A DNA stretch of 64,000 bases. Source: Octopus vulgaris (Eukaryota). The notes under the pieces were generated by a model that searched no databases, was not told the origin of the DNA, and was given only the letters and a program-made list of their open reading frames with translations. The DNA lies in NCBI GenBank assembly GCA_951406725.2, contig OX597828.1:27218001-27282000 (forward strand), written 5' to 3'. This document shows, piece by piece, positions 1 through 64,000 of the stretch. The position numbers and the translations under genes are program-made. Every line of letters starts with the position of its first letter. The first letter of the stretch is position 1.

Positions 1-189
1 GAGAACAGAGTAGGGTGAATGACATGATCGCAAAATACTAGAAGCATAAGTTTCTACTGGTCCAAGGTTCACAGACAATTGGTGGACTTGTGCAGTTACT
101 GATTGATAGGTAACAGATTAGAACAGGCCAGTTGGAAAACCTCTATGGTGATGGAAACACACCCACACATATATGTATGGACTACCATG

Positions 190-348
190 CAGTTTCTCTC
201 TACCAGATTCACTCATAAGAATAAGACACTTGGTCAGCCAGGGCCGTAGTAGATAACACATGCCCAAGGTGCCACTAGGCAATGAGATTGAACCAGAAAT
301 CATCTGGTTGCAAACCCAGCTTCTTAACCAAACAGCCATGCCTCTGCC
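190..348 (-). mobile_element. tRNA-derived CORE-like SINE (family B), degenerate 5' part
   Basis: Reverse complement resembles the head of the copy at 59617 (ggctgtgtggtaag...caccttgggcaagtgtctt...gtgagtggatttggtagacggaaactg). Confidence 0.7.
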
Positions 349-1384
349 TATCTGTATATTTCTCTTATATTTTTTTCAATTATTTCGATTTTCAAAAGCT
401 TTCATGACAGGCTCCCTCCCTCCCTCCTCCCCTTCCATCTTATTTTGTATTTCCATTTCTCACTGTCTTCTCAGTTTTCTCTCATCTTTCTCTCTCTCTC
501 TCTTTCCAATCTTTCTTGCCTCTCTTCCTATCTTTCTGATTTGCCTCTCTCTCTCTCTTTCCAATCTTTCTTGCCTCTCTCCCTATCTTTCTGATTTGCC
601 TCTCTCTCTCTCTCATACACTCATTCATTTCAACCCTCTCTTTCTCTCTTCTCTCCTTCACACAAACTGTATAACCTCTCTTTCTACCTTCCCCCAACTC
701 CTCCCTTTTCTTTTCCTCATCCGTCCACATCTCTCTCGTAAAAATCTACTCAGTTTTCTCCTTACCGTTCTACCTTTCCTTCTCTCTCCCTCCCTCCCCC
801 TCCCTCTCTCTCTCTCTCTTAATTTACTAATTCATCTATTTCATTTCGTTAACTACCCACACATATTTTTTTTTTTCCTAACATGACCAATCTTCAAACT
901 CCAACTCTTTCCTCTGCAACTAATATCTCTCTCTCCAAGAACACTCTTTTGGTCAGACAAGCACAGATGAACCCTTCCCTCAAACTAAAGAGCAGCTTCA
1001 TTGACTAGAGTGCAGCCAATCAAATCTTGATGAATTACTCACTTGTCAGCATCAAACGAGTTATTGACAGTTAATTAGGACATTATGCCTCAACAATAAC
1101 TGGCAAACACAGACATTTCTTCCCCCCCTCTCTCTTTTTCACATTCTTCTTGTTGTTATTGTTGTTATGAGTGGTGATGAATGTGATGGGGGAGGGGAGT
1201 GCTTTTGTAGTTGTTTTTTTTTTCTTTTACTCCTTTTACTAAATTTTTATTTTATTTTATTTATTACTATTATTAGTATAATTATTATTGTTATTGTCAT
1301 TGTGCATATTATTATTCTCATTATTGTTGTTGTTGTTCTTATCATTGTTATTAATATTATTCTTGTATTATCATTGTTGTTATA

Positions 1385-1421
<37 letters not shown>

Positions 1422-2197
1422 TTCTTTTTAAACTTCTTCCCAGACTGCTATCAAAATTTCATGTTTAAATGAAGCAATTTTTTTTTTAAATCTCTCCTAT
1501 CCTACCTTATAATTTTTTCTCCCCTGTTTTTTTTTTGTTTTTTTTCTTTTTTCTGTTTCACATTTTTAAAGTCATTTTCCACAGAGTAGGGTTAGGGTTA
1601 GGTTTCGGGGGGAAGGGGTAGATTTGTGATATTTCAGTGGCAGCTACTACTTGTCATTTATTTTCACCACCTGTCCATAAACTACCAGCTGAGTCAACAG
1701 TTTCATACATGTTGACTTGACCTGCTAGAATTAGCAAGTACATTTTACTCAGTCTGTATCCTTCTAATTTAAAATTAATATATAAAATGGTAGCAGTTTC
1801 CATTTTTTTTGTCTCATTTTTTTTGTTTTGTTTGGTCAACAAGGCAGCTTTATACATGATGACTTGACCTGCTGGAATTAGCAAGCAAATCTCATTCAAA
1901 TCACACTCTTCTAATTCAACCCTTGACCTTTTAGCATTTAAGCCAACCATAGCCAGCCATCTACCTGTTTTATATTCAAAGTGACCAGATCTGACATCTC
2001 ACACCTACCTCACAATGTCATTCTAGACTAAAACAAATCACGTCATTGAAGTCTCACAGTTACAAGGTACAGCATGGTTACTTCAAAGCACAAATCACAT
2101 TTGACAGAATAACCTGAATTCTAAAGGATTAAGCATTCAAATTATTCTGTCAAATTTTGGTGCTAGGTCAGTATAGTCAATTTACATCAATCCAGCA

Positions 2198-2708
2198 CAG
2201 GGATTCCTCGACTTGCGCAAGTAATTGGGGGACGCGCAATTCGAAATTCGCGCAAGTCGAGTACCAGATATTGTTTTCTATAAATATTTTCCGGGATAAC
2301 TGCTAAATATTGTTATATTAAAAAAACACTTGGAGAAAGTATTGAATGAACTTTCTTTTCTATTTGAAACCAAAAAACTTTTATTGGTGACTGCTTTGTA
2401 CGAATACAAATTACAAAAAAATATTACAAATTGTTTAATTATTATAAACAGAAAATAGAAAAATACATAGCAAATAAATTTACTTATTCAGTTGATCAAA
2501 CACAATTATTTTTACTTTATGTATATTTGAAATGATGGATAGATAACAAGATAACAGACAGGGCAATGCAACCATGAATAATAAATATTTTTACAACAAA
2601 CGCAAGTCGAGAATACAACTCGCACAACCTGAACACTCGGTATCAAAATTTGGCTCGCGCAAGTCGAATTTCGCGCAAGTTGAACTCGCACAAGTCGGGG
2701 AATCCCTG
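2198..2708. mobile_element. Non-autonomous Tc1/mariner-superfamily (pogo/Tigger-like) DNA transposon
   Basis: TIRs cagggattcctcgacttgcgc / gcacaagtcggggaatccctg. Flanks are CA|...|TA (decayed TA TSD). CpG-rich subterminal motif cgcaagtcga repeated, AT-rich interior. Interrupts a minus-strand family-A SINE. Confidence 0.8.
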
Positions 2709-3119
2709 TACTTCACTGGTTCTGTATTTCATCATCCATTGAAGGATGAAGGGCAAAGTTAACCTCAGCTGGATTTGAACTAAGAATACAAAGTGCCAAC
2801 AGAAATGCTGCTATGGAACTTATGTTTCCAATATGTTAATAATTCTATCAGCTTGCGACCTTTTTCAATGTTATTATCGATTTCTTAAATAAGCACATGG
2901 CTTTACATATGGAGTAAGGCATCTGTTGACTGTATCAACCCTTGTACACTATTGAATGTGTGTGTGCATGTGCGTGCGTGTATATGAGCATTACAAAGAA
3001 AAAATATATCTTTGTGAGTATATCTGTGCATGTGTATGTGCACACATGCATGTGTATGTTTGCATATATATATATATTGGAGCCTGGTGCAGCCATCTGG
3101 TTCACCAGCCATCAGTCAA

Positions 3120-3290
3120 AAAAGTACCCAGCACCCTCTGTTAAGCGGTTGGCATTAGGAAAGGCATCCAGCCATAGAAACCATGCCACAATAGACAATT
3201 AGAGTCTGGACAGTAACCAGGCTGGTCAGCTCCATGTCAAACCATCCAACCCATGCCAGCATGGAAAGCAGATGTTTAACGATGATGATT
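3120..3290 (+). mobile_element. Family D retroposon 3' end
   Basis: ggttggcattaggaaaggcatccagccatagaaa...ccaacccatgccagcatggaaagcagatgtttaacgatgatgat, shared with many copies in the window (e.g. 19650-19805, 24995-25140, 57370-57475). Confidence 0.7.
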
Positions 3291-3409
3291 ATATATAATC
3301 AATAGTAATAGAAGCGAGAAGTAATATTTATCTCCTATTTTAAGAGGATGTTCTATTAGAACAAAGAATACTGCATTATTAAGCATGAGAGGACCTCTTA
3401 TATGATCTT

Positions 3410-3700
3410 GTGGTATTTATGACCGAGAAATCTCAGTTGCTTGGCCCTTTTCCCATGAAACAGTTTCCTATTTACTGCAGCTCATATCATCACTTCTTCA
3501 TAAGACACTCTGTCTGTCCATTCTGTTCTCAGTATTCTCCTTAAGAACCAAATTCCACAGCTTTCCGTCTCATTTCTGATGTTATAGACCATGCCTCACT
3601 TCCATTCATAAACACAAGGTAGACATAACAGTTCAGTATATGGATCCTGGTCCCTATGCTCAGAGTATGGTTTCTGAAGATGTTGTGCAATTTTGGATTC
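3410..3700 (-). pseudogene. Decayed RTE-type LINE ORF fragment (region C-terminal to RT)
   Basis: Minus strand reads ...TRIHILNCYVYLVFMNGSEAWSIT..., then in another frame RRILRTEWTDRVSYEEV...QLRFLGH. These match RTE post-RT motifs (YGsEtW; RRILxixW; lrw.GH). Contains a frameshift and stop. Confidence 0.75.
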
Positions 3701-3935
3701 TTATTACTGTTATCAAGGCAGTGAGATGGTAAAGACAATTAGCATGCTAGAAAAAGTACTTTAAAGAATTTCCTCTGGCACTTTACGATCCTACTGGTGT
3801 CCATTTTGCTTTCCATCCTTCGAAGGCTGATAAAATAATTTACCTGTGAAGCACTGAGGTTGTTTCAATCAACAACAACCTCACCTGCAAATTTTCAGAC
3901 TTTGTGCCTATAGTAGAAAGGGTCATTATTATTAT

Positions 3936-4414
3936 TGAGTGAGAGAGCAGGGCATGCCATGAAATTGACACTGGGGTAAAATATATGAAGCCCAGCATAC
4001 CCATCATGAATACCCATCTGATAAAAGTACACCAGGCACATGCATCACAACCATATATGCACGACTTGCAGGTAGGACCCAGTTAGAATTTTCTTCAGAT
4101 TGAGTAGCCCATCTTGCTCAAATGGCCGGCCCTTGAATAAGGTTTGTTTAAGGATGTTGAACGAAACACCCATGTTTCCTCTCAGCACATGGCTATTATG
4201 CTCCCCCACTACTTCTGCTCATGATCAGAGATGCACATATTGTCAGCTGCTAAGGGACATGCTCAACCGGTTACGGTCAAACAACTGACAAGCAAATCTG
4301 TGGTATTGTGCAGAATATTTGCTGTAGTCCATCTTTTATACCAAGACAGAACAATGTACATGATAACACTTCCATTAGTTAAAATCAGAAGCCATGAGAA
4401 CCACTGCCTGGTAC

Positions 4415-4416
<2 letters not shown>
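3936..4416. mobile_element. Unclassified insertion within an (ATT)n tract
   Basis: Higher-GC 480-bp block with (ATT)n on both sides. No ORF or TIR seen. Confidence 0.4.
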
Positions 4417-4458
<42 letters not shown>

Positions 4459-4506
4459 GATTAATAATAATGATAATAATAACAATAATAGTAATAATAA
4501 TAGTCT

Positions 4507-5251
4507 CCTGGCAGAATTGCTTGCACAATGGTCAGAAAGGACTTAGCAGAATTTCTTCTGGCTTAACATTCTGAGTTCAAACTCCACCAACATCAACTTT
4601 GCTTTTCATCCTTTTGGGACTGGTGAAGTAAATATTAATTGAGCCCTGGGGTTGGTGTTATCAACTAAACCCTTCCCAAATATTTCAGGCTTTATGCCGA
4701 CTGAACCAAGAATTATTATCATTATTAGTTCAAATTTCGCCAAGGTCAACTTTGCCTTTCATCCTTTTAGGTACTAGATAAATTTAGTACCAGTGAAACA
4801 CTGGGGTCAATGTAATTGACAAGTCCCTCCCTCGAAATTTCAGGTCTTTTTGCCTATAGTAGACAGGATTATTATTATTATTATTATCTCTATATATATA
4901 AACGGCAAAATGTCTGTCTGTGTGTGTATCCTTTATACAAATCAACAATTTTTCAGTTAGAGGGCTCGCACTTTCTATGGTCATTCAAAACCGTGCAAGG
5001 GTGGTCGTACACATCTTCACATTTCCCAATCACCCCGCAAAGCCATTAAAAAAATCAATAGAAGTGACATTTTTGTGAATTTTCTATCCAAAACTTAATC
5101 AAAATGCCCAAAACTTGATACGCCAATTGAATGCCAGCTAGCTGTATGCGATTGGTCAGAGATTTGGACAGTACTCGCGTGTATGTGCACACGCATGCAG
5201 CTGTATATGCATGCCCTAGCACTATGACCCGGTGTTGCCAGGTCATAGTGC

Positions 5252-5298
<47 letters not shown>

Positions 5299-5760
5299 GA
5301 AGGCTGTGAGATACCACAATCATAAGTTCGCCAGACAAAACACTTAGCAGCATTTCGTCCCTCTTTACATTCTGTGTTCAAATTCTGATGGGGTCAACTT
5401 TACCTTTCATCCTTTCAGGGTCATTAAGTACCAGCTGATCACTGATGTCAATGTAATCAACTTACCCCTCTCCTGAAACTTCAGGCCTTGTGCCTATAAT
5501 AGAAAAGATTATTATTATTAGTAGTAGGGCAGTGAGCTGGCAGAAATGTTAGCACGCCAGGCAGAATGCTTAGCGGTATTTCGTCTGTCGTTACGTTCTG
5601 AGTTCAAATTCCGCCGAGGTCGACTTTGCCTTTCATCCTTTCGGGATCGATAAATAAAGTACCAGTTTTGCACTGGGGGTCGATGTAATCGACTTAATCC
5701 CTTTGTCTGTCCTTGTTTGTCCCCTCTGTGCTTAGCCCCTTGTGAGCAGTAAAGAAATAT
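4507..5760 (+). mobile_element. Cluster of ~4 family-A SINE copies (central gcctttcatcctttcggggtcgataaa...agtaccag, Meta-domain-like)
   Basis: Copies at ~4507-4720, 4730-4870, 5300-5520 and 5527-5760, each ending in (ATT)n. The 5527 copy is near-identical to those at 49673 and 60467. Confidence 0.85.
4887..5254 (+). mobile_element. Non-autonomous Helitron-like element
   Basis: Starts TCtctatatatataaa...tgtctgtctg. Ends with hairpin agcactatgacccgg/ccaggtcatagtgct and CTTG (CTAG variant). Inserted between A and T in an (ATT)n tail without a TSD. The 3' end is shared with the element at 21134-21509. Confidence 0.7.
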
Positions 5761-6203
5761 ATTATTATTATTATTATTAGTAGTAGTAGTAGTTGTAGTA
5801 GTAATAGTAGTAGTAGAAATGGCAGTGGGTGTCTGAGGAAAAAATAAAGAAAAGAGAAACTGCAGCTAAGCTGTGTAAGATTTAATAATGTTAATAATAT
5901 AAACCTAGGTTATTAACCTTCTAATGTTCATATTTTTCATCTTAGAGAGATTTCCTTAAAGTAATTGCCAGACTACTCATTAAAAAAAAAAATAATAAAT
6001 AAATATAATAAAAGATTCATAGAAAAAAATATATAAATAAATAAAAATCAGAATTGAAACATAATAAAATGTCAACATTAAAAGAATTTTAAAACAAAAT
6101 ATAAAAAGGAAACAACAACAGCAACAAAATAGCACTCAGTATTTAAATATGGAAAAGCGAATAAATATATATACATGTTAAACATGAATAATAATATGAA
6201 AAA

Positions 6204-6259
<56 letters not shown>

Positions 6260-6305
6260 CCTACATGAAATTAACAATATTAGCCAAATTCAAAACAAAA
6301 CTCTT

Positions 6306-6345
<40 letters not shown>

Positions 6346-6767
6346 GTATGTATGTATGTATATGAGAGAAGAACGTTTTAAAAATATAACAGGATATAAA
6401 AAACACTTTACTTCGAAACCTTTGAATTGGCATTCGATCAAACAGTTTATTCTGTTGAAACCTCTCCCTTGGTACCACTTTGTTACTTTAGCTTTCAAAG
6501 AATATCTATGTAGGACTTTTTAATTTTAGTTTTATTTCCATTTTTAATTTAACATCAGCGTCGTTGCTGCTGCGTGTACATGATGTTGTTGTTTTTTTAT
6601 ATATGTATATATATATTTGCTTTCTTTGTTTCTGGGGGCTTTTTGCCACTGCATATTTTGGGTTAGAATCTTGAAAGAAATTCTTTCAAAACCTATGGTG
6701 TGTGTATGCATGTGTAATATATTTATATACACATCCATTCATCTATCTATCTATCCATACATGCATG

Positions 6768-6825
<58 letters not shown>

Positions 6826-7795
6826 TATTTATGCACACTTGCATAAGTATTAATTAGATAGAAAAATGTGGCTACATATGTCTGTGGGCTTTATAATTTT
6901 ATGTCTGAATATGCATGCATATATGCATGTGTATGTATGAGTATGCATACATATATGTGCATGTATATATGTGTGTGTGTATAGGCTTGCTTGGTTATAT
7001 ATTTCTCTGATCGTATGCTTTTTTATGCAGTGTATGTATGTGCACTGTCTATGAATATATATATGTATTTATATGTGTATTTCCATGTGTATACATATAT
7101 AGTTTCTCAGAATATTTTCGGTGGAACCAGAGCTGAGAGAAAAATGATAATGATAATAATAATAATGATGATAATAATAGCAATAATAGTATTAAAAACA
7201 ATCTCAAGGAAAATATAAAAGCAAAAAAGGGGGGAAAAAAAAAAGAATTAAAATGAAAAAATGCAATAACAACGACAAAGATGATAATTTTGTCTTTTCA
7301 TTAAAGAATTACCCCCTGAGGGGTGTTGGGGGTAGAATGTTTGTCTTGGCGAGGCCTTTCAATCTTGGGTCAATATAAAGATGATAAAAAAAAAAAAAAT
7401 GACAAGCAAACAAGTAACACAGTAAAAACAAAAGAAAAACAGAAGAGATACAAAGAAGCCAAACACAATGTACATACACACTCTTAGTTTCCCATGATTT
7501 GATTACCGTTAATAAGCCTCAAGTTGTATGCTGTCGATTTAATTATTCCCAAAGTAACTCTTCTGTTGTTCTTTTGCTCCATGCCAATCGACTAAGCAAC
7601 GAGCGCAGAAGGCGAGCACTGATTCTCTGAGGATTGATAATGGATGGAAAATTGCACCATTAATTAGAATAAAATGGATAGACATTCTAAGCTTTCTGAC
7701 ATTAGTTGTTTAGTTTGTTGAGTTGAAACGAGAAACGATGTGTTCACTCACCAAGAAATTGGAAGACCATTCTTAGCTTCATTTATTTTCTTCAG

Positions 7796-7827
<32 letters not shown>

Positions 7828-7844
7828 GTCTCTCTCTCTTTCTT

Positions 7845-7877
<33 letters not shown>

Positions 7878-7975
7878 TTCTTTCTCTCTCTATCTCTTGT
7901 TATCTCTCATACTATCTTCTTTTCTATTTCAACCCCTCCCGTTTTCGTTATTTCTTTCTCTATCTCTTTCTACTA

Positions 7976-8014
<39 letters not shown>

Positions 8015-8359
8015 ATCTATCTTCCATCCTCTTTCTTGCTCAAACAGTTCTTCCTTTTTGCTCCTCTTCCTCCACCACCACCACTGCCAAGAACAACGAC
8101 AACAACAACATTGGTTCTGTTTTTATGGGCAAAAACTTAATTATGGACACAATTAACTCCAGACATGTTGAATTGTCGGACTCTGACAATGATCAAAGGA
8201 TGGGATGCTTCAATACTATGAGGTGTTGGTTATGTTTGTCACTTACACACATACTGCTGCAGTATGGTGGTAGCTGTGTGCACATGTACATGTATACATA
8301 TGTATGCATACATGTCTGTTGATGTGTATGTGCCCACAAACACACACACACATATATAC

Positions 8360-8397
<38 letters not shown>

Positions 8398-8588
8398 GTA
8401 TATACATGCACACACATCAGTGTGTTTGTTGATATATATACATATAGATGGATGTGTGTGGGGACACATATATGGATGTTTGTATGTATGTATATATATC
8501 TATATATATATATATATATATATATATGTTTATATATGTATACATATGTATATTTATGCATATATGTATACATGTGTGTATATATGTA

Positions 8589-8630
<42 letters not shown>

Positions 8631-8689
8631 TACATATATACACACATGTATACATATATGCATAAATATATATATTTATATATACATAC

Positions 8690-8731
<42 letters not shown>

Positions 8732-9064
8732 GGGAGAGATGCCAAATTTATTTTCTATGCGTATGTCTAAACATGTGGTGTGTGTATATATGTATCTGCC
8801 TCTCATGGTGTCGTTTATCTGTTTATTTTATTGTATGTTTATATATTTATGGTTATAGGTATCTGAGAAAATATAAAATTCTCTGTCTGTTTGCTTTTCT
8901 CTCTCTGTTCCTCTTCTTCCCTAATATATGTGTGTGTGTGTACTTCTGTGTTATACATGGAAATATATGCGAAGGCACTATGCACATATAAGAGATTTTG
9001 TATACACTCAAACAAATATATATATCTTGTGCGTGTGTGTATCTATTTAGCTATCTATCTATCT

Positions 9065-9116
<52 letters not shown>

Positions 9117-9196
9117 AGAGAGAGAGAGAAATGTGTCTTTGTTGTACACATGTAAAATGAAGCACACTTAGCTACTTAATACATAAACACATGCAC

Positions 9197-9227
<31 letters not shown>

Positions 9228-10167
9228 TGCACACATAGATGCAAATATGTGTTTGTTTGTGTGTATATATACATATATGTTTGTGTATGTATATACACAC
9301 ACATGTGCACGCACACATAAACCCACTTCTAAATTGAATCATAGATATCTATGCATGTGTTGTCTAACACAAAATTGTCGCATAGCTATATACACACGTT
9401 TTATGTCTGTGTGTGTTTTTATACACACGTACCCATGCACACATATATTTACATGCAAAAACACAAATAAAAAGCAAAATGAAAAAACAGGATGCAGCTG
9501 TATTCTTGTTTAGCCGTAAGTCAGTGTTGATTGTGCAAACATCTGGTCAAAGACATTCCAACCTTGTCTCTCCTGTCAATTCAGTGTTATGTTGGTCAAC
9601 ATTATCCAGTGTATTCTTCCCTTTTTTTTTGCAAAAAAGAATAGTAAGACATCATATGAGTGAATTTGGCTACTGCTATTTTTAGCGTCTTTAACAGCCA
9701 CATAGAGGCTCTTGTTTGCTCGATGTTGTTGAATGCTTGTGAGAAGTGTCACAAATTCATTATAAGGCATTTACTAACGAGTTGAGCTGTCGTTGCTTCT
9801 TTACTAATCTCTGTTGATAGCTATTGCTTTTCACTCACAAGGCATCTCTGTCAGTTTTATGATGGCAGAACCAGAATTGTAAAATTGCCAAATGTTATGT
9901 TATTTTCTCATTGTCAAATTCAGTTCTTTTGGTGTGCTTCAGCTAGTAACATAGCCCGGTCTTAACCTTTTAGAAAACATCCTCCCTGAGACAGCCTCTT
10001 GGCCTCTAATATAAACTTCTTGTTTTAAGTGCTGTATTTTTCGCACACAAGCCATGGTAGTAGTGTAAACATTCAAGCACCATCACTATCTTTCCAAATC
10101 CTGCTACATTCCACATGGAATTTTGGTTCTATAAAGTTGTCCTGGTGTATAAGTCAACCTACCAGTC

Positions 10168-10565
10168 AACATCATCATCATCGTTTAATGTCCGCTTTCC
10201 ATGCTGGCCTGGGTTGGACGGTTTGAGTGAGGGCTGGCAAGCCAGAAGGCTGCACTAGGCTCCAATCTGGCAAAGTTTCTACAACGACATGCCCTTCCTA
10301 ACGTGCAGTGGATGCTTTTTATGTGCCACTGGCACGAGGGCCAGTCAGGTGGTACTGGCATCGACCATGCTTGAATGGTACCTTTTATGTGCCACCTGCA
10401 CGGGAGCCAGTCACGCAGCACTGGCAACAACCATGCTCAAATAGTGCCTTTTACGTGCCACTGGCAAGGACCAGTCAGGCAGCACTGGCATCAACCACGC
10501 TTGAATGGTGATTTTTATGTGCCACCGGCACAGGGGTCAATCAGGCGGTACTGTCATCAGCCACA
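10168..10565 (-). mobile_element. Family D retroposon with internal ~65-bp tandem array (4 units)
   Basis: (cat)n tail followed by units cttttatgtgccac.ggcac...ccagtca...actggca...ccatgcttgaatggt. Confidence 0.75.
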
Positions 10566-11719
10566 ACAACCGCTATTGGCTAAAAATGTTGGTCAACTTG
10601 TATGCTGAAAAACATAGTAATCTAAATTAAAATCTTCCATCAAAATTTCATACCGATTTTATTTTCTAAATCCTTTTGAAAAGCGATAGAAAGAAAATCA
10701 GTATATTTCGTAATAAAAGGATTAGGTTGATCCAAATTCAAGACTTCCATCAAAATATCATGTTAATTTATGTTCTAAATACTGGTTTAATTATAAGAAA
10801 GGTATTTTATCAAATTCTTTGTGATTCTGATCACTGAAACAAAGGCAGAGTATTTCTCCAGAAGTATGGTAACAGAATGTCCTAACACCATGTCCTAGAA
10901 ACACCAAATTCTTCTTAAATCATTAGAGAGATGAATAAAATGTCTTATGTAAGTATCTGTTCAAGATGTCTATGCTCTGAGTTCATGGTCAGCTTTGCTA
11001 TTTACCCTTTCAGATCCATTAGAGTACTAATCATGGTGGTTCCAGTCTTGTGGTGACATCTATAAAGCACCCAGTGCACACTGTAAAGTGGTTGGCACAA
11101 GAAAGTGCATCCAGCGTTAAAAACCATGCCAAAACAGACACTGGGGTGTATGTGCAGTCTGTGGACCTATCAGATCTTGTCAAACCATTGAAATCATGTC
11201 TGCATGGAACAAGGTTGTTGTTGTTGTTGTCATCGGATGCGGCATCGATGTCGTTGTCGATGACGACCTTCCTGGGTTTAAATGATATGAAGACTGCATT
11301 TTGCATTATGTGTTTTATTTATCTAAGATGATGGGGCATAATTCGATGGGCATTTGGCTGTTCTTCTTGGCAGATTATGCAGCTACCTAGAGGCACCTTC
11401 ATTAGCTTATCTCCTGTTTAGTTGTTATACTTTTTTTTAGCCCTTGGTCAGTTTGGTCAAGCAGACAATACATCCAAAACCATCCCATCTTTTTCTAATG
11501 TGCAGGAAACCCATGACGGCATTCTCCAACATGTCCTTTTCTCAAAGAAAAGGATATGATACAAGTCAGATTTGACTGCTATTTCTTGCATGTCACATGA
11601 CCGCTAAGCAGAGCTTTTGTTGGCTCACCTCATGATTACTGTATTTTTGTAGTCATTCTGAAAAAGGTTCCACAGAAACCTAGATTCTTGGTTATCACAC
11701 TTCAATTTCAATATTTCAT

Positions 11720-11754
<35 letters not shown>

Positions 11755-13092
11755 TGAGAGAAATGCAAGTTAACACCAAGACATTCGTAGGTTTTTTACA
11801 TGGTTTTTAATTCAGTTCCACTGCATGGCACCTTGTGCAGGTACCTTCTACTAGAGTATATAGGTGGAAACTGAAAGAAGCCCATCATGTATATATGTAT
11901 TTATGTGTATGTGTCCGTATGTGTTACTGGAGCAAGTTCTTGTTTATCTTCTGTTTTTCTGGTTTGTAAATAATGGCTTCTCAACATCCTTTAATGTGTT
12001 GCATGATCTGTGGAAACAAGAGGCTCATCCGTGCAGTGACATCTGTTTCCAGTTCTTCTCATAAAACATGTCCGAGCAGTTTGTTGTTTGAAAACCAGAG
12101 AGATTGTTACTTTATTTGAAAACAAGTAGAAATTAGTGGTTGCAAGAGCATTCAGCCATAGAAAATACTTTGCCCTACTCATCTGATTCATGCAACCATG
12201 GAGAAGTAGATGTGAAAACAATGATGGTCTATCTGGCCTTAGTTTTTTTTTTTTTGTTGTTTTTGTTTTCTATTCTTACAAATGGTACTGCCTGAATAGC
12301 TATGGTTTCACAGCGTTAGTACATGTCTACAGATTTATAGTTAGGTGTATATAGTCAATTAAATAAACAGCCATGATACAAACTTCATAACTTACTTTAT
12401 TGATCTTGAAATAATGAAAGTGAAAGTTGATCCTGATGGGATTTCTGTTTATAATGCAAAGGAATGAAAATTTCACAGACAAACTCATGTTAAAGAGAGG
12501 AAAGACAGAGACCGAGTCATATAAAGAGAGAAAAGAATGAAAGACGGAAAATATTTTATGTTTTCTCAGATAACTTTAGCCTGGCACTGTGCCAGTTCTG
12601 ATACTCCAATGTCCTCGTTTGTTTAATAATAACTTCTTACATAGGCACAATGCCTGCAAGTTTGAGGTGGTGATTGCAGTGCTGGAATTTTGTTGATTAA
12701 ATCAACCCAGTACTTGACTGGTACTTTATTTCATTGAACCCCAGAAAGATGAGAAGCAAAGTTGACCTCAAGATTTGAACTCAGAACAATGATGATATAT
12801 ATATATCATTAAACAATGATGATATATATATATATATCAGCGACTGAAGAAGGGGTTTTTTCTTTGTGTTAATTGTCCTGTACTCCATTATTTTGTTTAT
12901 TTTAAAAAAATGTCCAGTTCCTTTGGTTTGTGTCTATGTTTTCATTTCTCTTTGTGTTCGACGTCCCTTTGGTGTCCTGTACTCATATATGCGTGTATAT
13001 GTACATGTAGAGGTAGGTACGTACATATATGTTTATATATATGCATATGTTTTATTTCATTTATTAATATATATATATATATATATACACAC

Positions 13093-13428
13093 AAATTAGA
13101 AAAAAAGCCACCTTTTGTCAATTCAAAATGAACAATTAAATTACACCATCTAGAAAATTACATAAATAGAAATATTAAAGATAAAATAGCAATAATATAC
13201 TGATGATTAAGTAAATTGCAAAATAATAATAAAAACATACAAAATATATATGTTTTTATTATTATTTTGCAATTTACTTAATCATTGGTATATTATTGTT
13301 ATTTTATCTTTAATATTTCTATTTATGTAATTTTCTAGATGGTGTAATTTAATTGTTCATTTTGAATTGATAAAAGGCGTTTTTTTTCCTAATTTTTATA
13401 TATATATTATATTTTGTGAAATTTGATT
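13093..13428. repeat. Fold-back palindrome of a PLE-terminus-like AT-rich family
   Basis: Arms ~13093-13239 and 13249-13395 are near-perfect reverse complements. Same family as 20653-21133. Preceded by a (TA)n tract. Confidence 0.85.
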
Positions 13429-13542
13429 GTCAGTCGGGTGTGAAGTTGGGGTGTTTCCAGAGAAGCACTCAACCCAAATGCTGGGCTAATCAACATCTTC
13501 ATGATCCAAGGCAAAGTCGGGATCCAAGCCAAGTTTCAAATA

Positions 13543-13983
13543 ATCCAATGAAAAGAAGACAAAGAAAATTCTTTAATACATTTTTAATTATAAGTTACAA
13601 ATGTTTCCATACCATCTCCATTTGCAATGCCAGTTTACACAAGCATTCTAAATGAAAAATCATGTAATATTTGCAGTTTTAGACATTGGAGAGGGATATC
13701 CCCAGACTTGTATCAAAGATCCTTACCAACTCATCCCGCTTTTCATTTCCTCTAGATATTTTCCTAGCAACAAGGTCTGACAGGCACACAATGTAACAGC
13801 ACACCTTTGATGCAAGTCTAATGAAGTGCCTCTCCAATGCCTAAAACTGCAAATATTATGTCGTTTTTCTTTTAGAATTTTCAGGTAAACTGGCGTTGCG
13901 ACTGCAGAAGCTACAGAAACATTTGTAACTTATAATTAAAGATGTGTTAAAGAATTTTCTTTGTCTCCTTCTTTTCATTGGAT
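13543..13983. mobile_element. Long imperfect inverted-repeat (foldback/MITE-like) element
   Basis: Arms ~13543-13718 (atccaatgaaaagaagacaaagaaaattctttaa...) and ~13806-13983 (...ttaaagaattttctttgtctccttcttttcattggat). Confidence 0.75.
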
Positions 13984-14295
13984 ATATATATATATATATT
14001 TAAATAAAAAAAAATTTTTTTAATTTAAAAATTTTAGAAATTATTAATTTAAATTTTAAAAATATTTTTATATAATTAATAATATAAATTAATAATTTTA
14101 AATTTAAATAATTTAAATTTTTAATTTTATATTTTTTATATATTTTGTATATTATATTAATTATTTTTATTTTTATGTTTGGTTTTCACTGTTTGATTTG
14201 CCTAATAGTGATTTTATCTCTAATTTAATTTATATACATATATATAAAGATATACCTTTATATTTATATATATGTGTGTGTTTATGTTTGTGTGT

Positions 14296-14334
<39 letters not shown>

Positions 14335-14344
14335 TATAAAGATA

Positions 14345-14765
14345 TATCTTTTACCTTTTACTTGTTTCAGTCATTGGACTGAAACCATGCTGGAGCAACA
14401 CCTTGAACAATTTTTAATCAAATGAATCAACCCCAGAACTTTTTTTTTGTTTTAATACTGCTATTTATTCTATTAGTTTGTTTTGTTGAACTGCTAAGTT
14501 ATGGGGATGTAAACACACCAACACTGGTTGGCAGGCAATGGTGAGCGACAAACACTGACACAAAGATACACACACACACATATAGATATTAATACATACA
14601 GATACATACTCTTCAGTTTGTATCTTCCAAATTCACTGACAAGGATTTGGTCAGAACAAGGCTATAGTAGAAGACATTTGTCCAAGGTTCCTCGCAGTGG
14701 GACTGAACCCAGAACCATGTGGTTGGGAGGCAAACTTCTTACCACACAGCCACGACTGCACCTGG
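14345..14765 (-). mobile_element. Family B SINE, near full length
   Basis: Tail cttttacttgtttcagtcattggactg...; head ...cttcttaccacacagccacg. Confidence 0.8.
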
Positions 14766-16272
14766 AGCACTGAGAGGCAAAATTAACCTTGGCAGGATTC
14801 GAACATAGCTCATACAGGGACGTAACTCCATATCAAAAAGAACTTAGTCTGGTGCTCTGTTATTACTTCCAACCATGACCACCACCACCACCACTACTAA
14901 CACCTCCACCACCACTTCTGCCACCACCACCACTACTAACACCTCCACCACCACTTCTGCCACCACCATCACTACTACTACCGACACCACCACCACCACC
15001 ACCGCCGCCACCCCTGCAACTACCTTCGCAACCATCATTTTCTGTTTTGTTCCATTATAAATCTAATACCAAGAATATCAGGAATGAGAAAAATTTCCTG
15101 ACTCCAATGAGACTTACTGATGCCATCATCATCATCATCATCATCATCATGAGCAGCAGCAACTACAACAGTGGTGTGCATCACATCGCATCATTATATT
15201 GATCTGACTCGGTAACTACGTCACCCTTGTACAGTTCAGCAGAGATATTGTTGCTCCGGTTTGTTGTGATTACTTTTGTTGTTGTTGTGATAGTTGCTCT
15301 GCCTGTTGTTGTTTTTGTTGTTGCAGCCATTGTTTTGTGGGTAACTGTGATGAACATTTTTCTCATTCCCACCAGATGTTTATTATTTTTCACTCCCCTC
15401 TTCTCAATGTTATTTTCATTCCTGACTTTTCCAATCAAAAAAAAAGAAAAAAGAAAGAAAGTAAAAAGCTCCTTGTTTCATTTCTCTTCTTCTTCCCTTC
15501 TTGCCCCTCCACACCACCACCACCACCACCACCACCACTTCATCTAATCTGCAGCTTTTAAATAGAGAGGGCCCTCAATGATGATCTATAATATGCTTTG
15601 ACCCAAACAAGTTTTTTTTTCTCTCACCTTTTTGTTGACCTTTTTGTTGTTGGTCCCTTGTTTGTTAAAAGCCCCCCCCCCCCCCGATGCTTCATTTTAA
15701 CAGGAGATGTGGTTATTGTTTTAACACATGCTTGTGTGTGTGTGTGTGTGTGTCTAGTTTTCTGCTGTGATGTATTCAAATACCATCTTATTGTCAAACC
15801 CTTCCTTCCTGCCTGCTTCAATTCTCTCCCCTGCACACACACACACACGCACCTACCTGGCCCTGGCCCTGTCCTACTGTGCTGTGGCCTGTTAAGAGAA
15901 AGATGCTATTGCTGAGCCACTAAAACTGACCAATCAGCCGTGACGATGTATGTGATATTTTATGAGGTTAATACATGGACATTACAGGTGACAAGTATTA
16001 ATAATGAGAGAGAGAGAGAGAGGCAGGGGGGAGGTGTACGGTGGGTCTGAGAGTGGGAGGTAGGTTTGATAAGGGGTTTGAAACATGGGGGGGAAAGAGC
16101 GGGAGGGGAGAAGAAAATGATGGTGGTGGTGGTGGAAAAGATTCTGTTTATATTTTTCCATTCCTCACAACTGTCAAGCATTGGTTGGAGTGAAAAATTT
16201 GTTCTGGCTGAGTCAATTGATTGATTGATTGGCATTATATATACATACATACATATATATATATATACATAC

Positions 16273-16307
<35 letters not shown>

Positions 16308-16312
16308 CATAC

Positions 16313-16349
<37 letters not shown>

Positions 16350-16370
16350 CATACATGTATATATATATAT

Positions 16371-16409
<39 letters not shown>

Positions 16410-16632
16410 TATACATATATATATACATACATATATATATATATATATATAAATGTATGTATATATACATACATAAATATATATACATACATACACACTT
16501 ACATATAGGTATACACATTCACACCCACATATCTATATGTATGTCTGTTATATATCTATATATGCATACACAAGCATACACATTTATACACATGCAGGCA
16601 TGTGTGTGTGTGTTTATATATATATATGTGTA

Positions 16633-16674
<42 letters not shown>

Positions 16675-17282
16675 TTTTATTTAAATACTTGTTTGTTATT
16701 ATTGTTATCATTATTGAGGTTCTTAGCATTGTTATTATTTCAATTGTCATCATTATCATCCTCCTCATCGTTGTTATTATTACCATCATTATTATTGTTG
16801 TTGTTGTTATCCAAGAAAACTATTCTGAATATTAATTTCTTTTTTGTTGTTAGTTGCTCATTTTCTTGAACTTATGACATTATTTTCTCTTCCTTTTTGT
16901 TTGTTTGTCCATTTTCAAAATTTTGCTCCAAGAAAGAAATAAAAGAAGAGAAACTTGCTATCTGGGAGGGGGGGGCTTTTCCCCCCACCCTTCCTTTCTG
17001 TTATTTTTTATTGTTTTACTCTTCTAGTTCTTTCAGTCCTCAGACTGTAACCATGCTGGAGCATTGTCTTTTAAGGCTAGTCAAACAAATCAATGCCGGG
17101 GCTTATTTTAGGTCTAGTATTAATTTTTTATTCTCTTTTGCCAAACTGCTAAGTTAACAAGATATAAACAAACCAACACTACTTCTGAAGCTGCGTGGGA
17201 CAAAAACACATATACACAAACGTGTGTGTGTATGTGTGTATTCAAATATGGATTAAAAGCAGCTGGAAGGATATAAACACTA

Positions 17283-17330
<48 letters not shown>

Positions 17331-17410
17331 GGTATGCATTTTGTTAGTTTGTGGGTAGGCATAAAAGACTATATTCTCATCAATTCACCTGGCATTAAAA
17401 CTCCAGGAAG

Positions 17411-17544
17411 TCATAGACAAGCAAGATAACTTGCATCTGGTCCCATTCTGGAGCAGTAGACATTAATTTTTCGTCATTTTATGTGATTTGTCAATACTGC
17501 ATGCCCAAAATGAGGCCAGATGCAAGCTAAATTGCTGTCTATGA
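17411..17544. mobile_element. Small MITE-like inverted repeat
   Basis: tcatagacaagcaa...cttgcatctgg / ccagatgcaag...ttgctgtctatga. Confidence 0.6.
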
Positions 17545-17764
17545 TTATATGCAAAATATCCTCCTTCCCTTCCTGAAATTCCAAGGAGAATTTGTTTCTC
17601 TCGGAGTATAATACAGGAAATCCAAGAATAGAAGTGATGATGTTACGCTTATTCCTTCTATCTATCTATCCGCTCAGTTGAAGTCGACTCTCGGTTACTC
17701 ATTGAATCAGTGTCCTCCAGTCAGTTCTATCCTGGGCCGCTTCTCTCAGATTTTTTTTTTTTTT

Positions 17765-17958
17765 AACACACAGAGGGGACAAACGGATTAAATCGATTAT
17801 ATCGACCCCAGTGTGTAACAGGTACTTATTTAATCGACCCCGAAAGGATGAAAGGCAAAGTTTACCTCGGCGGAATTCGAACTCAGGACGTATCGACAGA
17901 CGAAATACCGCTGGGCATTTCGCCCGGTGCGCTAACGTTTCTGCCAGCCCGCCGCCTT
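17765..17958 (-). mobile_element. Family A SINE
   Basis: Reverse complement of ggcgg.g.gctggcagaaacgttagc...ctttgcctttcatcctttcggggtcgat... Confidence 0.85.
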
Positions 17959-18419
17959 TTATTCCTTCATTAGGTTAATTTAAACAACAAAGGGTACAGA
18001 CACCTCATTTATATAAATAATGGTTATGTAATATTACACCATTTATCGTGTGATCCGTGCTCACCTTGAGTTTACTATGTGTAAATAATATGTGTGTGTG
18101 TGTATCACTAAACAAGAAGCATGTGATAATATCTATGTGTTGTCATTGGAAGCAACTGGGGTCACTGAAATCAGCCAGCCTGTTCCCCCAGATTTTCAGG
18201 CCTTGAGCCCTTAGAAGAGAAGATATATACTTATATACAATCATATGTATATATATGTACATACATACACTGCTGGACAAAATCTTGAGACCAGTGAAAA
18301 AACTGCTGAAATGAACTCCTTGCAGACCCATATCTTTGGCTATTTTTCGTTGTGGATTCATTTTTGGCAAAAAGAAAAAAAAATATATGCAAGCCTAAAG
18401 ATATGTTTAATATTTAACG

Positions 18420-18790
18420 TTTTGCACAGACATTGCTGTGTGGTAAGAAGCTTGCTTCCTAACCACATGATTCTGTGTTCAGTCTCACTGCATGGCACCT
18501 TGAGTATGTGTCTTGTACTATATAGCCTCAGGCTAACCAAAAGCTTATAAGTGGATTTGGTAGACGGAAACTGAAAGAGCATTTGTGTGTCTCTAATTGT
18601 CTTCCTAGCGTTGCTTGACAACCAATGTTGGTGCATTTACGTCACCATAACTTAGTGGTTACGCAAAAGAGACCAATAGAATAAGTACTAAGCTTAGAAA
18701 GAATAAGCCCTTAGGTCAATTTGTTTGACTAAAGGCAGTGCTCCAGCATGGCCACAGTTAAATTACTGAAGCAAGTAAAAGAAAAGAATA
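18420..18790 (+). mobile_element. Family B SINE
   Basis: gctgtgtggtaagaagcttgcttcctaaccacatg...ctccagcatggccacagt...aagtaaaagaaaaga. Confidence 0.8.
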
Positions 18791-19297
18791 AAAAAATTTA
18801 ATCCAGAAAATACGCATTGCATAAAAATGAACCATATTTTGCCAGGTCAAAAGCTTAAGACCATGACAAATAAAAGAAAAAAAATGAATAAATTCTAAAC
18901 AAGGGAGCTCAATAGTTAGTAGCCCCACCATTCTTGCAAATAACTGCAAAAATTTGCATAATCGTCACAAGTTTTTGCAGGAGGTTGTCTGGGGTGTTAT
19001 GCCATGAGGTGAAGACTGCCTTGCAAAGAATATCCATGATCTCAAATTGTGTTCCATTTCTGTAAATGACTATTGGCATCTACCCCTAAAGATTTTCAAT
19101 GGAATTCAAGTCAGGAGAACATGGGGGATGATTCAAACGATGAACGTTATTGGTTCTGAAGAAATTCTTTGGTCTATGAGTATTATGGTTTGTGACATTA
19201 TCCTGTTGATAAATCCAGACTTTCCCTCTCAAATGAGGGCCTTCACTCAAGAGTGATGCTCACTCCAACTCGCCAACATAGCCAGCTGCAGTTTGAT

Positions 19298-19805
19298 GCT
19301 GAGTTCCTTTTGAGTGTTGTGCCTCATTGAGGCATAGTGGCTGAGCTCCTTTCGAGCAGGCCTCATGGAGGCAAGGTAGCTGAGTTCCTTTCAAGTGTTG
19401 GGCCTCATTGAGGCATAGTGGCTGAGTTCCTTTCAAGCAGACCTCTTGGAGGCAAGGTAGCTGAGTTCCTTTCGAGTGTTGGGCCTCATTGAGGCATAGT
19501 GGCTAAGTTCCTTTCACATGCTAGGCCTCACAGGTGCAATGACCAAGACCTTTGGCATTATGTTGGGCTTGAGAAGAAGACCCATCAAGCCGAGCAAAAT
19601 TGCAGTTGTCGCAGATACTAATGTCATGCAAATGGCACCCATTACACTTTCAGAGTGGTTGGTGTTAAGGAGGGCATCGAGCCATAGAAAATAATGCCAA
19701 ATCAGACTGGAGCCTGGTGCAGGCTTCCTGTGGGCCTGTCTAGTTAGACCATTCAACCCATGCCAGCATGGACAATAGACGTTACATGATGATGTTGATG
19801 ATGAT
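19298..19805 (+). repeat. Higher-order (42+39 bp) hairpin minisatellite followed by a family D 3' end
   Basis: Units start at 19298, 19340, 19379, 19421, 19460 and 19502 (gctgagttcctttc...gcctcattgaggc). They are followed by ggttggtgttaaggagggcatc...ccatgccagcatgg...(gat)n. Confidence 0.85.
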
Positions 19806-20599
19806 GTGTATATATATATGTGTGTATAGTGGTGGTCTACTCTTTATACAGAACTTGACCACCACCTGTACCTACACTTCAGAACCATCATGGCATCTGA
19901 TGTGGCTTTTTAAGCCTGACTATGTTTTGAAAAGACACATAAATTGCATATCTGATTTGGACCACCAAGAACTGTAGTTTATTTTAAAAGCAAAATATAC
20001 TTATCTTAGCTTCAATGATAAAAGAAAGCATGAAGAATTTTATAGTTTCGGTCCCATGCAACAAAAATTTGTATCAAAAGAAGTTGAGGTAAAATATCAT
20101 GAAAAAATATAAGACAAAAACTTGAATTTAAGTATTATTAACTTTTTTAATTTTAAAAACAAACTATATTTCAATTAAGCTTTAATGATTGAGCTGAATT
20201 CGAGGAATTTCATGGCATCAGTCTCATGCAATGAAGTTTTTAAAGAAAAAAAAGTTATGAGTGTTTGTTTCTCAAAGTTGTAGGTGATAATATGGTTCTA
20301 TACACTTTTATGAATATAGTTCTATACGGGGACTTTTAATATATGCCAACAGTGTTTGTTGATGGAAGGGAAAAATTATCAACGACACCGCTAATTGACA
20401 CATTATTAATTAGCAGTTAAGCATAGCCTGGAAAAAACATGGATTACATGGGAAAAATGTAAGCAAGAAAAATAATATTCTTGAGATTATGAACCTGAAA
20501 AATTACAGGACAAGTAATTACACTTAGATGCAATGTTTTCAGTAAAAATTTCTTGTTCTGTACTTGTTCTGTTATAACACCTGTGTTTGACTCCATTTC

Positions 20600-20646
<47 letters not shown>

Positions 20647-20652
20647 TTTCTT

Positions 20653-21133
20653 ATAAAAAATTAGAAAAAAAAACCTTTTATCAATTCAAAATGAACAATT
20701 AAATTGCACCATCCAGGAAATTACATATAATAGAAATATTAACATTAGAATAACAATAAAATGTCAAAGATTAAGTAAATTGCCAAAAAAAAAAAATAAT
20801 AATAACTTATATAAATTGTATATATATTAATAATTATATATTATTTCTTAAATATAGCCACGAAACGTGTCGTTATTCTACCAATTATATACATTTTATT
20901 TTTTTTTTTGCAGTTTACTTAATCATCGGTATTTTATTGTTATTTTAATTTTAATATTTCTAATGTGTTATTTTCTAGATGGTGTAATTTAATCGTTCAT
21001 TTTGAATTGATAAAAGGTGGTTTTTTTCTAATTTTTATATATATATTATATTGTGTGAAATTTGATTTAGTTTTTTTAGATTGAATTTTTTTCCCCTGTA
21101 AGATACGATTAATATTCCCTCAAATAATTATTA
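20653..21133. repeat. Second fold-back copy of the PLE-terminus-like family, with a half hammerhead in the spacer
   Basis: Arms ~20653-20797 and 20895-21038. The spacer contains GAAAcgtgTC (20862-20871). The 3' extension resembles the reverse complement of 56662-56745. Confidence 0.75.
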
Positions 21134-21508
21134 CATATATATAAAACTGAGAATGTGTGTCTGGCTGTCTGTCTGTCTCCCTAAAACTTGAGAACTACAC
21201 AACCAATTTCATTCAAAATTTATACATGCCTTACTTAGGGTCCATGTAGTTTCATGGGCAAAAAAAAATGTTCAACTTCTTGCCTAGGGCGAGCCCATAG
21301 CAATATCATATCTTCTCCATAATCGACTTAATCCCTTTGTTTGTCCCCTCTGTGTTTAGCCCCTTGTGGGTAGTAAAGAAATAAATATCATATCTTCTCC
21401 ACTATTTGTATTTTATGTGTAGATGTATATATATAGATGTACATGTAATATGTACACATACATACATGCACTAGCACTATGACCCAGCAACACCGGGTCA
21501 TAATGCTA

Positions 21509-21509
<1 letters not shown>
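21134..21509 (+). mobile_element. Non-autonomous Helitron-like element
   Basis: 5' tatatataaaactgagaatgtgtgtctg...; 3' hairpin ctagcactatgaccc/gggtcataatgctag ending CTAG-T. Confidence 0.65.
21320..21383 (+). mobile_element. 5'-truncated family A SINE tail with 18-bp TSD
   Basis: aatatcatatcttctcca occurs at 21302-21319 and 21384-21401, flanking aatcgacttaatccc...gtagtaaagaaata. Confidence 0.9.
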
Positions 21510-21542
<33 letters not shown>

Positions 21543-22051
21543 GCTCATTCATACTGCATGGTACCTTGATCATGTGTCTTTTATAGACTTTGGCTGACCA
21601 AAGCCTTGTGAGTAAATTTGGTTGAGAGAAACTGAAAGAAACCCATTGTGCGTGTGTTTCTGTGGGGAATTGCTTTTTTATTTCTCTTGACTTCACTTGT
21701 GGTTTGCTTGATGGTTTGTAAACAATGGCTTTGCAAAGCGTGTCATTTGCTTACCGTTCTAGATGAAAGCACGAGCAAGCTGCTTGACACAACTTGACAT
21801 ATTGTGCAATGTTTGTAAATAATAAAAAAAATCTCCATTCTGTGTTGTTTGTTGTCAGTCCGCCACGTAAACATATCCAGGTTGTTTGTTGTTCACTAGA
21901 CTGGGAAATTATTACCTCATTTGGAAGCAGGTCAGCGTCTGCATCAGGAAGGTCATCTGGCCATAGAAAACTAATAAAGTCTTATCTGACCCATGCAAAC
22001 ATGGAAAAGTAGATGCTAAGTGATGATGATGATATATACATATAAAAATTT

Positions 22052-22086
<35 letters not shown>

Positions 22087-22093
22087 ATGTATG

Positions 22094-22132
<39 letters not shown>

Positions 22133-22184
22133 TTACAATTCAGGCATATAAGTATTTGTACAAATATATATATATATATATATT

Positions 22185-22234
<50 letters not shown>

Positions 22235-23686
22235 TATATATATGTATGTGTGTGTGTGCTTGTGTATGCATAATATATATTGATGTATGAATGAATACAG
22301 TATGAATATTTTTTTTTTATTCACGCTATAAGAAAACACGACTGATTGAATGTGCTCTTTAAGTTTATTGTTATTTTTCAGCTTGTGTGTGTGCGTGCAT
22401 ACATGCATGTGTATGTGTGTGTACATATATATATATGTGTGTGTGCATACATGAATTCAATAATAGATAAACTATTTTCAAACTATGTGGTTTATATATA
22501 TATATATATATATGTATATGCACAGACAAGGTACTTCTCATAGGAAGTTATTATAAATAATTACTTGTAAATAAAGCACCTTGAGATTATTAGTAATAAT
22601 AAATTATAATGAGCGATATATTCTTATTCACCCCTCAAAATATCGGAGACCATTTGTAATGGGAAAAGCTGTTTTGTGTTAGAAAGAATAGATCTGTATC
22701 TTATATTCACATATATTTTCATTAGTTTTAGTTCCAAGATTGTGGCCATGCTGGAGTAGTATGGCTACTACCTTCAAGATTTGTTTGTCAGTTATATTGA
22801 TACAAGTACTTAGTTTTGTTTTGATTTTTATCCAGTCCTTATTTTTTTTAATTACTAAGTTAGTCTTTTGGATACAACACTTTTTTTTATGCCAGTAAAA
22901 ACACACTTAAATACCCACATGTTTCTATGTGCAAAATTCTGTTCAGGTGGCATTAGTCAGTCTGGGTTTGTGGTCGGAGATACCTGTTCACGGTGCAATG
23001 GGATCAAACTCCTTACCACTTTGTTGAGAGAATCTGGTTCATTTTAACTCTTATTATGTTAATACATGCAAGCTTCTTCCATTGGCATTTCTGTGATTTT
23101 ATAATGTGCTGGAGCTTAATGACCTGTTATTAATTAAGCTCATAATTATCAAGGATGTTGAGAGAAATCTGGTTTAGATTTAAATAGGCATAAATATAAT
23201 TGAATGTTAAGAAGCTGACTTTGCAACTGCATTGTTTCAGGTTAAATCCCACTGCATCACACCTGGGGCAAATGTCTAGTAGTATAACCCCAGGCTGACC
23301 TGTGCCTTGTGAGTGGATTTGGTAGACAGAAAGTGAGTGAATCCCTCTTGTGTGTGTTTGTCTCCTACCACTACTTGACACCTGGTGTTGTTTTGTTTAC
23401 ATCCCTGTAAGTTAGAGGTTCAGCAAAAGAAATTGATGAAATATGTATCAGCCTTAAAAATAAATATTAGGGCTAATCTGTTTGACCCCTTTCAGGCAGT
23501 GTTCCAACATGGCCACAGTCCAATGACTGATACAAGTTAAAAAAAAAGGAAGATAAAACAAAGATGAAGCCACTGGAACAAAGCCATGGACCCATGTATC
23601 TTCTGAAGTGGAATCCAGCCATTCTCGAATCCTTTTCATTCCAAACTGCATGAGATTAACCCTTTCTGCTTCTTTAATACAGACTT

Positions 23687-24133
23687 CCTTTACGGGACTG
23701 TCACGTTAAGTTGACAGTATACAACCGCTCTATCGTTCCACCACCGCTCATATCTCTCTGAGATATTTAGAAATTTTATATTTCTAATTTTGGTGATCAG
23801 TGAATAAACTTCACTGAAAATATATATGTTTACGAAGGCTTTACAAGCATTTTCCGCTAGCAGGCCAAGCTACACCAGACTGATGATGAGCAAGACTCAG
23901 AAACATGCATGTCTCTGGATGCAGGCCTAACTGTTAGGGGTGCTTATCTCCCCTTCGTAAACATAAGGACACAGGAAATGTGTTAAAGCCGACAGGAAGC
24001 GTCAATGCTTCCTAGGGCTAAATAGCAGTGGTGTGATTCCCTTTATGGGACTGTCACGTTAAGTTGACAGTATACAACAGCTCTATTGTTCCACCACTGC
24101 TCATATCTTTCTGAGATATTTAGAAATTTAATA
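23687..24133 (+). mobile_element. Candidate non-LTR retrozyme: 353-bp hammerhead-containing unit plus partial second copy
   Basis: 23687-~23780 is repeated at 24040-~24133 (period 353). The unit contains an intact HHR and about ten helices, and no meaningful ORF. Confidence 0.75.
23875..23918 (+). ncRNA. Type I hammerhead ribozyme (canonical core)
   Basis: Stem I ccaga/tctgg, core CTGATGA, stem II tgag-caaga-ctca, GAAA, palindromic stem III ACATGCATGT, GUC triplet with predicted cleavage after 23913. Confidence 0.9.
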
Positions 24134-24139
24134 TACTCT

Positions 24140-24541
24140 CTCTTTTACTCTTTTACTTGTTTCAGTCATTTGACTGTGGCCATGCTGGAGCACCGCCTTT
24201 AATTGAGCAACTCGACCCCGGGACTTATTCTTTTGTAAGCCCAGTACTTATTCTATCGGTCTCTTTTGCCGAACCACTAAGTAATGGGGACATAAACACA
24301 CCAGCATCGGTTGTCAATGCTCGGGGGACAAACACAGACACACAAACACACAGACGCATATATATATATACATATATACGACGGGCTTCTTTCAGTTTCT
24401 GTCTACCAAATCCACTCACAAGGCTTTGGTCGGCCCGAGGCTATAGTAGAAGACACTTGCCCAAGGTGCCACGCAGTGGGACTGAACCTGGAACCGTGTG
24501 GTTGGTAAACAAGCTACTTACCACACAGCCACTCCCGCACC
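24140..24541 (-). mobile_element. Family B SINE, full length, young
   Basis: Close reverse complement of 59617-60035, with CpGs largely preserved. Interrupts the second retrozyme repeat. Confidence 0.9.
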
Positions 24542-25311
24542 AATTTCTAATTATTTTAAAACTTTCCATCAAAATTCCACATTAATTTGACCACTTTTTC
24601 CCCATTCTTATCCAATTCTCTAAAACAGCTTTTATGGCTATTCTCCTGTATTCAAGACTTTCTTATTTTACATAATTCCTTACTTTCTTTTTCTTACCTT
24701 TCACTTGTTTCAGTCACAGTTATTGGGGCTGTGGCCAAGCTGGGGTACCACCATAAACAATCTGATACCAGTAGTTTTTTTTTATTACTTTTTATGGTCT
24801 GGTACTTATTCTATTAGGCTTATTTGCTAAATTGCTCAGTCACTGGGATGTAAACAAACAAACACTGGTTGTCAAGCTGTGTGGTGGGGAGAAAAACAGA
24901 CACAGAGAAACACACTCACATATATGTGCATACATGTTTGTGTGTGTGTGTGTGCGTTTGTGCATATATATGCATTTATATTGTAAGCATGTAAAGTGGT
25001 TGGCATTAGGCAGGGCATCCAGCTGTAAAAACCTTTGCAATTGAGACAATGGAGCTTGGCACTGACATCTGGTTGCCAGCTCCTGTCAAACTGCCCAACT
25101 CATGCCAGTATGGAAAACGGACTTTAAATGATGATGATGATAACACACACACACACACATATAAAATCTTAAAATAATGAATCACAAATCTTGTGTATAC
25201 AGTTACCTAGGGTTTCCTGGTCAAAATAATAATTTATTCTGCCATTTATATATATATATATATATATATCTACACACACACACATATATACATATATATA
25301 TATATATATAT

Positions 25312-26271
25312 AAACAACAACTCCCCTTCCTCGATATCCTCATTAAGAAAGCTAATAATATAATAGAAACAGACATATACTATAAGCCTACAGACTCTAA
25401 GCAACATCTTCCATTCAATTCATGCCACCCCAGACACACCAGGATGAATATCCCCTTCAATCTAGCAAAAAGGATATGCACTATAGTCTCTAACGCAAAC
25501 ACCAGAGACACACGACTACAAGAACTAAAAGATACCCTAATCACCAGGAACTATCCACCTTCACTTATTGACAAGTGCATTCAACGTGCCCTTCAACTTA
25601 ACATCAAGGAACTGAGACATCCCAAATCAAAGAAAAACTTACAACCAAAAGCCTTACCATACATCTCCACACACAACCCTCTCAATAACGAAGCCTTCGA
25701 CACCATCCTCCACAACATACCCCTCCTAAAAAAAGACCACAGAATGAACACAATCCTCCAAACACACACGATCATAAAAAGCAAAAGACAGCCTAGATCC
25801 ATGAAAAGTCTCCTTACACAAGCCCGAATTCACTCTTCAACACAGAAGCCGACAGTAAAAAAATGTGGAAGACCCAATTGCGGGATATGCGACTATCTAA
25901 TCGAGGGTTCTGAGTTCTCCTTCAAACAGGGACAACGGTTTACAGTGAAAAGCAACTTCACATGTGCTTCGGAGAACCTAATATACTCACTAACCTGCTC
26001 CGGGTGTCAAGAGCAGTACATAGGCCAAACAAAAAATGGTTTGCGTAAACGAATGGCCCTGCACAGATCCCAGATAAAAATTCCCCAAAACAGAAAAATA
26101 GCTTTTAGCCAACACATAGATACTTGCGCCAACAAAAAAACACCAAACTTCAGAATTTTCCCCCTCTACCAATTTAGGGACGATACAACCTCGAGACAAA
26201 GAATAAGTAAAGAAAATCTCTTTATTACAAAATACAAGCCACTTCTTAACGGGTCTACGACAAACAATTAA
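25312..26271 (+). CDS. Penelope-like polyprotein C-terminal part: RT motif E/thumb, Zn-finger linker, GIY-YIG endonuclease (N-terminus missing)
   Basis: LPFLDILI...TDIYYKPTDSKQHLPFNSCHP...IP...RI (PLE RT end and thumb), CGRPNCGIC (Zn finger), NLIYSLTCSGCQEQYIGQT...RMALH (GIY-YIG). About 320 codons without a stop. The ORF-track start at 25177 is flank and microsatellite read-through. Confidence 0.92.
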   Translation, partial: KQQLPFLDILIKKANNIIETDIYYKPTDSKQHLPFNSCHPRHTRMNIPFNLAKRICTIVSNANTRDTRLQELKDTLITRNYPPSLIDKCIQRALQLNIKELRHPKSKKNLQPKALPYISTHNPLNNEAFDTILHNIPLLKKDHRMNTILQTHTIIKSKRQPRSMKSLLTQARIHSSTQKPTVKKCGRPNCGICDYLIEGSEFSFKQGQRFTVKSNFTCASENLIYSLTCSGCQEQYIGQTKNGLRKRMALHRSQIKIPQNRKIAFSQHIDTCANKKTPNFRIFPLYQFRDDTTSRQRISKENLFITKYKPLLNGSTTNN

Positions 26272-26956
26272 TATACCTCAACTTTAGAATAAAAGAAAAA
26301 AATATATATACACACACACATACTACACTCCATAGAATCCATTACTAATCAGCCCCTTCATAGCTATATTTACACCCATTCATATTCTCCTTCTCTCTTT
26401 TTTTTCTTCTTCTTCTTCTTCATCATCATCGTTATCATCATCATCGGCGTCATCATCATCGCCACCATCATCACCACCATCTTCTCCTTCTCCTTCTTCT
26501 TCTTCTTCTTCATCATCATCGTTATCATCATCATCGTCGTCATAATCATCACCACCATCACCATCATCTTCTCCTTCTCCTTCTTCTTCTTCTTCTTCTT
26601 CTTCTCCACCCCCTACCCCTTAAGTTTGTCACTAATGTTTTTTAGTATAACACCTACGCTAATTCTATAAACAAGCCTGTCGATATAAATATTCTCCTGA
26701 ATTGAACTGAGACTGCCAGCCGCCACTGACCATTCAAAATACGACCATCAGGGCACTCCCAGATTCTCCCACCCCCTTTCCTCACCAGCCTTCCCTCTAC
26801 TACCCTACCAAGAACTCACAACTACCTGGAACACACAAGTGCAAACAAGGGAGTCAGAGAAAGGCAGAATGCCACTTAAATCTGAACACTACTATAGAAA
26901 TATTGTTTTAAAAAACTTTTCTTCTAATTTTTCTAAATTTAATTATTTAATCGTTA

Positions 26957-26994
26957 CAGTTGAAAAGGTCTCAAAATGACCGAAACCGGTACTG
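26957..26994 (+). ncRNA. Minimal type I hammerhead ribozyme, U3-A8 variant
   Basis: cag TTGAAAA ggtc-tcaaaat-gacc GAAA ccgg TA ctg. Palindromic ACCGGT stem III and a GUA triplet. Confidence 0.75.
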
Positions 26995-27128
26995 AAATGT
27001 TCACTATAAAATTATTTTAGCATTTTCTATTTTTTACTTGTTTTTTCATATATATATATATATATACATACATACACACATATATTTATATATACATATA
27101 TATATATATACACATACATATATATATG

Positions 27129-27174
<46 letters not shown>

Positions 27175-27175
27175 C

Positions 27176-27214
<39 letters not shown>

Positions 27215-29107
27215 CTATGTATGAATGTCTTTTCAGTTTGTGTTTGTCTTCCACCACTGCTTGACAACTGATGTTGGTGTGTTTTCATCTCCATAACTTA
27301 GCGGATTGGCAAAAGAGACTGATAGAATATTGACCTGGTTTTAAAAAGATAAGAAATTGGATTGATTCATTCAACCAAAATTTTTCAACGGCTGCCCCAG
27401 CATGGCCACTGTCCAACGACTGAAACAAGTGAAAGATTAAAATATGAAAGCTGACACTGACTTTGTAAAACTGAAAGCCACATCTTCAACTAGAAATATT
27501 AACTGCCATTTTTAATTCTAATGTGAACAGACAGTAAAAATGTGGGATTTCCAACTCTCATTTTAATAGAATGGTAGAAATACAATCAGATTAAACCTTG
27601 TTTCATCACCTTTAAATATAAGAGGCTTCCTTTTCAACGACCTCTTTCTTTAAATCTTTCTGCTAACCATCCTCACTCTCGCCACCACCACCACCACCAC
27701 CATTGACATCACCTCTACTCAGGTATTATTAAAATCCACAGCTCTTGTTTCTTCTTCTACCAATTATCAAAATTCACAGGTCACTCAATATGTTGCAAAT
27801 ATTTCTGTAAATCTTATGATTGAGAACCAGATAAGTGGTTCTCTGATATTAAAGTTTATCTCTTTGGAATCGAATCGATGGAATTAACTGAAACTTACAA
27901 TGAATACACTGGCAAAATGATGTATTGAAAGACTGGATTACAGATGGCCAATAATGGTAACTAACTGCATTTGGATCCCATAAGTAATTTTATCTCGCCT
28001 GTCATTTTGTCCAATAAAAGGGAAAAATTGCTTTCTCAATCATATAAAGCATCTGTTTAATCTACGCCCGCTGCAGTGTTTCTGACAAAATGTTTCTAAT
28101 AGTGTACAGAATATTTAGAAGAATACTTATGTAAAAAAACAAAAATCATAATGATGATAATAATAATAATAATAATAATGATAATAATAATAATAATAAT
28201 AATGATAATAATAATTGTGTTTTCAAACATAATTCTGTGTTGCATTACTATTTGTGTTAGTGTGACTAAATTAATCTACCGTAGATACTTTACATCAATA
28301 ATACCATTCTGGACATCTTATTGATTCTATTTATTATATTCATGTCAATGTTGTTATTGTATGTCTAGCTTATATTCTATGTCTTGCATTGTCTTGTGAT
28401 TCTTTTGAGAATATTTGTATCTTTGCTCTGTATACCAGTAGTGATCTATTTTCTCTAATAAACCTTTCTGTAATTTTGCAGTGATTTCCTTATTGTTCCT
28501 ATATCACACTTCACAAATCTACCAGCTTACCTGCAAGACACCCTTTCGTGTCCCTTCATTATACTTTAAGATCCTTCAATGTCATATCCTCACTGAAAGG
28601 TGATGAGCAGAATCACTAGCATGCCAGAAAAAAAAAAAAAAAAAGAAAGACTTCGAGTACCATTTCTTCTGGCTTTACGCTCTGAGTTCGAATACTGCCA
28701 GTCAACTTTTCATTTCATCCTTTCAGGGTCATTAAAATAAGTGCCGGTTGAACCCTAGAATCAATGTAATCAGCACCCACTGGCCCCAAATTTCAGGCTT
28801 TGTGCTTACAATAGAAATATCGTGCCCCATTCTGTTAATAAGTGTGTCGTCTTGCAAGTATTTGCTAATCTAATTGGTGGTACAAAAATACACCCAATGC
28901 ACTCTGTAAAGTGGTTGGAATTAGGGAGGGCATCCAAATGTAGATACCATGCCATAGACGGTATTGGAACTTGGTGCAACCCTCTGTCTCATTGGTTCTA
29001 GTCAGACTTTCCAACCCATGCCAACAAAGAAAAAACATAATTCTTAGATGGCGATCATGATGATATGTGTTTGTGTGTATAGGTGTATACATATGTGTGC
29101 ATGTATA

Positions 29108-29156
<49 letters not shown>

Positions 29157-29160
<4 letters not shown>

Positions 29161-29620
29161 GCACGGCTGTGTGGTAAGAAGCTTGCTTCCCAACCACTTG
29201 ATTCCAGGTTCAGTCCCACTGCATGGCACCTTGGGCTAGTGTCTTCTGCTATAGCCTTGGGCTGACCAAAGCCTTGTGAGTGGATTTGGTAGACGGAAAC
29301 TGAAAGAACCCCATCATATGTATACATGTACATATGTATTTGTGTGTCTGTATTTATCCTCTCAGCATCGCTTGATAACCGATGTTGGTGTGTTTACATC
29401 CCTGTAACTTAGCAGTTGGCAACAGAGACGGATAGAATAAGTACTAGGCTTCCCAAAAAAATAAATCCTAGGGTTGAATTGTTTGACTAAAGGTTGTGCT
29501 CTATCATGGCCACAGTCAAATAACTGAAACTAGAAAAAAAAAATATATATATATATATATTTAAGGCGGTGCCCCAGCATGGCCACAGTCAAATGACTGA
29601 AACAAGTAAAAGAATAAGAG
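29157..29620 (+). mobile_element. Family B SINE with duplicated tail
   Basis: Head gcacggctgtgtggtaagaagc...; the tail catggccacagtcaaat.actgaaac occurs twice. Confidence 0.8.
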
Positions 29621-29626
29621 TAAAGA

Positions 29627-29667
<41 letters not shown>

Positions 29668-29669
29668 CG

Positions 29670-30480
29670 TATACTCTTTTATTTCTTTCAGTCATTTAAC
29701 TGCGGCCATGCTGGAACACCACCTTTAGTCGAACAAATCGACCCCGGGACTTATTCTTTGTAAGCCTAGTACTTATTCTATTGGTCTCTTTTGCCGAACT
29801 GCTAAGTGACGGGGACATAAACACACGGACCAGCATCGGTTGTCAGGCGATGATGGGGGACACACAGACACACAAACATATACACACACATACACAAATA
29901 TCATCATCATCATCATCATCATTTAGCGTCCGTTTTCCATGCTAGCATGGGTTGGACGGTTCTGCTGGGGTCTGTGAAGCCAGAAGGCTTCATCAGGCCC
30001 AGTCAAATCTGGCAGTGTTTCTACGGCTGGATGCCCTTCCTAACGCCAACCACTCCGTGAGTGTAGTGGGTGCTTTTTACGTGCCACCCGCACTGGTGCC
30101 AGACAGAGCTGGCAAACGGCCACGAACGGATGGTGCTTTTTATGTGCCACCGGCACGAGGGCCAGGCGAGGCTGGCAACGGACACGAAATGGGGCGGTGC
30201 TGGCAACGGTCGCGAAACGGAAAGTTCTCTTACATGCCACCGGCACTGGTAACACATCTGCAATTTCCATTGATCGATTTCCATTGATCGATTTCGATAT
30301 ATACATATACATATATACGATGGGCTTCTTTCAGTTTCCATCTACCAAATCCACTCACAAGGCTTTGGTTGGCCCGAAACTATAGTAGAAGACACTTGTC
30401 CAAGGTGCCACGCAGTGGGACTGAACCCGGATCCATGTGGTTGGTAAGCAAGTTACTTACCACACAGCCACTCCTGCACC
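29670..30480 (-). mobile_element. Family B SINE interrupted by a family D element (~29900-30295) at its central microsatellite
   Basis: B tail at 29670-29900, D with (cat)n and tgccaccggcac units, B head at 30315-30480. Confidence 0.8.
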
Positions 30481-30984
30481 TATGTATGTATATATGTTGA
30501 AACTTTGAATGCTTCTTATTGTATCTCCGTTTCCGTATTGTGTGTTTCTTTTCTATTGCCTCTCTATATCTCCCATCCATGCTGTTCTATGCATTCTATA
30601 CAGTTTCCTTCAGTGTACGTTTCTCCCTCCATTCTATTTATCTTACATCTTCCTTGCATTTTGTCTCAGTATTCTATCTTGACACAACAGTGCTGTCTCT
30701 ATTGTGCTCCGCATTGCTACAGTCTCTCCTTCTCTCCTCCTCCTCCTCTCGTACAGTATTTCACGTTGTAATTTTGCTATTCTCTCTCTGCTTTCTATTT
30801 CATATCAGTGTTACTATTGTATCTCTATCATATATAATCTAGCATCTGTATTGCAAATATATCTCTTCCTTAGATCCCGCATTACTTGCATCTATTATAT
30901 TTATCCTATAAATCCTCTGTCAATGTATGTGCGTGTATTTTTATTTATATGCATATTTGTATGTACATGTGTATATGCATATAC

Positions 30985-31045
<61 letters not shown>

Positions 31046-31791
31046 TAAAAGTGCTTATTATATTTATTCCATACTGCCCATTATATACCTTCAATCATCC
31101 ATCAATACTCATTATATTTTATATTTCTTATTATCTCATATAAATATTGCCACAGGTTATCGCATAACTGTATATACATCATTGCTTAGAGTTATATTTT
31201 GTTCTCTGTATTTGATATCAATATTTAATATTCTTCAAATGCTGCAAACAAAAAAAAAAGAAACAGTAAAGAATACAATTTTGAACTAAATTGGTGCATT
31301 ACTCTACAGACTATCATTAAAGTTCTTTACATTGCATTTCCAAATGAGAAGAATTTGGTCCATAGAACATAACTATTTCTTGCATCCTTCACATTATTTC
31401 ACAACAAGAAAGAAAATATTAAGTTAAAATCATACACAATACAACCATCAGGTGATATCTGGCATTTTAATTGGAACTGTTGAGTTTCCAAACATTAAAC
31501 ACAGTATTTTAGGAATAATTTTCCTGCAAAGGTTTCTAAGCGTTTCTAGTGTTTTTACTAAATGTTGTGTTACAGAATATAAAAGAACATGTTGATGTGT
31601 AACTGTCGATAAAAGATCTTGTCACAGTGTAACACAAATTACAGAAGCAGCTGTTACAGGCAGCATAGGTTCAGGAATAGGTGTGCGCAGGGGGTGCAAG
31701 AGTATCCCCACCATTTTGGGTGGGTGGCAATGAAAGCGCTTTGTACATCCTGTTCTAGAGCTGAGTTTGCACCCCTATGCAAATTTTGGCA

Positions 31792-32201
31792 ATCTTTCGT
31801 CTCTAGTAGACCTTTCCGTCGATTTCCGTAAAAAAATTTTTTTTTTACATATGGGCTTGCGGGAACTTTTGAAGTAATGAGAGCGAAAGAGACTAAGAGA
31901 AAGTGATTGTATGACGAGGGAAGTTCTTTTGAAGTTACCGTCCAGGGGAAGCATTGTGTGTGTGTGTGTGTGTGTGTTTGATGGGGTGTGGGAGACAGAA
32001 AGTATGTTGTGTAAGTGAAGTGCTTCTGTTAGTGTGTGTGAAGAGACAGAGTAATGTGTGAAAGAAAGAGATAACTGAAATTTTTTACTCGGTGTATGTG
32101 TATATGTATGTATATTACTTCAAAAGTTCCCGCAAGCCCATATGTAAAAGAAAATTTTTTTTTACGGAAATCGACGGAAAGGTCTACTAGAGACGAAAGA
32201 T
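31792..32201. mobile_element. Young MITE with ~87-bp near-perfect TIRs
   Basis: 31792-31878 and 32114-32201 are reverse complements (atctttcgtctctagtagacctttccgtcgatttccgtaaaa...), with CpGs intact. Confidence 0.85.
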
Positions 32202-32823
32202 CGCCCGAATTTTCTTCCTGCACTTACACATCTTACATGAGGGAAAATTCAATTTCGTTAGAAAATCTAATGAATTAACTCCAATTAACTCTAATATGTT
32301 ACTGAGTCGATGAAGGTGATTTTGCTTGGGTGTTTCACCTGCTAGAAAATACAGCCAAATCTATTCCAAATTTCACTCATCTGCTTATAAAAAAAAAATT
32401 AAGGCCACTTTAGATAACAGTGGTTCTAGACACTGTATGGTTAGTATATTCGGAGCTGAAATGCCTGTAATCATAGGCTTTTTGAATTAGGGTTGACTAG
32501 AGGTGAGACATCAAAAACATCTATGCTGAAGACAGGTTTTTACATTTATGAAGCTTGGGAGTAATGAAAATTCGATTCCAGAAAGTTTACATAAAATCAT
32601 ACGTATAAACATATATGATGGGTTTCACACAGTTTCTAACAATTTCACTCATGAGGTATTGGTCAGCCCTGTGCTATAGCAGAAAACACTTACGCGAGGT
32701 GCTTTGCAGTGGGACTGAACCCGAAACCACATGGTTGCGAAGTGAAGTTCTTAGCCACACAGTCATGCCTGCACCTATGTAACATTTTATTTCCCATTCA
32801 CTTGTAACAATGACCAACACTTT

Positions 32824-32936
32824 GAAATAAAACCTTGACAGTCGTTTTGGATTCTTTAAGTGTATTTTAAGATAATGACTAACTTTGGCGGCTATCCATT
32901 ATTTGGTGAAAGTAGCTAAAACAGAACATTGCCCTT
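32824..32936 (+). repeat. 113-bp exact duplicate (copy 1)
   Basis: Identical by eye to 40430-40542. Confidence 0.9.
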
Positions 32937-35084
32937 AGTTGGGTTTGAACTCAGAAGTATGAAGCAAGGAAAGAGTAAAAAAATATTATTCTGGTATTAT
33001 CCTGGTATTTCCAAACCATATTTCTTTGCCTGTCAATGCATAAATTAAAATCTGACAAGCAGATAATTTCAACTTCATCATCTTGGTTATCTTTTAGTAA
33101 TAACAGAATACATTGCTTTCTACTGATATTAAAAATATAATAATAAATAATTATTTGTTTTTAGTTTAAGTTTTTAGATTCAGAGCATATTTTTATATAA
33201 TGGATTGACTGAACTAACAATACAAGTGGTTATATGAAATCAGAAAGCAGACTAACAAAATACTAACTCAAATTGTTATTTTTGATACATGAACATCAAC
33301 TAGCGCTTCTTAGCATTTGATTTCCCATCACCATCGCACACAATAAGCGTTTAGACACTGACATGCTCCTGTAGTTAATTTATTTGGCAGACATGTTTCC
33401 TTCTGGTTCTATCCTGCTACATGTCACATTTGGTGGATGTCTTCTATTAATAAATCCCTTGTCTGCTAGATTAACAAGTCTCTTGTGAGAGAAAATCGGT
33501 AGACTTGCCAACAATAGTCGCAAAGAAAATCCTGTTCTTGCAACTAGTAGATGACTATCAGAACATTGGTTGAACCAAATTGCAATTCAAGAATACTGTT
33601 AAGCAGAACATAAAAGCTCTATCCATCTCTTCTAAGAATTGGTACCAGATAACCGGTGATCATTCTGTCTTGGAAATATCTAATAAAGCCGCTCACGGTC
33701 ATTGAAGAAGGAACAGAAATGTCTGTCTGTCTATCTGAGTGTGTGTGTGGTACAGCCATGCAGGTAAGGTAGACATGAACTATTGGAATTCCGGATAGCC
33801 AGTTTCAATGCCATGCTTGTCAAAAAGCCTACAAGTCAAATGAAGGATTGAAGCAGCACTTGAACTTTCATAGTAGACAAGTGGAAGAAGAGAGCCAATG
33901 CTGAAATGAGACATTGCTGTACCATTTGGGATCAACTCTTCCAATACTTTTCAGGGTTCAAAAGTCATTTAAGATCTCACACTGAGAAAGAGCATTTATA
34001 AGTACAAGAAAGGATCAAGCTCTGCAAAGAGCAGACAACCAATATGTATGCATGTGCAGAGTGTGCATGTGTGTGCATATACCCAAACCTCTGGGCCATG
34101 CATCTTCACCATTTTTATTATATTTGTCTGGAATGTTATCATTCTTTTATTCCTCCTCCTGATCCTCATTTTCATTCTTGTTCTGGTTTGCTTTGGTTTA
34201 GAACAAATTTCTTTTAATACCAATAATGGCTTCCCCTCTTTTTGTCTATTTGTTTTTTTTTTGTTGTTGTTTTTTTTTTTTTGTTTTTTTTTTGCTGTAT
34301 GGTTAAGAAACTTTCTTTGCATCTACAGTGTTTTGGGTTCAGTTCCACCTTGATCAAGTGTCTTCTGCTATATAGTTCCAGGCTAACCAATCTTTTGTGA
34401 GTGAGTTCAGTTGACAGAAAGTGAGTGGAAGGTGGAAGCTCCTCCTTTGTGTGTGTGTGTGTATCTGTCCCCCACCACCGGTTGACATATGTGGTTGGTT
34501 TGTTTACATCCCTGTTACATAGCAGTTCAGCAAAAGCAATTAATCAAGCTTATGAGTAAATACTTGGATCAGTTTGTTTGACTAAAAATGCCCCTTCAAG
34601 GTGGTGCTCCAACATGGCCACAGTCCAATGACTGAAACAAGTAAAAGACAAAATATCACATGTGAGTCCTTTCTCATTGCTCCACCATTCACTTTTGCAC
34701 ACACACACACACACACACACTCTCTCTCTCTTTCTTCTCTCCTTTCTGTCTACTCTCTTTTTTTCTCTTCTCTCCTTTGTCTCTACTCTCTCTTCTCTCT
34801 CATCTTTTTGTTCTTCTTCCTTTATGTTATTCTTTCTTTTCTACAATAATTCATATTCTTTCAACCCCTCCCCCACTCTCTTTCATTCACTGGACCCTTT
34901 TACTCAAAACCTGATCCCTTTTCATCCCCTTCTTCTTATTTCTTTTTCTAGATCTCTCTTTCTCTATCTTCTCAAATTCATTCTCTCTTCCCTCCCTCAT
35001 ATTCTCTCCCACTTTGTATATCTCTCTAATTCTCTCTTCTATCCCTCCACATACACTCTTATCCTCTCCATCTCTCTCTCTCAT

Positions 35085-35125
<41 letters not shown>

Positions 35126-35437
35126 TCCATGTCCTTCTGAGAGTTCCCTTTCTCTCTCTTCATTCTTCTTCAATAGTTTTAGCCTTGTTCCACTCACTTT
35201 CTCTTGCTCACTTACGTTCTGTCTGTCCGTCCATCCATACTTCCATCTCTCCCCCTTTGTTTGCCTTTCTCTCTGCTTATCCCCCTCCCCTTCTCATCCA
35301 ACTCACACCACTGTTTTCGTGTATTCCTTGATGCACATATAAGCAAATTTCCATGTCTTCCATATTTGATTTCAGTTTATATTGCAAGTTTAAACTGTTG
35401 TATTCACTTTTACTGCATGTATTTTTCTGTGCATGTA

Positions 35438-35524
<87 letters not shown>

Positions 35525-35567
35525 ACATAAATGCATATATTTTTGTATGCACATGTAATTTTATAAA

Positions 35568-35608
<41 letters not shown>

Positions 35609-35631
35609 TGTACAAAGAGGAAATGTGTGTG

Positions 35632-35680
<49 letters not shown>

Positions 35681-36629
35681 ATACTTTATAAAGAGGAAAC
35701 ATTTTTGCAGATGACTTGGAAAAGCTTTTAAACTTCACCATGTTACAGAAGTCTGAACGAAACTCTATCCCAGCAAAGCGTGCAAAGGGGGTGCAATTTA
35801 TACACAAACATACACACATTTTTAGTTCTTAAGCTCACCACCAATAGGGACCCACTATGGAGCTGCACTTTCAACAAACACACCATCTTTTTAAGCTATT
35901 GGTTTTAGGTACAACAGATTGTCTTTAGATGGGGGTTTTTTTTCTTCTTCTTTTTGTCATTCTTTTTCTGTCTTTAAAACACAAATCCATTCTTTAGTTT
36001 TGGATTCCTTCTTCTTCTTCCCTCCCCCTCTATCTTTCTTACTCTTTCTCTTTCTCTCCCCCCTTTCTTATTTATTCAATTTTTCTCATTGTTGCTGGTG
36101 TTCACATTCTTGTTCTAATTCTTACTGTTGAATATCTTCTCTTTCTGACTCTTTCTCTACCTTACCCTTCTGCAACTCTTCTCTCTATTAAATTTAGGGG
36201 TTTTTATTCTTATTTATTTATTTATTAGCGTTTTCTTTGCTTACTTTTGTTTTGTTTTTTCTTACTCCTTCAGCTTCCCTGCTCACCTTTTTAAAACATT
36301 TCATACATCATTAGTATCTTTTACCATCCTCAAATCTCTATTTCTTTATTATATTATAGTTTCATGTTTACCCTCTTTTTGATAACCTCCCTTTTCTATC
36401 CCTCTCTAGTTACAGAAGTTCTCCATTTAATTCTAGCATCTTTTAGCATGAGAGCTTAACCTCTGTTCTATTTTAACAGAAATATTTTCTTTACTTTCTT
36501 TTTCAACCTCCATGTGTGTGTGTGTGTGTGTGTTATAGTTTTCCTTTACTCCTAAAATGAATTTGCTTGAGATCAATTTTCTATTTCGTTTATTTTTATT
36601 TCAAAAACATTCTTAAATTTGTTTTTCTT

Positions 36630-36688
<59 letters not shown>

Positions 36689-37307
36689 CACATTATGTAT
36701 ATACACATGTCCATACATGGACGGACACGCACACATATATATATATACATACATTAGGTATATATACACACACATATACATGGACACACACATATACATC
36801 CATATATACATACATACATAGACACACACACACACACACGCATATATGTTTTTAGTCTAGTTTTTACACCACTTGTATTTGAATACACATGACTCACTCT
36901 GTGAAATATTTTCGAGCAAAATACACTTTTACACATATGTGCATCTCTGTGGTGTGTATGCACGTATACAATGTACACTTACATTTTTATGTATGGGTAT
37001 ATAATTATTTGTTTATAAGAAGGTATGTTAGTGTGTACGCAACTGAAGTTTTAAAAAAAAATTATGGAAGTTTTAAAATGTACCCGACTGAAAACAGAAA
37101 ATAGGAAAAAAAGAAAATTTGTGATTTGTCTTTGTTCGTGGATTTTTCGTGAAGATCTTCTTTGAGTAAACATACCCTCTTAAGTTTTCAGTCGAACCGG
37201 GTTCTTCCAATTCAATTGGATCTTAACATACATTAAGCTTTTGACTTGTTGCTTTTGGAATTATTACATGTTGTTGTAGCTCTGTTTACTACTTTACACT
37301 GGATATG

Positions 37308-37348
<41 letters not shown>

Positions 37349-37405
37349 GTGTGTGTGTGTATATATATATACATGTGTATATGTGTGTATATATATATCT
37401 ATATA

Positions 37406-37444
<39 letters not shown>

Positions 37445-39540
37445 GTATATATACATATGAAGTGTGTATGTTTGTGAATATATACATAATATATATGTAT
37501 TTATGCATATATAGATATACATTCATATATATATAGACATAGGTAGATAGATACATAGATAGATATGCTGTGTGAATATATGTTTATACAGATATGTGTG
37601 TGTGTGTTTACATATATATATATATATATGTGTGTTTGTGTATATATGTGTATGTGTGTGTGTATGTATATATATATGTGTGTGTGTGTGTATAGATAGA
37701 TATATGTCTATATATATATATTGAGAGAGATACGTGTGTGAATGTGTGTTTATATAGATATGTGTATATATGTATATATAGATATACGTGTTATATATAT
37801 ATATATAATGTATATTTATGTATGTATATAGAGAATCATTTCAGAATAAGCATGCACTTCAGAGAGCCATATTGCTAGTTCTTTGCATTACTTTCTATAG
37901 TATTTAACAGGTGAGACACAAATCTATATCTGCTGAGGAAAACAGTCTGCTACAGGTGAATATTTTTTTAGGACATTTACTATCCATTACAGTAAATTAA
38001 CCTGTTGCCTTGTTAAAGTCAACAGTCTCATCTTTGTGTGTTGTTTGCTTTCTATTAAAGTGTGTTTGGTTTCAGGCATTCAAGCATCCCAACTTGCCGC
38101 TGGAGATCTTGGAGTTTCTGCAAATGGTCTTCCCACCTCTGGAACCTTATTTGCTGAAACTATAACACATAGACAGACTTAAATGCAAATGCACAATAAC
38201 AGTGGGGAGATATGTGTGTGTGTGTGTGTGTGTGTGTGGGCGGGTGTATTCATCCATTTTTTTATTTTTTACATGTTTCAGTCATTGGACTGTAGCCATA
38301 CTGGAGTACCACCTTGAAAAATTTATTTGAACAAATTCACTCCAGTACTTTATTTTTTAAGTCTGGTATTCGTTCTGTCAGTCTCTTTTGCCAAACTGCT
38401 AAGTTACAAGGATGTAAACAAACCAACACCATATTCTCATTATATATATATGTATATAAATGACATTCTCATTATATATATGTTTATAAATGTATGTATG
38501 TATGTATGTGTGTGTTTGCTCCTACCTCTGTTTGACAACTACTGTTGGTTTCTTTACACCCCCTTAACTTAGTTGTTCAGCCCAGAGACTGACAGAATAA
38601 CTACCAGATTTAAAAAGATGAATTGATTTGTTCTGCTCAACCACTGAAGTTACTGCTCCACCTTGGCCACAGTCTAATGAGTGAAACAAGTAAAAGTTAA
38701 AAGATATACTCACACACACATGAAGATAAGGTTTATTTCTTGCTTTGTTTTTTCAGTTTCCATCTACAAAGTTTGCTAAGAAAGCTTTGGTTAGCCCAAA
38801 TGCTATCACAGAAGACACTTGCCCAAGGTGTAGTACTGGAAACTATGTGGTTGGGAACATTTTATACCAGTCAAACTAAAATCCAATAAAACAACAACAA
38901 AACAAACTGGTGCTACCTGTGTTAAGATTTGAAACTGTGATCCCAAATGTACTGAACTCATTTCCCAAAAATATTTGCTTGATTTTTGTGTATTTCTGCA
39001 GCTTTTGTATGGTTAATTCTTTGATTAGTCTAGTTTAGTGGTAGTCCGTCATTGGGCAGGTCCTCTGCATGTGAACCTTCTCCAGCACTTTATGTATGAT
39101 TTCGGAGGGTCTGTACCCTTCCCTTTCGCCATTAAGTAGATTCCTGGAATTTCAGCTTCTGTGACTAGAGATGAAAATTGGAGTGGTTACCCATTGCCTT
39201 TTTCAGACTGGTGGGATTTGAACTCAGAATGTAGAGAGTTGGAAGATATACCATAAAGCATTTCTACCAATCTGCCAACAACTCTGTCACTCTCACACCA
39301 GCAGAGCAACAGGAAATGAACACAATGCAGTGCCTTGTTTGAGAATCAAACCTATGATCAGGTGATGATGAGTGCAGCATCCTAACCACTAGGCCACACG
39401 CCTTCACAATTATTTAACATCATTTTTCAAAGTGTTCCTCGCCTTAATATGATTTGTAAAGCATGGATTAATCAAAGTTGCTCCACCACACTTGATATAT
39501 CAGTACTTAAGTTCAGTATTACCACTGGCTGTGGCCATTC

Positions 39541-39763
39541 CGTTTCTTTATTATCCACAAGGGGCTAAACATAGAGTGGACAAAGGGATTAAGTCGATTA
39601 TATCGACCCCCAGTGGGTAACTGGTACTTAATTTATCGACCCCAAAAGGATGAAAGGCAAAGTTGACCTGGGCGGAATTTGAACTCAGAACGTAGCGACA
39701 TGCGAAATACCGCAAAGCAGCACTTTGCCCAGCGTGCTAAGGTCTCTGCCAGCTCGCCGCCTT
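39541..39763 (-). mobile_element. Family A SINE
   Basis: Full-length reverse copy; tggccattc is repeated on both sides. Confidence 0.85.
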
Positions 39764-40429
39764 TCATTGGCCATTCACCAAACAAAACACTTTACTCTGC
39801 CTATCTTATTTTACCTGAATGTCAAAGCCAGGTGGCACACCGCCACTTCATGCTTCAGTGGTTAGCATAAAATGGGCCTCCAGGTACAAAAACACAACTG
39901 TAAAAGTCCAACAAATCAACTCTCAGGGGAAATAATGTATAAAAAGAACAAAAAAAAAATAATATTTCTTAGATATTATTCACGCTATTTCATTTTGCAA
40001 AAGTAAGAAGTTAAAATTCAAGAAAAGGTGAGAAGAATCTGGGTTATTTTTCAGAAAATATAAAATTTTTTCTTTCTCCTTTTTTTTTTTGTGGATCATC
40101 ATCACCATCATCATCCACTGGATTTATTACCGTGAGTCTTAGGACTCCTAATGGCAGTTACCTAATTTCCATGGTGTATAAGTGGCAGAAATCGCAACAC
40201 ACCCCCAGAACAAGAACGCCAGTATGTCGCAAGGTTACTCATTTGCAGCTGTGTAGAGAATTGAAACCACAGTCTTGTGATCATGAGTGCAATGCTCTAA
40301 CTGTTAGTCTAAATGCTTCTACGTTTTTGTGGATGAATAATATGCATCTTTTTTTTTCCCCCTCTTTTCTCATCCCCCCATTATTGTTTATCTCTATTTG
40401 AATATCTCGTCTTATTTGCGTCCTTGCTA

Positions 40430-40542
40430 GAAATAAAACCTTGACAGTCGTTTTGGATTCTTTAAGTGTATTTTAAGATAATGACTAACTTTGGCGGCTA
40501 TCCATTATTTGGTGAAAGTAGCTAAAACAGAACATTGCCCTT
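40430..40542 (+). repeat. 113-bp exact duplicate (copy 2)
   Basis: Identical by eye to 32824-32936. Confidence 0.9.
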
Positions 40543-40591
40543 TTGACAGTGATTCTTTTGGCAACTAATCATTTCCTTTTTCTGTAATTTA

Positions 40592-40642
<51 letters not shown>

Positions 40643-40810
40643 TATACATTATATATGTATATACATACATATATCTTATTAATACTTGTCATTTCTAAAA
40701 TGTTCTTTCATTTTTTATATATTTATATTTTTACTTTTATCTTTAACTGATGATCCTTGTTCAGTACCAAATACTTTAGCCAACCAACAGAAAATTCTTA
40801 ATACTACATC

Positions 40811-40861
<51 letters not shown>

Positions 40862-41282
40862 ATACACGCGCACATATACGCATATGGAGGGGAGGGAAGC
40901 ATTTTTTGTGTTTTACTCTATTATGGTGTAAGTTATTCTGTAACGAAATAATATTACAAATTGAAATATTTTAATGATAGTTCTCCCACTCACCTACCCG
41001 CCCGACTTGTCTGAGACCATCAATTTAATGGGAAGAAGCATTATAATAGATTGAATCTATCTCAATGTATCACTGGTACTTAATAATCTGAGACAGAGAG
41101 ATAGCCATCAAAAATGAGAAACAGCTTCTCTTAATTTTTAGGTCTTTATCGACGTGTCCTGAGAGGTGCCTACACAATTTGACCAATCCCATATAATGTG
41201 TAATTAGTTTGTAAAAGCACATTTCATAATGCCACAAGGCATTTTGTCCGTTTTATATTTCTTCTCTTCCCTAATTTTCAAA

Positions 41283-41627
41283 AGACTCTGTAGAGCCATG
41301 GAAAGGAGAATGCTGAAGATTAAACAAAATGGTGAAGTGGAGAAACCACAGGATAAGAATGGCAACAGACTTAACGGGAATTATCTGGAAAATGAAAACT
41401 CTGAAATGGTCTTTTACGGGACATATGTTTAGAAGAAAGGAGAATGGATGGAAAAGTAAATGAACGGAGTGGACATCAAAAGCAGATAAAAGGAGGAGGG
41501 GAAGACCTTGCAGAAGATGGAATGAAGACTTTGTTAAATTCTTCAGCACCTAAAAATGGATGAGGAAAGCATCAGACTGTGGTTAGTGGAGAGAAAATGC
41601 TGAGGCCTTTGTCCAAGAATGGACTCA
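41283..41627 (+). pseudogene. Decayed RTE LINE C-terminus
   Basis: Across frames it reads RAMERRMLKI...KWSFTGHMFRR...RRRGRPCRRWNEDF...WMRKASD...WRENAEAFVQEWT, a typical RTE ORF end. Confidence 0.85.
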
Positions 41628-42796
41628 ACATGTGCAAGGATATATATGTTGTTAGTGTGAGGAGCTGAGGTACCATTACTGTAAGGTACTTCTGTCTATA
41701 CAGTATATATCAAAGATAACACACCCAAGTCTGATATCAATGATTATCTTGTTCTCTGCAAAATAAACAGTTTTCTCTACTTTGCAAAGTCACGTTCATT
41801 TGTTTTGTGTCTGCTTTTCTATACTTGCACGAGATGATGGATGTGCTGTTTACATGCTAAATTGTTTTACAACTGGATGCCCTTCCTGTCACTGACCCTC
41901 AGCTAATTCGTTGTTGGAGAAAAACTGAAAACACCACCCACTGCACTTTCATTCAAGCTGTAGCATGTGGAAACAAACATATCCTTCCCCCACGCACACA
42001 GACTGATACACAGATACACACACATACAATAGTCTTGTTTTCAGTTTCCAGCAACCAAATCAACTCGTAAGGCTTTGGTTGGTCCAGTGTGCTTAACTAG
42101 AAGACACTTGTCTAAGGTGCTAAACCCTAAATCATGTAGTCATGAAGCAAATTTCTCAGCCCCCTGAGCCTGTCTTTACCTGTCTTTGTGTAATCATTAA
42201 CACCAAGAAGTTTGTCTCAACCCCATTGACATTAAAGATAGTGCCTCTCTCATCTTATTCTCTGAGTTGTCTTTGTGTGTCCCTTCCTTTCCCACACAAA
42301 TGAATGGGAAGACAGCTGTAGCAGACATATGACTGGATAAATACTAATAGAAAATATCTAGAGTAATAGGATTGAAATATGAGAGAGAGACAGCTATATG
42401 ATGGTTATTGGTAAGGGGACTGAGATAATATACCAACATTTTTACTACTTTGATGCTTATGTTTGTAGTAGTGAACTGTACCTCTGCATAGTTTCTATCT
42501 GTAATTAAGGATTTTGTGAGAGACAATTCAATATCTTTGTTGGGACAAAAGCTGATAACCTTGCAGCCAGAAAGTTTTTGCTTTGCTGACTGCGATAACT
42601 GTGATTTTCACTAACCTTGAGTTTTGTTCTTGGACAAAGTATACTGGCATTAGTCAAACATTATTTCAGTAGAATTGCACCTGTAACTAAGCATATTCTA
42701 TCTATTTTGTGTTATGTATTATTCCTTGTCTTATGCAATAAAAAAAAACTCATGTTGTTTGCACCTTAAGTCTGTCTACTTAGATTTATTGCTATA

Positions 42797-43183
42797 GGAG
42801 GTGCAATGGCCCAGTGGTTAGGGCAGCGGACTCGCTGTCGTAGGATCGCAGTTTTGATTCCCAGACCGGGCGTTGTGAGTGTTTATTGAGCGAAAACATC
42901 TAAAGCTCCATGAGGCTCTGGCAGGGGATGGTGGTGATCCCTGCTGTACTCTTTCACCACAACTTTCTCTCACTCTTACTTCCTGTTTCTGTTGTATTTG
43001 TATTTCAAAGGGCCGGCCTTGTCACTCTCTGTGTCACGCTGAATATCCCCGAGAACTACGTTAAGGGTACACGTGTCTGTGGAATGCTCAGCCACTTACA
43101 CGTTAATTTCACGAGCAGGCTGTTCCGTTGATTGGATCAACCGGAACCCTCGTCGTCGTAACCGACGGAGTGCTTCCATCCAT
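42797..43183 (+). mobile_element. tRNA-derived SINE (family C)
   Basis: A-box-like tggcccagtgg and B-box-like gttttgattcc in a tRNA-like head. A related minus-strand copy lies at ~45196-45493. Confidence 0.8.
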
Positions 43184-45195
43184 CATTGCTGTAACATCTT
43201 GTTTCTGTTGCTTTTCGTGTTAGTAACTTTACCAAGCAAATCCAATATTTTAAATAGATGGGTGGAGAAAATTAGTTTAAAAATATATTTAACTGTGATA
43301 ATAGCAAATCAACTAACATTGTGTACGCTTATTTTATTTAGGAAAAGGAATTGAATTGGACGATTAATTGGACATAAACAGAGGGAAAATGTTAATGTAT
43401 TCTAAATTTCATTATTTAATTTTTTTTTAATAGTTCCAGTTGGAATATGTTGAGTTTTATTTTTTCATCTTTAAAGTGGGGAGTATTGGAGTATTGTGTT
43501 GTGTTCAATAGTCTGAAGTGTTTTTCCCTCCCACCTACTTACTGTTCTATAGTGTTGCTTAGTCGTCATCGAAGCAGTAAATGACACGAGTGGAGGGTGA
43601 TGCAACTCCACTTGATATTTCTTTTGTTTTTAACAAAAGAAAAAGGCTTCGATTTCAATTTAATTTAAGGATTAAATTTCACTGACCTTCCTAATGGCTA
43701 GGATATTGTCAAGACCTTAATGACTTGGTGGACAGCATTGTGTTTTCAAAAGCCAATCAATAATGTGGAACACAAACAAAGCCATTTTCCTAATAAGTGC
43801 TATAGTATTACACAACTTACATCAGATTTGGTTTAAATTCTTTTTTATTATTTTTTTTTTTTTTTTTCAGATTTTATTAATTTTAGCAGTCTTTTATCGG
43901 GCTTTTCTTCTATTTAATAATTGTTATTAACAAATAAAATTTTATGAAGCTGCAGAGGCTGAACAGATTATGTGCTCTGCCTATGGTCCGATTAGAAGTG
44001 AGATGGCTGAGGGTGTATGTCTGAGCCATTTTGGGATTCATGAGTTCAAACCTGCTGTTAGTATTTTATTATCATTTTTAGCAGAAAATTTATTTTACAT
44101 TGTTTCTGTCTTATCTAACTTTTGGAACTAGGTACCATATTGTCTAAGAAGGTTTCCTGTACATCCTGGCATCTTACTCTATGAGATTTTTCTCTCGTTC
44201 CCTTCATTTCATAAGATTTAACTTTAACACCAGGCCTAAGGGAGTTCCAGATAGCCTTGAAAGACAGTTATCTACTATCCATGGTCCAAACAGGGTATGC
44301 TCAAATCACAAGAACTTTTCTATTGTCTTATGCGAATAGAAATAAATTCTTTAATTGACTCACTCCATTCCATTGACAAACAAAACATTCTCATTGCTTC
44401 CTTCTATATTTCTTATCCTTTTTGGAAGAGAGTGAGGAGAGATAGAGACATAGAAAGAGAAAAGAGAGAGATAAAAAGATAGAGACTGATAGAGTAAGAG
44501 TGACAGAGAGAGAAAAATAGGAAAAGAGAGTGCCTGATTTTGATATATATATATATCCGATTTGAAAACCCCACTAGAATGGGAGAAAGTGCTAATATAT
44601 GATATAAGTTATATGATGTATAAAAACATGCAATATACAAATACATATCTGTAAATATAAAACCATCCAAATTTCTGAGTACCTCATTTCTTCTAATATA
44701 AAATACCTGTACATCATCTCCAAACCTTTCTTTACAGTAACCACAATTCTTATAAACAATGGTGCACTGAAGTTGATCAAAACCTTGTGAAAAGATTTGG
44801 GAAATAGAAACTGCAAAAACTAGCCACTATGTATGGCTAGACATCATGTGGTGGCTGTTAACAAGCATTGAATATCAATCAAATGATGTTGTTTGTTTGC
44901 AGTCTTCCATGGAAAACATGTCTGGGCATGGGAAATATTATCTTGCTCACGAACGAGTAAGGTTTGGGGACAAGAAGGGCATCCATCCCTAAAAAAAAAA
45001 AATCTGCCTCAACAAATTACATCTGAACCATGCAAGTATGGAAAAGTGGACATTAAATGATGATGATGATGGTGATGAGGATAATGGAAGGTACACACAA
45101 GATTGAAGTAAATCCTGGTTTTGTACTGTTATCTAAGTGTTTATTCCCAATTCTCCTGCCTCTGTGTGTGCATGTGTGTGTATATATATATATAT

Positions 45196-45493
45196 CACCG
45201 TGATCGACCAGGCTATCAGATGTTGCTACACATCGCTGGTCACAATGTGCTTCACATTGTTTTAGCCTTCAAATGACGCCACCCCGCTGGCTAAGCGAGC
45301 AGGCCTACAGAAGAAAGACTGAGAGAAAGTTGTGGCGAAAGAGTGCAGCAGGGATTGCCACCACCCCATGCCGGAGCTTTGTGGAGCTTTAGGTGTTTTC
45401 ACTCAATAAACACTCACAATGCCCGGTCTGGGAATCGAAACCACGATCCTACAACTGCGAGTCAGCTGTCCTGACCACTGGGCCATTACACCT
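45196..45493 (-). mobile_element. Family C-related SINE with a different 3' tail
   Basis: Reverse complement aatggcccagtggtcaggacagc...ggtttcgattcccagaccgggcattgtgagtgtttattgag... Confidence 0.8.
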
Positions 45494-46690
45494 ACACACA
45501 CACACACATATATATATATATATGTATTATCAGTTACATACCTATGTGTTGTGTGTGTGTGTGTGTGCGTGTGTGTGTGAAATGTGTATGCGTGTGCTGG
45601 TCAGTTCTGTTTCTATTTACCCTCTGTTTACAGACATAATAGTTATGTACAACTAGTTGTAACATGGCAGTGGCATTTTTCTAAACAAACACACAAAGGC
45701 TTGAGAATTCCTTGTTTGAAAAGTCAGCCAACTTTTTTCAACACTTAGAATCTGTATGAGTTACCAATTTTATAAAAGTAAGTTTATTCAATGGGACTCG
45801 TTCACCATATCTATTTCAATTATTCTCTCCCTCCCTCTTTCCTTTTCTCAATCTCTGAATCTCTCTAATTTGCTCTTTATCACTAACTTTCTCCTCTCTC
45901 TCTCTCTCTCTTTGATTCTCTCAGCCACTTTCTCTCTCTTTCTTTCACTCTCTATCACAAACTTTTTCAACTAACTCTCTCGTTCTCTCTCCCTCTCTCA
46001 CACACCCTTTGCTTCTCTATCTGGCTGACTCTCTCTCAATCTCAAACTCTCTCTCCCCTCATCTTTCTCTTTGTCTCTCTCTCTTCCTCTCATATCTCTT
46101 TCTCTGTCATTAACTTTCTCATCTCTCTTGCTCTCTCTCTCTCTCTCTTCCTCCTCTCCCTCATCTCTCTCTCTCTCTCTCCCTCTCAAACTCCAATGAT
46201 ATGAAAATGTAATTACCAATGCCATGGCAGTGTATTTATTGAGTTAACTCCATCTTGTTATCATCTTCACCAGTTTTCAGAATGAATATATAAGAATGCT
46301 TTACATTCCAATGTTTACCAAAGTCTGTGTTAGTAGTTCACTGACAAGCTTTTAATTCTCTATACTAAACATTGTCTTTTCTGTTCCACTTCTCCTTCCA
46401 TAGTTTTTCCCTGTCTGTCTTACAGCATGTCTTAAACATTGTCTCTCTGCTTCCCTTATTTCTGCTGCCATGGTTTTCTTCTGTCTGTCTGTCTGACAAT
46501 GTGTTTCATTGTATTAAAAATAAAGTCTTTTCTCAGATAAACCAATGGGGTTTCGAGAATTGTTCCAGACACGATTTTCAGTTTTCAGTTTCATCCTTTC
46601 TGAATATGAGTTCAAACCATGATCGAATTGAGTTTTAATTAATTCTAAGGTTCATAAACATAGATACCAGTTGTTGTTTGTGACTCAGTC

Positions 46691-47437
46691 TAACCTTTTT
46701 GTTACTGTATTTATTTTGAGATGCTTCATGTTTTTTTCAATTACTTTAAATATAACAAAAAATTTAGTAAAACATTCAGCTAGTGTTAGGAACATAAATT
46801 GTGACTAAGGTTTGGTGGAAGATTTTAAATTGTGACTAAGGTTTGGTGGAAAATATTAATTCAAAACTTATGGAAACAAGACATTTGTATTACAGAGCCA
46901 GAAGTGGTTTTTGCTGGGTTCATATCAAAAGGGTTAAGAATTTTTTCTCTATTATATATTTTAACCCTTTCATCACTGTATTTCTGTTGAGATGCTCTGT
47001 GTTTCTTTCAATTACTTTAAACATAACAAAGAATTTAGTAAAACTTAGTTATCATTCAGCTAGTGTTAGGAACATAAATTGTCACTAAAGTTTGGTGGAA
47101 GATTTTAATTCAAAACTTATGGAAACAAGACATTTGTATTACAGAGCCAGAAGTGGTTTCGGCTGGGTTCGTATCAAAAGGGTTAAGAATTTTTTCTCTA
47201 TTATATATTTTAACCCTGTCGCCACTGTATTTCTGTTGAGATGCTCTGTGTTTCTTTCAATTACTTTAAATATAACAAAGAATTTAGTAAAATAACTTAG
47301 TTATCATTCAGCTAGTGTTAGGAACATAAATTGTCACTAAGGTTTGGTGGAAGATTTTAATTACAACCTTATGAAAACAAGACATTTGTACTCAGATCCA
47401 GAGCCAGTTTCAGCCAGGTTGGTAATGAAAGGGTTAA
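46691..47437. mobile_element. Three tandem copies of a ~225-bp piggyBac-like MITE
   Basis: TTAA-ccctt...aaggg-TTAA ends at 46961-47186 and 47210-47437; the first copy spans 46691-46937. An identical 23-bp spacer lies between copies, with period 249. A degenerate minus-strand relative is at ~10620-10880. Confidence 0.8.
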
Positions 47438-49672
47438 ATCCAATATAGCAGAGTTATGATAATATAATAATGATAATGAAATGATTGAATACAATGCTCA
47501 GGTGCACTGCAGCAAGAACAACAAAAGGTAGAATCAGGTGTTCTGTTGACGAATTTCAGGAAGCATGGAAGTTGTGAAGGATGTAGTGTCTTGACAGCTA
47601 ACAACTGATGCAGGTAGTTGATTCCATGTTTCAGCAATGATAACAAATCAAGCAATTCCATCCTTGACCACCCATCTTGAGTCTTTCTTTTATATCATGC
47701 ATACTCATATTATTTTTGCTGAATCTGAACTGAAATCCAGCTAGCATTGAATCCTGTTGGGCTTGCACATAGAATCTGTCTACCAAATGCACTCACAAGA
47801 CACTGGTTGACCTAGGGCTATTGTCAAAGACACTTGCCCAAGGAGCTGTGGACGCGAAGTCATGTGCTTGCTAAGTGAGTTTCTTAATTACACAGTGTCA
47901 TTAAAACAAAAAATTTATTATTTATTTCTTTATTTCACTGTGTTAAAAGACAGTTTTTCTTTTCTTGAAATAAGTCTTTGAAAACTAGCATGCAGACTAG
48001 GGGAAGATGGTTATATTTTTCCTAATCCAGTTGTAAGCCAAGAGGAGAACTATCCATGCTAAAAAAAAAAAAAAACTACATCAGTATGTTGTAAAAATAA
48101 CACAACGATGCCATCTATTAGTGATCAACAGGATCTCTGTATCAATGATTCCCCAACAAAATCCTTGCTTAAGTACTGTATTTTCTGGCATGGTAAGGCA
48201 CACCCCCAAAAGTCACCCTGCACCTTATTTGTTGAAGGCCAGGCTTTGGGTAGTCTTGGTTAGTGTTACTGATGATGGATAGCACTGGTGAAGGTAGAGG
48301 TCAGTGATGATTTTCGATGGTGTTAAGGTAAGCTTTACTAAAGGTCCTCTTCCTTGCTCCATATCAGCTTTGTATCCTAAATAGCACATCACATTTTCTC
48401 TTATACTTTATCCCTCTCTACTCTTTATTCATAGCATAAAGTTGCCTTCTTGGTGTCCATAGTCTTGCAAGCTGCCTGACAACCTCACTAATGTTGGTGC
48501 CACATAAAAAGCACCCCAGCACACACTGTAAAGTAGTTGGTATAAGGAAGGGCATCCAGTCATAAGAACCATGAGAAAACAGACTCTGGAGCACAATGCA
48601 GCCTTTAGGCATCTGAAAGCCTATCAAACTATCCAGCCCATGCAAGCAGCAGTATGATGATGATGATGATGACGACGATTTAGTATCATTGTTTGAGATT
48701 GGCGTATGCTATCAATCTATCCCCTATCTTCTTTTTCTAGCTTTTTTCATTGGACACTGACCATACTGGAGCCACGCCTTCAATGGTTTGTTGAAGCATT
48801 CTGATTTTAGTATTTATTTCAGTTTGTTAATTAATTTATTAGTCTTTGTTTGTCAGACTGCTAAGTTACAGACATAAAAGGAAACATCATACTTGATAAG
48901 ACAAGTTTTTAAACTGACATAAACTTAAAATGGTATCTGTTTTGTTTAATGTTCAAATTCTTCCATCTTTCCTCCCACCTTGAGTAGATAAAATGACATT
49001 TCTTGCAAGTGCAATGGCAAAGACAAATTTTGTATTTTGTGGGTGTGGCTTCGGGTTCAGTCTCACTGGACAGTACTTTGGGCAAGTGTCTTTTATAGCT
49101 CCAGGTTTACCAAGAGAGACAAAAATTGTGTGTGTGTGTATTCATCCTTGTTTTATTGCTTGATAACCAACGTTGATTTGTTTATGTTCCAATAAGTTAG
49201 TTGTTCACCCAAAAGAGAGTGATAGGATAAGTATCAGACATGAAAAATAAGTGCCGGGGTCAGTTTGCTCAACTAAATTCTTCTAGTAGGTGGTGCCCCA
49301 ATATGGCCATGGTCCGATGTCAGAAATAAGTATCATAATAAAAGACACAAAAAAAACACAAAAAAAAAAAAATGGAGCGAACATCAGTGATATACTTGGG
49401 TCCAAATTAATCACCCTATAAATTCTTGTCTTCTGCGTCTTCAGAAAAAGAAAGAAAAAAATGTCATTCATGGTCTAGCAAACAAAACTCTCCTAAGTGC
49501 TCAAGCTCCGCCCACTTGTAATTAATTCAATGATAATGACAGATTCAATGTTCTGCTCTGATACACCATCATCTAATCATTATTCTTGTGATGAGGAGGA
49601 ATTTGAATTCGATGCCAAGCCATCTTTTGACCTACTTCATCACCATCTCTGCAAAACCTTCTACCCTAACAT

Positions 49673-49903
49673 GGTGGCGAGCTGGCAGAAACGTTAGCAC
49701 GCCGGGCGAAATGCGTAGCCGTATTTCGTCTGTCGTTACATTCCGAGTTCAAATTCCGCCGAGGTCAACTTTGCCTTTCATCCTTTCGGGGTTGATAAAT
49801 TAAGTACCAGTTACGCACTGGGGTCGATGTAATTGACTTAACCCCTTTGTCTGTTCTTGTTTGTCCCCTCTGTGTTTAGCCCCTTGTGGGTAGTAAAGAA
49901 ATA
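49673..49903 (+). mobile_element. Family A SINE, full length
   Basis: ggcgagctggcagaaacgttagcacgccgggcg...gtagtaaagaaata. Confidence 0.9.
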
Positions 49904-50254
49904 TATTCCAAGCAACCAACCAATCCACCGCCAATAGCACTGCTCCACACATATATTCCACACAGCAAGTTCAGCATATCTAGTAATAGCCAGGTTATTT
50001 CTGCTACAGGTCTTCTCTAATAAGGTTTTCACCGGGGGCGGGGGGCGACCACAATAACAACAACATTATAATATATTGTTTCAGGCATGGCTGTGTGGTT
50101 AGGAAGCTAGCTTAGCAACCATGTGGTTTCGGGTTGACCCACTGCACAGCACCTGAGGCAAGTGTCTTCTACCATATTATCATAGCCCAGGGTCAATCAA
50201 TGCCTTTTGAGTGAATTTGGTTTATGAAAACTGTGTGGAAGCCCATCATACATA

Positions 50255-50770
50255 TTGGGTTGGTGCATAATTATTGCGGCTTTTTTTCAACAAATTTTAT
50301 TCTACAAAAACAATAACAATATTTAACAAAAACATCTTTAAATGACGGTCTGACTGTCTGCCAAGCAAAAGGGAAGCAGTAATTGAAGTAGATGGTGAAT
50401 ATGCTCCAGAATAATCATATAAAGATGTTTGTTACATGTTGTTATTGTTTTGTTGAATAAAATTTAAATATTGTTATCTTCATCATTGTCGTTTAATGTC
50501 CGCTTTCCATGCTAGCATGGGTTGGATGAATGACTGAAGGCTGGCAAACCAGATGGCTGCACCAAGCTTCAATCTTGATCTGGCAGAGTTTCTACAGCTG
50601 GATACCCTTCCTAACGCCAACCACTCCGAGAGTGTAGTGGTTGCTTTTACCTACTACCGGCATGGGGCCAGTCACGCAGTACTGGCAACGACCTCGCTCG
50701 AATCTTTTACACATGCCACCGGCATTGTTTTGTTGAATAAAAAAGCTGCAATAATTACGCACCAACCTAA
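50255..50770 (+). mobile_element. mariner-derived MITE with transposase C-terminal remnant, interrupted by a family D insertion
   Basis: TA-ttgggttggtgcataattattgcggc / gctgcaataattacgcaccaacctaa-TA (Hsmar1/MADE1-like TIR). 50358-50414 encodes LPSKREAVIEVDGEYAPE*. The insert is flanked by a 19-bp duplication attgttttgttgaataaaa (50444 and 50724). Confidence 0.85.
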
Positions 50771-52826
50771 TATATATACAAATACACACACAAACACATA
50801 CATGTAAGAGTGTGTATATATGTGTGTGTGTAGTTTGCATGAAGCATTGTCTGATATAATTTTTTGTTTTATGAATATCAAAACAAGGCAAATTGTAAGA
50901 AATAAGTAAATGGTTTTTCCTTTCCCCTTTTGACTTGTATTATTTCTTATACCTTGCTCTGATTTGGTTTTTAAAAAAAATACATCTGTTGATTTATTTG
51001 ACTGAACCCTTCAAAGCAGTGCTCCAACATGGCCACAGTCCAATAACTTGAAACAGAATAAATAAAAAAGATAAAAAACATATCCATCACCGCCACCACC
51101 ACTTGACAACTTGTGTTGGTTTATTCATGTCCCTGTAACTTAGTTGTTTGGCAAAAGAGACCAATAGAGAAAGCACCAGATTTATAAAAGCAAAATGCAA
51201 TGGAGTCAATTTGTTTGACTAAAACCCTTCAAGGTGGCGTTCCAGCATCAGGAAGGGCATCCGACCACAGAAACCATTCCAAAGATGATAACGAGGCCTG
51301 GTGCAGCTTTGCAACTCTTCATGCTTTGCATGGGATGTGAAATAATGATGATGAAGGTGATGATGATGATGCTATCACATTGGATAATGCAGTTGTGGGT
51401 TCTCTGCATGTAGGTGAATTGCCAGGATGGTCACAGCTGGAATGCCTTTGATTTGATCTCATTAGGAGGTCTGCTTGATCAGAGACTTAAGCAACACCAC
51501 CGTGAATAACGAACCAACCAACAAGCCAGCCAGCCAGCCAACCACCCACCATCACGACCATTAGCAACCCTCACCTCCTCCCACCGTCACCGATGTCATC
51601 ATCTGTGTATTTATTATCAATAAGCATCGCTATCACGATTAACCGCAGCCATCATCATCATCATCATCACCACCGATACATTAGATGCAGGTGAATTCTA
51701 CAACCACAAAGAGATTCTTGCCCTGAATACAAAGCAGAAAACTCAGGCTTAATTCCACATTAAATTTAAAATTAAAAAACAATGAAGTAAAAAAACAATA
51801 AAATAAAACAGAAAATATAAATATATGCAGTAAGTCTACAGCTTTTATTTGTTTGTTTGTTAAATTATTTCTATTTTTTTTTTTTTTTACTTTAGTTTGT
51901 CTTTGGTAAAAACAGGTGATGATTACACAGGTGGTGGTTAGTGGTGATGATGATTGTGGTGAAGATGGTGATGGTGGTAGTGAAGATAGTGTTGGTGTTG
52001 GTGATGGCGGTGTGAATGATGATTACGATGGCAGTGATGGTGATGATGATGATGATGTTGATAATGGTTATTGCACCAGCGGTAATAACCCTGACGATAA
52101 TTATTATAGTAATTGTGTGTTAATGGTACAAATAGTATTGGTGATGGTAGATTCAGTGGTAGATGGCAGTGACAGTAATGCTGATAATTGCAGAGTTGAG
52201 GTGGTAGTACCAGTGGTACTTATGATGTAGTGGTACTTATGATTCTGGTGCTCGTTGAATTGGTGATTACCATTGCAGTACTGGCGATAGTAATGACAAT
52301 AACTTGTAGCATTAATATGGTGGTGGTGGTGGTGGTGGCAGTTGTAATTGCATAGTGGTAGCAGTGTAGGTGATAGTAGGTGGTGGTGGTGGTCATGGAG
52401 ACAGTTTAGGTGACTATAGTTGTAGTTGTACTATAATGTGGTAGCAGATGGGATGGTCATGATAGTAGTTGTTTTTGAGGGTAATGGTTAAGTTGTATTA
52501 GTGATGGTGGAAGGGCGGGGGGCACCTGCAGGAGGCAGAGAAAGGGGTGGTCTGGCGGGCGTGGGTGGGTGCATGCTTCATTTGGCTGCTTATTCATTCC
52601 TCCCTTCATTTCTATTTCTCTCTCAAACACTTTTACCTATCTTTCTCTCTCTCACTCTCTCTCTCTTGCGGGCATGCATGCACACACACACACACACACA
52701 TGTTTATATGTATGTTCTAAGCATATGTGTGTATGTATGTGTGTGTGTATGTACATATATATAGATATATAAATATATAGTGAGAGAGAGAGAGAGAAGC
52801 AAATTATGCAGGTATGTATATATGTG

Positions 52827-52875
<49 letters not shown>

Positions 52876-52990
52876 TTGTGTGCACATATATATTGTATAT
52901 GTATATATATGTATATATTTATGTGTGTGTTTTATAAGTATGTTACATGCACTTGTGTGTTGTATGTGTGTGTGTATATAATATATATAT

Positions 52991-53039
<49 letters not shown>

Positions 53040-53349
53040 CATACACACACACACACTCACGATAGTAGTTTGTTTTGTTTGTTTTGACTCACCAGTTCAA
53101 ATTTTTGTATTTTATTTTAGCTTTTTTTTTGTTAGTATTTTATTTATTGTATGTTTAATCTTTATAGAAAAAAAAAAGAAAACGTTTTTTCTTCTTTTAA
53201 AATTATATTTTATTCAGTTCCTTTTTTCATTTTCATTGCTTGATTTTTTTTTGTTTTAGTTTTTCATTTTTCACCTCAAACTAAAATTTTCAAACTAAAA
53301 TATACATACATTCATACATACTTAGAAGAATATATACATACACCCATAC

Positions 53350-53394
<45 letters not shown>

Positions 53395-53855
53395 CATACA
53401 CATGCATATATGCAGATGTATATATATATATATGCATACAAACACACATATATATATATATACACATACACACAGATATATATATATATATAGATATGTG
53501 CATATATGTATACATATGCATGTGTATTACATACACACGCATATGTGTGTGTGTGTGTGTGTGTGCATATGTATAATAAAAGAAGTAAAAAGTAGGCAAA
53601 AAAGGGAGAAAAAGGTAAAAATAATACGGCCAGGGAGAGGGGTGTTATGTGGGTGTGTATGAGGGGTTAGAATCTGCGTCAGCTTCATTTCTTCAGCTCA
53701 GGTATTGAATTAAATTAAACCAGTTTTTTGGCTTCAAATAGATGCTGAAAAATTCCTGATGCTTTGATCTTCTATGAATCTAACTCACTCTTCTTGTAGA
53801 TTACAGTTTACAGTAACTCTCCTCTTATATACGTGTGTCTGTGTGTGTGTACATG

Positions 53856-53893
<38 letters not shown>

Positions 53894-54046
53894 TTAGTCA
53901 ATCCCTCTCTTTATTTGTCACTTTAGCCTGTTTCTAATGTTCCCTTTTTCTTACTTTCTTTCTCTCTCTCTTTATTTCTCTAAAATTTTCAGTGCAAAGT
54001 TGTCTTGTTTTCTCTCTCTCTCCCTCTATTATCCCCTATTTCTTTT

Positions 54047-54077
<31 letters not shown>

Positions 54078-54644
54078 TTCTTCTTCTTCTTCTTCTTCTT
54101 CTTCTTCTTTTACTTCTCATTCTTCTTCTTCTTCTTCTTCTTCTTTTACTTCTCATTCTTCTTCTTCTTCTTCTTCTTCTTTTACTTCTCATTCTTCTTC
54201 TTCTTCTTCTCTTTCTTCTCTTTCTTCTTCTACCTCCTCTTCTTCTCCTTCTTCTCTTTCTTCTTCTCCACCACCTCCTCCTCCCCTTCCACCCCTACCT
54301 CCTTTTCTTTTCTTTTTTTCATCTTTTACCCCCTCTTTTTCCCTGTTTTTTTTTCTTCTCCTCTCCCTCCTTTTCTACTTCTTCTCCATCTCCTCCTTCT
54401 CCTTTTAATTCCATCTCCTTCATATCGATGTCTCCCACGGCTGCATCATCATCCGTCCTATCACCCATTCACATGCATCAGCATTTATTTATCTTTTTTA
54501 TTACTATTATTGTTGTTGTTGTTGTTCTTCTTCTTCTTCTTCTTCTCCTTCTTCTTCTGATTATTATTATTGTCGTTATTGTTATTATTATTATCATTAT
54601 TATTATCATTATTATTATTATCATCATCATCATCATCATCATCA

Positions 54645-54675
<31 letters not shown>

Positions 54676-54984
54676 TATTATTATTATTTCTTTTTGCTAT
54701 TGTTTGAGACAAGACTTTATCCTTTTGCTTTGATTGTACAATGTTTGAATATAGATAAAGACGTACGTAATTAATTCTGGCTTAGTGACATGTTCAATAT
54801 ATGTATAATAAGTTCAAGATTGGTGATAATTACCAAAAGACAAGAACAATAAGAATAAAAAAAAAACAATAACAAAAAATAAAAATTGAAAAAGTAAACG
54901 TAAACAAAATTTTAAAAAAAAACAAAATTATGAAGAAAAAAAGAAATTTCACCGCGAAACACAGTTTCTTTCCAAATCACAATC

Positions 54985-55023
<39 letters not shown>

Positions 55024-55355
55024 GATGATGATAATGATAATAATAATAATAACAATGATAGTAATAATAATAAGAATAAAAAGTAGAAGAAGAAGAATTT
55101 ACTCATTCTAATAAAGAAGCTGTGGTAAATAAGGGGAAATTTTTTTGAGTTTAAATTTTCTTTGAAGAAGTTTTAATCAACTTCTTTTCTTAATAAGGAA
55201 AAGAATAGAGTTGGAGGTGGGGTGAGGGAAGTTTTCATTAATATATTTATTACAGTGATAGAGGCATGTTGTGGTTTATTGTTATTTCATAGAGTATGAG
55301 CAGGCATGAATTTTAACTAACTGCTAGGCACTGTGTCTTTGTTTCCTTGTATGTA

Positions 55356-55384
<29 letters not shown>

Positions 55385-55386
<2 letters not shown>

Positions 55387-55594
55387 TCTTTTAATCTTTT
55401 ACTTGTTTCAGTCATTTGCCTGTGGCCATGCTGGAGCACCGCCTTTAGTCGAGCAAATCGACCCCAGGACTTATTCTTTGTAAGCCTAGTACTTATTCTA
55501 TCGGTCTCTTTTGCCAAACCGCTAAGTTACGGGGATGTAAACACACCACCATCGGTTGTCAAGCGATGTTTGGAGGACAAACACAAACACATAA

Positions 55595-55631
<37 letters not shown>

Positions 55632-55800
55632 CATATATACGACGGGCTTCTTTCAGTTTCCGTCTACCAAATCCACTCACAAGACGTTGGTCGGCCCGAG
55701 GCTATAGTAGAAGACACTTGCCCAGGGTGCCATGCAGTGAAATGAACCCAGAACCATGTGGTTGGTAAGCAAGCTACTTACCACACAGCCACTCCTGCAC
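55385..55800 (-). mobile_element. Family B SINE, full length
   Basis: Close reverse complement of the 59617 copy. Confidence 0.9.
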
Positions 55801-56248
55801 CTAAAATATATATGTCATTATCATCATCATCATTTAATGTCCGTTGTCCATGCTGCCATGGGTTGGATAATTTGACCAGGGCTGGTAAGCTAGTAGGTTG
55901 CATCAGACTCCAGTCTGCTTTGGCATGGTTTTCTATGGCTGGATGTCCTTCCTAATGCCAACCACTCCAAGAGTGAATGTATGCATGACTGTGTGGTAAG
56001 AAGTTTGCTTACCAGCCACATGGTTCTGGGTTCAATTCCACTGTGTAGCACTTTGGGCAAGTGTCTTCTACTATAAGCTTAGGTCAACCAAAGCCTTGGA
56101 AGTGGTTTTGGTAGATGAAAACTAAAAGAAGCCTGTCATATATATATATAGTTAATCCAAACAAGAAAACACAAAAAAACAAAAAAACACAAGGATGTGG
56201 AACAAATAAAGTATTCTTGGATGCTCAGGAATGAAGGGAAGAAGGAGG

Positions 56249-56283
56249 GTTTAACGTTTCGAGCGGAGATCTTCGTCGGAAAC
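56249..56283 (-). ncRNA. Degenerate minimal hammerhead in a PLE-terminus-like fragment between (TA)n tracts
   Basis: Minus strand gttt CCGACGA a gatc-tcc-gctc GAAA cg TT aaac. Has a U4C core change and one stem II mismatch; AACGTT palindrome. Confidence 0.55.
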
Positions 56284-56328
56284 ATAGGAGAAGGAAAGAT
56301 CCCGAGAAGGGAAGACAGAGGAAAAAAA

Positions 56329-56364
<36 letters not shown>

Positions 56365-56486
56365 CTCCCCTACTATCCCTCTAGCTTCTAACGTCTGACC
56401 TCTGACTTCTGCCTGAAGTCAGAACGCCATAATGGACCGTTAGCTCCTACACGCATTTTTTTCTCTCCTTGTTTCTTTTCTGTGTA

Positions 56487-56524
56487 TCTTTCTGTCGAAG
56501 AGCATAGGCTCGAAATGTAAAAGA
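56487..56524 (+). ncRNA. Degenerate minimal hammerhead
   Basis: tcttt CTGTCGA a gagc-atag-gctc GAAA tg TA aaaga. Stems are perfect; the core has an A6U change. Confidence 0.6.
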
Positions 56525-56620
56525 CTTGTTTTATTTCTATTCCTGAGTGCCATACTAATACATTTGTTTGTTTGTTCTCCACCTGCCTTCGTCTTTTGTT
56601 TATTTTCGTAAACCTTCCCG

Positions 56621-56666
<46 letters not shown>

Positions 56667-56839
56667 AATATTAGGGAATAAATCCAAATTTACAGGGAAA
56701 AAATCAGATTTAGGATTAAATCCAATTTTATAGTAAAATATTATAAAATATTATTAGAGACAAAACCACTATTTTGCAAAACAAACAAGGAAAGACTTAA
56801 TCAATACATAAAATTTTAATAAATAGTCAAAAAAAACCG

Positions 56840-56882
56840 CCACTACAATTGTTTCTTGTCTTGATCGACAATCTTCAGGTGG
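56840..56882 (-). ncRNA. Type I hammerhead ribozyme (antisense arm of palindrome)
   Basis: Exact reverse complement of 56918-56960. Confidence 0.85.
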
Positions 56883-56917
56883 ACTTCCAATTTGAAACTG
56901 ACTTGTAAATTGGAAGT

Positions 56918-56960
56918 CCACCTGAAGATTGTCGATCAAGACAAGAAACAATTGTAGTGG
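56918..56960 (+). ncRNA. Type I hammerhead ribozyme (canonical core)
   Basis: ccac CTGAAGA ttgtc-gatcaa-gacaa GAAA caattg TA gtgg. Palindromic ACAATTGT stem III, with GUA cleavage after 56956. Confidence 0.88.
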
Positions 56961-57649
56961 CGGTTTTTTTGACTATTTATTAAAATTTTATGTATTGATT
57001 AAGTCTTTCCTTGTTTGTTTTGCAAAATAGTGGTTTTGTCTCTAATAATATTTTATATATATATATATATATATACTGTTCTGTCTGGGGAGAGTCATTT
57101 TCTTTTTGTGCCTTATAATTTAACACACTTACTGGTAAAGTTTCCACTTATTTCATTTTTTTTTTTTCCTAAAATTTACGTTGCATCTTGCAACCTTTTC
57201 AATAGTCTTGACTCTGTGTGTGTGTGTGTTGAAAGATATTCATGACAAAATAGCAAAGATAATATTATAAATGTACAAAAATATTTTTTTTTTATATATC
57301 GTTTAAAAGGGACTTGTATATCTGTCTTATCACCACCCTGGTAGAAATACCATATGTGATGGCTTATTAGAAACCATACCAAATCAGACTGGAGCCTGGT
57401 GCAATTTTGCAGCTTGCCAGTTCTGGTCAAACTGTCCAACCCATGCCAGCATGGAAAATGGATGTTAAATGATGATAATGTTTAAATGACTGGGTGCTTA
57501 GGATATGCTTTTATATCCGTTATTGAGAAGTGAGCCATATGTGACATGCCTCATTATTAGATGAACTACTAAAAAGATCCGAGGTAATCCTTCATTAGGG
57601 GCACCATTTAGGAAGTCCTGCTGTTTACCCATGACTGGTTTAAGACATA

Positions 57650-57872
57650 TTTTTTATTTCTTTATAGCCCACAGGGGCCTAAATATAAAGGGGACAAGCA
57701 AGGACAGACAAAAGGGATTAAGTCGATTACATCGACCCCGGTGCATAATCGACCCCGAAAGGATGAAAGGTAAAGTCAATCTCAGTGGGTTTTGAACTCA
57801 GAACATAATGGCATACAAAATACCTCTAAGTGTTTCGCCCAGCCTGCTAATGCTTCCGCCAGCTCGCCACCT
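57650..57872 (-). mobile_element. Family A SINE
   Basis: Reverse copy with ggt.taagacata duplicated on both flanks. Confidence 0.8.
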
Positions 57873-59616
57873 TGGTCTAAGACATACTTGCAGGCATTAA
57901 GGCAAGACAAGGGTGGCCAAGTATCAACCATCACCCATACTAACAACTTACTGTATAATCCAACATTTAAAGTTCATATATCCTACTTTGAATATAGAAC
58001 AACCCTTACCCACAAGTTCTGCTAAATGAGTAGAACTTTTCTTCCAAATTCAAACTTTACAAATAGGAACTTGATGATTTCTAACTTTTCTTCTGAAATT
58101 GTAAAAAAAATGATTGTTTTTACCTGATATTTTAAAAGAGAGGGGGAGGGATACTCTCCTAATTTTTCCATTTACTAAAGGATTAGTAAATAAGCTATTA
58201 CAGTCATAAGATATGTGATTGCTGATCAGCTGACTTTCTGGAATAGCTGTCACTACATCATGGAGAAATTTACCAGAAAAGGGAATGGAAAGGAGGGCAA
58301 AACTTTCACTGAATGAAACAGTCACCCTATTTCTAGCTTGCTTTTCTCCATAAGGTAGTGATAGCTATTCTGAAGGTCTGTCAATCAAATTTATTTTGTA
58401 AATAAAATGATTGGTTATCAATAATAGAAAAGTACCAAAATAAGATTTTCATGAAGTTTTTTTTTTTAATTAAATCATAACAAAATATTGGAATACCAGT
58501 AAAAATTTACCAGAGATTGGCATGGAATTAAGGGTAAGAAAATGTGGACTAGAAACTTCATTCACAGAAAGAAGTAATCTCCTTATTCTTCCATGAGATA
58601 GTGAAAGCTATTCCAAGAATCCACCAACTACCCATTCCACTCCTCTCTTGAGTTTAATTATATGCTAATCCTTTAGTAAGTAAATAAAGATGCTGTCAAT
58701 AATAGGAACACACAGAGAAAACCCTTAAGAGTTTTAAAAAATTAAATTGTAACAAAATATTAATTGGAATATTTTGTATAAACAACATCTGACTTTTCAG
58801 ATGAAGGGTATTTTGTTTCCATTAATAAAACATAATTGTACCCTGACCCCTTATGACCCTTCTAAAATAAATACTCAGCAACTGCCAATAGGTTTGCAAG
58901 TGTGAAGGGCTACAAACCATTGATCTAAGGCATTGTCAGCACTTTTATGTATGATCTCAGCCATATAAATGTTAAGTGTTTAATAGTTATTAAATCACTG
59001 AGATTATATATACATAGAGGTTCTGTTTAGTCTGTCAGTAATCTAATGAAGACCAGAAGACTATTGGCTGGAAACTAAATATCTGACATTACAAACAAAA
59101 CATTATATAGGTATGTACTAATCAAATATTAAGCACTTGATAATAAAATCAATACGTAATGGCAGCATGGCACCGTAGAGTAAAGGTAACCTCTCGCAAA
59201 CCAATTCCATAACCTAATTTTGATTCCATTTTCAATTCATTTATGTTGATAATCTACTTGACTCATGGGCTTTAATAATACACATTTTCACCCCCGTAAG
59301 TAAACTCCTGATCTTGTTTGCATAGAAAAAAAAAATTAATAAGCAGAATGATTAGAGAGCAATGTTTTTTTGTTTTTTTAATGGTGGTGATATATTAGTA
59401 ATGTTTCTGGACAAATCATGTTGCATGTGATTATTGGAGGAATGTTCAATTTCTTTACCGTTTTACTGGAGGTGCAGTGGAAAATTAAGTGGTTTGGTCA
59501 TGTAACATAGTTTCATGACACACTAGTTGTACTAGTTTTATACATGGACTGTCCCTATTCAGTAAAATAGGGTATAGAGTGAGTAAATAAGGATGGTTGA
59601 GCACCATAAATATATA

Positions 59617-59779
59617 GGCGCAGGAGTGACTGTGTGGTAAGTAGCTTGCTAACCAACCACATGGTTCCGGGTTCAGTCCCACTGCATGGCATCTTGAGCA
59701 AGTGTCTTCTGCTATAGCCCCGGGCCGACCAATGCCTAGTAAGTGGATTTGGTAGACGGAAACTGAAAGAAGCCTGTCG

Positions 59780-59824
<45 letters not shown>

Positions 59825-60035
59825 ATATGTTTGTGTGTCTGTGTTTGTCCCCCTAGCATTGCTTGACAACTGATGCTGGTGTGTTTACATCCCCGTCACT
59901 TAGCGGTTTGGCAAAAAGAGACTGATAGAATAAGTACTGGGCTTACAAAGAATAAGTCCCGGGATCGATTTGCTCGAATAAATGCGGTGCTCCGGCATGG
60001 CCACAGTCAAATGACTGAAACAAGTAAACAAGAGA
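59617..60035 (+). mobile_element. Family B tRNA-derived CORE-like SINE, full length (resembles octopus OR-type SINEs)
   Basis: Pol III A/B-box-like head (tgactgtgtggt; ggttcagtccc), CORE-like atcttgagcaagtgtctt, central (TA)/(TG) tract, and tail actgaaacaagtaaa. Confidence 0.9.
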
Positions 60036-60466
60036 AAGAGAGACAAAGAAGAGGAAAGATGGTGGAAACCTGAGATTTGTTAATGACTGGGAAAGATGGA
60101 GAGAGGGAGGTTTGTATACTTGTTATGTAACTGTGGCATTACTGTGAAGACGTGTGGCCTGGTTGTTAGGGCGTTGCACTCGCAGTCATGAAATTGTGGT
60201 TTCAATTCACTGACTGGGAGGTGTATTGTGTTCTTGCAATCACTTCACCATCTGACATGTGGCACTCTGTGCAGCTCTGCAGACAATGTTCATTTGATGC
60301 ACAGAGTGTGCTAATGCACAACACAAACAGATGACCACCAAAACCAAATCATCCGTGCAGATTCTTCAGCAAGAAATTGCAGGATTGTCTTTCTCAAACT
60401 CTCAAAATTGTGGCATCACTAGACTTTGGGTTCTGTTGGTTGAATGTGAATCAGGGTATTTGACAA

Positions 60467-60692
60467 GGCGACGAGATGGCAGAACCATTAGCACACCGGG
60501 TGAAATGTGTAGTGGTATTTTGTCTGTCGTTACATTCTGAGTTCAAATTCCGCCGAGGTCGACTTTGCCTTTCATCCTTTCGGGGTCGAATAAGTACCAG
60601 TTATGCACTGGGGTCGATGTAATTGACTTAATCCGTTTGTCTGTCTTTGTTTATCCTCTCTGTGTTTAGCCCCTTGTGGGTAGTAAAGAAAT
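60467..60692 (+). mobile_element. Family A SINE with 14-bp TSD
   Basis: agggtatttgacaa at 60453-60466 and 60693-60706. Confidence 0.92.
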
Positions 60693-61739
60693 AGGGTATT
60701 TGACAATGGTTATAAATTGTTGGATTTGGTTTTTTTTTTTTTGGTTTTCAGTGTCTTTTTTTTTTTAATTAGAAATATCAATTAGATGACTTGTTAACTT
60801 CGTTTAAAAAGTAGGAAATGGGAACTGCAATCCTTGTGCCTTTCCTGTGAGCATTAATGAATTTCAGCACAATTACAATACATGTGCACATACACACACA
60901 CACACACACACACAGGTGCAGGTGTGGCTGTGTAGTAAGAATTTGTTTCCCAACCACTTGTTTCCAGGTTCAGTCCCACTGCATGGCACCTTGGGAAAAT
61001 GTTTTACTATAGCCCCAGGCTATCAAAGCCTTGTAGTGAGTAGATGTGGTAAATGGAAACTGAAAGAAGCCCATCATATATGTGTGTGTGTGTACATCCA
61101 TATATGTATATGCATACATACAAACATGTGTGAATGTCTTTGTCATTGTGTTTGTCCTCCACTACTGTTTGACAAACATTGTTGGTTTGTTTATGTTACT
61201 GTAACTTAACAACAACTACTGGGGCTGATTTGTTGAGTAAAACCCTTCCAGACCATGCTGTAGTATGGCCACAGTCCAGTGACTGAAATAAGTAAAAGTA
61301 TAGATATTTATAAATATTCCTGAAGAGATTGACCATGTCCACTTCATAAAACAAAGATTGGATAATCCTTATCCTCTTTTAGGGATTAAAGGAGGAACAA
61401 CAAAAATTCTAATGGCATTGTTTGTGCCATATCACTTAATTGTTCCCCTTTTTTTTTTATTATTAACTGTTCTGATTCTACATCATGATTCTTGTTATAG
61501 GAATTCCCTCTGAACCTGAAAGATATGATGGATTTATTTTCAAAGGATTAACAAAAGGATATGTAAGATTCAGAGATCCATTGTTCTACTGTGAAATAAA
61601 AAAAAAAAAAAAAAAGAAAAAGAATGAATTTGAATAGTTCTTACAACTTAGCAGAAATGTAATTGATTTACCAACATATTGATTCCAGTTCATCTATGTC
61701 ATATACATGTGTGTGGATATGTATGTACATATATATGTC

Positions 61740-61792
<53 letters not shown>

Positions 61793-61805
61793 ATGTGTAC
61801 AAATA

Positions 61806-61847
<42 letters not shown>

Positions 61848-62296
61848 AAGTTTGTCAGATAACTGATACAGTTGTCTGAGACAGTGTGACGAAGTCAAAA
61901 ATGAAATTGTTCCAAATTCTAAGGTTCCAGTAGATGAATTCAAAGGATTAATACTGCCTGCTCTCTGCTACCATTATTTTCCTGTCTCTGATTTAACAAT
62001 TGACACAGAGGAATTATGTTCTGTGACAGTAATCTTATTACATGACACTGTGTCTTTCTGCATAATCTATCATGGCTATTGAATTCCTTCAGTCGTTGCA
62101 ATACTTTATAAATATGGTTACTTATTTGGTTGGCTCAAATGTGAGCTGGCATTCCAACCATATTGGTTTCAGGTTCAGTCCCACAGCATGGTGGCATCCT
62201 GGAAAACGTGACTTCTACTCTAGCTCTGGCCTGACTGATGCTTTATGAATTGATTTTTTTAGACAGAAACTGAAAGAATCCTGTCATGCATATATA

Positions 62297-62668
62297 CAAT
62301 GCTGGATTACCCATCAAGCAAAATAAGCATGTGCTCAGAGCATCAAGGGAAGCTGGGCACCACAAAAATGGTCAATAGTCTATGATACAAAGGAAATCAC
62401 TTTAAACTTGCTTTGATAACATTTGAAGTGGTTTCTGGTCATAGTGTCACAGTGAGGATCTAGTCAAAGACTTTGCAATTAAAGTAAAGTTGGAAGTGGA
62501 AAGATACAAGAATAACCATTTTCCATCTTACTGTTAGTTTCCTTTCAATTTCAAAAATAATTTATTTTATGGTTTATCATTGTTTATTTTTTTAATTATG
62601 TACATAAGGGGTGGGGGACCAAAATCTTTTAAGTGCTTAGGACCTCTGTAGATCTTAATCTGGCCCTG
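62297..62668. mobile_element. hAT-like MITE
   Basis: Imperfect TIRs caatgctggatta / taatctggccctg (CAGGGCCAGATTA type), flanked by TA-rich sequence. Confidence 0.55.
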
Positions 62669-62735
62669 TATATAATATATATTTATTATATAGATTATTT
62701 ATATCTTAAAAAATTGATTATATTTTAGGTTTTGA

Positions 62736-62796
62736 AACCACCTGAAGAATGTCTCAAAGATGTGCTGAAATAAGACATGAAACGATCATAGTGGTT
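62736..62796 (+). ncRNA. Type I hammerhead ribozyme (long stem II loop)
   Basis: aaccac CTGAAGA atgtct-(18 nt)-agacat GAAA cgatca TA gtggtt. Stem III is probably CGATCG with CpG decay. The downstream ~100 bp resemble 56990-57046. Confidence 0.8.
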
Positions 62797-62898
62797 ATTT
62801 ATAATTGTTAAATTTCTAAATTTATATAAATTATTTTATGTATTGGCTTAAGTCTTTCTTTGTTTGATTTGCATAATAGTGGTTTTGTCTCTAATTTA

Positions 62899-62942
<44 letters not shown>

Positions 62943-63814
62943 CAGGGCCAGATTAAGACCTATAGAGGTCCTAAGCACTTAAAAGATTTTGGTCACCCAC
63001 CCCTTATGTAGATAATTAAAAAAAATAAACAATGATAGATATATATATATATATAAGACATTAACTGCGTAAAAGTCAATACAAAGAGTACTCCACCCAA
63101 TGAGAGTTCAATATTACTAAACGTTTTAACTAAGTGTATGCTACTAATTGTACACAATACATGTATGCAACATCACGCTACAAATAGTTTCCCGTGCATG
63201 CATACATTCGTCAGGCGCCAATTGCACTACACTCCCAAAACTTTTGTTTAAATAGTGGAACAGTTTAGAACTGGCAGAAAGATAAAGCATGTCTAATGGA
63301 AGATACCATCTTGATGGGTAAAATAAATTTTTAAAAAATATATATATAGGTAAAAATAAACTATATGTGTATGTTTGTGTGTTGTGTTTATCACCCCCAA
63401 CATTGCTTGACAGCCGATGCTGGTGTGTTTATGTCCCCATAACTTAGCGGTTCGGCAAAATAGAACCAATAGAATAAGTACTAGGCTTACAAAGAATAAG
63501 TCCTGGGGTCAATTTGCTCGACTAAAGGCAGTGCTCCAGCATGGCCACAGTCAAGTGACTGAAACAAGTAAACGAGTAATCAGTATAAAAATGAGTCACC
63601 ATTACAATGTGCAAGTTATTCAAAATTATTATATTTAGTTAGGAAGTTTCATCCAGTAAGAGTGACCATTGGTCTTGTACGTATAAAGAGCCTGTAGGGG
63701 TGAAACCAATGCCCACTCTATGACTGGCTGTAACTTTAAACTTCCCCAAAATACATTAATGCTTTAGGATGTGCTTCTTTCTCGGAACTGTGAACTACTG
63801 ACAATATATATGTG

Positions 63815-64000
63815 TGTGTGTAAACGTTAGTGCGCTGGGCAAAATGCTTAGCGGTATTGCGTCTGCCGTTACGTTCTGAGTTCAAATTCCGCCAAGGTCG
63901 ACTTTGCTTTTCATCCTTTCGGGGTCGATAAATACAGTACCAGTTACGCACTGGGGTCGATGTAATCGACTTAATCCGTTTGTCTGTCCTTGTTTGTTCC
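63815..64000 (+). mobile_element. Family A SINE (runs off the window end)
   Basis: aaacgttagtgcgctgggc...ctttcatcctttcggggtcgataaa... Confidence 0.85.

Follow-up and report, generated by a model that had tools for sequence, protein, structure and literature searches.

The window analysed here, a stretch of 64,000 nucleotides from Octopus vulgaris, contains one dispersed member of an ORF-less multicopy hammerhead family, which is a non-LTR retrozyme. We consider it likely that this copy was inserted by a Penelope-like RT-endonuclease, and likely that a circular monomer RNA was the template. Judged by its sequence, the octopus unit works like a non-autonomous Penelope element and has the traits of a retrozyme that were tested: the hammerhead, unit size, GC content, pairing, lack of an ORF and target duplications all agree with the identity proposed in the initial annotation. 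The dependence on a Penelope enzyme, also proposed there, is now backed by the restriction of 3' ends to two sites, by inverted insertions that use both of these sites, and by duplications and AT-rich targets.

The unit, its fold and its copies

The features of the window copy are given below in window coordinates; in unit numbering, position 1 is the first base after the predicted cut.

23687..24133, + strand: the insertion as a whole, covering 1.27 monomers of 353 nt
23682..23781, + strand: first copy of the overlap, 100 nt, 92% identical to the second
24035..24134, + strand: second copy of the overlap, at a spacing of 353 from the first
23825..23965, + strand: long rod around the ribozyme, 14-bp helix 23825-38/23952-65 plus inner helices
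23875..23918, + strand: type I hammerhead, with the cut predicted at 23913/23914
24051..24070, also 23698-23717, + strand: stem-loop conserved in the family (pattern matches), immediately before the short end
23732..23734, also 24085-24087, + strand: family short-end site, unit 172-174, putative RT start 1
23735..23791, + strand: tail of ~55 nt with two hairpins, from end mapping across the family
23786-23791, + strand: family tail-end site, unit 226-231, putative RT start 2
23853..23878, + strand: region where an ORF1-only LINE lineage has inserted in sister copies; the window copy has no insert there

The direct repeat with period 353 reported earlier was thus recovered. The monomer has a GC content of 41-42%, and its longest stop-free frame is 59 aa, in line with the earlier reading that it holds no ORF. 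The window copy is 5'-truncated: its 5' end is of the variable type, while its 3' end lies a few bases before the family tail end. Its best candidate for a target duplication is 7 bp, which is at chance level. It is an unusually long member of the family, since in the motif-only sample only 1 of 26 arms exceeds unit length (7 of the 26 span the cut).

The hammerhead has all core nucleotides (CTGATGA at 23880, GAAA at 23900, GTC at 23911-13) and a stem I formed by 23875-79/23914-18. The word "perfect" used in the initial annotation goes too far, since the base of stem II is non-canonical and stem III is weak. The stem II base is U-A in the window copy and is unpaired in 20 of 35 copies, mostly as C.A. 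Stem III consists of 3 bp with a palindromic loop and a pairing probability below 0.1, the ribozyme fold lies +2.5 kcal/mol above the minimum, and an Rfam search returned no hammerhead match at the gathering score, nor at E up to 10. The loop of stem III comes in three palindromic variants, which suggests by analogy that cleavage would proceed in a dimer. The axolotl retrozyme is described as cleaving in this form (PMC7229834); for Xenopus retrozymes, the text of a vertebrate preprint gives only 1 of 9 predicted dimers as cleaved (bioRxiv 10.64898/2026.07.22.740005).

All ten helix pairs named earlier are present at or near their positions (10/10), and the 14-bp rod is perfect, with pairing probabilities of 0.88-1.0. 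Circular folding yields -115.4 and -119.0 kcal/mol, far better than dinucleotide shuffles (z -6.3 and -8.1, 100 shuffles each); none of 60 GC-matched stretches of the window reaches -115 kcal/mol. A structure of 107 pairs is 92.8% paired across 35 monomer-length copies and drops to 31-44% in slid controls, which bears out the claim of a largely paired unit. Double-sided changes occur in 24 of the 107 pairs, a count matched by 0 of 500 shuffles, which ignore the relatedness of the copies; the rod, stem I and stem II covary between copies. The set comprises 35 of the 37 monomer-length copies (two short neighbours in the L010 array were omitted), and two inner helices were counted in one register, which differs from that of the initial annotation.

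A search of the 2.8-Gb genome with the unit produced 3,872 candidates; the 40 that were scored contain at least 63 matches. Exact matches number 1,461 for a 28-nt stem-loop pattern, 368 for the hammerhead pattern and 33 for the exact 25-nt core of the window copy, with 0 in the control each time; hence the unit is multicopy, as had been predicted. The predicted tandem copies also exist, as partial tandems and as arrays of up to about three units (L010, L015). Most copies are fragments below unit length, and an LTR-like layout was seen in none of the inspected copies. The 37 monomer-length copies have a mean identity of 85%. The family looks old, because the nearest dispersed neighbours are at most 94% alike; there is no young copy among those compared.

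Contigs of three presumed-RNA runs and of one unlabelled, genome-sized run cover the unit and the ORF1 described below, with strand, level and circularity unreadable. Unit words are also contained in runs X14-X18 and X20, which carry three further organism labels, at shares of 0.07-0.43. A looser hammerhead pattern has 5,990 genome matches versus 675 in the control and takes in several families (L375-L404). Some of these are related to the unit and have periods near 345-365 nt; others carry a U3-A8 core variant, which is also present in a Penelope-like element encoding 781 aa.

The surroundings of the window copy contain other repeats. Two inverted copies of a common interspersed repeat, presumably a SINE, flank it at 23205-23466 and 24226-24523. 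A 5'-truncated Penelope-like fragment at 25312-26250 (+), 66% identical to the 781-aa family, sits in an AT repeat 1.2 kb downstream and is an insertion separate from the retrozyme copy; a hammerhead-like motif accompanies it near 26960-26992.

Insertion ends and the copying route

The 209 distinct stem-loop hits, from 120 loci, fall into 68 that end at unit 164-177 (peak 172-174), 68 that end at 214-232 (peak 226-231), 69 that read on and 4 others. Of the terminal ends, 136 of 140 thus lie at two sites ~55 nt apart, neither of which is the ribozyme cut. The initial annotation had expected permuted start points; the 5' ends are indeed scattered, with no pile-up at the cut, but the 3' ends are fixed at these two sites. 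Head-to-head insertions combine one end of each kind, one per arm, in 30 of 33 cases, and both arms carry outward-pointing 3' ends. With 14 insertions excluded for their microsatellite flanks, target duplications of 8-16 bp were found in 16 of the remaining 19 head-to-head insertions, against duplications of at least 8 bp in 11 of 342 mismatched pairs. The flanks are 79% AT versus 63%, and 60 of 136 ends abut microsatellites. Neither poly(A) nor a shared LINE 3' end was found at the termini.

About 190 family loci were inspected. Among 119 arms, 84 span the cut, 35 are longer than one unit, 8 span the cut twice and 1 starts at it; these arm-length counts are inflated, as the loci were picked by similarity or exact motif and not randomly. 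They leave out 89 rows that end elsewhere, most of which arise because the rod matches itself on the opposite strand.

A Penelope protein has been shown to cleave both strands of AT-rich DNA and to start at two positions inside the RNA, which define the tail (PMC11167929); a tail, an inverted arm and partial tandems are described for Penelope elements (PMC8557442). The octopus family agrees closely with this picture, except in the length of its tail. Ends fixed at two places are the mark that initiation at two internal sites leaves in the Penelope tail, and because of them we take copying by a Penelope-type RT to be suggested. We presume the following course. Transcripts of multi-unit copies would self-cleave at GUC, probably with the help of dimers that form via the palindromic stem III; ligation of the cleaved RNA would give a circle of ~353 nt. 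The Penelope protein would then nick both DNA strands, and reverse transcription would start internally, at unit ~173 or ~228, and pass through the uncut ribozyme site, sometimes for more than one round.

The circular template for the family copies is plausible, and only plausible because a read-through multimer would give identical DNA. An uncut linear multimer, or template jumping, could thus have served a Penelope-type insertion, with the ribozyme incidental to copying; we regard this as unlikely. It has in its favour the arrays of about three units; the compensatory changes in the rod and the ribozyme stems between subfamilies, the lack of a 5'-end pile-up at the cut and the mostly circular products of mussel repeats of 350-390 bp (PMC7229834) speak for the circle, none of them decisively.

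As to the enzyme, the genome has three young Penelope-like families with intact RT-GIY-YIG frames of 781, 775 and 884 aa, none of which shows DNA similarity to the unit. The initial annotation had named, as an outcome that would speak against it, a unit always lying within an ORF-bearing Penelope-like element; an RT-GIY-YIG ORF is attached in 0 of 190 loci. As far as sampled, the retrozyme is by its sequence non-autonomous, and no autonomous element with the sequence of the unit was found among the loci and families compared. Several candidate partners were considered and rejected. At L258, L270 and L272, related hammerhead repeats beside Penelope ORFs are separate AT-repeat insertions; the adjacent RT fragment at L116 is inverted and decayed; the looser hammerhead pattern leads to other families, with an ORF only in the 781-aa family (30 loci). 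A young Penelope-like element with 6.17-kb tandem units and long CA-rich spacers was observed at L255-L257.

These data bear on the proposal that an autonomous Penelope element, its ORF copies missed or lost, has the unit as its pseudo-LTR, the tandems being truncation debris. Xenopus retrozymes are reported as homologous to pLTRs in 24 of 57 families (bioRxiv 10.64898/2026.07.22.740005), and our inspection covered only about 190 family loci. In those 190, however, a GIY-YIG end directly upstream in the same orientation occurs 0 times, the ribozyme is preceded by further unit sequence or by a LINE insert, and several related families are likewise ORF-less where seen. We find the pseudo-LTR reading quite improbable for the present family; an ancient pLTR origin of the unit is possible.

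Movement of a SINE-like element by an L1/Tx1-type LINE, its inversions arising by twin priming, is very improbable: APE-RT LINEs are present in the genome, and duplications of 8-16 bp and 5' truncation are typical of LINEs too, but the termini have no poly(A) and no common LINE 3' end, and the outward 3' ends on both arms with two distinct fixed ends are unlike twin priming, so that end mapping largely refutes it.

A LINE lineage in sister copies

Some sister copies have an insert of ~1.7 kb between unit ~293 and ~318, which encodes an ORF1-like frame of 445-465 aa with a CCHC knuckle and no RT. The insert has the features of a HAL1-like element: ORF1 with CCHC, no ORF2, an AATAAA 3' end and a target duplication. 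Junctions between its 3' end and the hammerhead have 56 exact pattern matches (control 0). At the 29 loci with both junctions, the median duplication is 16 bp; it is at least 12 bp in 23 of 29 own pairs versus 148 of 812 cross pairs, and at 17 of 29 loci no cross partner does better than the own one. Since the junction pairs carry their own duplications of ~16 bp, the LINE lineage has inserted repeatedly and independently just 5' of the hammerhead. This APE-type, mostly ORF1-only lineage inserts in the sense orientation, just 5' of stem I, and the duplication leaves the ribozyme whole. We considered and rejected the idea that the 353-nt unit arose from a 2-kb gag element by deletion, because the insert shows ends and duplications of its own.

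A minority of insertions are composites, 4 of the 25 in the motif-only sample. The 16 junction loci without a close ORF1 match comprise 8 with a distant ORF1, 1 with a piece of ORF2 that resembles an autonomous APE-RT LINE at 70%, and 7 with nothing recognised beside the junction. The LINE domains present are APE, RT and zf-RVT, and the homologues carry no clade names; the lineage may be Tx1-like. The cargo protein has one named homologue, from Octopus bimaculoides; its look-alikes include ZCCHC3-like clusters, which is a weak lead. Purifying selection acts on ORF1, with a dN/dS of 0.05-0.15 in all 15 pairs compared, a signal that may stem from the history of the LINE only. Among the best 30 ORF1 hits, 25 are flanked by hammerhead repeats of the 353-nt family or its relatives and 17 by the 353-nt family itself, the query itself coming from such a locus; the share exceeds the 20% of flanks given for target-specific LINEs in PMC4494074.

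ORF1-only units also stack 5' of autonomous LINEs elsewhere in the genome. At L185-L196 and L205-L223, several kinds of ORF1-only unit form arrays of up to about ten. These all lie in one site of another repeat, possibly Helentron-like, and some are stacked 5' of an APE-RT LINE. Targets of ORF1 elements at L160, L187, L203 and L204 follow TATA boxes at a distance of 25-50 nt, and CCAAT motifs accompany some of them. The retrozyme has an AT run (window 23817-23827) 30-50 nt before the LINE target.

It is likely that the Penelope route also served to recopy some of the ~2-kb composites. We argue this from inversions. At L161, a head-to-head inversion breaks in ORF1, both arms share the junction, their overlap is 98.4% alike, and they end at the short site and the tail site; at L359, a single junction is repeated on both arms; at L342 and L343, the inversions lie inside ORF1. 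Four single-arm truncated composites, where no outer duplication was found, are weak evidence for recopying.

It is tempting to go further and to propose that the LINE-carrying copies give a self-cleaving coding RNA circle of ~2 kb, with one zinc-knuckle RNA-binding protein, copied by the Penelope RT. We put this forward tentatively and hold it to be rather unlikely. If true, it would be a protein-coding retrozyme of delta-like layout, formed repeatedly within an animal genome by one parasite homing on another. From target positions, the LINE may home on transcription starts; if so, its homing site is possibly the start site of the retrozyme itself.

Relation to known elements and significance

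With the mussel, coral and axolotl non-LTR retrozymes (as described in PMC7229834) the octopus family shares a type I hammerhead, a self-paired sequence without an ORF, tandem units of 150-450 bp (350-390 bp in mussels), GC below 50%, multiple copies and duplications above 4 bp. It differs in having mapped fixed 3' ends, inversions and a tail, and in that its copies are mostly sub-unit fragments and LINE-targeted; its RNA circle is a predicted one. The anole Poseidon element PAc (as described in PMC11167929 and PMC8557442) has in common with it the two-end tail, the inverted 5'-truncated arm, partial tandems, AT-rich or microsatellite targets and a hammerhead upstream of the ends. Compared with Penelope elements, the octopus unit lacks an RT-EN ORF, its hammerhead retains stem III, and its tail is ~55 nt versus the 30-40 nt reported.

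Penelope dependence of retrozymes has already been proposed (PMC7229834; bioRxiv 10.64898/2026.07.22.740005), and a 2020 review states that animal retrozymes show no motif indicating a helper element (PMC7761336). The preprint treats vertebrate retrozymes as non-autonomous PLE derivatives; its conclusion is the same as ours, with co-occurrence and pLTR homology as its basis. It favours local tandem growth, whereas the octopus copies were inserted separately and have duplications of their own; its main text contains none of the words tail, octopus, cephalopod and mollus-. Target-specific Tx1 LINEs (Tx1 in Tx1D, Tx1-Mar; PMC4494074) share with the octopus lineage insertion into another transposon and sequential tandems, and HAL1 (PMC5753468) shares ORF1-only derivatives. 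Here, in contrast to both, a ribozyme retroelement serves as the target, and the composite seems to use its host element's route of movement. We found no paper on a cephalopod retrozyme or on a LINE targeting retrozymes, with the caveat that the supplement of PMC7229834 may list cephalopods; nor did the two-site signature, a ribozyme-homing LINE or composite mobility come up in the literature, Repbase and Dfam being outside the scope of that search.

The two putative start sites are now mapped to the nucleotide on a defined fold. Together with three intact candidate enzymes in the same genome, this makes the helper, the initiation sites and the question of the circle directly testable. A LINE homing on the 5' side of the ribozyme means three-layer parasitism, and would offer a natural route to a coding ribozyme circle.
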